From the NCBI GenBank assembly GCA_965208905.1, contig OZ242365.1, forward strand, positions 230,618 to 262,617: a stretch of 32,000 nucleotides of DNA. Direction: 5' to 3'. Of this stretch, positions 1 to 32,000 are shown piece after piece. The stretch comes from Nitrosopumilaceae archaeon (lineage in GTDB: Archaea > Thermoproteota > Nitrososphaeria > Nitrososphaerales > Nitrosopumilaceae). How positions within the stretch are numbered: position 1 is the stretch's first letter; every line of letters begins with the position of its first letter. Made by a program: the position numbers and the translations under genes. A model generated the notes under the pieces. It searched no databases. It had not been told where the DNA came from and worked only from the letters and a program-made list of their open reading frames with translations.

Positions 1-39
1 CATCTTAAAACATACAGTATAAGTCAAAAATAAAAGAGT

Positions 40-216
40 TTAAAGTGGTTTGCCGGCATGAAACCAGTTCTCTGAGGGATTCTCTTCAAACACGACTATT
101 ACATGGTTTGCTTTGGCTCCAAGAATCTCGGTGGCGGCCTTTGTTATTGTGCGGGCGAACTCACTCTTTTGTTCTGCACTCCTACCTGGATACATTGATA
201 TCTTTATCAAGGGCAT
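40..216 (-). CDS. 4-oxalocrotonate tautomerase family protein
   Basis: Lies in ORF 40..240. The internal Met gives MPLIKISMYPGRSAEQK, with the catalytic-type Pro directly after Met. The ~58 aa size is typical of the family. Confidence 0.8.
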   Translation of the reverse strand: MPLIKISMYPGRSAEQKSEFARTITKAATEILGAKANHVIVVFEENPSENWFHAGKPL

Positions 217-248
217 ACTTTTGCACCACACAATACACAATAAAATGA

Positions 249-1058
249 TTATCTATAGTCGTCAGGCCTGTACCCATAGCGGGTCCCGTATGTGGGCTCC
301 CTATAGAACATCTTTTTGTAGAGATATCCAACAGCCAGCCCCACAACAAATCCTCCAATGTGGGCCAAATATGCTACACCACCACCGGCCACACCAAATC
401 CACTCACAAAGAACGGTAATAAATTCTGAAATACAAGCCAGAATGGCAAAAACCATCTTGCCTGTATGTGCATCATACGCCAAAAGAAGAAGAGCATCAG
501 TACTGTCAGTATACGGGCGCGGGGAAACAGTACAAGATATGCACCCAGAATTCCAGATACTGCACCTGATGCGCCCACTGCTGGAATAACACTGGAGAAG
601 TCGCCTGCTACATGTGCAAGTCCGGCCAACACGCCCCAAGCCAGATATATTCCCAGATACTTGAATCTACCAAATCTGTACTCTATATTATCGCCAAATA
701 TCCACAAAAATAGCATATTTCCACCCAAATGTAGTATGCCACCATGCAGAAATGTCGATGATACCAGTGTGAATAATGGATTGTTTGGACACTCTACGCT
801 GAACGGCCCACTCCCAAAGTTCAATGTTAGAGTGTCGGCCCCCATTATACACTGTGGTACTGCCCCCCATTCGTAGAATAGTTGGAGGGCACGTCCATTG
901 GTAAAGTCTATGAACTGCCCTGTCACAATAATCTCAAATATGAATGCCCCCACATTGACTGCAATGAGCATATATGTCATGTATGGCTTCCATCTTCCCC
1001 GAGTCTGCCTCTCATGTTCGTCCAGATAGGAATTATCATCTTTTATTGGTAGTAGCAT
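249..1058 (-). CDS. rhomboid family intramembrane serine protease
   Basis: 269 aa multi-TM protein. It carries the rhomboid motifs HLGGNMLFLWIFG (His/Asn) and GASGAVSGILGAYL (GxSG), with a later His in AHIGGF. Confidence 0.9.
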   Translation of the reverse strand: MLLPIKDDNSYLDEHERQTRGRWKPYMTYMLIAVNVGAFIFEIIVTGQFIDFTNGRALQLFYEWGAVPQCIMGADTLTLNFGSGPFSVECPNNPLFTLVSSTFLHGGILHLGGNMLFLWIFGDNIEYRFGRFKYLGIYLAWGVLAGLAHVAGDFSSVIPAVGASGAVSGILGAYLVLFPRARILTVLMLFFFWRMMHIQARWFLPFWLVFQNLLPFFVSGFGVAGGGVAYLAHIGGFVVGLAVGYLYKKMFYREPTYGTRYGYRPDDYR

Positions 1059-1221
1059 GCATTGTAGTATATGCCGAAATTGTTTAAATATTACTGAAAG
1101 TTGTTCTTGTGCAAATTCGGGCGTTATCTGGATTATGCAGTTTCAGAGCCCGTGTCTTTGACCAGGATGGCCGGATTTTGTCCGGTTGGACGATCTTGAA
1201 CAGTATCTGGCAGTGGTGGTT

Positions 1222-1458
1222 TTAGTCGTACCGCTGGTTCGCATGAAAGACGGACGATAGACGCTGTCGTCTCATCTCGCCCGGCATGTACGGCAACATG
1301 GTCACATCGTTGATGCTGCTCTGGACGATCTCTGACTCCAGTATGGTCCCCGGCCGCTCTTCTCTTGGCGCGGACACGGGTGCCCCCGCACCAAATTTGT
1401 CACGATGTAAATCATAAATGATGTCTTGTTGCTGTGTCTCAGGTGGTAGTATATCCAA
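1222..1458 (-). CDS. hypothetical small acidic protein (weak call)
   Basis: 78-aa ORF with a TTG start between the secreted-protein gene and the rhomboid gene. No recognisable motif. It sits in a locally GC-richer stretch. Confidence 0.25.
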   Translation of the reverse strand: MDILPPETQQQDIIYDLHRDKFGAGAPVSAPREERPGTILESEIVQSSINDVTMLPYMPGEMRRQRLSSVFHANQRYD

Positions 1459-1514
1459 TAGTCCGGTCGTCTATTCATTGCCGAGTGTGGGGGATCAGCG
1501 ATCAAAAGATACAT

Positions 1515-2732
1515 CTACTCGGGGATGACAACTATGATGCCCAACTCGATCATGTATGAGATGGACTTTAGAAATTCATCATCAGAGATTGTACCGTCCG
1601 CATACCATAGGGCCAGTGGGACCAACCAGCGGGGTAGGTAGGGCTCACCTTTGTATCCAGTAGAGATCATATCAAGATCAGACAGTAGAAAGAGATCATC
1701 TAATATATCATCTTTAGACTCATCCAAAGCCCACTGCTCTGCATCATATCTTAGATATTCAGGTACAAGTGGTTCTAGTGTAGGGCCAGGAACGAACCCC
1801 CGTATAGTTATGACATCTTGAGATAGTTTTCGTATATCAAAAGCCAGATGCCACATCCCCAGCTCATCCACACTCTGTACAAAGTCTATCTCTGCTCCGT
1901 TTCTATACACCTGAAAAGTCTCCTGTCTAGTCACTGGAGGTATCTCAATGTTGGCAAATGTCTCAAACGTATAGCTGTTAGTAGTCTGTAATGTCAGTGT
2001 GGTGCCGTTCTCGGTAAATTCAGGCCTGTAAATCCATGCGCCAGACTCGTATCGAAGATTGTACGTCATATCGCCTCGCTGAGCCTTTATTGGGTATGTG
2101 GAGCGAGAGCTGGGAGCAAAGCAGCTATAATATGTTACATCATCAGATACAGCAGGGTCTGGATGCATTACAAATCTTCCCATTTGGCCTGGGTCTAATG
2201 GTCCTATCTCATGTAGACTCTGAGAGACATCCAAGGCTCCATCCATACCATGAACAACAGCCCATATTGTAATGTCTTGTACTGTGTAATTACCATCATT
2301 GATTACAAATCCAGAGAGGGTCCCATTTGTGTGCAGTACAAGTGTCTCATCATATATGACTGATACCCGGGGTGCATAGCCAGTAGTGTTATAATATTCA
2401 ACTTGTGGGTCCAACAGTACCAAATTATCATATGGTTGAGGTATCTGTGGCATCTTTACCTTGAATGGCAACTCGGAATTGGCAGGCAAAAAGTCATGGC
2501 GTATGGTGACTGTATATATGATATCACCATCAGTTGCTGAAATTGTAACGGTTGTGGATATGTCTACAGGTTCCGTATTCTTGACATTTCCAATTATGGT
2601 GTACATGCCGTTGGTATCTACATACGAAAGATATTCGTTGTTCGGGACATAGACTTCGGCTGTGGCACTCAGTGTACCCACAAGTATTATCATACATGAT
2701 AGTGGAACAGTTGTATATCTAGTCAAGATCAA
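1515..2732 (-). CDS. secreted/surface protein with one C-terminal W-rich ~38-aa module
   Basis: 405 aa with an N-terminal hydrophobic signal-like segment (CMIILVGTLSATA/EVY). The C-terminus LPRWLVPLALWYADGTISDDEFLKSISYMIELGIIVV matches the module repeated in the upstream gene. The TTG start overlaps the upstream stop by 14 nt. Confidence 0.75.
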   Translation of the reverse strand: MILTRYTTVPLSCMIILVGTLSATAEVYVPNNEYLSYVDTNGMYTIIGNVKNTEPVDISTTVTISATDGDIIYTVTIRHDFLPANSELPFKVKMPQIPQPYDNLVLLDPQVEYYNTTGYAPRVSVIYDETLVLHTNGTLSGFVINDGNYTVQDITIWAVVHGMDGALDVSQSLHEIGPLDPGQMGRFVMHPDPAVSDDVTYYSCFAPSSRSTYPIKAQRGDMTYNLRYESGAWIYRPEFTENGTTLTLQTTNSYTFETFANIEIPPVTRQETFQVYRNGAEIDFVQSVDELGMWHLAFDIRKLSQDVITIRGFVPGPTLEPLVPEYLRYDAEQWALDESKDDILDDLFLLSDLDMISTGYKGEPYLPRWLVPLALWYADGTISDDEFLKSISYMIELGIIVVIPE

Positions 2733-4248
2733 CAGGTATCACGCCCTTCTCCACCAAAAACGCAACACTGGCCAAAAACTCGGCATCGCTGACCAGTCCA
2801 TCTACCCACCATTGAGCCGTGCTTCGGACCCATGACTCTATATCACCGCCTGTATCAGATGAGACCGCATCAACCTGTATTACATCATTCTTAATTAAAA
2901 AGGCCATAGCCTGTACAAACGAATCATCATCTATATCACCTTCTGCCCACCACTGAACTGTATTACGGATCCAATCTGGTATCAAATCCATATTACCATT
3001 TGATGCGGTATTGAATACTATTGGTAGTGCTGCTGCCGCCAACTCGTTATCATCCACATTACTAAACTGTAAGAGGGCAGGTCCCTGTATATCCGAGGGC
3101 ACATCAAATACAATACTTACAGGTTTATTCTCATCGGATACGCCACTCCCCGAGTACAGTATAACATCATCATCATATACTACTTGTACATCGTATGGTA
3201 CTGATACCACCAAGCTGCTGGGAAAGACGTGTGTTATGTTAAATGATGCTGTGTTTGATTGTCCCGATACAGGTCCGTCCGGTTCTAAATCGATTAGTAT
3301 GCGGTACTGGCCATTGGTGGTCACCGAACTGTACACAGAGTCCAAAGACGGTTTGGCAGTGACTCTCATTACATCGATATCATCGGTCTGCTCGTATAAT
3401 CTAAACAGTTCACCCTGAGGTAGTACTAAATGCACTATCCTATAGTCCAAAAAGTAGTCATCTATAGTCACTATTCTAGGAGGCAAGTCAAGTCCGTTTA
3501 TTTGAACATCAAAATCAGAGACCAAAAGTTCCCCAAAGGTTATGGGCACAGCAAACTCTACATGTACCACATCTATCTGATTTAATATATCCTCATCCCA
3601 TTCAAAGGGCATCTCAAATGAGACGGTTCGCTGTGTGTCATCATATCTTATGTTATGTAATACATCATAGTACGTGACAAATCTCATGGTTTGTTCATTC
3701 CAGTATTGATCGTCTATCGTATGAAGAAACGTCATGGGTACAGTGACGGCGGAGTTAAACTGTAATGGTTCAGGTGGCGCATATCCCTGAGATGACAGTA
3801 TGGAGACATCCAGAGAATATAGGCCGCCATCAGCCAAAGCGGGCCCAGACATCATATACGTTACATCGCTTAAAATTCCAAAGAAGCCGCCAGAACTACG
3901 CTCATACAGTACGCCATCACCAGAGTCATCAGAGGTAAATTGTAGTTTTACGACACCATTATTTGCTTGAAACTCTTGCGCAAAGAGTTGGGTCTGTCCG
4001 CGTCGGGCATCGATGTATAATATAGTATCCCCTATAGGCTCTCTATTGTCATCGCGAATGAATGATACGGATACCAGAACTTCAGACTCTGTCTTTTCAG
4101 AGTCGACCATTACAGTGACTAGTTGATTGTTCATCAGTATGGGCGGTAACACCTCAGTACCAGTACCGTGTCCATGCGCCATAAAGTTTGGTGTCATAAT
4201 GACGCATAATGCCATTATCATACATGGTATCCATATAGTCTTACACAT
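2719..4248 (-). CDS. secreted/surface protein with two C-terminal W-rich ~38-aa modules
   Basis: The ORF is open to 4314 (TTG). Met at 4248 gives a signal-like MCKTIWIPCMIMALCVIMTPNFMA followed by HGHGTG. The two C-terminal modules are IPDWIRNTVQWWAEGDIDDDSFVQAMAFLIKNDVIQVD and IESWVRSTAQWWVDGLVSDAEFLASVAFLVEKGVIPVD. Confidence 0.75.
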   Translation of the reverse strand: MCKTIWIPCMIMALCVIMTPNFMAHGHGTGTEVLPPILMNNQLVTVMVDSEKTESEVLVSVSFIRDDNREPIGDTILYIDARRGQTQLFAQEFQANNGVVKLQFTSDDSGDGVLYERSSGGFFGILSDVTYMMSGPALADGGLYSLDVSILSSQGYAPPEPLQFNSAVTVPMTFLHTIDDQYWNEQTMRFVTYYDVLHNIRYDDTQRTVSFEMPFEWDEDILNQIDVVHVEFAVPITFGELLVSDFDVQINGLDLPPRIVTIDDYFLDYRIVHLVLPQGELFRLYEQTDDIDVMRVTAKPSLDSVYSSVTTNGQYRILIDLEPDGPVSGQSNTASFNITHVFPSSLVVSVPYDVQVVYDDDVILYSGSGVSDENKPVSIVFDVPSDIQGPALLQFSNVDDNELAAAALPIVFNTASNGNMDLIPDWIRNTVQWWAEGDIDDDSFVQAMAFLIKNDVIQVDAVSSDTGGDIESWVRSTAQWWVDGLVSDAEFLASVAFLVEKGVIPVDLD

Positions 4249-4469
4249 ACTGTATATTAACAAATCAAATGCTGATAAAAATCTCGCCATTCCCATGTCA
4301 AGGTCGTTGCGCAATGTATACGGTAAACTCCCAATTCATTGGGAAGCATCTCCCGTTGTAGGAGAGTCATACATAGAATTACTAGTAAATTTTGCCTATT
4401 TCAGGTATTAGTTCGTATTTGAGCAGGTTTGGCGCGCCCCGGGAGAACGCATTAAAATAATCAATGGTT

Positions 4470-5462
4470 TCACAGCCAATGAGGCAGTCTTAGGTATTCA
4501 TCTAGGTTCTCGCCCCGCAACACTCGAAGCAGACCCTGTGCTTGTGGGGTAGACAGGACAGGCATATCAAACTTGTTATCTATAGAGATTCGGGGACACG
4601 CCACCTGTATGAAAGCATCCACATTGTGAATATTCACGAGTCGGTCGTTGGTTATATCAGTGAGAGCAAACATCTCCACCTCTTTGCCCAACGACTCTAG
4701 TTCTTTTTTAAATTTTAGACCAACAGTTTTAGAGAGCTGCCCCTCTTTTAATCCCACAACAATACCAAATCGCTTAGCCTCGGCCGCTTTGTATATAGAC
4801 AGTGTGGCCTTCTTGCGCAACAACTCTGCAAACTCAGATATCTCCCGAACCTCATTAAAATATGGATCAAGCACATATGTGGGTTTACCAGTGGAGAGTG
4901 CAACGCCAGCGGCATGAAAGTTGCTCTGTCCCAGAAATAGATACGAATCCACATCATTACAAAGTGATGTGGCAGGATAAAATTCACATCCAAATACTTG
5001 TCCATCATTTAATTGCCCCTTGCCAGCGCCGATAACTGTCTTTATGCCGTGTTTTTGGAGAATTTCTACAACCTTCTGTATTTGGTGCAAATGTTGACTG
5101 TCAGTCACCACTGCTACAGTACCTGATTTTAAGAGTTGGGCGCATTTCACTGCCACCGAGTCAAACGAGACATCATCAAAAGCATCTACCATTACGGTAT
5201 TCCCAATAGTATCCATGGATATGGTGTGTCCTATGTTAAAGTGAATACCAGTTCCCAAAGTGCGAGCACTACTCTCATTAATATCACAGCTGCCCCAGGT
5301 GGTATCAGCTATGACAAATGCAGGTATTCCAAACTTTTTGGTTATGTTTATTGCAGTCTTTTGTACCTGCGCAAGAATACCTTCAGGTCCGTTCAACGAT
5401 ACCGATTGGGGTCTTTTAGTGGATATTTCACGAAATATGTGCTCCTCATCGATGACTATCAT
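4470..5462 (-). CDS. dph2: diphthamide synthase subunit Dph2 (2-(3-amino-3-carboxypropyl)histidine synthase)
   Basis: 330 aa, typical archaeal Dph2 size and layout. The three conserved Cys contexts are present (WGSCD, GCEF, QVACPR). Confidence 0.85.
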   Translation of the reverse strand: MIVIDEEHIFREISTKRPQSVSLNGPEGILAQVQKTAINITKKFGIPAFVIADTTWGSCDINESSARTLGTGIHFNIGHTISMDTIGNTVMVDAFDDVSFDSVAVKCAQLLKSGTVAVVTDSQHLHQIQKVVEILQKHGIKTVIGAGKGQLNDGQVFGCEFYPATSLCNDVDSYLFLGQSNFHAAGVALSTGKPTYVLDPYFNEVREISEFAELLRKKATLSIYKAAEAKRFGIVVGLKEGQLSKTVGLKFKKELESLGKEVEMFALTDITNDRLVNIHNVDAFIQVACPRISIDNKFDMPVLSTPQAQGLLRVLRGENLDEYLRLPHWL

Positions 5463-5536
5463 GTAGACACCAATGTTGATTTTTAATTTAAACTAAGGGT
5501 TGAGGACATTAGAATTATACACTAAAGTTCACAGAA

Positions 5537-5700
5537 CTACTTGTCTAGTTGTTTGATCATTAGTGACCGCCATGTGTAGCTGAACGTCTCGGTTAGAACT
5601 AAGCTGTTATAATGCCAAACTTCATCCTCAAAACTCCTATGAAACCGCTCCAACTTGCCATTGGTTTGTGAGTGGCGTGGTCTTGAGTTTATCAGTCCCA
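5537..5700 (-). pseudogene. C-terminal fragment of an rve-type (DDE integrase-core) transposase
   Basis: The minus-strand translation reads GLINSRPRHSQTNGKLERFHRSFEDEVWHYNSL... then stop. RP.H.QTNGK.ERFH is the conserved distal motif of rve/IS481-IS3-like transposases. Stops lie just upstream, so only about 50 aa remain. Confidence 0.55.
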
Positions 5701-5852
5701 CCCAAGTGAACCAATAAACTATCAGTAGTGTAATGGGTTACTTCCAGTCTTATCAGGAGGCCAGATTAGCTCTGAATAGTCCAGGTATGCGTAAAATCAC
5801 CATCAACCGCTTTCTAGAGAACCATATATTGCAATACTGTATAACGAATATC

Positions 5853-7169
5853 ATGCAAGAGATGCATGTGGGTCTTGATGACACCGACTCAACAAAGGGT
5901 ATGTGTACTACATTTTTGGCATATATAATAACAGAGAGACTCTTGAAAGACAGAGTCAAATTCTTGGAGTATCCAAAACTTGTACGCCTAAATCCCAATG
6001 TACCCTGGAAGACAAGGGGGAATGGCGCCGTTGCACTACACTTTGCAACAGATGATGTAGAGCGCGTACGGCAACACATAACAGAGATGGTATTATTATA
6101 TTCGGATTTACAGAATGGTGCAAATCCAGGTGTGGTATTTTTGGAGGGAGACAACATAACTTCACATATGAAAAGATTCAGTCAAGATGCATTACATAAA
6201 ATTGTAAAGATATCTGATGCGCAGAGTATAATTAAGCAAGCTGGTGGCGATACACTCTCTTTGGGGACCGGGATGGGAATAATCGGAGCTACTGCTGCCA
6301 TTGCATATGACTTTAGAGACAGTACGGTAGAGATTATCACATATAGGAGAGATACCAACCTTGGGACGCAGCGTCACATAGATCCCGACAGCGTACGAAT
6401 GATGCAAGAGAAGACTTTTCCGTATACGTTCAATAGTTATGATGATGACTCTGGCCATGTATTGATAGCGCCTCGAGGGCCGGATCCTGTCTTTTATGGA
6501 ATAAGAGGAGAATATCCCAACATATTGCATAGGGCATCATCGATGATAATACATAAGGAAAGATTACGAGGACATATGATATTTCGTACGAATCAAGGTA
6601 CCGGGGACCACCTGCAACATATCATAAAATCAGATGCAATGGAGCCGCATACATCTGGATGTGTACAAGGAGTGGTATCAAGTGAACCTCAAATCATACC
6701 AGGAGGTCACATGTGCTTTAACATACACAGTAAAGGTATATCCATACCTTGCTGGACATACAAGCCTACAAAACTTCCCCAAAAGTTATCAGGACTGATC
6801 TGTGGGGATCATCTCATTGTGGGCGGTGGCGTCAGGGCGGAATCAGTAGATCACTCCAGATCCATAAATATTGAAAATGTACATGTGCAGAGGCTAGCTC
6901 CACATATCACATATAGAAATCCTCGTTGTGAAAGATGCAATAAAAGCATGAAATCAAAGGGACGCGGGCAACACTTCTGGTGTATACGGTGCGGCGATAA
7001 GGCAGAGCACCGCCAACAGGTCTTTATTCCTAGAAAGATATCAGAGGGAGAGTACAGCGCCGTAATGACTGCGCATAGACACCTAACACGGCCACCTCAA
7101 AGACATAACAAGATAAACCGTATAACCTTTGAGCCAAATACAAACTGGGTCGCAGTTTATGAATACTGA
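5853..7169 (+). CDS. tiaS: tRNA(Ile2) 2-agmatinylcytidine synthetase TiaS
   Basis: The family-typical N-terminus is MHVGLDDTDSTKGMCTTF, with ATG at 5853 or 5862. There is a C-terminal zinc ribbon, CERCNKSMKSKGRGQHFWCIRCG. The 40-aa upstream extension of ORF 5733.. is probably not translated. Confidence 0.9.
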   Translation: MQEMHVGLDDTDSTKGMCTTFLAYIITERLLKDRVKFLEYPKLVRLNPNVPWKTRGNGAVALHFATDDVERVRQHITEMVLLYSDLQNGANPGVVFLEGDNITSHMKRFSQDALHKIVKISDAQSIIKQAGGDTLSLGTGMGIIGATAAIAYDFRDSTVEIITYRRDTNLGTQRHIDPDSVRMMQEKTFPYTFNSYDDDSGHVLIAPRGPDPVFYGIRGEYPNILHRASSMIIHKERLRGHMIFRTNQGTGDHLQHIIKSDAMEPHTSGCVQGVVSSEPQIIPGGHMCFNIHSKGISIPCWTYKPTKLPQKLSGLICGDHLIVGGGVRAESVDHSRSINIENVHVQRLAPHITYRNPRCERCNKSMKSKGRGQHFWCIRCGDKAEHRQQVFIPRKISEGEYSAVMTAHRHLTRPPQRHNKINRITFEPNTNWVAVYEY

Positions 7170-7259
7170 TAGCGGGGAGTAGATTTGAACTACTGGTTTG
7201 CGGGTTATGAGCCCGCCGGGATGACCTAGTCCATAGTTGTCTGACTTCCCCACCCCGCT
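7170..7259 (-). tRNA. initiator tRNA-Met (anticodon CAT) with an oversized D-loop (putative non-canonical intron)
   Basis: Hand-folded cloverleaf. Acceptor AGCGGGG/CCCCGCT has an A1:U72 pair. The anticodon arm is GCGGG-CTCATAA-CCCGC (three G:C pairs next to the loop). The T arm is AGTAG-TTCAAAT-CTACT. The D stem GGGA/TCCC encloses 25 nt instead of about 10. No CCA is encoded. Confidence 0.75.
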
Positions 7260-7750
7260 GATATTAGTGAGATGCACAGATATATCTATTTTTGGAAAAC
7301 GTCCCAGAGTTACACCATATGCAAAGGGGGATGAGTTCATTTGCGACTGCCGGTCATCCTTGTCTTGTGTCGTTAGTCTCAGAGTCACCAATGTACGTCT
7401 TGCCCGCCTAGATGAGAGTACTGGCTCTTGCGCAAACGCAGGTGTCCCCTGGCTTGCATTATTACACGTCACACCAAAGAACGACTGTACATGGAGCATC
7501 CCGTTCTCCGGTCAGTGCTTGATGGTTCATGGGGGGCCAATGCAAGAACCATAAGACACAGTATACAATATAGTCGATACACGGGGGCAGAGTCGCACAT
7601 ATTAGAGATCGGTCCCACTACCACCCGTTTTCAAAATGCCTCTCCAACCACCAGATGTAACTTGCCAGATATGTTTTAGTGAATTACCCAGTGTTTATCA
7701 CCATCCTAAACATGAGTGGTATATACTTATTGAACACAGCCGCTAATCAT

Positions 7751-8836
7751 ATGGTGGATAAGAGAGTACGTATCGCAGGCATAATAGGGGCACTGGCTTT
7801 CTCTGCATGGGTACTGACATCACCATCAGATCCCCTACCCATACCAGCACCGTCTGGTGAGGGACCTGAAGACTCTGTAGTCATATTGGCAGAAGATTTA
7901 GAGAGGCCAAGGCACATAGCTGTAATAGATGATTATGTATTTGTTACAGAGCGGGAAGGGCGTATACGATTGGTGGATAATGGGACACTACTCGAAAGGC
8001 CAGTAGCAGTACTGCGGCCTGTTGAGGACTTTGATATAGGACTCAGTGGCGTTGCAGTGCATCCAAACTATAACGAAAATGGATTGTTATACGCATACAT
8101 ATCCTACAGAGAAGATGGCACACTATACAATAAAGTCATGAAGATAACGCTGGTAGAGAATAGATTGGTGGATGCCATACCAATTATAGAGCATATACCG
8201 GGATCCCGATTCTCCAACGGTGGTGTAGTAAAGTTTGGGCCTGACGGTATGCTATACATAGGAACCGGTACACCTTCAGACTCATCCCATCTACCTCAGG
8301 ATATAGACTCGTTGGCTGGAAAGATACTGCGCATACATGATGATGGAGCCATACCAACAGATAATCCGTATAAAGATTCGCCGGTATACTCACTTGGTCA
8401 TCGTAACATCAGAGGCATGGACTGGGACAGTACAGGAAGATTATACATATCCGAAGAGGGTCCTGACAAAAACGATGAGATAAGCCTCATAACACCCGGT
8501 GAAAATTATGGTTGGCCAGAGAGTGAGTGTTATGGTTCAGGTTATGCCAATGCCACAATATGTTATGATCCTGCCATAGAGCCAGGGGGCATAGCATTCT
8601 CAAATGGTGTCGCGGCTACATCAGGTCATCTGTTGTTGGCATCATTACGGGGCGGTGGGCTCTTTGAGATAGACGTAAATGAAGGTCTATCATCACAAAA
8701 AATTCTCTTAAGTGGTGTTGGACGCATTCGGGATGTGGTCCAGAGTGAAGATGGCACAATATACGTGATAACCTCAAATACAGATGGTAAAGGATTTCCC
8801 GCCGAGAGTGATGATAGACTGCTGATGCTACGATAG
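7751..8836 (+). CDS. PQQ-dependent (soluble) glucose/sorbosone dehydrogenase family protein, membrane-anchored or secreted
   Basis: Beta-propeller sugar dehydrogenase motifs are present (GHRNIRGMDWD, GENYGWPE). The N-terminal anchor is MVDKRVRIAGIIGALAFSAWVL. The ORF is open from GTG 7679, so the start is uncertain (7679, 7712 or 7751). Confidence 0.85.
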   Translation: MVDKRVRIAGIIGALAFSAWVLTSPSDPLPIPAPSGEGPEDSVVILAEDLERPRHIAVIDDYVFVTEREGRIRLVDNGTLLERPVAVLRPVEDFDIGLSGVAVHPNYNENGLLYAYISYREDGTLYNKVMKITLVENRLVDAIPIIEHIPGSRFSNGGVVKFGPDGMLYIGTGTPSDSSHLPQDIDSLAGKILRIHDDGAIPTDNPYKDSPVYSLGHRNIRGMDWDSTGRLYISEEGPDKNDEISLITPGENYGWPESECYGSGYANATICYDPAIEPGGIAFSNGVAATSGHLLLASLRGGGLFEIDVNEGLSSQKILLSGVGRIRDVVQSEDGTIYVITSNTDGKGFPAESDDRLLMLR

Positions 8837-8928
8837 CACAGGCCAGATGTGGTCTTGAATTATACTGGACAGTTGTAAAAGACAACAGGTCAAGATGGCC
8901 TCCAATATCAAGGGGCGCCGGGCGCATA

Positions 8929-8936
8929 CATTATCA
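8929..8936. repeat. flanking direct repeat (putative TSD), left copy, element 1
   Basis: CATTATCA directly abuts the left TIR. An identical 8-mer abuts the right TIR. Confidence 0.8.
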
Positions 8937-8961
8937 GGTTCCTCCCGCAAAGTCGGGTGAT
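8937..8961. repeat. left terminal inverted repeat of element 1
   Basis: GGTTCCTCCCGCAAAGTCGGGTGAT, 25/25 reverse-complementary to 10528-10552. Confidence 0.95.
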
Positions 8962-8984
8962 GGTTGATGTGTTGTTGGATAGTG

Positions 8985-8992
8985 TTAAATAC
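8985..8992 (+). promoter_or_regulatory. TATA-like box TTAAATAC upstream of tnpB-1
   Basis: An AT-rich octamer lies 18 nt before ATG 9011. The same octamer lies 20 nt before the ATG of tnpB-2. Confidence 0.4.
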
Positions 8993-9010
8993 GTTATTAA
9001 ACCGTACTAT

Positions 9011-10528
9011 ATGATGGCTCTTGTAAAAAATAGTAGGGCAATAACACGTACATACACAAAAAATTTGGGTATGCAGTACGTGTTTGAGCATGTCAGGAAG
9101 GTGGCAGAAGTGGCGTACATTATAGCAGATAACACGGGGAAGAATACCTATGGTGTTAACGCATTGATGTATCGTACAATGCGCGGCCCTGACCCCAAAG
9201 TACATTCGTCCATAACGCAGACCGCCATACGGGACGGGGTTGCCGCCCATAACACGTACAATACAAAGACTGCGCAGGGCATGAAGGTATCTGAGCCCGT
9301 GTTTCGCAATCCGGTTGTAAAGTTGAAAAACCAAAATTGGAGGCTGAATCCGATAGCGGGTGGATATATGACTATTGCAAATGTTGGCTCATCAAAACAC
9401 CCACATATGATAGCAATTCCCATCTCTTCAGATGTGGTACGCCGCATAGGACAAAATGAGTTGGGCGAGTTGTGGATCACGCCGACCACATACACCATAA
9501 CGTATTACAACAAAGTGCCCGAGGTTGACAAGCCCCACCCATACGGCAAGTCAGAGATTATCGAGTTGCTTACGGATGTGGGGTATGTGGGCGGCACACC
9601 AAAGGATGTAATTGGCGTAGATATCAATGAGAAGAACATCACCGTAGGAGATAAAGATACAATGGTACAGTTTGATCTATCCGATACGATACAGGCCATT
9701 GAAGACGCAAAGACTGAGGATGCAAACAATACGTATACACGTACACATGATAATGCTGTATATGCGGCACGTACCGGAAGGCGTGTTGTATACAAGAAAG
9801 AGGAGGAGCGCAGAGAAAAACAACAAGTTGTGTGTGGCGGTCCCAAGTTACACAGCAAACTCAAACGCAGATACAGAAAACTCAAGAGGGAGGGCAAACA
9901 CAAGAGGGCCGCGGAGATAAAGAAGCAGATGAATAAATGCATATTAAACATACAGCATAACCACACAAAGTCAAAGAAGAATGCTAAAAAGCGCAAGGTG
10001 GCCAAAGCCGTGCGCCATCATGAACATGTGCTGAATGTGATGGCACTATGCATCGCACAGTGGGCCGCACAGTCTGGGTGTTTGGTGGTGTTGGAGGATT
10101 TAACCCGCATATCGTATAATTGGCAGAAGGGTGGAAGGTTTGGACGTATGATGCGTCGCAGGTTATATTCTGCCATGATGCGAAAGGCATCGGATTTAAT
10201 TTATGAAAAGTCCCGGTTTTTGGGAGTGGAGGCATTACATATGCGTCCACACAACACATCCAAGCTATGTGCTGCGTGCAGAACCATACTAACTGGAACT
10301 TATCATAGAAAAGACTGCACCCGCTGCCATATAGTTGGCGTAGATCGTGACGTCAACGCAGTGGAGAATATACGGCGAACAAGTGCCGTATCCCGATATG
10401 GTCGTCAGGTTTCGGCCAGTCTGGGCGAAGTCCGTCGTGGTGTGGATGTAATCCTCGATCCCACACCACTCATACAGGGTTGCTGGAGCAACTGGGCTGA
10501 CAGACTATCCCGCATAGCGGGGGTGTAA
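9011..10528 (+). CDS. tnpB: TnpB (RuvC-like RNA-guided endonuclease family, OrfB/IS1341-type)
   Basis: RuvC motifs are GVDINEKN (D), VVLEDL (E) and VDRDVNAVENI (D). The zinc finger is CAACRT...CTRCH. The ORF is open from GTG 8957/ATG 8960 inside the left TIR. ATG 9011 is preferred because of the upstream TATA-like box and the N-terminus MMALVKNSRAITRTYTK. Confidence 0.9.
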   Translation: MMALVKNSRAITRTYTKNLGMQYVFEHVRKVAEVAYIIADNTGKNTYGVNALMYRTMRGPDPKVHSSITQTAIRDGVAAHNTYNTKTAQGMKVSEPVFRNPVVKLKNQNWRLNPIAGGYMTIANVGSSKHPHMIAIPISSDVVRRIGQNELGELWITPTTYTITYYNKVPEVDKPHPYGKSEIIELLTDVGYVGGTPKDVIGVDINEKNITVGDKDTMVQFDLSDTIQAIEDAKTEDANNTYTRTHDNAVYAARTGRRVVYKKEEERREKQQVVCGGPKLHSKLKRRYRKLKREGKHKRAAEIKKQMNKCILNIQHNHTKSKKNAKKRKVAKAVRHHEHVLNVMALCIAQWAAQSGCLVVLEDLTRISYNWQKGGRFGRMMRRRLYSAMMRKASDLIYEKSRFLGVEALHMRPHNTSKLCAACRTILTGTYHRKDCTRCHIVGVDRDVNAVENIRRTSAVSRYGRQVSASLGEVRRGVDVILDPTPLIQGCWSNWADRLSRIAGV

Positions 10529-10552
10529 TCACCCGACTTTGCGGGAGGAACC
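10360..10552 (+). ncRNA. putative omega-RNA (reRNA) scaffold region of element 1 (boundaries approximate)
   Basis: By analogy with characterised TnpB loci, the guide RNA scaffold overlaps the 3' end of tnpB and the right end. This segment is clearly GC-richer (36/60 in block 10381-10440) than the 5' part of the element (21/60 in block 9001-9060). Confidence 0.3.
10528..10552. repeat. right terminal inverted repeat of element 1
   Basis: ATCACCCGACTTTGCGGGAGGAACC, 25/25 reverse-complementary to 8937-8961. Confidence 0.95.
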
Positions 10553-10560
10553 CATTATCA
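10553..10560. repeat. flanking direct repeat (putative TSD), right copy, element 1
   Basis: CATTATCA directly abuts the right TIR. Confidence 0.8.
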
Positions 10561-10673
10561 AAGATGTTTGTAATGTATGAATGAAATTTACATATTTACA
10601 AGACCGCCATCGACCAGGCGTCAGCACACATAAAATAACAAATCTGTCATAGAGTTTTAATATAGACAAAAAA

Positions 10674-11840
10674 ATGATAAAAAGTGTGGAAAGCGTATGT
10701 GTTTTGGGTGCGGGAAGTACAAAGTATGGAAAGTTAGATGATAGCATAGTAGACATAACCGTACAGGCATCAGCAGATGCAATAAACAGTGCAGGAATAG
10801 AGCCTGCCGACATAAAGGCCGGATACATATCCAATGTATTTGGCATAGCAGACAAACAAGTGCATCTAGGACCTGTAATTATGAGTAACCTTGGTATTTC
10901 AGACAGACCATCATTATCCATAGAGTCCGCATGTGGCAGTGGCTCTGTCTCGTTTAGGGAGGCATATGCCAATGTGGCGGCAGGATTCTACGACTGCCTA
11001 TTGGTAGCAGGTACAGAGAAGGTCACCCACACCGGTACCGAATGGACTACCACGTACTTTGCATACTGCTCAGACTTCTTCCATGAAGGGTCTGCAGGCG
11101 CATCGTTCCCAGGACTGTTTGCAGCCATGGCACGTGCCTACCTGACCGAATTTGGCGCCACCGAAGAGGACTTTGCGCAGGTTGCAGTAAAAAACCACAA
11201 CAATGGAATACTCAATCCAAAGGCGCATTTGAGAAAGAAGATAACCATAGATGATGTTATGAAATCGGCCGTGGTAGCCAGTCCGCTCAAGCTGTACGAC
11301 TGCTGTCCATTCTCAGACGGGGCCAGTGCCGTCATATTATGTACAGAAGAGTTTGCCAAGAAGACAGGCGGCGACTACATAAAAGTAACAGGATCCGGAC
11401 GTGGAGGTTCGCCAGCAGCATTGCAGGGACGGGAGCACATTACAACAATTCCCAGTACAGTAATAGCATCAAGATCAGCCTACAAGATGGCAGGTATAAC
11501 TGCCAAAGATGTGGACTTTGCCGAAGTACATGACTGTTTTACAATAGCCGAAATAGTAGATACTGAAGATTTGGGATTCTTTGAGAAGGGTAAGGGTGTG
11601 GAAGCTGCTCGAGAAGGTAGAACCGCACTAAATTCAGACATATCAATAAACCCCTCTGGAGGTCTAAAGTCAAAGGGACATCCCATTGGTGCTACCGGTG
11701 TGGGGCAAGTAGTTGAGATGTATGATCAGTTAACAGGCCAAGCAGGTCCCCGGACCGTACATGATGCACATATAGGACTTACTCATAACTTTGGAGCCAC
11801 CGGGGCCAGCTGCGCCGTCCATATCTTTGAAAGTGTTTAA
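10674..11840 (+). CDS. thiolase-like acetyl-CoA C-acetyltransferase (archaeal type)
   Basis: 388 aa with the active-site Cys context SIESACGSGS, plus GHPIGATG and NFGATGASCAV near the C-terminus. Confidence 0.9.
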   Translation: MIKSVESVCVLGAGSTKYGKLDDSIVDITVQASADAINSAGIEPADIKAGYISNVFGIADKQVHLGPVIMSNLGISDRPSLSIESACGSGSVSFREAYANVAAGFYDCLLVAGTEKVTHTGTEWTTTYFAYCSDFFHEGSAGASFPGLFAAMARAYLTEFGATEEDFAQVAVKNHNNGILNPKAHLRKKITIDDVMKSAVVASPLKLYDCCPFSDGASAVILCTEEFAKKTGGDYIKVTGSGRGGSPAALQGREHITTIPSTVIASRSAYKMAGITAKDVDFAEVHDCFTIAEIVDTEDLGFFEKGKGVEAAREGRTALNSDISINPSGGLKSKGHPIGATGVGQVVEMYDQLTGQAGPRTVHDAHIGLTHNFGATGASCAVHIFESV

Positions 11841-11841
11841 A

Positions 11842-12207
11842 ATGTCCACTCGTCAAAAATTTATTGATGCCGCCCAAAGTGGTAAAGTACTACTATTACA
11901 GTGCAAGAGATGTAATACAATGCATACATCTACGGTGTGTTTCTGCAAAAAGTGTGGCTTCTCAAAGTTTGAGGACAAGGTAGTTCAAGGGATTGGCAAG
12001 GTAGTCACATATACCATAATTACTGTTCCACCGGCGGGTTTTGAAGAGTATACACCCTATGCGTTTGTTGTTGTAAACCTTGATGATGTAGACCAGCGAA
12101 TATCTGGGTTCATGGGAGGGATCTCTACACCTGCAGATTTACCAGTGGGGTCTGCAGTCCGTGTATATGGATACGATGAGCGCGGTCTATTGATAAAGTT
12201 TCACTAA
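11842..12207 (+). CDS. DUF35 OB-fold/zinc-ribbon protein (thiolase partner)
   Basis: Starts 1 nt after the thiolase stop. It has the zinc ribbon CKRCNT...CKKCG followed by an OB-fold-like segment. This is the typical archaeal thiolase-DUF35 gene pair. Confidence 0.85.
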   Translation: MSTRQKFIDAAQSGKVLLLQCKRCNTMHTSTVCFCKKCGFSKFEDKVVQGIGKVVTYTIITVPPAGFEEYTPYAFVVVNLDDVDQRISGFMGGISTPADLPVGSAVRVYGYDERGLLIKFH

Positions 12208-12238
12208 CTTTATAAAATGATAAAGGATCATTCCTTGT

Positions 12239-12424
12239 ATGGTAATCGATGTTTATTGTGGAAAGTGCAATACAAAAATAGGATCAACAAATATACTAAA
12301 GCCCATCAAGCAGATATCTGGAGTCGAAGATGGAAAGTGTCCATCCTGCGGACATAAAGTATCACTGTCAAACTTCACATTGGATGTAGTAAAGTCCACC
12401 TCCAAGTATGGCTCTCTAGAGTAA
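12239..12424 (+). CDS. small zinc-ribbon protein
   Basis: 61 aa with CGKC...CPSCG (4 Cys). It is co-directional with the upstream pair. Confidence 0.45.
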   Translation: MVIDVYCGKCNTKIGSTNILKPIKQISGVEDGKCPSCGHKVSLSNFTLDVVKSTSKYGSLE

Positions 12425-12574
12425 CATGTGATATAATGGGCCATACATCTCATACACCACACAAGATATCGGCTACATCTAAGGAATCATCATTTTCTAA
12501 TGTTATAATAATCACCAATCTCTACAAAATGAGTAGAACCTAACTATTAATTACAACTTTGATGTAACCAGTCC

Positions 12575-14473
12575 ATGGATAAGTGGGTTGGCGATATGTT
12601 TGAAGAGCCAGAGAACGAGTCGGTCATGCCAACCCGGGTCAAAAAGATCTTTTCAGCCATGGACAGTCCCCAGAGATTGAGAATTCTTAGGGCACTAAAC
12701 TCAAAAGGTCCGCTCAGTTATTCAGAGCTTAAAAGACTTGCCGGCTTTCATCCCAAAAGTGAGAGTGGTAAGTTCGCATATCATCTGCGCAGCTTGGACA
12801 ATCCGGGTCTGGTATTGTTGGACAAAAATACCAAACGGTACGACATTACTAATCTAGGAAAGATGTCCATAAGTCTGGTAAAACAGATAGAAGAAAAGTC
12901 CATTCATGAGTCCAGTCGAATGTACGTGAGAACATCTCATCAGGCCATAGAAGAGTTTAACGCAGATAAGATAATGCGATCCTTGGTACGTGAGGGGAGT
13001 ATGCCCATGGATCTTGCGCAGCGCATCACCGAAGAGACGGAGAACCGCATATACAAGTATCAGACATCTCATCTTACAGGGCCTCTAATTCGAGAGTTGG
13101 TGAATGCCGTACTTTTGGAGGGCGGACATGAAGGCTATAGGAGCAAGATGGCCCGGTTGGGCATTCCCGTGCATGATCTACAAGAGATGCTGACAGATGT
13201 CGATAGCGTGATGGCCGGTTTAGAACACATAATGCTAACTGCAGGGCGGCGGGTATTTGTAGAGTATCTACTAACTAATACATTGCAGCGAGATGTGGCA
13301 GACATGTATCTGTCAGGTGGCATTCACATATCAAATCTGGCTTTATGGCCACTGGCACCAGATACAATATTTCTGAATATCAACGACATCATACCGCAGA
13401 GTGACATAAAGATATCAAGTCTAGTCAAGATGCTCAACCATGTATTGTGGGAGGCATCCAGTGAAGTTGTAATAGATGGCATATCCAATATCGACTCAAT
13501 ATCGCAGTATATGGCAGACACTCTCATCATGATGCACGCACCCCACGGTGCGGCCCACCTGTCACTATATGTACCATTGAACTCAAAGTCCATACATGGC
13601 ATATTAGAGGCGTACAAGACCTATGTCAAAAGTGTGGACACTCCCACAGCAGGGCTTGTCATAGATACAAAAGATACCAAGATTGCAGAATTTTCAGACA
13701 TATTATCAGATATTATAAAATGTAACGGAGTCATAACTATTACCAAACAAAAGTCTGGTAAAAGTGGTATCATAGACAGTAACGATAAGGGGGCATCAGC
13801 AAAGATGCACTCGCTGGCCATAAATCTGCCTAGTTTGGCTTACGAGTCAGAGGGTGATGAGGCGTACTTTCGGGCAAAGTTAGCAATGAGTATGGAACCC
13901 ATAATATCAGCATTGGAGTCAAGACGAAAGGATATTGCCGACATTACACGTTGGGGGCTTAATCCGATTCTTGCAGAGAACATCATAAAGCAAGAGAAAA
14001 GGTCTGTAAATATCACTATCAATTTAGTGGGAATGCATGAGGCCATGACTCACATTTTAGGAGACGATTACCCGCCCAAAATGGTGCTCAAAGTATTAGA
14101 GACTGCCAACCATGTTGTATCAAAGATTAGTGGTAAGACAGGTCTCCCCATACTGATATCCATGATACATGCAGATGGCATCTCCCGTCTGGTGGAATTA
14201 GACGCAAAGAAGTACGGTAAAGACAAGGTGTATAATATGCAGGATGGTAGATATCAGCACGGTGTCAGTATAGATGTACGTCAGACCATAATACCAGGAC
14301 AACTAGATCGCATAATATCAAATGCAAAGAAGGCTGCTGCTGTTTTGGGTGGAGGCCTGTACACCGAATTGTCATACCAAAAGAGTACGCCGCAGTCAGA
14401 TATCATACGTGGAATAGAGTTGTTATCAGATCATCTCAACTTTACAGTAAAGCTCAAACACGACTCATCTTAA
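12575..14473 (+). CDS. winged-HTH (ArsR-like) / ATP-cone / NrdD-like domain fusion protein
   Basis: The N-terminal wHTH is RLRILRALNSKGPLSYSELKRLAG...FAYHLRSL. The ATP-cone-like segment is MYVRTSHQAIEEFNADKIMRSLVREG...LIRELVNAVL. The large C-terminal domain has an NrdD-like LSGGIHISNL motif but no recognisable C-terminal glycyl-radical motif. Confidence 0.8.
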   Translation: MDKWVGDMFEEPENESVMPTRVKKIFSAMDSPQRLRILRALNSKGPLSYSELKRLAGFHPKSESGKFAYHLRSLDNPGLVLLDKNTKRYDITNLGKMSISLVKQIEEKSIHESSRMYVRTSHQAIEEFNADKIMRSLVREGSMPMDLAQRITEETENRIYKYQTSHLTGPLIRELVNAVLLEGGHEGYRSKMARLGIPVHDLQEMLTDVDSVMAGLEHIMLTAGRRVFVEYLLTNTLQRDVADMYLSGGIHISNLALWPLAPDTIFLNINDIIPQSDIKISSLVKMLNHVLWEASSEVVIDGISNIDSISQYMADTLIMMHAPHGAAHLSLYVPLNSKSIHGILEAYKTYVKSVDTPTAGLVIDTKDTKIAEFSDILSDIIKCNGVITITKQKSGKSGIIDSNDKGASAKMHSLAINLPSLAYESEGDEAYFRAKLAMSMEPIISALESRRKDIADITRWGLNPILAENIIKQEKRSVNITINLVGMHEAMTHILGDDYPPKMVLKVLETANHVVSKISGKTGLPILISMIHADGISRLVELDAKKYGKDKVYNMQDGRYQHGVSIDVRQTIIPGQLDRIISNAKKAAAVLGGGLYTELSYQKSTPQSDIIRGIELLSDHLNFTVKLKHDSS

Positions 14474-14723
14474 AGTCGCGGCGAGGCTGCTGAAGAGACA
14501 GTAGTATCTGTTTTAACTGCTCATCAGTGACAGGGGGACTCAGACGGCCCTGAGTCATCATGGAAAGTAGATAATTTTCGACCTGTGTGGCCAAATCTGG
14601 TCGGACCATGCGAACATTGCCCAATCGTAGACGTGACTCGGGATTAAGGATTCGACGTAATAGTGCATCTTTTTGTGCAGCAGCTTCATTGGCCTGTTCA
14701 TCATTAAATTCAGGAGTGCTCAT
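14454..14723 (-). CDS. PDCD5/TFAR19-like DNA-binding protein
   Basis: 89 aa with the typical pattern LLRRILNPESRLRLGNVRMVRPDLA...VENYLL. It lies immediately upstream of (and is co-transcribed with) eS19, as in many archaea. Confidence 0.85.
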   Translation of the reverse strand: MSTPEFNDEQANEAAAQKDALLRRILNPESRLRLGNVRMVRPDLATQVENYLLSMMTQGRLSPPVTDEQLKQILLSLQQPRRDFKMSRV

Positions 14724-14725
14724 AT

Positions 14726-15178
14726 CTACATGTATACCCGAAGTTTGGGATTCTCCTGTACCATCTCTTTGAGTATGTCAGTGGATAGATTGTCTAACTT
14801 TTTCATGCCTGCAGAGGTTACGACACGTCCCCTCTTATCTATCGCCTCTACCAAGCCCAACTTCTCCAAACCATGTACGGCATTGCGAATTATGGCACCA
14901 CCACCAGCGCGGTGATGTGCGGCTCCATATCCAGACGGCTTTCCGCCTCCGTACTCTTTGCGCAACCTGCTAATTCCAACAGGGCCCTCCAAGTATATCT
15001 TGCGCAGAATAGATGCGCAACGGGTGTACCACCAGTCTTTTTGATGGGGCGGTCTGTCAGCATGTACTCCAGTCTTTACAAATATCGTCCATTCGGGCTT
15101 CTCTATACCACTATCCTGCAGGTATTGTGCTGTACGTGTGATGAGCTCGTGTGGCGGTACATCATATACTTTTGCCAT
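14726..15178 (-). CDS. rps19e: 30S ribosomal protein eS19 (S19e)
   Basis: 150 aa. MAKVYDVPPHELI...PEW...VKTGVHADRPP...DWWYTRCASILRKIYL...GGG are hallmark eS19 strings. Confidence 0.95.
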   Translation of the reverse strand: MAKVYDVPPHELITRTAQYLQDSGIEKPEWTIFVKTGVHADRPPHQKDWWYTRCASILRKIYLEGPVGISRLRKEYGGGKPSGYGAAHHRAGGGAIIRNAVHGLEKLGLVEAIDKRGRVVTSAGMKKLDNLSTDILKEMVQENPKLRVYM

Positions 15179-15319
15179 ATTTTTTTATTTTCTTGTCTAT
15201 TTATAAATCATAATTGAGCAGAAGAGCGTTTTATAATTTATCACCTTGGTCAACACCACCTAACTTTCAACGTATCAAAGTCATACAAGTTGTGATGACG
15301 TAATAGATATCTCTTGATT

Positions 15320-15895
15320 ATGCGCACTCCCCTAGGACACATCTTTGTATATGAAGACAGGTATATAATTCCCCCATACACCACATGTACAGTGTATATT
15401 GTATCTGTGTTGTTGTGTATTTGTATTATATTGGTAGCAGGAGATGCATATGCGCACTCTCTATTCAACTCTGCTGAAGAGTTCTATGGTGGATATAGGG
15501 TACAAGTAGCAACAACTCCTGAATTTCCCCAGATAGACGAGATCTCGACAATTCTAATCCGTGTGACAGACGAAGACTTTGAGGAGGTTGATAGCTTCAC
15601 CATGGGTCTGCGATTCTTTTATAATGATCTACAAGTAGATGCTGTGCCGCCCCAGAGCCACCAGGGAGGACACTGGGATATCGACTACATCTGGAAGAAA
15701 GAGGGAAATCACATAGTGATGGTGGATATGTATAGTGTGAATGGAGATAGCACAGACATATTGACATATACGTTCAACATGGGAACTCAGAGTCCGTTTG
15801 GATATATCTTCATATCCGCCATAACCGTGGGCGCCCTTACATTTACAGGAATAATGACATACATCTATCTTCCAAAGATACTGCGGCGCCGTTGA
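15320..15895 (+). CDS. membrane-anchored extracytoplasmic protein, predicted mature N-terminal His (possible metal-handling Ig-like protein)
   Basis: Signal-like VSVLLCICIILVAGDAYA/HSLF is followed by a beta-rich ~130 aa domain. The C-terminal TM is FGYIFISAITVGALTFTGIMTYIYL, followed by basic residues. It lies next to the oxidase/heme A synthase operon. Confidence 0.6.
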   Translation: MRTPLGHIFVYEDRYIIPPYTTCTVYIVSVLLCICIILVAGDAYAHSLFNSAEEFYGGYRVQVATTPEFPQIDEISTILIRVTDEDFEEVDSFTMGLRFFYNDLQVDAVPPQSHQGGHWDIDYIWKKEGNHIVMVDMYSVNGDSTDILTYTFNMGTQSPFGYIFISAITVGALTFTGIMTYIYLPKILRRR

Positions 15896-16056
15896 ATTTG
15901 GCATTTCTGTATAGACAGCCCAAGTATCATCTATAGTATAGAAGGAGTATACGTTAATGTCCAAAGGCATACACCATACAGAATAGTTGGATGCCTGTGA
16001 CGGTTGGCTGCTTACCACCCTACCTATATGATATCATAGTACAGTAGTTTCAAGAG

Positions 16057-16500
16057 TTATGTGTGCGCAGGCATCTCTATCTTTGATATGCGAAACGCAA
16101 AGAGGGTGGTTAATAGCACCATTGAAAACAACAGTATGCCTATACCCAGATGTATGGCGACTAGTACGGCGTGCAGATTCATATCGATTACCAAGGCACC
16201 TAGTGTTATCTGAGTAACAACAAAGGCGGATGCCAAAGAGCTGGTCAGTTTTATCTTCAGGTCGGCACGCTTGTTCATGTATGATGCGACCATTGTAGCA
16301 AGTACCAATGCACCCGTAGTGGCAGCTATCAGGCGATGCACCCATTCTATGAGATACTCTTCAGATGGCATCACGCCATTAGGACACAGTGGCCACTCCG
16401 GGCAGGTCAAGCCCAAGCCAGCAGCAGAGATGTACCCGCCAATAAACATCAGCGAATAGAGTACTATCATTGTACATAATGCTAGATACTGTATAGCCAA
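16057..16500 (-). CDS. ctaA: heme A synthase, short 4-TM type (CtaA/Cox15 family)
   Basis: 147 aa with 4 predicted TMs. It has the CtaA motifs LTCPEWPLCPNG and EWVHR plus the His pair LHAVLVAIHLG. It is the last gene of the oxidase operon and has a TTG start. Confidence 0.75.
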   Translation of the reverse strand: MAIQYLALCTMIVLYSLMFIGGYISAAGLGLTCPEWPLCPNGVMPSEEYLIEWVHRLIAATTGALVLATMVASYMNKRADLKIKLTSSLASAFVVTQITLGALVIDMNLHAVLVAIHLGIGILLFSMVLLTTLFAFRISKIEMPAHT

Positions 16501-16504
16501 GATA

Positions 16505-17455
16505 CTATTCCACTATGAAGGTCCCTTGCATGCCTTGTAGTGCATGGCCAGGAACTGTACATATGTAATAGTAGGTTCCAGGCGTATCTGCCACAAAGTT
16601 TACCTGACCGCTCTGACCTCCAGTCAGGGGTATATTTGCGGAACCTATTGCAGAGTCCCACATTATGGAATTAAAGTTTGCGGGATCCCGTACTATCGCA
16701 AATGAATGGAACGATATTCCTTGGTTTGTAGAAGAGATATTCACCTCATCTCCAGCGGTTACACGAATTTCAGGGTTTGCTCCTTCTGTACCGGGAACAG
16801 CAGAGAATGCAAACGTCAAAAAGTCATCGGACTCGTAAAAGTCCAGTGTAAAGTCATGGACAGTTCCAGTGGGCTCTACGGCAGATTCCTCTTGGCCGGC
16901 CGCACCAACAATTATCTCACCTACCATTCCCTGTTCGCGGTGACCAGGAACAGTACAGAGATAGTAGTAAGTACCTTCGCTAGGTGGTATGAACTCGGAT
17001 GTGCCTGACTGGCCGTTTGTTAGGGGGTTCATTGCAGTTCCTATCTCAGAGCCTGGAAATATTCCTTCAGTACCACTCTCTTCGGCAGTAACACCAAAGG
17101 AGTGAAATGATATACCCTCACTGACTACGTTGAACACAATCTTGTCGCCTACTTGAGCGTTGATCGTCGGATTTGCGCCAGGTTCACCTAGTACCTCATT
17201 AAATGAAAAGTCTCTAAAGTCTGCAGACTCTACAAATACCAGATCTACCGTAAGTAGACTGCCGGTGAAGGAGCCCAACTCTTGCTCAACGGCCTCGCTC
17301 ATTATTGCCACTATGGGAGGAGCTTCAGATATCCAATAGTCCCATAGTCCAAAGAATATACCGCCACCAGATATGCAGATGCCCAGCATTATGGCCATCA
17401 TCTTGGCGGTCCTAGCAGGACTCGTTCTCATTATTGGTGTGTCTTCATTTACCAT
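16505..17455 (-). CDS. two-domain blue (type 1) copper protein, plastocyanin-like, N-terminally membrane-anchored
   Basis: Two cupredoxin repeats are present. Each has an upstream His (ISFHSF) and a C-x-x-x-H-x-x-x-x-M ligand set (YYYLCTVPGHREQGM and YYYICTVPGHALQGM). Confidence 0.9.
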   Translation of the reverse strand: MVNEDTPIMRTSPARTAKMMAIMLGICISGGGIFFGLWDYWISEAPPIVAIMSEAVEQELGSFTGSLLTVDLVFVESADFRDFSFNEVLGEPGANPTINAQVGDKIVFNVVSEGISFHSFGVTAEESGTEGIFPGSEIGTAMNPLTNGQSGTSEFIPPSEGTYYYLCTVPGHREQGMVGEIIVGAAGQEESAVEPTGTVHDFTLDFYESDDFLTFAFSAVPGTEGANPEIRVTAGDEVNISSTNQGISFHSFAIVRDPANFNSIMWDSAIGSANIPLTGGQSGQVNFVADTPGTYYYICTVPGHALQGMQGTFIVE

Positions 17456-17465
17456 ATCTTATCAC

Positions 17466-19010
17466 CTAATGATGTGGGTTCTTTTGGGTATGCGGATAGT
17501 AGTAGCGGCCACCCAACCCAAATGGATCCTCCATATTTGCCTCTGGTCCTTTTGCAGAACTATATATCATATTACCCAACCAAATGGCCATGCTGATTCC
17601 AATGAGCATGGCGCCAACTGTAGCTATCTGATTCATGGCAATCCACTCAGGTATAGGTGGATAGTCGTATATGCGTCTGGGCATTCCGTATAGTCCTAGT
17701 ACATGTTGTGTAAAGAATACCATTACAGTTCCTATCATGGCCAACACAAAGTGTATCTTGCCCAATACTTCGTGATACATACGGCCAGTCACGTATGGGA
17801 ACATGTAGTATACATATCCTATTGTGCCAAATGCAATAGTTCCCATTACAAAGAGATGGAAGTGGCCCACCACCCAATAAGAGTCGTGCGTAACAAAGTC
17901 CAAGGGCATGGCGCTGTTTACCACACCACCAGCTCCAGCCGAGAAGAAGAGTGCAATTCCACCTACAGCCCACATCATGGGTGTGGAGAATCGTATACGA
18001 CCACCCCACATGGTAGCGAGGAAGTTAAAGACATGCATTGCCGATGCTGGAACCGCCGCCAGTGTACCCACCATAAAGACAGTCTTCTCTGTGAATGACA
18101 TGCCAGTGGCATACATGTGGTGCGCCCAAGACGAGAATCCCACTATGGCCAGTATTATAAAGGCGGCCAGTCCTGAGGCATGACTAAAGATGGGTTTGCG
18201 GGAGAAGCGAGGGATTATCTCATACATCATGCCTATGGCAGGTATGACCAGTACATACACTTCAGGGTGGAATGTAAACCAAAAGAGGTGTGCGTATGCG
18301 ATGGGGTCGCCACCCATGGCAGGATTAAAGAATCCCGAGACGCCCAACCTGTCTGTAAGCAACATAAGTAGTGCAGCAGCAAATGTTGGGAGTGCCACTA
18401 GTATTATCAAGGATGATGAGAGAAATGACCATGCCAATAACGGAACCTGACCTAGCGACATGTCTGGGTGTTTGCACTTCATTATAGTTACAACAAAGTT
18501 GATGGCTCCCAGTATGGAGGAGACTCCCAGTATCTTTAGGCCGAATATCCACATGTCTGCGGCAGGACCTGGTGCGCTGATTATAGAGTAGGGTGGCGTG
18601 GCATACCAAGTAAAGTCGGCAAACCCTAGCCATATCAAGGCCCCTCCTGGAGGAATCATCCAAAAGGCTATGGCGTTTAGTTTTGGATACGCCATATCCT
18701 TGTAGCGTACCATTATTGGAACAAAGTAGTTTCCCACCGCCGATGCCGAAGGCAATATGAACAGAAATATCAATGTGGTGCCGTGTACTGTAAACATACG
18801 GTTGAACGTCATGGAGTCGGCGATAATCTGTGAGCCCGGAAAGAAGAGCTCCGCTCGGATGGCCAGCGCCAATGCGCCTCCCAAAAACAGAAATCCCAAA
18901 GACATTATCAGGTATAGAAGGCCCACATCTGTGTGGTGTGTTGAGAACATTATCTGCCAGATGGGTCGTGGTTTGTGCAGTTCCAGTACCATGTTATGTA
19001 ATCCCTCCAT
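17466..19010 (-). CDS. coxA: heme-copper oxidase subunit I
   Basis: 514 aa polytopic protein. Motifs include WFTFHPEVYVL (CuB His-Tyr), WAHHMYATG and VVGHFH. Confidence 0.95.
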   Translation of the reverse strand: MEGLHNMVLELHKPRPIWQIMFSTHHTDVGLLYLIMSLGFLFLGGALALAIRAELFFPGSQIIADSMTFNRMFTVHGTTLIFLFILPSASAVGNYFVPIMVRYKDMAYPKLNAIAFWMIPPGGALIWLGFADFTWYATPPYSIISAPGPAADMWIFGLKILGVSSILGAINFVVTIMKCKHPDMSLGQVPLLAWSFLSSSLIILVALPTFAAALLMLLTDRLGVSGFFNPAMGGDPIAYAHLFWFTFHPEVYVLVIPAIGMMYEIIPRFSRKPIFSHASGLAAFIILAIVGFSSWAHHMYATGMSFTEKTVFMVGTLAAVPASAMHVFNFLATMWGGRIRFSTPMMWAVGGIALFFSAGAGGVVNSAMPLDFVTHDSYWVVGHFHLFVMGTIAFGTIGYVYYMFPYVTGRMYHEVLGKIHFVLAMIGTVMVFFTQHVLGLYGMPRRIYDYPPIPEWIAMNQIATVGAMLIGISMAIWLGNMIYSSAKGPEANMEDPFGLGGRYYYPHTQKNPHH

Positions 19011-19028
19011 GCACGGTTAAAATTCTTT

Positions 19029-19460
19029 TCAAGATGGGTCCTCCACGTATAGTTTTCCTCGCATGTTATAGTGAATTAGACCGCAGTATTCACGGCACTG
19101 AATATCGTACTCCCCAGCTTCGGTGGGAGAGAACCATACAGTGTTAATACGACCAGGCACGGCATCCAACAACACCACATAATCATGTATGTTAAATGAG
19201 TGATTTACATCAGTCGATGTTATCTCAAATTTGTACGCCTTGCCGGTCTCCAGATGTAGTTCGCCCACCTCCTTTGTACCATCTTCATGCTCAAATGTCC
19301 AGAACCACTGCTGGCCGACCACTTTAATTATCTCAGCGTCTTCGGGTACATGCTCCACCAATCGCTCCACATTCCAGGCTTCAGCTCCCACCCAACAGAG
19401 TAGAGCTACCACGACTCCTATGTACACCCACTCAGGCCAGCTAGAATGTTCATCAGACAT
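19029..19460 (-). CDS. coxB: heme-copper oxidase subunit II (CuA cupredoxin, single TM)
   Basis: The CuA ligand pattern is HSFNI...CREYCGLIHYNM. ATG at 19460 follows the upstream ORF stop by 1 nt. The ORF is open to 19499. Confidence 0.85.
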   Translation of the reverse strand: MSDEHSSWPEWVYIGVVVALLCWVGAEAWNVERLVEHVPEDAEIIKVVGQQWFWTFEHEDGTKEVGELHLETGKAYKFEITSTDVNHSFNIHDYVVLLDAVPGRINTVWFSPTEAGEYDIQCREYCGLIHYNMRGKLYVEDPS

Positions 19461-19461
19461 A

Positions 19462-19713
19462 CTACCAATCAGTCCCCTCATATTTGGTTGGTTTTGCATT
19501 TGGGTGAGACTCTCTGAATCTCCATATCAGCCATATTATTGTACCAGATACAACAGCCCCTATTGTAATTGCAACCACCATCATTCTAAAGAATAGATTC
19601 CATATCTCAACACGACGATCAAGATACTCGCCGGGTTCGGCGGTGGCAGCAAACGCCACATTAACTGTAAACATAACCGCCATCATAACTAAAGCTCCAA
19701 TAATGTATCGCAT
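19462..19713 (-). CDS. small membrane protein, first gene of the oxidase operon (resembles the N-terminal TM part of subunit II)
   Basis: 83 aa. Signal-like MRYIIGALVMMAVMFTVNVAFA is followed by one TM and then IWLIWRFRES, as found after TM1 of canonical CoxII. Confidence 0.6.
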   Translation of the reverse strand: MRYIIGALVMMAVMFTVNVAFAATAEPGEYLDRRVEIWNLFFRMMVVAITIGAVVSGTIIWLIWRFRESHPNAKPTKYEGTDW

Positions 19714-19979
19714 TCCCTATTCACGATTCTATTAGGAATTCTATTTAATGGTTTACAGGGGTATGTCCTACTAGTATAAAGCTCCCGGAGTTTCCCCCGG
19801 CGACCTTATATCAGTAGCATAATTGGATACATCCAGGCGGTCGTCCAGAGATGGTGACTCATCACCCACATAAAGCAAGCTCCTCGCCTCCCCTTTAGGC
19901 CGCCGCCCTTCACCGTCGCATGGAAACCACAAGACGATACAGTCCAACAATTGTTGAACGCACTGCTCCCAATCCCAGT

Positions 19980-19987
19980 CTTAGTCA
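19980..19987. repeat. flanking direct repeat (putative TSD), left copy, element 2
   Basis: CTTAGTCA abuts the left TIR. It matches 21459-21466 at 7 of 8 positions. Confidence 0.65.
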
Positions 19988-20015
19988 TGGGCTGTGACGT
20001 TATCTGCGCGTGTCC
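19988..20015. repeat. left terminal inverted repeat of element 2
   Basis: TGGGCTGTGACGTTATCTGCGCGTGTCC, 28/28 reverse-complementary to 21431-21458. Confidence 0.95.
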
Positions 20016-20077
20016 CAAGACAGCGCGTTTGACAACCCGTCGTATAGTTGAGTAGACAAATCTCCTGAATACACCGC

Positions 20078-20085
20078 TTAAATAC
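20078..20085 (+). promoter_or_regulatory. TATA-like box TTAAATAC upstream of tnpB-2
   Basis: Lies 20 nt before ATG 20106. It is the same octamer as upstream of tnpB-1. Confidence 0.4.
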
Positions 20086-20105
20086 CACCGAACTCATTGT
20101 ATAAT

Positions 20106-21404
20106 ATGAAGTACAAAGACGAAAAGTACGTCATAAAGACTCTACAGTACCGTCTTAAGATATCCACCAGACTCACTCGATACTTTAACTCAATGTATTC
20201 GGAATCCCACATATGGCTCAATGCAGGAATAAGGGCGCGTAAGGCTGGACTGACGGTGTTTGACACCAATAAGATAGCCACTATATGCCAGACCATCCCC
20301 CAGGCCTGGGTTCGCGGCGCCATACGTGAAGGCCACAAGATAGAAGGCTGTACGCATGTAAGATATGGTAGGAAGGTTTACCCCCTGTTTAGTAACGTGC
20401 CACTCGGTAAAAAATCCAAAGGTACAACGGTGTATTTCCCAAGATGTAATATACCATTCAAACTACAGAAAGGGCATCTACCCAATACATCCCAATCATA
20501 TAAGATAGTGGATGTCACGAACACTACAGACAAGGAGAGGCAGTTCGAACTACATGTAACTATACGTGAGCATGTCCCGGACCGCGTAGCGACGGGTGTA
20601 CATGCTGGTATTGATATGGGTGGTAAGCACACGCTTGTTGTTGGAAAGTCCGATGGTAGTATTGCCATGCTGACATTACGTGAGAAGGATACTATACGGA
20701 ACATAGCGCGTATGCAAAAGAAGATGAGTAGGTGCAAACTTCACTCCCGCAAGTGGCGCAACCTGCATGATACATTAAACAGCATATACCGTAAGTTGGG
20801 AAATAGACAGAAAGACAAGCTGCGCAAGTTCTCAAAGAAACTAATGCGGCAGTGTGATAGAATAATCATGGAGGGGATGAACCTCCGTACAATGACGACC
20901 AAGGGTCCCGGGCAGACGCCCAAAAATCGTACGATGCGACAAAGTCATTGTGGTGAGGCGCGGGAGCACATTTCACAACAATACCTACGATATAATGTAG
21001 AATATACGGAGATAAACCCAAAGAATACCTCAAAGCAGTGCTGTATGTGCGGTAGTTTGAATACGTGGCGCAAGAGCAGTAAGTTTAGGTGTCATAACTG
21101 CGGTATAGTGTGTCATGCGGACATCAATGCGGCATTCAACATACTTTTCGCTTTTCGTATTATACAGTGGAGTAAGCGCGCTCAGGGCGTTTATTCCCTA
21201 CAAAACAAGGCTGGAATGGTCTTGAGAGGAAAGATACATCTCGCGACACTTACTATACCCAGTGTCGTTGGTGATGTGATGGCCGGTACAGGCTGTCACC
21301 AGGCTAGGCGTCAAAACCCGGCTGACAATGAACGTCTCTTGGAAACTCCTCTGGATGGTAATTTGCCAACATTTGTTGTACTGGGCGCAGGCCCAACTGT
21401 ATAG
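20106..21404 (+). CDS. tnpB: TnpB (RuvC-like RNA-guided endonuclease family), second lineage
   Basis: RuvC motifs are GIDMGGKH (D), IIMEGMNL (E) and HADINAAFNI (D). The zinc finger is CCMCGS...CHNCG. The ORF track start 20097 is TTG; the first ATG is at 20106. Confidence 0.9.
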   Translation: MKYKDEKYVIKTLQYRLKISTRLTRYFNSMYSESHIWLNAGIRARKAGLTVFDTNKIATICQTIPQAWVRGAIREGHKIEGCTHVRYGRKVYPLFSNVPLGKKSKGTTVYFPRCNIPFKLQKGHLPNTSQSYKIVDVTNTTDKERQFELHVTIREHVPDRVATGVHAGIDMGGKHTLVVGKSDGSIAMLTLREKDTIRNIARMQKKMSRCKLHSRKWRNLHDTLNSIYRKLGNRQKDKLRKFSKKLMRQCDRIIMEGMNLRTMTTKGPGQTPKNRTMRQSHCGEAREHISQQYLRYNVEYTEINPKNTSKQCCMCGSLNTWRKSSKFRCHNCGIVCHADINAAFNILFAFRIIQWSKRAQGVYSLQNKAGMVLRGKIHLATLTIPSVVGDVMAGTGCHQARRQNPADNERLLETPLDGNLPTFVVLGAGPTV

Positions 21405-21458
21405 CAGCTGTATTGAGTACGCGCATGTATGGACACGCGCAGATAACGTCACAGCCCA
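21230..21458 (+). ncRNA. putative omega-RNA (reRNA) scaffold region of element 2 (boundaries approximate)
   Basis: A GC-richer 3' segment (33/60 and 31/60 in blocks 21241-21360) overlaps the ~90-aa post-RuvC tail of the ORF and the right end. The call is by analogy with characterised TnpB loci. Confidence 0.3.
21431..21458. repeat. right terminal inverted repeat of element 2
   Basis: GGACACGCGCAGATAACGTCACAGCCCA, 28/28 reverse-complementary to 19988-20015. Confidence 0.95.
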
Positions 21459-21466
21459 CTTGGTCA
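21459..21466. repeat. flanking direct repeat (putative TSD), right copy, element 2
   Basis: CTTGGTCA abuts the right TIR. Confidence 0.65.
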
Positions 21467-21673
21467 TATGACATGAGTCTATAAGATGCCTTGTGGCTTT
21501 GCAGTACTTTGGTGAAGTGTTATTAACTATTTTGCTTCATTGGTTGTCAAAGATGAGGTGTGCAGCCAAATGCTCTATACGTAACAGTACAACAGACAAA
21601 ATAACAGATAGTTTAGAGGATACCTTTGTACAACAAAGAGACTACATCTACAATACCAACGAGTTGCCCTAGA

Positions 21674-22513
21674 ATGATAAACCTACTGGATGTGGTAAGA
21701 TGGACATTCAGGCGTAGTCCATCAGATATAATACGACTCTACAACTCCCTCTCAGGAGTCATGGTCACAGCCACTGGAGGGGCCAGCCTCAACTTTGGAC
21801 TGTGGTCGGACGACTGTGTTGAACCACTCTTGGCGCAGGACAATATGGCGCGACACTTTGGCAGGATGGCAGACTTGGATACGGCCAGTGTCGGGGCGGA
21901 TGTTGGTTGTGGGCGGGGCGGACCTGCTAAAATATGGCAACAGTTGTATCCTGACTTTGATATAATAGGAGTAGACGTAAACCGTAGAGGTCTAGTAGAG
22001 GCCAAGCGTCTGGACCTTGCAGTCAATGCACTCTCTACTAGTCTACCTCTAGCCAATAACTCGATGGATCGTGTGCTTGCACTAGAGTCTGCGCAACATT
22101 TTCGTCCACTGTCAGTATTCACCAATGAAGCTGCCCGCGTATTGAAGCCTGGCGGCATACTATGTATGGCCATACCAGTCGTCGGACGACAGTACCACAT
22201 AAGCCGATTGGGAATGCTTTGGTTGACATGGACATCTGAGCATTACAATGTATCGACCATACATGAGGCAATCAAAGCATCTGGGCTCCATATACAATAT
22301 GAAGAGATGGTTGGTCCCATGGTGTATCTGCCGATGGCCAACTACTATATGAATAACAGAGACAGATTACAGGAGAGAATCACAGCCACATATCCTAGAT
22401 ATGTAGAGTCAATACTGTATCGCTCCATACTAGACATGAGGCGGGCTTCCACACAGGATGTTATTGAGTATATGATTATAAAATGTATAAAGCCATCACA
22501 TGAGCGTATATGA
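21674..22513 (+). CDS. class I SAM-dependent methyltransferase
   Basis: Motif I is GADVGCGRGGPA and the post-I acidic residue is in IGVDVN. Also present are LKPGGILCMA and LALESAQHF. ATG is at 21674; the ORF is open from TTG 21626. Confidence 0.85.
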   Translation: MINLLDVVRWTFRRSPSDIIRLYNSLSGVMVTATGGASLNFGLWSDDCVEPLLAQDNMARHFGRMADLDTASVGADVGCGRGGPAKIWQQLYPDFDIIGVDVNRRGLVEAKRLDLAVNALSTSLPLANNSMDRVLALESAQHFRPLSVFTNEAARVLKPGGILCMAIPVVGRQYHISRLGMLWLTWTSEHYNVSTIHEAIKASGLHIQYEEMVGPMVYLPMANYYMNNRDRLQERITATYPRYVESILYRSILDMRRASTQDVIEYMIIKCIKPSHERI

Positions 22514-22541
22514 GACTATCCGCATAACGGGGAACCACACA

Positions 22542-23177
22542 TCACCATAGTTTTATCAGGCGTGAAGGCTCCATGACGTTTATGCCGCCCACGGAGAATA
22601 TACCCTCGCTATTCAAAAATATATTCAATGATGCGTTGGCTATGATCAGGTGATATAGATTTTGAGGCGTCATGTTCAGTATGGTAGACAGCATGGCCTT
22701 GATGGGATCCATATGTGTGACTAATAGTACATTCTCGCCGGCATGTTTCTGTTGTATATAAGATACAATGTCAAGTATTCTGTTACGGACGCTTGCAAAT
22801 GTTTCGACGCCCATATTTGTAAAATCATCAGATCCCTGATAGAAGTGTAGAAATATGTTCCCGTATCGTTCCATCAAATCGTCATACGTCTTACCGGTAA
22901 GTCCACCCATGTCTATCTCTGTAAGTCTATCGTCCGGAATAACCTCCAATGAGTTGTGTTTGGCGACAATTTGCGCAGTCTCCATGGTCCTCTGTATGGG
23001 ACTAGAGTATATGCGGCTAACCTGCATGTCCGCGACACATGCAGCAGCATACGCTGCTTGAGCCTTGCCCTCAGCAGTGAGGGGTACATTCGGCAGGCGT
23101 CCCACAAGCCGTCGTTCAACATTGTTCTGAGCCTGGCCATGACGTAGGAATATCAACGAGGCCAACAGTATAGCCAT
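22542..23177 (-). CDS. histidine phosphatase family protein (phosphoglycerate mutase-like)
   Basis: The N-terminal RHG motif is FLRHGQAQNN. Downstream are the typical SSPIQRTMETA and LLVTHMDPI (second catalytic His). Confidence 0.85.
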   Translation of the reverse strand: MAILLASLIFLRHGQAQNNVERRLVGRLPNVPLTAEGKAQAAYAAACVADMQVSRIYSSPIQRTMETAQIVAKHNSLEVIPDDRLTEIDMGGLTGKTYDDLMERYGNIFLHFYQGSDDFTNMGVETFASVRNRILDIVSYIQQKHAGENVLLVTHMDPIKAMLSTILNMTPQNLYHLIIANASLNIFLNSEGIFSVGGINVMEPSRLIKLW

Positions 23178-23217
23178 ACTATAAAGATAATAAGAACATT
23201 CACTATGACATTACATA

Positions 23218-23889
23218 TTGAAGGTGGGAATAGTTGGTGGGACCGGAGGTATGGGTAAAGGGTTTGCCATGAGATGGTGTAAGAGTCATGACGTTTTAGT
23301 GGGATCGCGAAATGCCCAGAGGGCATCAGAGAGTGCTGCCACCTATGAGAGTGATGCCATAGAGGTATACGGCAGCATACAAGGAACCATAACTGGTAGC
23401 GACAACCTATCAATAGCATCAGATAGCGATGTATTACTACTATCCATTGGGTATGAAAATATTGACTCTACCTGCCCAGATGTCTTGAATAATATCAAAG
23501 ATGACTGCATAGTGGTATCGCCCATAGTACCCATGGAGAAGACAGATGTGGGGTTTGAGTTTATTCCATTTCGTGACAACAAACAGTTTGCCCATCAGAT
23601 GGTACAGAGTCACATGAAGGACCCCTCTAGATTGGTGTCGGCGTTTCATGTCATATCAGAGAAGAAACTGGCCAACCTCAAAAGAGAGTTAGACTATGAC
23701 ATATTCGTATGTGGTGATGACAAAGGGGCCGTGGATGTTGTAAATGGTCTGATAAATGAGATTGATGGACTTCGTCCACTATACATAGGGGGTAGCGGAT
23801 TGTCATATATGGTAGAGATATCCACGCCCATACTACTAAACATAATGATTCAGAACAGAATTAAAAATCCAGGGATTAAAATAGTCTAG
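23218..23889 (+). CDS. npdG: NADPH-dependent F420 reductase (NpdG-like)
   Basis: The Rossmann N-terminus is KVGIVGGTGGMGKGFA and the size is ~220 aa. It has a TTG start (or GTG at 23224). Confidence 0.8.
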   Translation: MKVGIVGGTGGMGKGFAMRWCKSHDVLVGSRNAQRASESAATYESDAIEVYGSIQGTITGSDNLSIASDSDVLLLSIGYENIDSTCPDVLNNIKDDCIVVSPIVPMEKTDVGFEFIPFRDNKQFAHQMVQSHMKDPSRLVSAFHVISEKKLANLKRELDYDIFVCGDDKGAVDVVNGLINEIDGLRPLYIGGSGLSYMVEISTPILLNIMIQNRIKNPGIKIV

Positions 23890-24123
23890 ATGAGTCCTGA
23901 ATATTATAGGCGCGGACGTAACTGGTATACAGCGTTAGGTGTACTGTTTATAGTATCAGCCATCATAGTTATAGTACGGCAGATAGCGCTATGGGGGTTT
24001 GAGTTTGTGGGGGACTTTATGTTGAATAGTGAATTTACCAATGAAAAGATATCTCTAGGTATGATAGGTTTTGGATGTCTCATGATAATCTTGGGGTTGC
24101 GGCGTAATGTCCCGGCGCGTTGA
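23890..24123 (+). CDS. small membrane protein (2 TM)
   Basis: The ATG directly follows the npdG stop. There are two hydrophobic helices. It overlaps the next gene by 17 nt, an operon-like packing. Confidence 0.45.
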   Translation: MSPEYYRRGRNWYTALGVLFIVSAIIVIVRQIALWGFEFVGDFMLNSEFTNEKISLGMIGFGCLMIILGLRRNVPAR

Positions 24124-24502
24124 CTTTCTCCAGCACCAAAAGATCATGAGGCTGGCTACCACAAATGAGCATGGTGAGCCGCACGTAGTACCTGTGTGGT
24201 ATATGTACGATGATAATACCATATACATAGGAACCAATACACGAACTGTAAAAGCAAGAAATGTAAAACATACAAAGACTGCTGCCTTCTGTGTAGATGA
24301 AGGGGTACGGGCACCCATATATGGCATAATGGGAAGAGGGTCTGCACGATTAATCTTAGACCCCACACAGGTGGGTAATTTGGCAGAACAGATACTGATG
24401 CGATACTATACAGATATACACCAAGAGGCAGCTCAGGCTCTATACAAGGATACAGACTGTATTATTGCCATACGTGTGGACTCTATCACCGAATGGTCAT
24501 AA
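24107..24502 (+). CDS. pyridoxamine 5'-phosphate oxidase-family (PPOX-class, possibly F420-dependent) protein
   Basis: 131 aa with the typical split-barrel family opening MRLATTNEHGEPHVVPVWYMYDDNTIYIGT...KARNV. Confidence 0.8.
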   Translation: MSRRVDFLQHQKIMRLATTNEHGEPHVVPVWYMYDDNTIYIGTNTRTVKARNVKHTKTAAFCVDEGVRAPIYGIMGRGSARLILDPTQVGNLAEQILMRYYTDIHQEAAQALYKDTDCIIAIRVDSITEWS

Positions 24503-25664
24503 AATCTTCAATCTTGTCTAGTGCGGAATTTAGTGTCGATATAGGGGGCAGAAATACCAGCCGGAAATGTTCCCTGCCAAATGCCTCTCCAAATCCAGAC
24601 CCATGCACGGTTAGTACACCTTTTTGACGGAGCAGCTCCAACACAAACTCTTTGTCTGAACTATACGGGTTGTCATCTATGTGTGGAAATACATAGAATG
24701 CGCCCTTAACAGGAGGACAGGTCAAATTCGGGATGGAGTTCAGACGTTTCACCATCAGGTCTCGGCGGCGACTCATCTCAGCTACAAACTTGTCGATATA
24801 ATCCTGAGGGCCCCGCAGTGATTCAAGGGCCGCATATTGAGCGGGCATGTTGGCGGCTATGCGCACCCTAGTCAGCTGAGGCAGATATTTCTTTATATTG
24901 TGTAGTTGTGGCGAGTCGGCAAACGCAATATAGCCTAGGCGCCACCCGGTCATCAAGTTTACCTTTGAGAAGCCGTTCAGTAGAATCACTGGTGAGTCTT
25001 TGGCTACTCTACCAATGCTGGTGAACTCATCATCGTACGTTATACGATCATATATTTCATCACATATCACGTATAGATTATGCTCGTTGGCCACATCTAT
25101 TATATCTTGTAGTGATTTACGATCATACACCATACCGGTGGGATTGTTCGGGTTTATCAGACAGACTGCTACTGTCTTAGGTGTTATCTTTGAGCGCATA
25201 TCCTCAATGTCGGGCCTACCAGCAGCAAGATCGACACCAAACTCTACAGGCGTACCGCCGTGTAGCTTAACATATGAAGAGTATGGTGGATAGTATGGGC
25301 CAGGCAACAGAACCTCATCGCCGGACTCCACTATGGAGGCGGTCACCATATCCAGTGCTTCGGATATGCCGTTTGTCACGATTATACCATCTGATGATGT
25401 TTGCAGGCCTTTGGATCTCTCTTTTTCAGCTATGGCATCACGTAGTGGTTTAAGGCCTTCGGAGGGTGCATAAAAGTTGTTGCCGTTTCTGATGGCATCA
25501 ATATGCGCATTTATCACATTTTCAGGCGGCTGAAATCCGTATTGGGGCGGATCTCCGACATTAAGATATTGTACTTGGATGCCACGCTTCTCGACCTCTC
25601 TGGCGCTAAGCACTATATCCCGTATGGCATACTCCACACCCTTGACCTTGCTTGAGACTTTCAT
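24486..25664 (-). CDS. class I pyridoxal-phosphate aminotransferase (alanine/aspartate aminotransferase-like)
   Basis: 392 aa. The PLP-Lys context is NGFSKVNLMTGWRLGY. The N-terminal YAIRDIV...LNVGDP resembles archaeal AlaAT-type enzymes. Confidence 0.9.
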   Translation of the reverse strand: MKVSSKVKGVEYAIRDIVLSAREVEKRGIQVQYLNVGDPPQYGFQPPENVINAHIDAIRNGNNFYAPSEGLKPLRDAIAEKERSKGLQTSSDGIIVTNGISEALDMVTASIVESGDEVLLPGPYYPPYSSYVKLHGGTPVEFGVDLAAGRPDIEDMRSKITPKTVAVCLINPNNPTGMVYDRKSLQDIIDVANEHNLYVICDEIYDRITYDDEFTSIGRVAKDSPVILLNGFSKVNLMTGWRLGYIAFADSPQLHNIKKYLPQLTRVRIAANMPAQYAALESLRGPQDYIDKFVAEMSRRRDLMVKRLNSIPNLTCPPVKGAFYVFPHIDDNPYSSDKEFVLELLRQKGVLTVHGSGFGEAFGREHFRLVFLPPISTLNSALDKIEDFMTIR

Positions 25665-25707
25665 TGTAACAGGACAAATATTTAGCGGGGTTAATTAATT
25701 AACTGTT

Positions 25708-25782
25708 GGACCCGTAGCACAGTCTGGATAGTGCGGGCGGCTTCGGACCGCCAGGTCGGGGGATCGAAGCCCTCCGGGCCCT
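25708..25782 (+). tRNA. tRNA-Arg (anticodon TCG)
   Basis: Hand-folded 75-nt cloverleaf. The D arm is GCAC-AGTCTGGATA-GTGC, the anticodon arm is GGCGG-CTTCGGA-CCGCC, and the T arm is GGGGG-ATCGAAG-CCCTC. Caveats are an A3:C70 mismatch in the acceptor stem and an A at position 54. Confidence 0.7.
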
Positions 25783-25909
25783 CTGTGCATTTAACATTGC
25801 CGAATTGACGTAGATCCAAGTCATGTAAACGGCTCTACTGTGAAAATGCAGTCATTTTGAATTGTGAGTGCGAAGAATGGTCAGCCTATCAAGAATAGTT
25901 ATGTTATCT

Positions 25910-28081
25910 TCATTTATTTTGCTCTTTTTTTGTTCTCAGTTTGGCGCAGTCCCGAACCACCATGGCTAACAGTAATGCCCTATCTATAAGAGAGTCTCGT
26001 AGTATGTATTCGTCTGGACTTTTAAATCCGGCACCCAGAGGACCTAGTCCCTCCAATGATGGAATGGTGGTGGGCACATGACTGATATCTGATGATACAA
26101 AACGCCTTGTTGGTTTTATTGGAATGTTTACCTTCTTAGCAGCCTCTTCCACCATAGAGTATAGTTCATGTGTAACGTCTGTTTCAAGTACAGGATCCCT
26201 CCTCCGCCACCGCGAGACATCAACTCTGGCCCCGTTACCATCACGTTTCAGTACGCGACGAATCTTCTTCTCTATATCATCACCCATCTCAAAGCTGTCA
26301 TAGCTGGTAACAACGGTTATCGATGCTTTATCAGGTGAGTTGCCGTACGAGGTGTTTGCTTGTAGTGTGGGAACCATAACCCGGCATCCTTCTGTGGATA
26401 GTTTATCCAACGATACTACCTTTTTGCAGGCGTACGGAATTAAACCCGAGATTGTTGGTCTGGTGTCATCTTTTACATCACGTATCTCTATGTGATAGTC
26501 GTCCCGGCCATGACCAGATACTGCCACTCCACCATCAACATCGCCCCACTTCATGCTCAAAATGTAACGTGAACGAGAAGCATAGTCACGTATCAGATTT
26601 GCCGAGTGTTTTCCGTCCAGTGAGTCATCTGTGGTGAGCAGTATGCCGCACCGTATACGGCGAAGCCTCTTGGTAAAGCGTAGTGCCTGTAGTGCCGAGA
26701 GCATCACTGCCAGACCGCCCTTGCTCTCAGTTATACCTGTACCGTATATCTTTGTCTTGGTCTCATGAAATGGTGTGTGATCATGAGATGTGTATGGTGT
26801 ATCTAGATGGCTTAGAATCAGCACATCATTGTCAGGATGTATGTGATTTGCAAAGTAGCGTACATCACCTATATCTAAAAAGTGGTGTATATGTTCGGCA
26901 AATCCCAGATGCTCTAGCCGTTTTGACATCATCTTACCTAAGCGATTTACAGTCTCCACATCCCTAACATCGGTGTTCATATCCAGCATGTGGCGGAGGA
27001 GTTGTGTCGTGGTTTCGAGGTGGGTGCGCAAGTAGCTACGTGCCACTGTATGTAGTGGCTGGCCCGACGATGCAATGAGGGGGCGGGCGGCGGACTCGCC
27101 AAAGTTTCGTATGGCGGCCACATCCAGCATCTTGTTTATCAGTGACTCATAAGAGTATCCCGCTGCAACTGCACCGGCCACAAACGAGCCGGTCTTTCCC
27201 AAGCTGGCCATGGAGTTCAGCTCCAATATGTACATGTTACCGTCTTGGTCCATACGTATGTCCACGCGGGTATAGTCGTGCAGTCCCAGTTTTTTAAAGG
27301 CCTCTTGGCACAGTTCTTTCATCTCCTGTGTGGTGTCATCATCAAGGGGTGCCGGACACAGCTTGCGTCTTGGTGCAGACATCTTGTCGGATTTGGTCTG
27401 TATATCATCAGGACCATTCATCGCAAACTCTACTATGGGAAATGTCTCTAAGTGGTGTCCATTTCCCACCATACCCACGGCAAATTCCCTTCCGGATACG
27501 AACTGTTCTACTAGAGCATCCTGTTGGTATTTGTCAATCTCTTCTCGTACTGCATCTCTGAGATCATCGTGGTTGTCGACAACTCTCGTACCCATGGATG
27601 TAGACTCCATCTTTGGTTTCACTATGACAGGAAACTTCAGATCATCAAATGTGTCATCAGGGGTTGAAAATACCCAATAGTCGGCGGTGGGCAGATTGTT
27701 CTTTTGTAGGACGATTTTAGTCATTACTTTGTCTTGCACTATTGCGTGCGCCTCAGGCCCCGAACCTGTATAGGGAACGCCCAGCATCTCAAGCATGGCA
27801 GGCAGGTGCGTATATCTGTCATGTCCCTGTACACCATACGCCATATTAAAGACAATTCCTGGCGGCTCCCCAGCTGCAGGTTTTGCCATGAATTGATGCA
27901 ACTCCTCCATTGAACTCATGGTTCCTTCTATTATCTTGACTGTGTGACCCCCACGCTCAAGTGCGGTAGCCACCTGCTCTATGGTCTTGGGGTTGTAGTG
28001 CTCTTTGGTGGTCATGCCGTATATGTTGATCACATCGGTGGGATCGATATTCTTTTTGTTGTATATTACGGCTACCTTCAC
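25910..28081 (-). CDS. ATP-grasp (D-Ala-D-Ala ligase-like) fused to an M20 peptidase-like domain
   Basis: The N-terminal ~330 aa is Ddl-like (KVAVIYNKK..., EQFVSGREFAVG, RVDIRMDQDGNMYILELNS). The C-terminal ~380 aa is M20-like (ILSHLDTPY, YGTGITESKGGLA, LLTTDDSLDG, FVSSDISH). GTG at 28081 gives MKVAVIY; the ORF is open to TTG 28096. Confidence 0.85.
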   Translation of the reverse strand: MKVAVIYNKKNIDPTDVINIYGMTTKEHYNPKTIEQVATALERGGHTVKIIEGTMSSMEELHQFMAKPAAGEPPGIVFNMAYGVQGHDRYTHLPAMLEMLGVPYTGSGPEAHAIVQDKVMTKIVLQKNNLPTADYWVFSTPDDTFDDLKFPVIVKPKMESTSMGTRVVDNHDDLRDAVREEIDKYQQDALVEQFVSGREFAVGMVGNGHHLETFPIVEFAMNGPDDIQTKSDKMSAPRRKLCPAPLDDDTTQEMKELCQEAFKKLGLHDYTRVDIRMDQDGNMYILELNSMASLGKTGSFVAGAVAAGYSYESLINKMLDVAAIRNFGESAARPLIASSGQPLHTVARSYLRTHLETTTQLLRHMLDMNTDVRDVETVNRLGKMMSKRLEHLGFAEHIHHFLDIGDVRYFANHIHPDNDVLILSHLDTPYTSHDHTPFHETKTKIYGTGITESKGGLAVMLSALQALRFTKRLRRIRCGILLTTDDSLDGKHSANLIRDYASRSRYILSMKWGDVDGGVAVSGHGRDDYHIEIRDVKDDTRPTISGLIPYACKKVVSLDKLSTEGCRVMVPTLQANTSYGNSPDKASITVVTSYDSFEMGDDIEKKIRRVLKRDGNGARVDVSRWRRRDPVLETDVTHELYSMVEEAAKKVNIPIKPTRRFVSSDISHVPTTIPSLEGLGPLGAGFKSPDEYILRDSLIDRALLLAMVVRDCAKLRTKKEQNK

Positions 28082-28107
28082 AATATGTAATAGCAAAAAA
28101 TGTTTTT

Positions 28108-28118
28108 AATATTATAAT
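28108..28118 (-). promoter_or_regulatory. TATA-like box for the ATP-grasp/M20 gene
   Basis: The minus strand reads ATTATAATATT, centred about 32 nt upstream of GTG 28081. It lies between the gene and the tnpB remnant terminus. Confidence 0.35.
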
Positions 28119-28122
28119 AGAT

Positions 28123-28470
28123 GGTTCCTCCCGCAAAGTCGGGCGATTACACCCAGATAATGTGATGTCGCGCCGCAGCTTCAGTTGGCCGCTACACGCC
28201 TTGGGGCCGAGCTTTTCCAAACTGGCTACCCCTATGTTAGCCCCAGCATTACAGTCAGCGTGATCCGAGTGGCCGCACCGCTGCACCAGAGCTCCCTACC
28301 GTCCCGGTTGTCCTTGTGGATGCACCCACACGGACATCAACGCTGGCTGGTGTAAGCTACCATGACCCAAATGATACCACCGATACGCTGGTAAGATAGC
28401 AGAAGAGCCAGTAACCCCAGCATTGCTCGGGTATCTACTTGTTGAGTCCGGATTTTCGACTCAAGATTAT
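28123..28470 (-). pseudogene. decayed 3' portion of a tnpB element (third copy), retaining the element-1-type terminus
   Basis: The minus-strand translation gives ...GGIIWVMVAYTSQR*CPCGCIHKDNRDGRELW (in-frame stop). After a frameshift it reads CQRCGHSDHADCNAGANIG (RuvC-III). 28123-28154 matches the reverse complement of 10521-10552 at 31/32 positions. The 5' part and the left end are absent. Confidence 0.7.
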
Positions 28471-28500
28471 AATAACATCACACAATACAAGAGATTAGTA

Positions 28501-28752
28501 ATGCCTGGTATAGGATTAATGAAACGGCGATTAGAGAAAGAGAGTGATGCCATAGCTTTGGCCGTATCGGGTGTCGTAAAAAAATACAACATAGAGCCCA
28601 CTCAGCCAAAGACGCTAGAGACCAAGTATCATACAGATGCTGGAGATTGGTATGTAGCTTTAGGTTGGGACAAGATGCGAGTGGTAATAAAGATGGACTC
28701 TGTATTGGCGCAGATCACCGAAATCAAAGAGATTCCATGGAGCGATGTATAA
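28501..28752 (+). CDS. hypothetical protein
   Basis: 83 aa from ATG 28501; the upstream part of ORF 28423.. overlaps the tnpB remnant. Its stop overlaps the start of the next gene (TAATG). No motif was recognised. Confidence 0.4.
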   Translation: MPGIGLMKRRLEKESDAIALAVSGVVKKYNIEPTQPKTLETKYHTDAGDWYVALGWDKMRVVIKMDSVLAQITEIKEIPWSDV

Positions 28753-29396
28753 TGAAGGCCATAGTTATGGGCGGTACTAGAGGGATTGGTAACGCCATAG
28801 CAAACTCACTACAACGGTATGGCCACCAGGTCATATCAGTGGGGCATCACGATGTAGACACTTCAGATATAGGCTCTGTAAGGCAATTCATACATAATAA
28901 TCCAGATACAGATATTCTGGTATTAAACACAGGAGGACCGCCGCCCAAAAAGTATAACGATGTAACAGAGCAAGAGTGGCAAAAGTATCACAACCAGTTG
29001 TTTTTGAGTTTTGTACTGATACTACAGAGCATAAAAGTAAACAAGGGCGGCTATATCTTTCTGATAAGCTCATCTGTCGTAAAGGAACCCAATCCGAATC
29101 TGGCCATATCAAGTGCTTATAGGGCAGCATTTGTAGAGATATTCAAGCTGGCCAGTCGGGAACTAGCTACACAAAACATCAGCTGCATCAATATAGCTCC
29201 GGGTCTGATATCTACGGATCGCACACTAGAGATAATGAAAGATATGGAGGCAGACATATCATCCCTTCCCATGGGACGTATGGGTAGACCTTCAGAGATT
29301 GGCGACTTTGTGGGAGCCATAGTAGAGAAGCAGATAAAGTATCTGTCAGGTGTGACTGTTACATTTGATGGGGCTAGTTCAGCCCACATATTCTAG
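28752..29396 (+). CDS. short-chain dehydrogenase/reductase (SDR) family protein
   Basis: MKAIVMGGTRGIGNAIA carries the cofactor glycine motif. Also present are LNTGG, ISSS and IAPGLISTD. ATG at 28752 is preferred over the upstream ORF start. Confidence 0.85.
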   Translation: MKAIVMGGTRGIGNAIANSLQRYGHQVISVGHHDVDTSDIGSVRQFIHNNPDTDILVLNTGGPPPKKYNDVTEQEWQKYHNQLFLSFVLILQSIKVNKGGYIFLISSSVVKEPNPNLAISSAYRAAFVEIFKLASRELATQNISCINIAPGLISTDRTLEIMKDMEADISSLPMGRMGRPSEIGDFVGAIVEKQIKYLSGVTVTFDGASSAHIF

Positions 29397-30025
29397 TTCT
29401 TGAAGGCCACATTGGGAACTTCGGGTTTATTGGGTATAATAATTAGTTCGCCTTCGTGTAGTTGTTTTATAAGCTGAGCGACCTCTTTTTCGACATTGGC
29501 ACGTTGTAGGCCAGTATGTTTGGCAAATACATCCACCAACTCAGTCATCTTCCTCTCCCCATTACAACACTTCCAAAAGTCTACAATGGCCTGGTTTACC
29601 ATAAATCCCTGATCTTTGTCGTTTAACAACATCATGGAACCATCCTCCTGTGTGGCAAGCTTGCCGACGCCCTGAGGCATGGCACTATCATAATCAAATG
29701 GCGTCAAAGAGCCAGACCCGGAAGCCATACTCTTTATCTTCTCTCGCGCACCAGAGGTCATCTTATCCATGGACCAAGGTGGATCCCACACTATCTTGAC
29801 ATTGACATTATCCACGCCAGGTACCTTTTTGGCATAACGCGTAACATCCTGTACTATAGTAGCATGCAGGGGGCATCCTTGTGTAGTCATGGTCATTGTA
29901 ATATCAACATCACCTCCATTGACATCTATACCATACACAAGACCCATCTCAACTATATTCAGTGGAACTTCAGGATCCATGCATTGTTTAAGTGAGTTCT
30001 CCACATCCAGCGTACTTACAGTCAT
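29393..30025 (-). CDS. DUF59 (MIP18/SufT-like) domain fused to a PqqD-like domain
   Basis: The N-terminal half is LKQCMDPEVPLNIVEMGLVYGI...TMTTQGCPLH...VKIVWDPPW (DUF59 pattern). The C-terminal half is GSMMLLNDKDQGFMVNQAIVDFWKCCNGERKMTELVDVFAKHTG...VEKEVAQLIKQLHEGELI (PqqD pattern). ATG is at 30025. Confidence 0.8.
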   Translation of the reverse strand: MTVSTLDVENSLKQCMDPEVPLNIVEMGLVYGIDVNGGDVDITMTMTTQGCPLHATIVQDVTRYAKKVPGVDNVNVKIVWDPPWSMDKMTSGAREKIKSMASGSGSLTPFDYDSAMPQGVGKLATQEDGSMMLLNDKDQGFMVNQAIVDFWKCCNGERKMTELVDVFAKHTGLQRANVEKEVAQLIKQLHEGELIIIPNKPEVPNVAFKN

Positions 30026-30059
30026 GTTTGGTTCTGCATGTAGAAAGCATAAAAACGTT

Positions 30060-31094
30060 TTAGAAATTAGCTTTGAATAATTTTTTGATGGATTCCACAT
30101 ATGGAGCCGTCGCCACACCTGCCTCTGTAATGATACCAGATATCAGCTCAGGCGGGGTCATATCAAATGCAGGATTCAATACATTAACACCTTCAGGTGC
30201 GGTCCTATTCTCAGGCGGTCCTGAAACCTCTGCGGAGCGTCTCATCTCTATAACAACGTCTTGTGGTTCGCTATCCATATCAAATGTAGAGAGGGGTGCA
30301 GCAACATAGAAGGGTATATTGTGCTGCCTGGCCATTGTGGCTACCTGATAGGTACCTATCTTGTTGTAGACATGACCAGTGGAGAGTATACGGTCGGCTC
30401 CCACCACCACTTTATCTATCAGTCCATTTGCCATTGAATATCCTACGGCGGTATCTGAAATCAAACTGACATCAATACCATCATGCATCAACTCAAAGGC
30501 AGTAAGCCTTGAACCCTGCTGTATTGGTCTTGTCTCAGTGGCTATCACCTGTACTGATTTTCCATTCTCGGCAGCTGCGCGAATAACCCCCAATGCCGTT
30601 CCATACCCCACAGTAGCCAGTGCTCCGGCGTTACAATGGGTCATGATGGTATCACCATCACCAAAGAGAACTGAGCCATTGCGGCCCATCGTCTTATTTG
30701 TGATGATGTCATTCTCTGCCATAGAGATAGCCTCCTTGAATATTACATCCCGGGCAGTCTGTGCATCAGTGGACATCTTGGCAGTATCATATATTTTGTT
30801 GAGGGCCCACACTAAATTGACGGCAGTCGGACGGGTTGCTCTAAGATAGGTACGGGCAGCATCCAGATCACGTAGTAAGTCTTTTAGTGTTGTAGCTGAA
30901 CTCTGGCGGGATGCCAGTACCATACCAAATGCGGCAGCAACACCAATGGCAGGTGCGCCCCGTATGACCAATCTTTTGATGGCGTCAGCCACACCTTTGT
31001 AGTCGTCATACTCAACATACTCTAGTGTGCCTGGCAGTTTGGTTTGATCAATCATGGCGACCTTGTCATTCTTCCATAGAATGGTACGAAGCAT
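30060..31094 (-). CDS. mtnA: S-methyl-5-thioribose-1-phosphate isomerase family protein (MtnA / aIF-2BI type)
   Basis: The opening is MLRTILWKNDKVAMIDQTKLP. Also present are RGAPAIGVAAAFG, the catalytic-type Cys in THCNAG and the Asp in VGADRI. Confidence 0.9.
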   Translation of the reverse strand: MLRTILWKNDKVAMIDQTKLPGTLEYVEYDDYKGVADAIKRLVIRGAPAIGVAAAFGMVLASRQSSATTLKDLLRDLDAARTYLRATRPTAVNLVWALNKIYDTAKMSTDAQTARDVIFKEAISMAENDIITNKTMGRNGSVLFGDGDTIMTHCNAGALATVGYGTALGVIRAAAENGKSVQVIATETRPIQQGSRLTAFELMHDGIDVSLISDTAVGYSMANGLIDKVVVGADRILSTGHVYNKIGTYQVATMARQHNIPFYVAAPLSTFDMDSEPQDVVIEMRRSAEVSGPPENRTAPEGVNVLNPAFDMTPPELISGIITEAGVATAPYVESIKKLFKANF

Positions 31095-31148
31095 ATACCT
31101 AGACAATATCAATCCATATTTAAACAGGATTATAGCTCGTTAACAGAG

Positions 31149-32000
31149 ATGGTAGTAATATCGAAATCTCTGTTGGCCAAGTATGACACACAGGACATGT
31201 GTTCTGTATACGATATGTGGCCTGAGATTGCGCAAGAGGCATACAATGCAGGACAAGATACCAAGATTGTAGATACAACAGGTATAAACCATATAGTCTT
31301 TGCAGGCATGGGTGGGAGCGGAGCCCTGGGGGACTATTATGCTGCATTACTCTCAAATCACAACACCCATGTAACTGTCGTAAAAGGCTATAGGCTGCCA
31401 AAGACTGTGGATAACAATACACTAGTAGTGTGCAATAGCGTCTCTGGCAACACCTCAGAGACTCTAACTATATTAAAAAAGTCATTAAGACAACCTTGCA
31501 GGCGCATAGCACTCTCGGCGGGTGGCAAAATGAGAGAGTTCTGCACACAGAATGATATTCCACATTACACTGTTGATATGTTTCACACTCCACGTGCATC
31601 ATTTGTGGCTTATGTATATGCCCTCCTAGGCATACTAAAGATAGGCACAACAGCACATGATATAGACGAATCCATAAGTATAATGCAAGAAAAGAGATCA
31701 CAAATACAATCTACAAATTTAACCACAGAAAATCCGGCGCTAAATTTAGCAACAAAATTAACTAAAATTCCTTTGATTTATTATCCGTGGGGACTTCAGG
31801 CCGCTGCCGTACGATTTAAAAATTCATTACACGAGAATGCTAAGATGCATGCAATGATCGAGGATGTGATAGAAGCAGGACACAATGGAATAATGTCTTG
31901 GGAGATGCCAGCAAATGTGCAGCCTGTATTTATACAAGGTGCCGATGACAATCGTAAAACCAAGGAACGCTGGAAGATATTTGAGGATTATTTTAGTGAA
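31149..32000 (+). CDS. bifunctional phosphoglucose/phosphomannose isomerase (SIS domain), 3' end beyond the window
   Basis: Translated by hand and not in the ORF track, because no stop falls inside the window: MVVISKSLLAKYDTQDM...FAGMGGSGALGD...CNSVSGNTSETL...YYPWGLQAAAVRFKNSLHENAK. This is the archaeal PGI/PMI pattern. Confidence 0.8.
   Translation, partial: MVVISKSLLAKYDTQDMCSVYDMWPEIAQEAYNAGQDTKIVDTTGINHIVFAGMGGSGALGDYYAALLSNHNTHVTVVKGYRLPKTVDNNTLVVCNSVSGNTSETLTILKKSLRQPCRRIALSAGGKMREFCTQNDIPHYTVDMFHTPRASFVAYVYALLGILKIGTTAHDIDESISIMQEKRSQIQSTNLTTENPALNLATKLTKIPLIYYPWGLQAAAVRFKNSLHENAKMHAMIEDVIEAGHNGIMSWEMPANVQPVFIQGADDNRKTKERWKIFEDYFSE

Follow-up and report, generated by a model that had tools for sequence, protein, structure and literature searches.

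How does a gene for a TnpB-type RNA-guided nuclease come to lie in an element with perfect terminal inverted repeats and a target-site duplication, and with no transposase gene inside? We addressed this question for the element at positions 8937–10552 of a 32,000-nucleotide stretch of DNA (hereafter the window) from a sponge-symbiont archaeon. The evidence supports the assignment of this element to a transposase-less tnpB element in an IS6-like DDE shell. The explanation as a whole, a non-autonomous element derived from an IS6-like transposon and combined with an RNA-guided TnpB module, has in our estimate a probability of about 0.8.

Boundaries, copies and the IS6-like shell

The ends of the element are sharply defined (Table 1). 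Its 25-bp terminal inverted repeat is perfect, the left copy (GGTTCCTCCCGCAAAGTCGGGTGAT) being the exact reverse complement of the right one, and no repeat match with up to three mismatches turned up when the window was shuffled 100 times with its dinucleotides preserved. Identical copies of the 8-mer CATTATCA stand directly outside both ends; given the base composition of the window, chance would place two identical 8-mers at a set spacing about once in 60,000 trials. Both features had been described in an earlier note made from the sequence alone, and both were confirmed to the base. The element encloses one intact tnpB gene and no transposase gene, and no transposase gene was found among the 20 other large open reading frames of the window. 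Nor was a Y1 gene found in the window or, according to the gene tables, in any locus retrieved, in agreement with the earlier statement that no TnpA is present.

Table 1. Features of the tnpB element and of related sequences in the window
Feature	Position	Strand	Remarks
Solo IS6-like repeat relic	5792..5823	-	GGTTCTCTAGAAAGCGGTTGATGG...; upstream of the TiaS gene
ATA, one-sided motif	8926..8928	+	adjoins the left duplication copy on its 5' side; putative target-adjacent motif (TAM) of TnpB
Left target-site duplication copy	8929..8936	.	8 bp, CATTATCA; identical to 10553-10560; other family copies have other 8-mers
Left terminal inverted repeat, IS6-like	8937..8961	+	GGTTC-CTCCC-GCAAAG...; perfect 25-bp repeat; compared with consensus GGTTCTGTTGCAAA
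AT-rich leader	8962..9010	+	~50 nt; probably the tnpB promoter region
tnpB	9011..10528	+	divergent TnpB/Cas12f-like RNA-guided nuclease, 505 aa; PF07282; RuvC D/E/D and zinc finger; Cas12f/TnpB matches by sequence and fold
Conserved RNA structure core	10385..10504	+	guide-RNA scaffold candidate; overlaps the 3' end of the ORF; covariation
Stems enclosing the scaffold hairpins	10420-10423/10501-10504 and 10430-10433/10494-10497	+	
Main scaffold hairpins	10437-10447/10458-10469 and 10478-10483/10488-10493	+	
Terminal hairpin	10509..10545	+	5' arm 10509-10525; stop codon in the loop; 3' arm is the inner right repeat
Right terminal inverted repeat	10528..10552	-	perfect 25-bp repeat
Right target-site duplication copy	10553..10560	.	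8 bp, CATTATCA
Predicted guide segment	10553..10572	+	duplication copy plus right flank; predicted from known TnpB guide-RNA architecture (PMC10691335) and the position of the TA motif
Relic of the right end of a further element	28123..28460	-	same 32-bp terminus (1 mismatch); joined to the decayed C-terminal part of a different TnpB, of classical type, ..CGHSDHADCNAGANIG..

The tnpB family is multi-copy, with many truncated copies, and copies with tnpB only far outnumber those linked to a transposase. GGTTC-type repeats are present in all 16 family insertions examined, and where their sequence changes from clade to clade, it changes at both ends together. Exact duplications of 8 or 9 bp flank 11 of the 16 (8 bp in the window and at eight other insertions, 9 bp at two), two more match at 7 of 8 positions, and three (L019, L010/L018 and L022) have none; the missing ones could stem from copy-in inside a single molecule or from recombination among copies. 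The 13 exact or near-exact duplications all differ in sequence. The further copies that the earlier note proposed to look for are thus independent insertions with GGTTC-type repeats and different 8-bp duplications, and its solo repeats and MITEs also exist. Apart from the relic upstream of the TiaS gene, these are short MITE-like derivatives that keep mainly the RNA-coding right end (581 bp at L012, 202 bp at L002) and a 430-bp MITE without the tnpB right end, also at L002. A third copy of the 25-bp repeat in the window lies at 28123–28147, with one mismatch. The search for an empty site led to the L012 site, which is syntenic with window positions ~15212–15379, where the intergenic DNA is too diverged to give a clean empty allele. 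A metagenome scan with the family alignment returned three matches only, distant and unusable, and scans of viral contigs returned no relative, a single 17–19-nt match looking like chance. An exact 21-mer of the repeat had 0 matches in the representative-genome collection, in which the source species evidently has no genome bearing this repeat. A second tnpB-only element, with different repeats, lies at 19988–21458. At least two different TnpB lineages are framed by inverted repeats within these 32 kb.

Several lines of evidence connect the shell to IS6-like transposons. The repeat of L001 agrees with the published IS6/IS26 consensus at 14 of 14 positions, and the window repeat follows the same frame with a spacer one nucleotide longer; that of clade C reads GGTTCTCTCGAAAA. 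Duplications of 8 bp are also given for the IS6/IS26 family in passages of the IS6 review. The comparison with known insertion sequences that had been suggested for this repeat accordingly ended in a match to a published consensus. In relatives, the same kind of ends goes together with a transposase. L021 is a 2698-bp unit with the exact duplication TGGACAAG, in which one repeat pair surrounds tnpB and an IS6-like transposase gene oriented divergently to it. In L023 an intact transposase gene (P0039) is bounded by repeats of the same kind, and tnpB abuts this unit just beyond its left repeat. L024 contains an IS6-like element without tnpB, whose 26-bp repeat is perfect and whose 8-bp duplication is exact. 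The related transposases (~400–460 aa) consist of a SWIM zinc-finger N-terminus, an HTH and a DDE_Tnp_IS240 domain. Pfam PF13610 was above cutoff in five transposases of the IS6-like group, including P0039 of L023, and the best NCBIfam match was "IS6 family transposase" (NF033587) at 76–97 bits, below its cutoff of 125. Full-length IS6-like transposases also occur on three large contigs that bear tnpB-only copies (2,128,233, 2,214,775 and 2,127,936 bp, matched by length).

These results bear out the DDE-type shell that the earlier note had proposed. Its suggestion of a DDE transposase gene bounded by the same repeat held in part: relatives link a transposase to repeats of the same kind, and among the loci whose ends were read no transposase gene was seen between copies of the exact 25-bp repeat. 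The transposase link is found in relatives, and in the window genome such an enzyme may act in trans. L024 was also considered as a transposase-plus-tnpB locus and was rejected as such, being an insertion-sequence cluster without tnpB.

The nuclease gene and the RNA-coding right end

The sole gene of the element encodes a divergent member of the TnpB/Cas12f group. The protein scores 28.3 bits with Pfam PF07282 (zinc-finger/TNB domain), above the cutoff of 26.3. Among 24 homologues, the RuvC residues D204, E362 and D447 do not vary, nor do the cysteines of the first CxxC (C420 and C423), and those of the second (C436 and C439) are at least 90% conserved; this agrees with the catalytic triad and zinc finger that had been read from the sequence. 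The RuvC region aligns to that of Cas12f and TnpB structures. With an AlphaFold2 model (pLDDT 72, pTM 0.43), the top Foldseek matches were Cas12f (E 3e-12), Fanzor2 and ISDra2 TnpB over ~500 alignment columns, with low TM-scores (~0.27), probably because domain placement differs. The modelled fold appears Cas12f/TnpB-like and without an extra domain, and the protein falls with Cas12f and TnpB, not with Fanzor. The curated NCBIfam TnpB models (guided_TnpB, IS200_TnpB and IS607_TnpB) were not reached, and the NCBIfam matches were weak and sub-threshold (Cas12f2, 28 bits against 450, and TIGR01766). The clade is narrow and divergent, with just six full-length 50%-identity representatives in 1.84 billion proteins. 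As for the start codon, the mechanical ORF begins at GTG 8957, gene calls differ among the closest relatives, and homologues at a greater distance begin at or near ATG 9011. The description of an ORF running from repeat to repeat is therefore correct for the mechanical ORF and fails if translation starts at ATG 9011; at the other end, the stop codon abuts the right repeat.

The right end of the element carries a conserved RNA structure. RNAalifold on 14 elements gave 33 consensus pairs, 18 of them with compensatory changes, and 93.5% of cells were paired, compared with 32–41% in controls with partners slid by 1–3 columns. This covarying structure in the last ~180 nt is probably a guide-RNA scaffold, although no Rfam family matched anywhere in the window. 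RNAalifold found no consensus in the last 50 nt, because MAFFT failed to align the hairpin arms across clades; the terminal hairpin was assessed by per-sequence folds with shuffled controls. In clades A, D and E it folds with a better energy than controls whose upstream part was shuffled, and the gain is weak or absent in clades B and C. Single-sequence folds leave AGGAACC (10546–10552) unpaired. The inner part of the right repeat doubles as an arm of the last hairpin of the structure.

A one-sided motif and the proposed movement of the element

A short motif precedes the insertions on one side only. At 13 independent insertions, the left flank has T at position −2 and A at −1 in every case and T at −3 in nine, and the chance of TA at all 13 is ~1e-16. 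The right flank has nothing comparable, and TA is never mirrored. The motif lies outside the duplication, 8 bp from the element end. An alternative in which TA belongs to a 10-bp duplication was rejected, as it is the element end GGAACC, and not TA, that stands before the right copy. The TA/TTA set comprises every insertion of the three closest clades; two more distant clades have CCAC instead of TTA, from three sites only. TA/TTA stands where the target-adjacent motif of TnpB would lie, and since it precedes the target in every insertion of the closest clades, TTA is proposed as the putative TAM.

The observed boundaries, duplications, RNA structure and motif would fit the following course of events. 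The ancestor was probably an archaeal IS6-like DDE transposon that lost its transposase and kept TnpB with a guide-RNA (omega-RNA) scaffold. An IS6-like transposase from elsewhere in the genome would recognise the GGTTC...GCAAA repeats and insert the element by an 8-bp staggered cut, which would leave the CATTATCA duplication. The last ~180 nt would be transcribed into a structured RNA, whose final hairpin would be built with the inner half of the right repeat, and if transcription ran on past the right end, the duplication copy and the right flank would be appended as a guide. In an unoccupied allele, the left-flank bases would precede the target of this guide, with TTA as the TAM. TnpB may then cut empty alleles, and recombination would copy the element in or guard against its loss. 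Guide use, motif role and homing are read from sequence patterns in this scheme. Its weak points are the three insertions without duplication, the CCAC of the distant clades and the weak terminal hairpin in clades B and C. Moreover, IS6-type transposition is thought to be replicative and so would leave no excision gap for TnpB to repair, which makes the benefit of TnpB less obvious than in IS605.

The motif could instead reflect a target preference of the IS6-like transposase complex, with TnpB adapted to it or irrelevant to it, a reading that we consider possible and on balance doubtful. The motifs of TnpBs linked to IS605, IS607 and IS630 do mirror transposase target preference (PMC13565253). 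One genome has five copies, each with TTA, a pattern that choice at insertion explains more easily than later selection, and the 430-bp L002 MITE has TTA 8 bp from one end; the TA motif would also arise if a DDE transposase had an intrinsic preference for one side. However, the target preferences of DDE transposases are usually symmetrical, and the repeats here are symmetrical over ~25 bp, yet the motif keeps to the 5' side of tnpB throughout. At the only tnpB-less IS6-like insertion with a duplication, in L024, the two places where the motif could stand read GCC and ATG, so that it is absent whichever way the element is read. In addition, passages of the IS6 review on other aspects of the family mention no marked target specificity.

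Two further explanations would dispense with the IS6-like partner. The divergent TnpB-like protein might itself be the transposase, its RuvC domain having the DDE-type RNase H fold; it would cut at the repeats and integrate with an 8-bp stagger, and therefore no partner would be needed. The predominance of tnpB-only copies, the narrow and atypical clade and the failure to detect a partner whose ends match those of the window subfamily would suit this idea. We nevertheless regard it as very improbable, as the repeats and the duplication length are IS6-like, relatives have IS6-like transposases within or next to the same ends, such enzymes occur in the same genomes, and the modelled fold is that of Cas12f/TnpB with no added domain; we also know of no TnpB that catalyses strand transfer. 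Even less credible is an ordinary IS200/IS605 element of the IS1341 group, moved by a Y1 TnpA in trans, with the repeat as a hairpin feature and the 8-mer as a coincidence. Such an element would also have tnpB as its only gene, a short conserved motif on the 5' side, as IS605 elements do, and a hairpin in its right end. Against it stand the different duplications at 13 insertions, repeats that are terminal, symmetrical and matched to a DDE family consensus, a motif that does not adjoin the end, and the fact that no Y1 gene was found in the window or in any locus retrieved.

With an IS6-like shell and an RNA-guided TnpB module as the preferred reading, the view of the nuclease gene as cargo needs adjustment. 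The tnpB gene does lie inside a DDE shell, but the term understates its part, as the right repeat is included in the RNA structure and the one-sided motif points to an active role of TnpB. A more speculative extension, which we offer tentatively, is that TnpB and its guide RNA shape the location of a DDE transposon. TTA-bound TnpB might bias the site and orientation of integration, or only TTA-adjacent insertions might be able to cut empty alleles, persist and spread; either way, the right repeat would be both a transposase site and an arm of the guide-RNA hairpin. The use of TnpB to transposons without clean excision is an open question, for which this family is a compact natural test case, with a variable 8-bp duplication, a motif outside it and locked to one side, and derivatives that are transposase-linked, tnpB-only or RNA-only. 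If the motif is the TAM of TnpB, RNA-guided cutting can couple to a replicative DDE transposon, and the candidates for editing would gain archaeal nucleases that are small and divergent and have a short motif of the TTA type.

Comparison with known systems

TnpB has been found together with DDE transposons before, and the novelty claimed for this pairing in the earlier note is weaker than stated. According to the main text of a 2023 study (PMC10691335), DDE-associated TnpBs occur with inverted terminal repeats, and solo TnpBs are moved in trans; Altae-Tran et al. 2023 (PMC10691335) distinguish there the branches DDE-1 to DDE-6. The element resembles these systems, as far as their main texts describe them, in having tnpB inside a transposon with symmetrical repeats and its 3' end near the transposon end, and in the presumed movement of solo TnpBs in trans (PMC10691335, PMC13565253). 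The DDE partners of TnpB named in a review are ISL2, IS630 and IS1031 (PMC13565253), whereas the partner here is IS6-like (PF13610); this difference refers to the main texts, and an overlap with DDE-1 to DDE-6 is possible. An IS6-like partner and a one-sided target motif are undescribed in the main texts of the literature found. Prokaryotic DDE-TnpB pairings are rare, for which the 2026 review gives only tentative reasons (PMC13565253).

The element shares with IS6/IS26, including the archaeal "IS6" elements, a repeat that starts with GG and resembles the consensus, 8-bp duplications, DDE_Tnp_IS240 in relatives and the occurrence of MITEs. Some copies lack duplications, as copy-in within one molecule would give in the IS6/IS26 mode described in passages of the IS6 review. 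Unlike IS6/IS26 members, the window element has no gene for a DDE (IS240/IS26-type) transposase, and the related transposases are long, with the SWIM N-terminus, and stay below the NCBIfam IS6 cutoff. Harmer and Hall place archaeal "IS6" elements in a separate family, outside IS6/IS26 proper. The consulted passages of the IS6 review list one passenger gene in the whole family and do not mention TnpB.

With the IS1341 group of IS200/IS605, the element has in common a TnpB-type RNA-guided nuclease as its sole gene and a scaffold that lies across the 3' end of tnpB and the element's right end. In contrast, it has terminal inverted repeats and an 8–9-bp duplication instead of asymmetric subterminal hairpins and duplication-free insertion, its conserved motif lies away from the end instead of adjoining it, and its protein does not reach the NCBIfam TnpB models. 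Fanzor transposons are similar in carrying a TnpB homologue in a DDE-type element with inverted repeats and duplications, and Fanzor2 is among the fold matches; the archaeal host and the protein grouping set the window element apart. In Fanzor/DDE elements the TAM is taken to include the left duplication copy as well as the flank, and IS630 duplicates a fixed TA (PMC13565253). The window family differs from both in its eight variable duplicated bases and its conserved motif outside the duplication. Finally, inverted repeats and a duplication without a transposase are typical of MITEs and mobile insertion cassettes, and the RNA-end derivatives of L012 and L002 parallel the mobilised standalone omega-RNAs described in the main text of PMC10691335; unlike all of these, the window copy still encodes an intact nuclease.

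Terminal repeats, duplications and gene of the element family

The left repeat of the focal element is the exact reverse complement of its right repeat, and shuffled controls of the window gave zero 25-mer matches at up to 3 mismatches, bearing out the perfect 25-bp inverted repeat described in an earlier note. The identical 8-mer which that note placed directly outside each end is likewise present; given the base composition of the window, the chance that an 8-mer recurs exactly at a fixed offset is ~1/60,000. The sole sizeable gene within the element encodes a protein of 505–523 aa that reaches the Cas12f1-like TNB domain of Pfam, and the best matches of its predicted structure model are Cas12f, Fanzor2, and TnpB. 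Conservation across 24 homologues extends to the RuvC D/E/D residues and the zinc finger; the assignment as a TnpB with an intact catalytic triad and zinc finger holds. An open reading frame running from repeat to repeat had also been proposed. The stop codon is indeed adjacent to the right repeat, but more distant homologues start near ATG 9011, and the frame therefore probably does not extend to the left repeat.

The window belongs to a sponge-derived, ammonia-oxidising archaeon of Cenarchaeum type, and the same insertion is present at the orthologous locus (L003) of Cenarchaeum sp. SB0675_bin_21. Compared over window 5960–13528, the two sequences show 53 differences, of which 47 lie inside tnpB (9253–10406), six in 5.9 kb of flanks, and none in the repeats. 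This distribution suggests gene conversion among paralogous tnpB copies.

Ends and duplication are a family trait. We sampled 16 distinct insertions, two short derivatives included, spanning five protein clades with 33–95% identity to the window protein. All 16 carry GGTTC-type terminal inverted repeats, whose sequence differs by clade with the pairing of the ends kept. An exact 8-bp duplication flanks nine of them (the focal element, L002 CATGAGTT, L016 TGTTATCT, the L002 MITE, L021 TGGACAAG, and four of five copies within a single Nitrosopumilaceae genome). Of the other seven, two are flanked by exact 9-bp duplications, two by 7/8 matches, and three by no duplication. Further copies, for which the earlier note proposed a search, exist as a multi-copy family with varied 8-mers, and one 2.13-Mb contig holds ~20 distinct paralogues, full or truncated. 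The family is narrow, with only six full-length 50%-identity representatives in 1.84 billion proteins.

Coordinates of the focal element, other elements, and derivatives (window or named homologous or related locus)
Sequence	Position	Strand	Feature	Flanks or duplication
Window	8937-10552		Focal tnpB-only element; repeats 8937-8961 (GGTTCCTCCCGCAAAGTCGGGTGAT) and 10528-10552	CATTATCA, each side
Window	~10385-10504		Predicted RNA core, within C-terminal coding region	
Window	19988-21458 (19980-21466 with flanks)		Second tnpB-only element; perfect 28-bp repeat TGGGCTGTGACGTTATCTGCGCGTGTCC at 19988-20015 and 21431-21458	CTTAGTCA / CTTGGTCA, 7/8 match
Window	20097-21404		Classical TnpB, 435 aa	
Window	28123-28460	minus	Right-end relic; 32-bp IS6-like terminus of focal element, 1 mismatch	ATTATAATA at 28111-28119 and 28467-28475
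Window	5792-5823	minus	Solo IS6-like repeat relic GGTTCTCTAGAAAGCGGTTGATGGTGATTTTA, intergenic, upstream of TiaS gene	
Window	1515-4314	minus	Two neighbouring large ORFs of 405 and 531 aa, without Pfam matches (E <= 0.001)	
L002	139-340		202-bp MITE, chimera of tnpB right end and another element's end	CGTTATGA, exact
L002	6743-7172		430-bp MITE-like element, ~45-bp repeats	none
L012	654-1234		581-bp internal-deletion copy, whole RNA region kept	TATATCTTA, 9 bp
L016	2883-4027; 11058-11521		IS3-family element; further classical TnpB gene	
L024	1900-12100		Dense insertion-sequence cluster	

IS6-like ends and transposase partners

The IS6/IS26 family has the inverted-repeat consensus GGTTCTGTTGCAAA (PMC6807381) and duplicates 8 bp at its target (PMC6807381; PMC7986276). 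The repeat of the related locus L001 agrees with this consensus at 14/14 positions, and the window repeat keeps the consensus frame with a spacer longer by one base. At L021, tnpB shares one 2698-bp unit, bounded by repeats and flanked by an exact duplication, with an IS6-like DDE transposase gene; this gene is oriented away from tnpB and, in this copy, is frameshifted and N-terminally deleted. At L023, the intact transposase P0039 (438 aa) lies inside its own pair of GGTTC-type repeats, and tnpB sits immediately beyond the left repeat of that pair. L024 holds an element of this transposase group that lacks tnpB; its repeat, again GGTTC-type, is perfect over 26 bp, and its exact duplication is TCTCCACG. 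Transposases of this group pass Pfam PF13610; their best NCBIfam match is 'IS6 family transposase', with a score under the cutoff. The 2.13- and 2.21-Mb contigs that carry tnpB-only copies also encode full-length IS6-like transposases, and at L008 a decayed transposase gene is located 1.3 kb away from the tnpB copy. The earlier note had deduced a DDE-type mechanism from repeats and duplication in an element lacking its own transposase; its observation is confirmed, and the IS6-like ends and the transposase-linked relatives L021 and L023 support the mechanism. We infer that the window's own subfamily is mobilised in trans by an IS6-like transposase.

In the right-end relic of the window, the terminus is joined to the decayed C-terminus of a different, classical TnpB lineage (..CGHSDHADCNAGANIG..); its left end was not found. 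The same terminus on two unrelated tnpB genes argues that the mobility machinery would read the terminus, not the gene. The solo repeat relic falls within a spurious N-terminal extension of the mechanical TiaS ORF. The TnpB of the second tnpB-only element matches PF01385, PF07282, and NCBIfam guided_TnpB (113 bits vs cutoff 100). The 28-bp repeat of that element is unrelated to the IS6-like repeat, and its 8-bp duplication and GGGCTG start may point to the IS1595 family.

The L024 cluster, on a 2.07-Mb thaumarchaeal contig, contains IS3, IS110, and IS1595-type genes, a second IS6-like element, and an IS5-type insertion within an IS6-like transposase gene. At L016, 770 bp separate the IS3-family element from the tnpB copy, and the classical TnpB (OrfB_IS605 and TNB, 451 aa), from the same 2.1-Mb genome, starts at the locus edge.

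Structured right end and one-sided motif

Aligning 14 elements over their final 180 nt yielded a consensus RNA structure of 33 pairs, 18 of them with compensatory changes. Paired bases fill 93.5% of pair cells, compared to 32–41% with partners slid by 1–3 columns, and the covariation score is 0.58 vs 0.07–0.14 in the slid controls. Downstream of the core, single-sequence folds predict a terminal hairpin for every element, in which the inner part of the right repeat forms the 3' arm, the sequence just upstream the 5' arm, and the stop codon lies in the loop, leaving 6–7 end bases (AGGAACC) unpaired; against shuffled controls, three clades give clear support and two give weak support. This predicted layout matches a TnpB guide-RNA scaffold, which stops at the edge of the transposon and leads into flanking sequence (PMC10691335). 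The right repeat appears doubly used, in DNA and as an arm of the predicted RNA hairpin. The MITEs for which the earlier note suggested a search were found, and the scaffold-like layout accounts for short derivatives keeping the right end: the last ~250 bp persist in the 581-bp element and the last ~75 bp in the 202-bp MITE. The repeats of the 430-bp element match the left end of the L016 tnpB variant.

We oriented all 13 insertions from the three closest clades by the direction of tnpB. The dinucleotide immediately 5' of the left duplication copy is TA in 13/13 (~1e-16 by chance), the base before it is T in 9/13, and the first duplicated base, read from the duplication sequences, is always a pyrimidine. 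In these 13, no mirrored TA signal occurs 3' of the right copy, and no other flank position holds comparable information. Two derivatives retaining only the RNA end follow the TA rule in the correct orientation. If the guide begins right after the right end, its target in the empty allele would be the duplication sequence plus the right flank. The motif lies exactly 5' of this predicted target, and we therefore read TTA as the probable TnpB target-adjacent motif. Such a T-rich 5' motif suits the Cas12f-like relatives of the focal protein. Alternatively, the one-sided TA/TTA could be a preference of the transposase complex, although the single tnpB-less insertion (L024), one data point, lacks it.

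Two more distant clades have CCAC at the equivalent place (3 sites). It lies 8–9 bp upstream of the left end in all three insertions of these clades (L010/L018, L022, and L017). The insertions at L010/L018 and L022, from different clades and samples and without duplication, both have right flanks beginning (C)CACGGCT. The pattern could mean that those clades use another target motif or have a right end that extends further.

Relation to known TnpB transposons

The general kind, a TnpB within a DDE transposon, is already known from Altae-Tran et al. 2023, who described six branches of TnpB associated with DDE transposases, every one bearing inverted terminal repeats, along with solo TnpBs that share those ends and are presumably mobilised in trans (PMC10691335). 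A 2026 review names ISL2, IS630, and IS1031 as TnpB partners (PMC13565253), and the IS6 review describes one passenger gene in the entire family without mentioning TnpB (PMC7986276). Our full-text literature search returned zero papers joining TnpB with IS6-type elements. As far as checked, the IS6-like partner, the variable duplication with a motif outside it, and a repeat that serves in both DNA and RNA are unreported. The one-sided motif and the repeat shared between DNA and RNA somewhat raise the interest of the focal element.

Follow-up and report, generated by a model that had tools for sequence, protein, structure and literature searches.

A recently inserted tnpB-only element in a Nitrosopumilaceae genome, bounded by perfect inverted repeats and flanked by a duplicated 8-bp target site

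We describe a mobile element (element 2) that spans positions 19988–21458 (1,471 bp) of the window, the 32,000-nt stretch of DNA analyzed here. Its sole gene is tnpB, which is overlapped by an omegaRNA-like scaffold. The element lies between perfect 28-bp terminal inverted repeats (TIRs) and is flanked by an 8-bp target site duplication (TSD), and comparison with related copies indicates that this shell is family-wide across three TnpB lineages. On balance, we regard it as a non-autonomous TIR element carrying TnpB and its omegaRNA, which is probably moved in trans by a DDE-type transposase encoded elsewhere. The features are listed below; L numbers denote the genomes and loci used for comparison.

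8929–10560, + strand: element 1, with TSD, TIRs and TnpB as in the shell of element 2
19980–19987, no strand: left TSD copy, 8 bp, CTTAGTCA (empty site in L016)
19988–20015, + strand: left TIR, 28 bp, TGGGCTGTGACGTTATCTGCGCGTGTCC (100% complementary to 21431–21458; start of similarity to L015)
20016–20075, + strand: inner left end, degenerate continuation of the inverted repeat (gapped extension to 20028; left ends of L004 and L007; direct reading)
20078–20084, + strand: TTAAATA, TATA-box-like, putative archaeal promoter of a leaderless tnpB mRNA (left-end alignment, spacing)
20106–21404, + strand: tnpB, 432 aa (ORF list, domain matches, conserved residues, structure alignment)
21204–21389, + strand: RNA core, omegaRNA-like scaffold (covariance model match of 172.9 bits; covariation)
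21390–21458, + strand: terminal stem-loops of the RNA, running into the right TIR, with a 3-nt tail CCA before the boundary (terminal helix)
21431–21458, − strand: right TIR, 28 bp (repeat finder)
21459–21466, no strand: right TSD copy, CTTGGTCA (empty site in L016)
21459–21478, + strand: predicted omegaRNA guide segment, TSD plus right flank (analogy with characterized TnpB systems)

The initial annotation had reported exact 28-bp TIRs at 19988–20015 and 21431–21458. Both sequence reading and a repeat finder confirmed them: each arm is 28 nt long, the arms are 100% complementary, and their spacing is 1415 nt. The whole window contains two pairs of perfect inverted repeats of ≥25 nt lying ≤4 kb apart, and each pair brackets a tnpB ORF. 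The chance estimate for one 28-mer pair is 32000 × 4000 × 4^-28, or ~1e-9. Further inward, TGAGTAGACAA (20049–20059) recurs in the inner part of the left TIR in the relatives L004 and L007. The octamers adjoining the TIRs, CTTAGTCA (19980–19987) and CTTGGTCA (21459–21466), match directly at 7 of 8 positions (p ~4e-4 at a fixed position).

Evidence that the octamers are a genuine TSD came from L016, a 2.10-Mb sister genome with flanks 98.8–99.2% identical to the window. Element 2 is absent from L016, and the empty site reads ...CCCGGT CTTGGTCA TATGACA..., in which the octamer occurs once. Because this site holds a single CTTGGTCA, we concluded that insertion created the 8-bp duplication; the pre-existing local repeat that the initial annotation had raised as an alternative is ruled out. 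The left copy, CTTAGTCA, mutated from G to A after insertion, and CTTGGTCA is the ancestral state. A copy 95% identical to element 2 is present in an independent TARA contig (L015); it has an identical left end and a different flank, and its similarity to the window begins exactly at TGGGCTG (19988). The insertion locus is intergenic, with the cox cluster on one side and a methyltransferase gene on the other, and element 2 inserted there recently. L016 holds no copy closer than ~77% to element 2; the element probably arrived by transfer, yet it integrated. The host is a sponge-associated ammonia-oxidizing Nitrosopumilaceae (thaumarchaeal) archaeon. In a third strain (L020), an N-gap falls at the same site, exactly at the insertion point.

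The tnpB product matched Pfam models PF01385 (OrfB_IS605; 44.4 bits, cut-off 30.5) and PF07282 (Cas12f1-like_TNB; 52.3 bits, cut-off 26.3), as well as the NCBIfam model guided_TnpB (114.4 bits, cut-off 100). Its RuvC D/E/D triad is intact (D170, E in IIMEGMNL, D339), as is the C4 zinc finger (CxxC...CxxC), and the motifs GIDMGG, IIMEGMNL and HADINAAFNI are kept in 16 homologues. The protein aligned with the ISDra2-type TnpB structures 8bf8/8exa (E 4e-12) with matching D/E/D columns. Searches of phage and plasmid collections returned only TnpBs <28% identical. The TTAAATA box lies ~25 nt upstream of the tnpB ATG and is kept in relatives, where the left-end alignment retains CTTAAATA; its position is consistent with a putative promoter of a leaderless mRNA.

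A structured RNA of ~190 nt overlaps the last ~200 nt of tnpB and extends into the right TIR. Nucleotide conservation in the RNA core (0.78) showed only a slight excess over the gene body (0.74), and because this difference is so small the case for the RNA rests on covariation. In the RNA alignment 91.9% of cells were paired, and compensatory changes were observed at 28 pairs, compared with 12.7 in shuffles (0 of 500 shuffles reached the observed value); slid controls were also well below. The covariance model matched all right ends, three outside its training set included. A terminal helix ending 3–6 nt before the tip was present in 12 of 12 copies, with differing sequences. Rfam contained no match to the RNA at the gathering threshold or at E ≤10. 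We interpret the RNA at the tnpB 3′ end as an omegaRNA-like scaffold. The left ends of L001 and L002 repeat 67–125 nt of the RNA region in inverted orientation, and the covariance model detects this copy.

Given that the scaffold terminates at the right tip, a guide would start with the 8-bp duplication and continue into the right flank; by analogy with characterized systems, we predict that it is 21459–21478. DDE-associated systems likewise have the 3′ end of TnpB no more than 250 bp from the end of the transposon (PMC10691335). The left flanks of nine insertions held no conserved TAM 5′ of the duplication, and the left-flank pentamers all differed (CCAGT, GCATA, CATAG, CTTGT, ATACA, CTATA, CGCCG, TCTTG). 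Since the left flanks lack a conserved TAM, canonical donor-joint homing by TnpB is not obviously available to these elements.

Element 1, in the same window, has the same shell, as the initial annotation had proposed: its TSD, CATTATCA, matches at 8/8 positions (8929–8936 and 10553–10560), its 25-bp TIRs are perfect (8937–8961 and 10528–10552), and it encodes a 523-aa TnpB (8957–10528). Because the TnpBs of elements 1 and 2 share 37% identity over just 51 aa, it is fair to call them unrelated lineages, and the claim that they differ clearly was upheld. L016 carries a 90% identical element-1-type copy at another site, at which the window is empty (22516–22524); the insertion polymorphism between L016 and the window is reciprocal.

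The further suggestion that this packaging is a property of a family or of the host mobilome was borne out when TSD length was compared across copies. The flanking repeat was 8 bp in 11/11 related copies with readable ends (8 or 9 bp in one of them), which come from at least four Nitrosopumilaceae genomes and belong to three lineages of TnpB; similarity among these lineages is 34–78% or undetectable. Besides the source of the window, the host genomes are ERZ25072196 ctg194516, CBDCOI010000001.1 and GCA_965243275.1. The TSD was perfect in 6/11 copies; for 3/11, there is either a corresponding empty site or a flank that differs. Octamers matching at 8/8 positions included those of L001 (TTAGATGG), L004 (AAAGCGAC), L007 (TATAGTTA), L012 (AAAAATTA) and L019 (AAAATTAT; TnpB just 34% identical), while L006 matched at 7/8 and L002 at 6/8. 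No clean TSD was seen in L003, L005 and L014, which may be old, rearranged or recombined copies. L004 and L007 are 97% identical and occupy different sites in one genome; together with the polymorphism between the window and L016, this indicates recent activity of the family. Target sites are diverse and are AT-rich or palindromic. The genome scan for relatives found six loci, and the metagenome scan gave one distant match only.

The ends themselves are matched within copies and variable among them. The two arms of a copy are 86–100% identical; the terminal segment is ~54% identical between copies. Several TIR tips coexist in single genomes (TGGGCTG, GGAACTAG, GGGAATTATATA, GAGGTTATGCG, GGTTCCTCC), and the type-A tip GGGAATTATATA is common to TnpBs only 34–52% identical.

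We sought a partner transposase. According to ORF lists and gene tables, 13 or more copies have no transposase gene of their own, and among ~15 loci no non-nested DDE gene was found between the family ends. In L004, a 340-aa DDE ORF upstream of tnpB, within the shared TIRs and 8-bp TSD, was first taken as the cognate transposase. It was rejected because it belongs to a nested IS5-like IS, which has ends of its own (GGGGTTGTTGCRTAATTC; TIR GGGGTTGTTGCGTAATTC) and a 9-bp TSD (GACCATAAC). L010 and L011 contain this IS by itself, whereas L007 represents the TnpB element of L004 lacking the IS. An IS6-type TIR regex had no match over 156 kb of sampled DNA, and no IS6 transposase was seen in these sampled loci. 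Two scans of viral contigs for the TIR patterns gave zero matches and one match, respectively; the single match had no TnpB or DDE nearby and was taken as chance. Gene tables showed no cas1 near any copy.

IS630 duplicates TA, and ISL2 and IS1031 duplicate 2–3 bp. A 2023 study described six branches of DDE-associated TnpBs, DDE-1 to DDE-6, each bounded by inverted terminal repeats, together with solo TnpBs that have the same ends (PMC10691335). The DDE partners have been named as ISL2, IS630 and IS1031, in agreement on the inverted repeats (PMC13565253). Element 2 resembles the DDE-associated elements (Altae-Tran et al. 2023) in having tnpB inside TIRs with its 3′ end near one end, and it resembles their solo derivatives (PMC10691335) in lacking a transposase and in its presumed mobilization in trans. 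It differs from DDE-associated TnpBs in its 8-bp TSD, in that no partner was found, in its heterogeneous TIRs and in its Nitrosopumilaceae host. TIR/TSD packaging is reported for a few TnpB lineages and apparently not for this one. The initial annotation's term "non-canonical" is therefore apt relative to IS200/IS605, but the packaging has had precedents since 2023 (PMC10691335).

Other known systems share parts of the architecture. Like the IS1341 group, element 2 is a lone tnpB with an omegaRNA-like RNA over its 3′ end and a size of ~1.3–1.6 kb; that group, however, lacks TIRs and TSDs (PMC3627910), whereas element 2 has both, the duplication being proven by the empty site. IS1341 elements have subterminal hairpins at both ends and no TIRs, and they insert 3′ of a fixed 4–5-nt motif without duplication; element 2 has a 28-bp TIR and hairpins at the right end only, and does not follow this mode of insertion. 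Fanzor1 TIR transposons also carry a TnpB homologue as a passenger in TIR/TSD elements, transposase-less copies included (PMC3627910), and IS4-type Fanzor1 elements of Ectocarpus virus have perfect 8-bp TSDs (PMC3627910). Their hosts, however, are eukaryotes and the viruses of eukaryotes, their proteins are Fanzors, and no close sequence relationship is shown. IS6/IS26 elements make an 8-bp duplication, have short near-perfect TIRs starting GG and are abundant in archaea (PMC7986276); the 8-bp direct repeats recur here. The element 2 TIR, (T)GGGCTGTGACG, has GG and CTGT with no caaa motif, the element 1 TIR, GGTTCCTCCCGCAAAG, has GG and GCAAAG (caaa) with no cTGTt motif, and the type-A tip GGGAATTATATA has neither. 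IS6/IS26 elements are ~0.8 kb long and encode their own transposase, whereas elements 1 and 2 are tnpB-only and each bear one of the two TIR motifs. The proposed link of the TIRs to a resident DDE IS was not established: the ends of the IS5-like IS differ, its duplication is 9 bp, and the likeness to IS6 is only partial (GG tip and one of two motifs).

In the reading that we favor, a transposase acting in trans would recognize the inverted ends, cut and join the element, and cut the target with an 8-bp stagger, as expected of DDE-type chemistry. TnpB and its omegaRNA would form an RNA-guided nuclease with a guide taken from the duplication and right flank; this nuclease would bias how the element is retained or spreads, as it does in IS200/IS605 and IS607, and would not catalyze transposition. 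Several results count against this trans-acting DDE transposase. No partner was found, the L004 candidate being a nested IS, and no IS6-type end occurs in the 156 kb sampled. The diverse TIRs coexisting in a genome are hard to explain by one trans-acting enzyme. Terminal segments are ~54% identical between copies versus 86–100% between the arms of one copy. Although L016 lacks a copy closer than ~77%, the element, which probably arrived by transfer, integrated, and the left flanks have no conserved TAM. Mobilization could instead be due to a non-DDE integrase of the host mobilome, such as a Cas1-type casposase or another integrase acting on inverted ends, which we consider unlikely. Casposons occur in Thaumarchaeota and their TIRs vary in length and sequence, which, with the missing DDE partner, speaks for such an enzyme; their duplications, however, are ~14–15 bp rather than 8 bp, and no copy has cas1 nearby. 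Repeat-flanked TnpB-Cas1 associations in Asgard archaea (PMC10691335) also favor it.

A self-sufficient element, in which TnpB, perhaps with the 3′ part of its own RNA, recognizes and cuts the ends and makes an 8-bp staggered cut in the target, has a decidedly low probability. We attach similarly small weight to the specific version in which TnpB-omegaRNA, with an RNA 3′ region complementary to both ends, or a host enzyme reading inverted symmetry only, moves the element with an 8-bp stagger. Like the DDE transposases, RuvC is a nuclease of the RNase H fold with a D/E/D triad, and this kinship favors self-sufficiency, as do the 13 or more copies without a transposase, the right TIR that belongs to the structured RNA, and the inverted RNA segment (67–125 nt) at the left ends of L001 and L002. 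The arms also co-vary within a copy and diverge between lineages, as guide-target matching predicts, and integration apparently followed transfer into a genome without close copies. We know of no strand-transfer activity in TnpB or Cas12, however, and the type-A tip GGGAATTATATA, shared at 34–52% TnpB identity, resembles protein-DNA recognition by a common factor; the diverse AT-rich or palindromic targets are like those of DDE enzymes. The idea also has no known precedent; IS605 and IS607 can transpose without TnpB (PMC3627910; PMC13565253). If true, it would amount to RNA-assisted TIR/TSD transposition and would explain both the matched ends within a copy and their free divergence among lineages.

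It is very improbable that element 2 is an IS1341-group element of IS200/IS605 moved by a Y1 TnpA in trans, with subterminal hairpins read as TIRs and a coincidental flanking repeat. The best NCBIfam relatives of its TnpB do include IS607/IS200 TnpB models, and subterminal hairpins are present at the right end. However, Y1 transposition needs no inverted ends and makes no duplication (PMC4810608; PMC3627910), so that it is excluded by the 8-bp duplication that the empty site demonstrates here and that eleven copies display. The hairpin is also not kept at left ends (direct reading of L004 included), and there is no conserved 4–5-nt target motif 5′ of the left end. The probability that the inverted repeat and flanking similarity are a meaningless product of chance or assembly is negligible, given the ~1e-9 estimate, the identical ends in an independent TARA contig, the empty site and the family-wide architecture.

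TnpB, from which Cas12 descends, is also a compact nuclease for genome editing. To our knowledge, its biology is understood almost only together with TnpA (Y1 or serine), with scarless excision and a guide taken from the right junction. On gene content these elements would be annotated as IS200/IS605, although their ends and insertion chemistry differ in kind. In archaea, the family offers a clear case of tnpB-only units, with TIRs and 8-bp duplications, that have moved recently. Its filled and empty alleles in 99% identical strains provide a natural system for the interplay of omegaRNA guide, TAM and duplication-making transposase, and the same system could show which enzyme moves 'solo' TnpBs.

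The tnpB-only element under study (el2, window 19988-21458) is bounded by two 28-nt arms, 19988-20015 and 21431-21458, which both sequence reading and a repeat finder showed to be 100% complementary, with 1415 nt between them. The abutting octamers, CTTAGTCA and CTTGGTCA, are in direct and not inverted orientation and match at 7/8 positions. The 32-kb window has just two perfect inverted repeats of ≥25 nt spaced ≤4 kb, and one tnpB ORF lies inside each. The other tnpB element, element 1 (8937-10552), has perfect 25-bp terminal inverted repeats (TIRs) and a perfect CATTATCA duplication, and its 523-aa TnpB could be aligned to that of el2 over 51 residues only. The initial annotation had thus described the el2 TIRs and flanks correctly, and likewise the occurrence of one shell around two clearly different TnpBs. 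The single long ORF between the el2 arms (20097/20106-21404) encodes a TnpB (Pfam OrfB_IS605 and Cas12f1-like_TNB) that scores above the cut-off of NCBIfam guided_TnpB; its D/E/D triad and zinc finger are conserved across 16 homologues and align to solved ISDra2-type TnpB structures. The window also encodes archaeal markers (S19e, TiaS, diphthamide synthase, a cox cluster and cupredoxins). A third TnpB relic, on the minus strand at 28123-28330, contains a 96% copy of the element 1 terminal repeat (GGTTCCTCCCGCAAAGTCGGGCGAT), followed inward by GATTACACCC, as at the right end of element 1, and an ORF fragment with the RuvC-III motif (..GHSDHADCNAGANI..). This relic, for which the search yielded no partner end, looks like a 5'-truncated element-1-type copy.

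A homologue 98% identical to the methyltransferase adjoining el2 lies in a 2.10-Mb sister genome, at locus L016, where identity to the window is 98.8-99.2% on either side of the el2 site. L016 lacks el2 and reads ...CCCGGT-CTTGGTCA-TATGACA..., with the octamer present once, and the BLAST segments of the two el2 flanks overlap by 9 nt on L016, as a duplication predicts. This el2-free site proves the octamer to be a target-site duplication (TSD), and excludes the possibility that the flanking similarity was a pre-existing local repeat. Because L016 holds a single CTTGGTCA, the G to A change in the left copy of the window arose after insertion. A TARA contig (L015) carries a 95% identical copy of el2, and its similarity to the window begins exactly at TGGGCTG, beside an unrelated flank. 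An inverted element-1-type copy, 90% identical and with its tnpB split into 172-aa and 344-aa ORFs, lies in L016 (4852-6469) between the methyltransferase and histidine-phosphatase genes; the uninterrupted counterpart is window 22516-22524. Here (C)TATCCGCA is duplicated in L016; the duplication is 8 or 9 bp long, according to the reading of one mutated base at the tip. Reciprocal insertions of TnpB elements distinguish the two strains, whose identity is about 99%. In a third strain (L017 1-852), another family member, whose TnpB is 35% identical to that of el2 and has an insertion in its zinc finger, ends ...GTATGTAATTCCC directly before the start codon (AATGATAA) of this methyltransferase; the intergenic region between cox and methyltransferase has therefore been hit repeatedly.

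Relatives of the el2 TnpB were few (44 at E below 1e-5), and came from Nitrosopumilaceae genomes of about 2 Mb and 'Cenarchaeum sp.' MAGs.

TnpB elements at other loci (TnpB percentages are relative to el2)
L001: TnpB 78%; TIR 75 nt at 97% plus 49 nt at 78%, tip TGGGCTGG; flanking repeat TTAGATGG, 8/8
L002: TnpB 76%; TIR 51-67 nt, tip GGAACTAG; flanking repeat 6/8
L004: TnpB 71%; TIR GGGAATTATAT...TGAGTAGACA; flanking repeat AAAGCGAC, 8/8
L006: TnpB 65%; TIR tip GGGAATTA; flanking repeat 7/8
L007: TnpB 69%; TIR tip GGGAATTAT; flanking repeat TATAGTTA, 8/8
L012: TnpB 52%; TIR GGGAATTGTATACGAAAGTAGCGC; flanking repeat AAAAATTA, 8/8
L019: TnpB 34%, third lineage; TIR GGGAATTATATATTTAAGTGAACGTT; flanking repeat AAAATTAT, 8/8

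No clean duplication was found at the ends of L003, L005 and L014. Wherever the ends were readable the duplication was 8 bp (8 or 9 in the L016 copy), in three TnpB lineages and at least four genomes. The initial annotation had asked whether the TSD length is always 8 bp, and its view of this packaging as a property of a family or of the host mobilome gains support. L004 and L007 are 97% identical and occupy different sites in one genome; together with the L017 insertion, they indicate recent, ongoing transposition. The L019 target (3634-3645, 5472-5483) is itself nearly palindromic, CTTG AAAATTAT TACAAG, and the other sites are mostly AT-rich, with ATA/TAT-like bases on both sides of the octamer, a weak symmetric preference typical of DDE enzymes. 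In L007 a MITE-like insert of about 110 bp (2787-2899), with its own inverted ends (TATATATACTCAGG ... CCTGAGTGTATACATA), breaks the left TIR region relative to L004.

ORF lists and gene tables revealed no second gene inside the copies. In L004, a 340-aa DDE_Tnp_1/IS5-like ORF lies upstream of tnpB, inside the left TIR. It was rejected as the element's own gene and assigned to a separate IS, because this IS has its own ends (GGGGTTGTTGCRTAATTC) and 9-bp duplication (GACCATAAC), its site is uninterrupted in L007, and it is also found by itself in L010 and L011. Contigs of about 1.2 kb carry its protein family in abundance. The initial annotation had asked whether the TIRs resemble the ends of a resident DDE IS; those of this IS, with its 9-bp duplication, are unlike them. 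Degenerate remnants of the same transposase (63-71% over 54-56 aa) at window 1192-1505, minus strand, indicate that this resident family also visited the window. Two long adjacent ORFs of 405 and 531 aa (1515-4314, minus strand) had no match in Pfam or NCBIfam. L004 also contains an extra segment of ~530 bp (1236-1762) between the left TIR and the nested IS, one frame of which presumably resembles the C-terminus of an IS110-type transposase; this suggests several nested insertions in one TnpB element.

The right ends of 11 copies aligned well to ...GCCAACAT and diverged beyond it. RNAalifold predicted 35 pairs there, 17 with compensatory changes. A covariance model built from a hand-curated 45-pair structure recovered every right end, including three outside the building set (L012, 89.7 bits; L014, 55.9; L017, 46.9), and matched window 21204-21389 at 172.9 bits. 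In the model-based alignment 91.9% of cells pair (79.7% in shuffles), and both sides are changed in 28 pairs, compared with 12.7 in shuffles (0/500 reached 28) and ≤12 in slid controls. A hairpin with GNRA-like loops folds 3' of the RNA core in every copy, followed in each by a terminal helix that has the outer part of the right TIR as its 3' arm, with a 3-6-nt tail before the boundary. Because this helix, kept despite sequence differences, includes G-U pairs that the other strand could not form, and because it is not kept at left ends, the predicted structure is a plus-strand RNA-like feature and not an IS605-like, symmetric hairpin in DNA. Minus-strand matches to the model also occur at the left ends of L001 and L002, whose long TIRs repeat the 3' part of the RNA in inverted orientation. 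No matching family was found in Rfam. Nucleotide conservation of the RNA core is barely above that of the gene body (0.78 vs 0.74); that of the terminal segment between copies is much lower (0.54), and the two arms within each copy match at 86-100%.

Because insertion made an 8-bp duplication and the ends are inverted, transposition of el2 by Y1 (TnpA) or a serine recombinase is ruled out; neither uses TIRs or makes duplications (PMC4810608; PMC3627910; PMC13565253). A transposase making 8-bp staggered cuts would instead move the element, and would be supplied in trans. Trans-mobilisation is the simplest reading since no copy encodes a transposase, and we consider a DDE-type enzyme acting in this way the probable explanation. 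There is direct precedent: inverted terminal repeats occur in all six TnpB branches associated with DDE transposases, and some solo TnpBs share the ends (PMC10691335). The 12-nt TIR tip GGGAATTATATA (type A) is conserved across TnpBs of 34-70% identity, which argues for a shared protein that would read it.

Several observations sit uneasily with a single trans-acting DDE enzyme: unrelated-looking TIR variants occur in the same genomes, arms are concerted within copies while diverging fast between lineages, the sister genome has no close copy of el2, and no TAM-like conserved motif (adjoining a TnpB target) was found 5' of the duplication. We regard mobilisation by another integrase as very unlikely, and a self-sufficient mechanism assisted by TnpB and its RNA as about equally so. 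In a 13-nt form (GTATATAATTCCC / GGGAATTATATAC) the type-A tip also occurs alone, as exact copies at window 15361-15373, L002 6031-6043 and L014 7014-7026, in each case 13-50 nt ahead of a gene start. The copy in L002 forms the left end of a reverse-oriented and degenerate TnpB element, of which tblastn detected a remnant at 5339-5668. Because the tip includes an outward-facing, TATA-like TATATAA, we speculate that retained tips may serve as promoters of the adjacent gene.

IS6-family elements make an 8-bp repeat, and their ends combine a GG tip with cTGTt and caaa motifs (PMC7986276); each of the two window TIRs matches these features only by half, and the sampled DNA showed no IS6-type end. 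By gene content el2 would be classed in the IS1341 group, but it departs from IS200/IS605 in both defining features of the ends. It works like the DDE-associated and solo TnpB elements described in 2023 and the transposase-less Fanzor1 TIR elements of eukaryotes and viruses, but differs from them in its host, the length of its duplication, the heterogeneity of its TIRs and the absence of an identified partner. The literature searched made no mention of TnpB together with Nitrosopumilaceae. We concluded that el2 is a real, active and well-delimited element, which raises worthwhile questions about the identity of the mobilising enzyme and the logic of guide and TAM.
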